From: a virus
Taxonomy: Duplodnaviria > Heunggongvirae > Uroviricota > Caudoviricetes
Virus record (IMG/VR): IMGVR_UViG_2660238446_000006
Length of the DNA: 4,089 bases
Strand: one strand, 5' to 3'
Part shown: positions 1 through 4,089 of the stretch, one piece after another
Numbering within the stretch: position 1 is the first letter of the stretch
How the letters are laid out: every line of letters begins with the position of its first letter
Translations under genes and position numbers: made by a program
Notes under the pieces: model-generated
Databases searched by the model: none
Seen by the model: the letters and a program-made list of their open reading frames with translations, nothing else
Told to the model about the DNA's origin: nothing

Positions 1-386
1 GGCGTAAGGTTTACGCCCGTTTTCTGGATGCGGTGAACTTCGTCAACGGAAACAGCGACGCCGATCCGGAACAGGAGGTGATCAGCCGCTGGCGCATCGA
101 GCAGTGCAGCGAACTGAGCGCGGTCAGTGCCTCTTTTGTGCTGGCCACACCAACGGAGACGGATGGCGCGGTTTTCCCGGGGCGTATCATGCTGGCGAAT
201 ACCTGTATGTGGACTTACCGTTCTGATGAGTGTGGTTACACGGGCAGGGCAGTGGCTGACGAGTTCGACAAACCAACGACGGATATCCGGAAGGACAAAT
301 GCAGCAAGTGTATGCGCGGGTGTGAGTTGCGCAACAATACCGGTAATTTCGGCGGTTTCCTTTCCATCAATAAACTTTCTCAGTAA
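1..386 (+). CDS. L: Tail tip protein L, C-terminal part (copy A, 5' end cut by the window edge)
   Basis: Frame starting at nt 3 is open from the window edge to TAA at 384-386. Translation ...RKVYARFLDAVNFVNGNSDADPEQEVISRWRIEQCSEL...ANTCMWTYRSDECGY...DKCSKCMRGCELRNNTGNFGGFLSINKLSQ* has a C-terminal Cys cluster and an ending like lambda gpL. The track ORF 33..386 is the same frame from an internal GTG. Confidence 0.85.
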   Translation, partial: RKVYARFLDAVNFVNGNSDADPEQEVISRWRIEQCSELSAVSASFVLATPTETDGAVFPGRIMLANTCMWTYRSDECGYTGRAVADEFDKPTTDIRKDKCSKCMRGCELRNNTGNFGGFLSINKLSQ

Positions 387-390
387 ATCC

Positions 391-775
391 ATGACACAGA
401 CAGAATCAGCGATTCTGGCGCACGCCCGGCGATGTGCGCCAGCGGAGTCGTGTGGCTTCGTGGTAAGAACGCCGGAGGGAGACAGGTATCTTCCCAGCGA
501 GAATATCTCCGGTGAGCCGGAGGAACGGTTCCGGATGGCTCCGGAGGACTGGCTGCGGGCACAAATGCAGGGTGAGATTGTGGCGCTGGTCCACAGTCAT
601 CCCGGTGGTCTGCCCTGGCTGAGTGAGGCTGACCGGCGGCTGCAGGTGCAGAGTGATTTGCCGTGGTGGCTGGTCTGCCGGGGGGCGATTCACAAGTTCC
701 GCTGTGTGCCGCATCTCACCGGGCGGCGCTTTGAGCACGGGGTGACGGACTGTTACACGCTGTTCCGGGATGCTT
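391..775 (+). CDS. K: Tail tip assembly protein K, N-terminal part (copy A, cut at the n junction at 776)
   Basis: ATG at 391 lies 4 nt after the L stop. Translation MTQTESAILAHARRCAPAESCGFVVRTPEGDRYLPSENISGEPEERFRMAPEDWLRAQMQGEIVALVHSHPGGLPWLSEADRR...GVTDCYTLFRDA contains a JAMM/MPN motif (HSHPGGLPWLSEAD fits H-x-H-x7-S-x2-D) and the start of an NlpC/P60 domain. The ORF then runs into L-derived sequence after the n. Confidence 0.85.
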
Positions 776-776
776 N
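776..776. other. Single ambiguous base marking a chimeric junction (K mid-gene joined to L mid-gene)
   Basis: Sequence up to 775 matches K (compare 1563-1578 in copy B). Sequence from 777 is L coding sequence, and 804 onward matches window positions 1 onward. Confidence 0.9.
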
Positions 777-1189
777 AGAGTCTGGTCGGCGGAACGGTGG
801 TCCGGCGTAAGGTTTACGCCCGTTTTCTGGATGCGGTGAACTTCGTCAACGGAAACAGTGACGCCGATCCGGAGCAGGAGGTGATCAGCCGCTGGCGCAT
901 CGAGCAGTGCAGCGAACTGAGCGCGGTGAGTGCCTCTTTTGTACTGTCCACGCCGACGGAAACGGACGGTGCCGTTTTTCCGGGACGTATCATGCTGGCC
1001 AACACCTGCACCTGGACCTATCGCGGTGACGAGTGCGGTTATCACGGTCCGGCGGTCGCGGATGAATATGATCAGCCGACGTCCGATATCACGAAGGATA
1101 AATGCAGCAAATGCCTGAGTGGCTGTAAGTTTCGCAATAACGTCGGCAACTTTGGCGGCTTCCTTTCCATTAACAAACTTTCGCAGTAA
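777..1189 (+). CDS. L: Tail tip protein L, C-terminal part (copy B, 5' end cut at the junction)
   Basis: In-frame codons from 779 to TAA at 1187-1189. Translation SLVGGTVVRRKVYARFLDAVNFVNGNSDADPEQ...ANTCTWTYRGDECGYHGPAVADEYDQPTSDITKDKCSKCLSGCKFRNNVGNFGGFLSINKLSQ*. It differs from copy A at about 15 of 117 aligned residues, so it is a different allele. Confidence 0.85.
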
Positions 1190-1194
1190 ATCCC

Positions 1195-1938
1195 ATGACA
1201 CAGACAGAATCAGCGATTCTGGCGCACGCCCGGCGATGTGCGCCAGCGGAGTCGTGCGGCTTCGTGGTGAGAGCGCCGGAGGGGGAAAGCTATTTTCCCT
1301 GCGTGAATATCTCCGGTGAGCCGGAGGCGTATTTCCGGATGGCTCCGGAGGACTGGCTGCAGGCAGAGATGCAGGGAGAGATTGTGGCGCTGGTCCACAG
1401 CCACCCCGGTGGTCTGCCCTGGCTGAGTGAGGCCGACCGGCGGCTGCAGGTGCAGAGTGATTTGCCGTGGTGGCTGGTCTGCCGGGGGGCGATTCACAAG
1501 TTCCGCTGTGTGCCACATCTTACCGGGCGGCGCTTTGAGCACGGGGTGACGGACTGTTACACGCTGTTCCGGGATGCTTATCATCTGGCAGGGATTGAGA
1601 TGCCGGATTTTCATCGCGGGGATGACTGGTGGCGTCACGGCCAGAATCTCTATCTTGACAATATGGAGGCAACGGGTTTTTACCGTGTCCCACTGACAGA
1701 GGCGCAGCCTGGCGACGTGCTGCTGTGCTGTTTTGGTTCATCGGTGCCGAATCATGCCGCCATTTACTGCGGTGACGGCGGGCTGCTGCACCATATTCCT
1801 GAACAACTGAGTAAACGAGAGAGGTACACCGACAAATGGCAGCGACGCACACACTCCCTCTGGCGTCACCGGGCATGGCACGCATCTGCCTTTACGGGGA
1901 TTTGCAACGATTTGGTCGCCGTATCGACCTTCGTGTGA
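1195..1938 (+). CDS. K: Tail tip assembly protein K, complete (copy B): N-terminal JAMM/MPN domain plus C-terminal NlpC/P60-type cysteine peptidase domain
   Basis: ATG at 1195 lies 5 nt after the L stop; stop TGA at 1936-1938; 247 aa. JAMM motif HSHPGGLPWLSEAD at codons 68-81 (nt 1396-1437). Candidate NlpC/P60 catalytic Cys in GVTDCYTLF (codon 121) and His in VPNHAAIYCG (codon 187). Confidence 0.9.
   Translation: MTQTESAILAHARRCAPAESCGFVVRAPEGESYFPCVNISGEPEAYFRMAPEDWLQAEMQGEIVALVHSHPGGLPWLSEADRRLQVQSDLPWWLVCRGAIHKFRCVPHLTGRRFEHGVTDCYTLFRDAYHLAGIEMPDFHRGDDWWRHGQNLYLDNMEATGFYRVPLTEAQPGDVLLCCFGSSVPNHAAIYCGDGGLLHHIPEQLSKRERYTDKWQRRTHSLWRHRAWHASAFTGICNDLVAVSTFV
1817..1824 (+). promoter_or_regulatory. 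Putative Shine-Dalgarno (GAGAGAGG) for gene I, embedded in the 3' end of K
   Basis: Purine-rich GAGAGAGG ends 11 nt upstream of the I start ATG at 1836. The same motif sits upstream of the I starts at 2749 and 3599. Spacing is somewhat long, so the call is tentative. Confidence 0.4.
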
Positions 1939-2291
1939 AAACGGGGGCTGAAGCCATCCGGGCACTGGCCACACAGCTCCCGGTGTTTCGTCAGAAACTG
2001 AATGAGGGCTGGTATCAGGTGCGCATTGCCGGGCGTGATGCAGGCGAAAATGAATTATCTGCCCGTCTTAATGAGCCGCTGGCAAATGGTGCCGTGATCC
2101 ACATCGTGCCGCGTCTGGCGGGAGCTAAAAGTGGCGGTGTGTTTCAGGTGGTGCTTGGGGCGGCGCTGATTGCGGTGGCATGGTGGAACCCTGTGGGCTG
2201 GCTGGGGGCCGCGGCTGTATCGGGCATGTATGCGGCAGGGGCCAGTATGATCCTGGGCGGAGTGGCGCAGATGCTGGCACCGAAAGCCAGG
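1836..2291 (+). CDS. I: Tail tip assembly protein I, N-terminal 152 codons (copy B, 3' end cut by the N-gap)
   Basis: ATG at 1836 is in a different frame from K and overlaps the K 3' end by 103 nt. Translation MAATHTLPLASPGMARICLYGDLQRFGRRIDLRVKTGAEAIRALATQLPVFRQKLNEGWYQVRIAGRD...GGVAQMLAPKAR matches my recollection of lambda gpI. It is interrupted by Ns at 2292. Confidence 0.85.
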
Positions 2292-2312
2292 NNNNNNNNN
2301 NNNNNNNNNNNN
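2292..2312. other. Run of 21 N: assembly gap or junction joining I mid-gene to K mid-gene
   Basis: 21 consecutive n. Upstream is I codon 152; downstream resumes inside the K JAMM motif (..HPGGLPWLSEAD). Confidence 0.95.
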
Positions 2313-2851
2313 GTCATCCCGGTGGTCTGCCCTGGCTGAGTGAGGCTGACCGGCGGCTGCAGGTGCAGAGTGATTTGCCGTGGTGGCTGGTCTGCCGGGG
2401 GGCGATTCACAAGTTCCGCTGTGTGCCGCATCTCACCGGGCGGCGCTTTGAGCACGGGGTGACGGACTGTTACACGCTGTTCCGGGATGCTTATCATCTG
2501 GCAGGGATTGAGATGCCGGATTTTCATCGCGGGGATGACTGGTGGCGTAACGGTCAGAATCTCTATCTTGACAATATGGAGGTGACGGGTTTTTACCGTG
2601 TCGCACTGACAGAGGCACAGCCGGGCGATGTGCTGCTGTGCTGTTTTGGTTCATCGGTGCCGAATCATGCCGCCATTTACTGTGGCGACGGCGAGCTGCT
2701 GCACCATATTCCTGAACAACTGAGTAAACGAGAGAGGTACACCGACAAATGGCAGCGACGCACACACTCCCTCTGGCGTCACCGGGCATGGCACGCATCT
2801 GCCTTTACGGGGATTTGCAACGATTTGGTCGCCGTATCGACCTTCGTGTGA
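2313..2851 (+). CDS. K: Tail tip assembly protein K, C-terminal part (copy C, 5' end cut by the gap)
   Basis: In-frame codons from 2315 to TGA at 2849-2851. Translation HPGGLPWLSEADRRLQVQSDLPWWLVCRGAIHKFRCVPHLTGRRFEHGVTDCYTLF...GDGELLHHIPEQLSKRERYTDKWQRRTHSLWRHRAWHASAFTGICNDLVAVSTFV*. A few substitutions relative to copy B. Confidence 0.85.
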
Positions 2852-3186
2852 AAACGGGGGCTGAAGCCATCCGGGCACTGGCCACACAGCTCCCGGTGTT
2901 TCGTCAGAAACTGAATGAGGGCTGGTATCAGGTGCGCATTGCCGGGCGTGATGCAGGTGAAACCGAATTGTCTGCCCGTCTTAATGAGCCGCTGGCAAAT
3001 GGTGCCGTGATCCACATCGTGCCGCGTCTGGCGGGAGCTAAAAGTGGCGGTGTGTTTCAGGTGGTGCTTGGGGCGGCGCTGATTGCGGTGGCATGGTGGA
3101 ACCCTGTGGGCTGGCTGGGGGCCGCGGCTGTATCGGGCATGTATGCGGCAGGGGCCAGTATGATCCTGGGCGGAGTGGCGCAGATG
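2749..3186 (+). CDS. I: Tail tip assembly protein I, N-terminal 146 codons (copy C, 3' end cut by the N-gap)
   Basis: ATG at 2749 with the same 103-nt out-of-frame overlap with K. Translation MAATHTLPLASPGMARICLYGD...GASMILGGVAQM, then Ns. Confidence 0.85.
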
Positions 3187-3207
3187 NNNNNNNNNNNNNN
3201 NNNNNNN
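3187..3207. other. Run of 21 N: assembly gap or junction joining I mid-gene to K mid-gene
   Basis: 21 consecutive n. Upstream is I codon 146; downstream resumes in K at ..LQVQSDLPWW. Confidence 0.95.
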
Positions 3208-3701
3208 TGCAGGTGCAGAGTGATTTGCCGTGGTGGCTGGTCTGCCGGGGGGCGATTCACAAGTTCCGCTGTGTGCCGCATCTCACCGGGCGGCGCTTTG
3301 AGCACGGGGTGACGGACTGTTACACGCTGTTCCGGGATGCTTATCATCTGGCAGGGATTGAGATGCCGGATTTTCATCGCGGGGATGACTGGTGGCGTAA
3401 CGGTCAGAATCTCTATCTTGACAATATGGAGGTGACGGGTTTTTACCGTGTCGCACTGACAGAGGCACAGCCGGGCGATGTGCTGCTGTGCTGTTTTGGT
3501 TCATCGGTGCCGAATCATGCCGCCATTTACTGCGGTGACGGCGGGCTGCTGCACCATATTCCTGAACAACTGAGCAAACGAGAGAGGTACACCGACAAAT
3601 GGCAGCGACGCACACACTCCCTCTGGCGTCACCGGGCATGGCGCGCATCTGCCTTTACGGGGATTTACAACGATTTGGTCGCCGCATCGACCTTCGTGTG
3701 A
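3208..3701 (+). CDS. K: Tail tip assembly protein K, C-terminal part (copy D, 5' end cut by the gap)
   Basis: In-frame codons from 3210 to TGA at 3699-3701. Translation QVQSDLPWWLVCRGAIHKFRCVPHLTGRRFEHGVTDCYTLF...VPNHAAIYCGDGGLLHH...RAWRASAFTGIYNDLVAASTFV*. Allele distinct from copies B and C. Confidence 0.85.
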
Positions 3702-4089
3702 AAACGGGGGCTGAAGCCATCCGGGCACTGGCCACACAGCTCCCGGCGTTTCGTCAGAAACTGAGTGACGGCTGGTATCAGGTGCGCATTGCCGGGCGTG
3801 ATGCAGGTGAAACCGAATTGTCTGCCCGTCTTAATGAGCCGCTGGCAAATGGTGCAGTGATCCACATAGTACCGCGTCTGGTGGGAGCTAAAAGTGGCGG
3901 TGTGTTTCAGGCGGTGCTGGGGGCGGCTGTTATGGCGGTTGCTATATGGATGCCGGGGGTAGGAATTATGGCGAGTAATCTGCTGTTTTCTCTCGGTGCC
4001 AGTATGACGCTTGGCGGTGTTGCACAGATGCTGGCACCGAAAGCCAGAACTCCCCGCACACAGACAACGGATAACGGTAAGCAGAACAC
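3599..4089 (+). CDS. I: Tail tip assembly protein I (copy D), 3' end runs off the window
   Basis: ATG at 3599, open to the window end (163 codons, no stop). Translation MAATHTLPLASPGMARICLYGDLQRFGRRIDLRVKTGAEAIRALATQLPAFRQKLSDGWYQVRIAGRDAGETELSARLNEPLANGAVIHIVPRLVGAKSGGVFQAVLGAAVMAVAIWMPGVGIMASNLLFSLGASMTLGGVAQMLAPKARTPRTQTTDNGKQN.. Absent from the ORF track because no stop codon falls inside the window. Confidence 0.85.
   Translation, partial: MAATHTLPLASPGMARICLYGDLQRFGRRIDLRVKTGAEAIRALATQLPAFRQKLSDGWYQVRIAGRDAGETELSARLNEPLANGAVIHIVPRLVGAKSGGVFQAVLGAAVMAVAIWMPGVGIMASNLLFSLGASMTLGGVAQMLAPKARTPRTQTTDNGKQN

Follow-up and report, generated by a model that had tools for sequence, protein, structure and literature searches.

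The tail-tip module of bacteriophage lambda is the closest described relative of the genes treated here, which lie on a stretch of 4,089 nucleotides (in the following called the window). In the window L, K and I have the same Pfam content as in lambda, the order L-K-I is kept and the start of I lies within the 3′ end of K. Nucleotide identity is 94–98% with sequenced lambda-like phages, among them vB_EcoS-569R4, Ayreon and mEp460, in whose records L, K and I are annotated as tail tip assembly proteins. A second known system to be considered are the programs which order contigs into scaffolds. The scaffolder SSPACE probably denotes an unresolved negative gap by a single 'n'. Together with GapFiller it belongs to the greedy programs, which can produce false joins and leave N at the joins (PMC5320598). 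We regard it as very probable that the window is a scaffolding artefact induced by repeats, with false joins, and does not reflect a real gene arrangement.

Gene content and layout of the window

The window is identical, byte for byte, to CXFO01000277.1, a complete WGS record of 4,089 bp and a scaffold of the short-read draft assembly GCA_001252515.1. The K protein of its second fragment has been deposited under Shigella sonnei (CST56862.1). Ns are found exactly at position 776 (1 base) and at positions 2292–2312 and 3187–3207 (21 bases each), precisely at the three joins between four fragments, A to D, and the cuts given in the initial annotation are exact in their positions. As this annotation had also noticed from the letters, the gene order recurs four times on the plus strand; by Pfam domains it reads L-K, L-K-I, K-I and K-I. 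The common strand and the regular order are what one would see if the chromosome really carried a tandem array of partial L-K-I duplications, the junction bases being merely masked or unresolved.

Fragment A (1–775) consists of the 3′ 384 nt of L (1–386, stop codon 384–386) and the 5′ 385 nt of K (391–775), recognized by Phage_tail_L (PF05100, E = 2e-56, positions 3–386) and Prok-JAB (1.2e-14). The single N at 776 joins the middle of this K to the middle of the L of fragment B (777–2291). Fragment B comprises a 3′ part of L (777–1189; PF05100, 2.4e-63, 779–1189), the only complete K copy (1195–1938, 247 amino acids, with Prok-JAB and NlpC/P60 domains) and a 5′ part of I (1836–2291; Lambda_tail_I, PF06805, 1.8e-24). 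Both L copies are truncated at their 5′ ends and cover profile positions 78–206 and 69–206 of 206. The gap at 2292–2312 leads from the I of fragment B into the middle of the K of fragment C (2313–3186), a hybrid fragment with a 3′ part of K (2313–2851) and a 5′ part of I (2749–3186). From there the gap at 3187–3207 leads from I into the middle of the K of fragment D (3208–4089), which carries a 3′ part of K (3208–3701) and I from 3599 to 4089 (PF06805, 5.3e-24, 3599–4087), the record ending 151 nt ahead of its stop codon. In the complete K copy a JAB/MPN domain precedes an NlpC/P60 domain (PF14464, 4.6e-14; PF00877, 2.3e-12), and homologs of this K carry the RefSeq name 'C40 family peptidase'. 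Long antisense ORFs (e.g., 716–1516 on the minus strand, 266 amino acids) were rejected as genes; they have no Pfam match and span a join.

The four fragments are similar to each other but not identical. A and B are 88.7% identical over 777 columns, which agrees with the difference of roughly 10% estimated at the outset, and B and C are 97.8% identical and differ by substitutions only, as had been seen. C and D are 97.1% identical over 735 nt and diverge strongly beyond position 3942, and for B and D the identity is 91.4% with 2 gaps. The repeats have lengths of 135–1500 nt and identities of 89–100%, far above chance (BLAST E-values from 1e-68 to 0). With differences of 2.2–11.3%, the copies lack the near-identity of a recent amplification, which speaks against a tandem array.

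Fragments A and D are parts of one locus

The module M-L-K-I-J is found outside the window in intact loci, the window itself being devoid of M and J. All four fragments are co-linear with thousands of E. coli prophages, with one aligned piece per match among the matches listed, and each maps singly to an uninterrupted locus (A with 100%, D with 99.9%, B with 98.6% and C with 98.2% identity). Judged by sequence, each fragment appears to belong to an ordinary M-L-K-I-J tail module. This is in line with the proposal of the initial annotation that contigs of several lambdoid prophages from one enteric genome, here an S. sonnei draft, have been scaffolded at the Ns.

Fragment A is 100% identical to loci of closed Shigella chromosomes (L064–L067 and L069, at 9611–10385), and fragment D matches the closed-chromosome loci L064–L069 in 881 of 882 nucleotides at 10251–11132, overlapping the match of A by 135 nt. 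In six closed chromosomes A and D lie on one contiguous M-L-K-I-J-lom locus, in which M precedes them and J and lom follow (L064–L069, with Phage_min_tail, L, K, I and GpJ domains and Lom). The two fragments cover overlapping stretches of this single locus, and in the window the last 135 nt of A and the first 135 nt of D are the same (100%). The initial annotation had spoken of four allelically distinct fragments. Because A and D represent one allele (in the following AD), contiguous in closed genomes, this number has to be lowered: three sequence types are demonstrable, and the allele count is at least three, not four. The placement of B and C between A and D in a tandem array contradicts the known locus, where A and D overlap on contiguous sequence.

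The exact K protein rebuilt from A and D is present on at least 999 contigs. Most of these are just 2–10 kb long, and the region therefore routinely fragments in draft assemblies. One of the related draft contigs (L010) matches A with 100% identity and breaks off within K, and another one (L002) ends at the same base. One closed chromosome, CP019689.1 (L069), carries a direct duplication of 4,455 bp with 99.96% identity, which comprises IS and M-L-K-I, the copies being 9.4 kb apart. This is a genuine multi-copy case nearby and to this extent favors a tandem array; however, the duplication holds whole genes without any mid-gene join.

Fragments B and C and the rarer allele

Among 5,426 closed E. 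coli genomes, the best match to fragment B is 98.6% identical. A contig of 16.4 kb (L070, carrying what we call the X allele) from an assembly with an adjacent accession prefix is 98.9% identical to fragment B over 974–2291; in closed E. coli genomes its identity is at most 98.8%, against 98.6% for B, neither being perfect. On this contig the X/B-type locus carries a complete lambda-like head and tail module, which begins with portal and continues by way of tape-measure, M, L and K as far as I. The exact K protein of B (CST56862.1/WP_072113685.1) is carried by no contig other than CXFO01000277.1, and a 68-mer specific for B has 0 exact matches in genome_contigs or metagenome_contigs. The K of B with the exchange G196E, which is the version of L070, occurs on a single contig from an assembly with an adjacent accession prefix. 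A K unique to one record in a clonal species could be taken for a chimera, but this reading is weakened by the near-identical G196E protein on the 16-kb contig, which argues that the B-type phage is real but rare. Fragment B appears to belong to a second, rarer lambda-like prophage type.

Fragment C reaches an identity of at most 98.2% in closed E. coli genomes. The first 180 nt of C are the same as the last 180 nt of A (100%); C is of the AD type up to 2629 and of the X type from 2683 on, with zero mismatches to L070 between 2630 and 3186 (557 nt). Both B and C alternate between sequence of the AD type, of the X type and of a third type, and the switches lie at identical stretches of 30–60 nt. 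The AD-type patches in B have X-type sites 30–53 nt away, and B in addition has private SNPs. A complementary mosaic (L071) is found in another assembly of the neighboring-prefix group, and a K of the A+C type is carried by only one contig, likewise from an adjacent-prefix assembly. In an exact look-up of K recombinants built from the variable blocks, two out of ten proteins were present in the collection. The expectation that every allele has its own prophage holds for the A/D allele only; the B type was found solely on contigs of neighboring-prefix assemblies, and C may be chimeric, without a locus to itself.

The patchwork of B and C resembles the mosaicism that arises by recombination or gene conversion between co-resident lambdoid prophages. 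It is possible, though rather doubtful, that B and C are true alleles which arose by gene conversion between the AD-type S. sonnei remnant and an incoming lambda-like prophage, with patches in K and I. If this were true, the neighboring-prefix assemblies would record ongoing recombination between the tail genes of co-resident prophages in a clonal pathogen. However, an assembler which switches its path between paralogous copies would yield an identical pattern.

Considerably less probable is that the window is an artefact in which B and the 3′ half of C, the non-AD alleles, derive from E. coli/Shigella contamination or a mixed culture of these and not from additional prophages of one cell. B and X are nearest to E. 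coli prophages (98.6–98.8%), the closed Shigella loci retrieved are of the AD type only and do not include a prophage of the B/X type, and the K proteins of B, of L070 and of the A+C type are each confined to the one contig named above, in contrast to the AD allele with its wide distribution. Against this, the X type lies on a contig which, by its length and its complete head and tail module, resembles a normally covered resident prophage, and related alleles occur in three neighboring-prefix assemblies, for which a lineage-specific prophage is a better explanation than repeated contamination. Such an origin of the non-AD alleles is therefore improbable, and we prefer additional prophages as their source.

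The joins between the fragments

The reading frame is broken at all three junctions. The reading frame of K in fragment A continues across the N at 776, takes in 11 codons of L out of frame and meets a stop at 808–810. The I genes of B and C both end at a codon boundary, and the K fragments which follow begin mid-codon. The out-of-frame joining was thus confirmed.

We searched for the joins elsewhere. As scans of the collections may miss a literal N in the targets, they tested junctions of defined bases alone. In this form junction 776 had 0 matches in the genome, viral and metagenome collections, and junctions 2292–2312 (allowing a gap of 0–30 bases) and 3187–3207 had 0 matches in viral_contigs; none of the three junctions was present in 70 related loci. 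The joins of K to L and of I to K are accordingly absent from the independent sequences searched, as expected for scaffolded prophage contigs. In CXFP01000092.1, a record with an adjacent accession prefix, a single N stands in for 72 bases of L, and therefore a lone N in these records is a gap marker and not a base call. A literature search for a single-N rule for unresolved overlaps in scaffolders gave nothing usable, and for the accession of the window the literature yielded chance substring hits only.

With three of three junctions made up of N and out of frame, and without a reproducible junction of defined bases in the sequences searched, a real tandem array on what is an isolated 4-kb scaffold without unique flanks can hardly be believed.

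Origin and meaning of the chained arrangement

Our preferred reading remains the scaffolding artefact, and we suggest the following course of events. The S. sonnei genome, or at least the read set, must contain the lambda-type genes L, K and I in no fewer than three similar copies. One of these is the ubiquitous AD locus of S. sonnei, which is located in an IS-riddled prophage remnant and is duplicated in some closed genomes, and the further copies are two or more variants akin to an intact lambda-like prophage that is rarer. The identical stretches common to the copies would exceed the resolution of the assembler, and the region would therefore fall into short contigs. Read pairs bridging the common stretches could then have led a greedy scaffolder to chain four contigs head to tail, writing 1 N or 21 Ns where the contig ends could not be merged. 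If the contigs were mis-chained in this way, the joins of K to L and of I to K would be absent from the cell.

The chained arrangement of L, K and I is most probably an assembly product and not a biological feature. Its importance is one of quality control only, and tail-assembly biology gains nothing new. The record and the proteins deposited from it (CST56862.1/WP_072113685.1 and truncated ORFs over the joins) include gene fragments that are artefacts and alleles that may be chimeric, and pan-genome or prophage counts built on CXFO01000277.1 inherit such fragments. At the same time the window illustrates neatly how short-read assemblies of Shigella and E. coli shatter and mis-chain lambdoid tail genes that are present in several copies.

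In comparison with known systems the window resembles the false joins which repeats cause in scaffolds of short-read drafts: it is a short stand-alone scaffold of multi-copy sequence, the joins are N and the locus coordinates of its pieces overlap. The neighboring-prefix assemblies, which break at the same genes, fit as well. With the greedy scaffolders prone to false joins (PMC5320598) the likeness is one by description. Compared with the lambda module the genes are no different; unusual is only the chain of truncated copies, which most probably stems from assembly and not from biology.

Results

The window is byte-identical to the full record CXFO01000277.1 (NCBI GCA_001252515.1, length 4,089) and thus is an entire small scaffold of a draft assembly. 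It contains exactly three N features, a single N at 776 and runs of 21 N at 2292-2312 and 3187-3207, which separate fragments A (1-775), B (777-2291), C (2313-3186) and D (3208-4089). ORF and Pfam analysis bore out the recurring gene order of the initial annotation, in the form L-K, L-K-I, K-I and K-I, all on the plus strand. Phage_tail_L is found at 3-386 and 779-1189, with the 5′ end missing in both. The sole complete lambda K gene (Prok-JAB and NlpC/P60) lies at 1195-1938, accompanied by a 5′ part at 391-775 and 3′ parts at 2313-2851 and 3208-3701; Lambda_tail_I occupies 1836-2291, 2749-3186 and 3599-4089 and is complete in none of the three. By exact protein look-up the complete K was found on a single contig, CXFO01000277.1 itself; the database entries of the protein, CST56862.1 / WP_072113685.1, name it 'Tail assembly protein [Shigella sonnei]'.

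The K frame of fragment A crosses N776 into 11 out-of-frame L codons and a stop at 808-810, and in fragments B and C the I frame ends at a codon boundary while the following K fragment starts mid-codon. The window junctions cannot be functional. The I frame opens inside the 3′ end of K, with a 103-nt overlap counted from the upstream ATG (1836-1938, 2749-2851, 3599-3701), and gene callers disagree on where it starts, predicting either a 213-aa or a 200-aa protein in closed genomes. The long minus-strand ORFs (110-266 aa, e.g., 716-1516), one of which spans the N776 join, matched no Pfam family and are probably composition artefacts of the G+C-rich tail genes.

Pairwise BLAST gave identities of 88.7% for A/B, 97.8% for B/C (substitutions only), 91.4% for B/D and 97.1% across 735 nt for C/D, which diverge strongly past 3942. 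The final 180 nt of A are 100% identical to the first 180 nt of C, and the final 135 nt of A to the first 135 nt of D, an overlap that the initial annotation had overlooked. In the loci of six closed Shigella chromosomes (L064-L069) fragment A aligns at 9611-10385 (100% in five, 774/775 in L068) and fragment D at 10251-11132 (881/882 in all six); the locus coordinates of the fragments overlap, and A and D form one contiguous stretch within a lambdoid prophage that is degraded and riddled with IS elements; M lies upstream of this stretch, and J and lom follow it. The description of the window as essentially a chain of truncated tail-gene copies was right except for its four distinct alleles, since A and D are one allele, here called AD.

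The K protein rebuilt from A (391-775) and D (3343-3701) occurs exactly on at least 999 contigs, including chromosomes of 4.8-4.9 Mb, under the source names S. sonnei and multispecies Shigella. Most of these contigs are just 2-10 kb long, and the AD region breaks routinely in short-read assemblies. Two independent IMG/VR draft contigs with the A allele (L010 and L002) end at the identical base inside K (…GAGATGCCGG), position 1 of each, a sign that assemblers repeatedly run into a repeat boundary here. In the closed chromosome CP019689.1 (L069) a segment of at least 4,455 bp is genuinely duplicated in direct orientation at 99.96% identity (6873-11327 and 16290-20744); it comprises an IS element and M-L-K-I of the AD allele, and the copies are 9.4 kb apart. 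The AD allele can therefore occur twice; over the 20.7 kb retrieved, the remaining five closed loci showed no such duplication.

Among 5,426 closed E. coli genomes the best matches of B and C reached 98.6% and 98.2%, and the nearest sequenced phages to B are lambda-like siphoviruses (94-98%). Two contigs of neighbouring WGS prefixes are related. CXFP01000092.1 (L070; 16.4 kb) carries a full lambda-like head and tail module ending within I, and its allele, X, has a best match of 98.8%, none perfect, in closed E. coli genomes. CXFS01000313.1 (L071; 1,169 bp) encodes the same K protein as that rebuilt from A and C. In a site-by-site table with L064 as AD and L070 as X reference, A and D are purely AD-type. 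Fragment C is AD-type to 2629 and X-type from 2683, with zero mismatches to L070 over 2630-3186 (557 nt). Fragment B has an X-type backbone with AD-type patches at 1497-1593 and 1770-1781 and private bases at 1515, 1521 and 2045-2057. As B differs around 2045-2057 from the corresponding sites of both C and D, which also differ from each other, the reads must contain at least three copies.

Two of the ten recombinant K proteins were found by exact look-up. Over the four K blocks of window 1195-2044, L071 reads AD, X, AD, X and B reads X, AD, X, AD; both are X-type across the I region. This roughly complementary pattern fits either a switch of phase between two paralogous copies or reciprocal exchange. 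K codon 196 (Gly or Glu; 1770-1781, 2683-2694 and 3533-3544) lies in a three-SNP patch with both states on both backgrounds: in AD-type K, E196 is found on 26 contigs and G196 on at least 999, and in B-type K each on one contig. The patch may mark either a small hot spot of recombination or a point where assemblies repeatedly switch.

SSPACE may write an unresolved negative gap as a single n. In L070 the single N at 9779, inside L, replaces 72 bases present in the window and in a closed genome, so that a lone N in these records marks a scaffold gap rather than an ambiguous base call. This N corrupts the L gene as deposited for the contig (called as 208 aa, no Pfam match). With defined bases, which is what these scans test since a literal N may go unmatched, junction 776 gave no matches in genome_contigs, viral_contigs and metagenome_contigs, and the two N-run junctions, with a gap of 0-30 bases permitted, gave none in viral_contigs. 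None of the three junctions occurred among 70 related loci.

Discussion

We are highly confident that the fragment chain is a repeat-induced scaffolding artefact and not a real feature, which supports the interpretation preferred in the initial annotation, namely several prophage copies scaffolded together. Several similar L-K-I copies would have identical stretches in common, at which the contig assembler would break or bubble; the resulting short contigs could then be linked by read pairs spanning the common stretches, and a greedy scaffolder would chain them and write N wherever merging fails. SSPACE and GapFiller are described, in an account of one widely used bacterial pipeline, as greedy tools that can make false joins and mark joins with N (PMC5320598).

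That the non-AD alleles came from a mixed or contaminated culture is improbable; the 16-kb phage contig seen in an assembly of neighbouring prefix speaks for a prophage resident in the genome. A real tandem array of the fragments has next to no likelihood, given joins that are out of frame, copies that diverge by 2-11%, the proven contiguity of A and D and the absence of any independent junction from the sequences scanned.

Within the scaffolding artefact, the mosaics B and C could have arisen either by natural recombination or by the assembler switching paths. It is possible, but rather doubtful, that the mosaic alleles stem from patch-wise gene conversion among the tail genes of co-resident prophages. 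The L, K and I genes of the window are ordinary lambda genes, and such conversion, even if it took place, would be a known kind of lambdoid mosaicism.

Follow-up and report, generated by a model that had tools for sequence, protein, structure and literature searches.

The window analysed here, a 4,089-base stretch of DNA, consists of four pieces of the lambdoid tail-tip gene run L-K-I, joined by Ns (Table 1). It is clearly a stitched draft, and the copies of K and I that it holds are partial, probably come from different prophages and are joined across the N runs; we refer to the three copies as B, C and D, after the pieces that carry them. Pfam matches in the window are Phage_tail_L, the Prok-JAB and NLPC_P60 domains of K (both found in the full copy at positions 1195–1938) and Lambda_tail_I in I. 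The last of these, the ubiquitin-like (Ubl) beta-grasp family PF06805, is matched over residues 14–97 and above its gathering score in copies D (E = 5.3 × 10−24) and B (E = 1.8 × 10−24). I begins at positions 1836, 2749 and 3599, each time 103 nt upstream of the K stop codon and in a different frame. This K/I overlap has the lowest nucleotide diversity along the region across 127 phage sequences (π = 0.008–0.03), which is consistent with double coding. The start of I is annotated inconsistently: the coding sequence in locus L001 begins 99 nt later than that in L002, and many database entries begin at M14. Within K, we observed a variable patch in the JAB domain (VVRTPEGDRYLPSENISGEPEERF...RAQMQ in piece A, positions 470–560, versus VVRAPEGESYFPCVNISGEPEAYF...QAEMQ in piece B, positions 1270–1360), and the NlpC/P60 part contains another diversity peak at I nucleotides −189 to −144 (π = 0.13–0.17).

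Table 1. Positions of the assembled pieces, genes and divergent features within the window
Feature	Position	Strand	Description
N positions	776; 2292–2312; 3187–3207		Single N at 776; 21-N runs at the other two
Piece A	1–775		L end and K start
Piece B	777–2291		L end, whole K, I codons 1–152
Piece C	2313–3186		K 3′ part, I codons 1–146
Piece D	3208–4089		K 3′ part, I codons 1–163
N run	2292–2312		Closes copy B one codon past the conserved island
N run	3187–3207		Closes copy C at ...GGVAQM
Gene K, copy D	3208–3701	+	3′ part, NlpC/P60 domain; from the open reading frame list
Gene I, copy D	3599–4089	+	Codons 1–163, runs off the window end; PF06805 Lambda_tail_I, E = 5 × 10−24, aa 14–97
K/I overlap	3599–3701; 1836–1938; 2749–2851		I and K in different frames
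Ubl beta-grasp domain of I and AKSGG	3638–3901	+	aa 14–97; di-glycine G100–G101 at 3896–3901
Divergent patch 1, copy D	3912–4024	+	Distal half of H1, WMPG turn, H2; aa 105–142; 37 substitutions and 18 gap columns
Divergent patch 1, copy B	2149–2267	+	AWWNPVGW...SGMYAAGASM type; 6 nt longer than D
Divergent patch 1, copy C	3062–3180	+	Same sequence as B; piece stops at 3186
Conserved island CAGATGCTGGCACCGAAAGCCAG	4025–4047	+	Q143–R150; matches B 2268–2290 exactly; kept across 127 sequences
Divergent patch 2	4048–4069	+	Start of the gpI plug; TPRTQTT in D, TPTAAST in external B-type alleles
Private-site runs	3278–3479; 3533–3544; 3575–3769; 3808–3820; from 3856		Private to B; C; D; B; D, in that order

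The I gene is unambiguously a member of the gpI/TAPI family, all four defining features of which are present. It shares with the TAPI family (Iyer, Burroughs and Aravind 2006, PMC1779556) the layout of a Ubl domain, a glycine-rich linker and a TAPI-C domain next to a JAB/NlpC-P60 (TAPK) gene. The Gly-rich hydrophobic segment is seen in B, C and D; L, K (JAB and NlpC/P60) and I follow one another in the window, with J next in L001 and L002; and the TAPI-C domain, which lies outside the window, is complete and near-identical to that of lambda in L001, a 99.8%-identical locus that carries the full-length counterpart of D. The L001 protein aligns end to end with the lambda gpI chain 8iyk_I (E = 2.8 × 10−109). 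Lambda gpI (PDB 8IYK, 8IYL, 8XCG and 9E7M) is the product of the same gene in the same L-K-I-J order, with a near-identical Ubl domain, AKSGG motif, hairpin ends (VFQxVLGAA... and ...GASMxLGGVAQMLAPKAR) and C-terminal strands. In an alignment of 40 homologues, the positions around AKSGG (residues 97–101) are strongly conserved, with G96, A97, K98 and G101 invariant and G100 at least 90% conserved; the JAB domain of K has been predicted to cleave at a conserved glycine of I (Iyer et al. 2006, PMC1779556). Among the homologues, three singletons (P0003, P0004 and P0051) are K-I fusion proteins that combine NlpC/P60 and Lambda_tail_I, and the Ubl domain of P0045 contains an internal duplication.

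From V102 onwards, copies B and C encode VFQVVLGAALIAVAWWNPVGWLGAAAVSGMYAAGASMILGGVAQM (46 residues, through the equivalent of L145) and copy D encodes VFQAVLGAAVMAVAIWMPGVGIMASNLLFSLGASMTLGGVAQM (44 residues), two residues fewer. Both peptides had been quoted correctly in the initial annotation of this DNA, which described an abrupt, allele-specific divergence with a two-codon difference in length, and the nucleotide comparison bears this out. Over the 704 nt of D at positions 3208–3911, D differs from C at 14 sites (98.0% identity) and from B at 25 sites (96.4% identity); over positions 3912–4024, D differs from B and C by 37 aligned differences and 18 gap columns, leaving about 61% identity (Fisher's exact test for the block against its left flank, P = 2 × 10−24). 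B and C do not differ from each other across the block. The divergence had been placed from position 3900, slightly too early, as dense divergence begins at 3912; at the DNA level it crosses the conserved GGVA codons, with three silent changes, and the first patch in D runs up to 4024. Near-identity had been described on both sides; it holds on the left (98.0% for D versus C) and is invisible within the window on the 3′ side, where the comparison with B covers only 23 nt (4025–4047) up to the N run and C has already ended (3186). Pieces B and C stop inside, or just past, the divergent block (at 2291 and 3186), a pattern to be expected if the assembly path forked between near-identical prophage repeats.

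The two alleles also differ in composition, with GC and GC3 of 0.69 and 0.75 in the B/C block, 0.57 and 0.55 in the D block, and 0.58 and 0.55 in the flanks. Should one of the two be foreign to this backbone, B/C would be the candidate, not D. Copy D is not clearly the aberrant one: the B/C sequence is in the majority only within the window, D is closer to lambda gpI in its second helix (H2) and its plug, and the compositional outlier is B/C. Besides the allelic copies, the window has no further occurrence of the block sequence. A compensated frameshift between the alleles was considered and rejected, with other frames scoring 15 versus 106 for the correct frame, as was a diversity-generating retroelement target, the spectrum being mostly G>T and T>G and not adenine-specific.

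The edges of the block were taken from pairwise difference maps of complete external alleles. When L001 (D-type) and L002 (B-type) are compared, divergence restarts past QMLAPKA, where TPRTQTT faces TPTAAST, and stops at DNGKQN, beyond which I and J are about 98% identical; near-identity is regained at I nucleotide ~472, equivalent to window position ~4070. This second patch can be compared with external B-type alleles only, and its between-class divergence (Dxy) is 0.23–0.33. Residues Q143–A146, within the island that separates the patches, are invariant in the protein alignment of 40 homologues. The cleanest swap pair, L021 (D) and L151 (B), is 98.5% identical over 1,751 nt of flank and has its dense differences confined to I nucleotides 314–471, equivalent to window positions 3912–4069. 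The module is about 158 nt long and starts four residues past the di-glycine G100–G101. The abrupt drop in identity that marks a mosaic module is seen at the left edge in the window and at both edges in the external pairs.

Both alleles are widespread outside this assembly. In complete Escherichia coli chromosomes, the best match to the I gene is 99.8% identical for copy D and 100% identical for copy B. At a coverage of at least 80%, the D block has matches in 1,184 of 5,426 complete E. coli genomes (22%) and the B block in 2,396 (44%). Among phages and other named sequences, phage mEp460 and NZ_CP025916 have the B block at 100% identity and the cdtI phage has it at 97%; mEp332 and PhiR49_1 have the D block at 95.6% identity. 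The exact peptides occur in 6 (D) and 35 (B) IMG/VR loci. Their frequency in E. coli genomes and their occurrence in isolated phages show that neither allele is a sequencing error.

A survey of homologues, represented by 120 cluster representatives, returned a few discrete types of segment. Between KSGG and QNTYF, the D-type, the S-type (IATAIWMPGLSIVASNLMFSLGAGM) and the F-type (IATAIWMPGISIAFSDILFSMGAAM) have 60 residues, the B-type 62 and the lambda-type 70. Hybrids are rare singletons (P0005 combines a D-type H1 with a lambda-type H2, and P0090 is another hybrid), as against main classes with hundreds to thousands of member sequences. Plug types pair with more than one hairpin type and are partly independent of H1-H2; the B-type H1-H2 is found with either plug. 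The variable columns in the alignment of 40 homologues are concentrated at residues ~109–132 and 149–156 rather than evenly distributed along I, and residues F103, Q104, L107, G108, G133, A134, M136 and the run from G139 to A146 (GGVAQMLA) are invariant. We also observed a tandem LSATT LSATT in the turn of P0111, the loss of four residues of H1 in P0025, and a sequence in P0093 in which the B-type second helix looks as if it had undergone a compensated frameshift.

Sequence identity to the solved lambda gpI settles the fold of this region: the block corresponds to the H1–turn–H2 hydrophobic hairpin, from the distal half of H1 onwards, together with the start of the gpI plug. In the closed lambda tail, the N-terminal domain of gpI is unresolved and H1 and H2 run from residue 101, the plug (residues 159–175) lies in the tube lumen and the beta strands thread gaps in gpJ (Ge and Wang 2024, PMC11101478). 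Another structure describes a hydrophobic stretch at residues 137–152 and a plug tripod under the C-terminal coiled coil of gpH (Xiao et al. 2023, PMC10721106), and a study of Ur-lambda found the same arrangement of gpI (PMC12617516). Lambda H1 and H2 are predicted to be transmembrane by TMHMM, and their density is lost when LamB binds (PMC11101478); their insertion into the outer membrane is a proposal (PMC11101478, PMC12617516), and we treat it as a published hypothesis rather than a demonstrated fact. The suggestion in the initial annotation that the segment might be associated with a membrane or an interface is supported by its match to lambda H1/H2 and the transmembrane prediction for these helices (PMC11101478, PMC10721106, PMC12617516). 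An AlphaFold2 monomer model of the D-type protein, of low confidence (mean pLDDT 50, and 36–45 in the block) and used for secondary structure only, has helices at residues 101–117 and 122–139 and a turn at MPGV.

The properties of the alleles can be set beside this structural picture. In all of them, the hairpin spans 44–54 residues that lack a charged residue, with a 19-residue Kyte–Doolittle mean above 1.6; the B and D segments (44–46 residues) contain no D, E, K or R and reach Kyte–Doolittle maxima of 1.70 (B) and 2.04 (D). Relative to lambda, the hairpin is 10 residues shorter in D and 8 shorter in B/C, and the turn reads WMPG in D, WWNPVGW in B and FFTAGATLAAWGAAIGAGG in lambda. The D allele has its H2 (LFSLGASM) in common with lambda, and its plug differs from that of lambda at one residue, whereas the H2 of B/C (SGMYAAGASM) is unlike lambda's. 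What all of the alleles have in common is the lack of charge, two hydrophobic helices, a turn of aromatic, Pro and Gly residues, and the ends FQxxLG... and GAxMxLGGVAQMLA. On the basis of the lambda structures, three copies of the hairpin would sit in the lumen of the tail tip of the virion, beneath the C-terminal coiled coil of the tape measure, and receptor binding would release the hairpins, which would then probably enter the outer membrane. Such a role may require hydrophobicity, helix length and conserved ends, while leaving the sequence and length of the middle free, and the conservation pattern of the alleles fits this role in the lumen or membrane.

Two earlier descriptions offer points of comparison. 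Iyer et al. (2006, PMC1779556) took this region for a linker of low complexity and described gpI as absent from the mature tail; contrary to that paper, later structures find the TAPI 'linker' to be ordered helices within the virion. The plug domain of T5 pb3 likewise closes the tail tube and is hydrophobic, and an interaction with the outer membrane once the tube opens has been proposed for it (PMC10721106). The T5 plug is an insertion within a hub protein, whereas gpI is a separate protein with a Ubl domain, and the likeness drawn here is one of description.

Several lines of evidence bear on how the block came to differ between near-identical genes. Nei–Gojobori dS is 1.04 over block codons 102–147, compared with 0.12 in the Ubl domain and 0.10 in K, and dN in the block is 0.32, giving a dN/dS of 0.31 (0.1–0.19 in the flanks). 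The codon alignment is uncertain in the turn region; a count that sidesteps this problem, that of codons for the same residue that differ between alleles, gives 11 of 26 (42%) in the block versus 8 of 96 (8%) in the Ubl domain. The roughly ninefold higher silent divergence indicates that the block is older, not merely less constrained, than its surroundings.

For a population view, we used 127 unique K-I-J′ sequences out of 160 IMG/VR loci. B-to-D Dxy in the block reaches 0.5–0.66 per column, gaps counted, compared with a within-class π of 0.01–0.03, a value that may be understated given that the loci are the best matches to two query proteins. In the flanks, between-class Dxy is about equal to within-class π across the 127 sequences. 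Fst is 0.9–0.97 in the block and at most 0.1 across K, L and the start of J; as the classes are defined by the block, its high Fst is partly circular, a concern that does not extend to the size of Dxy, to dS or to the identical flanks shared across classes. B/D pairs exist with identical flanks of 290 nt upstream (Ubl) or 821 nt downstream, whereas no B/D pair is closer than 0.25 in the block. Upstream of the block, within the window itself (positions 3208–3911 with B 1445–2148 and C 2358–3061), the three copies have 28 variable sites that fall into 5 runs, compared with 17.4 expected (P < 10−5). These clustered runs of private sites make the copies patchworks of one another upstream of the block, an arrangement suggestive of recurrent exchange, or gene conversion, among co-resident prophages.

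We conclude, with a probability of roughly 85%, that the divergence reflects two long-diverged allelic cassettes that have been swapped between near-identical K-I-J backbones by homologous recombination. The cassettes are old, with silent divergence near saturation, discrete and about 158 nt in length. Mosaic recombination between lambdoid phages had already been proposed from the letters of the window, and the raised dS, the discrete classes and the pairs with the same flanks and different blocks all argue for it. Crossovers are likely to have fallen in the conserved stretches KSGGVFQ on the left, QMLAPKA in the middle and DNGKQNTYF on the right. The block may persist as a unit because an identity of about 61% at the DNA level would leave little homology for internal crossovers. 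Perhaps H1 and H2 must also fit or pack together, an idea based on the rarity of hybrid alleles.

Other origins for the divergence were weighed against cassette exchange. If the segment were simply a low-complexity, Gly/Ala-rich linker, it could have diverged in place under relaxed constraint or local hypermutation, with slippage producing the indels and no exchange involved. The small indels and duplications in the segment (the LSATT tandem of P0111, the four-residue deletion of P0025 and the frameshift-like P0093) would fit such a history, as would a dN/dS that is higher in the block (0.31) than in its flanks (0.1–0.19). However, relaxed constraint on the protein cannot account for the increase in silent divergence, the alleles form a few discrete classes of low internal diversity (0.01–0.03) rather than a continuum, and different blocks sit on identical flanks in the B/D phage pairs; no adenine-specific pattern is seen among the substitutions, and reading one allele in another frame fails to match it to the other. 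We therefore regard divergence in place as quite improbable. An error in copy D, created during sequencing or by the assembly of a draft scaffold with collapsed prophage repeats, might be suspected in a stitched sequence with a single N at 776, two 21-N runs and pieces that end at repeat forks. The D segment is nevertheless in frame with conserved ends, the D block is 99.4% identical in complete genomes and matched in 1,184 of them, and its exact peptide recurs in the 6 IMG/VR loci, so that the chance of an artefact is practically negligible.

A different question is what maintains the alleles. Balancing or diversifying selection could do so if the hairpin and plug set compatibility with the host envelope, with injection-blocking defences or with a partner in the tail tip. 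In line with this, outer-membrane contact has been proposed for the hairpin (PMC11101478), multiple deep alleles are found at high frequency in E. coli and within single genomes, the window itself being an example, and hybrids are rare singletons next to main classes of hundreds to thousands of sequences. On the other side, between-class dN/dS (0.31) is below 1, and linkage of the block is not strong with the C terminus of gpH, with K and L or with the first ~200 residues of J. Old modules that persist neutrally are the usual state of lambdoid phage genomes, as in the mosaicism literature of Hendrix and Juhala. Selection of this kind is, in our judgement, improbable as the explanation.

The linkage analysis shows the cassette behaving as a free-standing unit. 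Coupling to the gpH C terminus is not tight (Fst ~0.1), and the commonest H C-terminal type occurs with 31 B and 14 D blocks. The H type HISIQN... was found with B only, so that a weak linkage to gpH is conceivable. Apart from a rise at the M/L junction, Fst and Dxy reveal no linkage of block class to K, L, M or the first ~660 nt of J. At that junction, ~1,310–1,370 nt upstream of the I start (L003–L162), Fst is 0.19–0.27 compared with at most 0.1 elsewhere, a rise that could be chance or weak linkage. It is conceivable, with a slim chance of being right, that the H1-H2-plug cassette acts as a second specificity determinant of lambdoid tails beside J, with alleles kept by selection for passage through the outer membrane or for evading injection blocks encoded by prophages or hosts.

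Cassette exchange in I is ordinary lambdoid mosaicism, a routine case of an already-known phenomenon, which in the work of Juhala, Hendrix and Hatfull (2000), Martinsohn (2008) and De Paepe (2014) reportedly proceeds by homologous or relaxed-homology recombination at conserved junctions. It resembles the known exchange of lambdoid modules in its sharp steps from ~98% to ~60% identity, in the presence of the same module in different backbones and in exchange between co-resident prophages. It differs from the usual lambdoid modules in that the gpI module is only ~158 nt long, is intragenic, has a 3′ side that lies off a domain boundary and is divisible into H1, H2 and plug. A literature search, of incomplete coverage, found no prior paper that maps a gpI cassette. 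Databases already contain thousands of copies of both alleles, and the result contributes a small detail, not a novel type of element.

In practice, the consequences are modest. Assembly and annotation of E. coli strains that carry several lambdoid prophages can be expected to run into contig breaks and apparent 'errors' at this place in gene I. If the alleles were to differ functionally, gpI would be a host-range factor and the swapping of cassettes would be adaptive. Structural and functional studies of gpI can draw on the natural alleles, which show that the turn between the helices tolerates differences in length of 8–10 residues or more and that the residues of the hairpin to be kept are FQxxLG, where H1 starts, and GAxMxLGGVAQMLA, where H2 ends.
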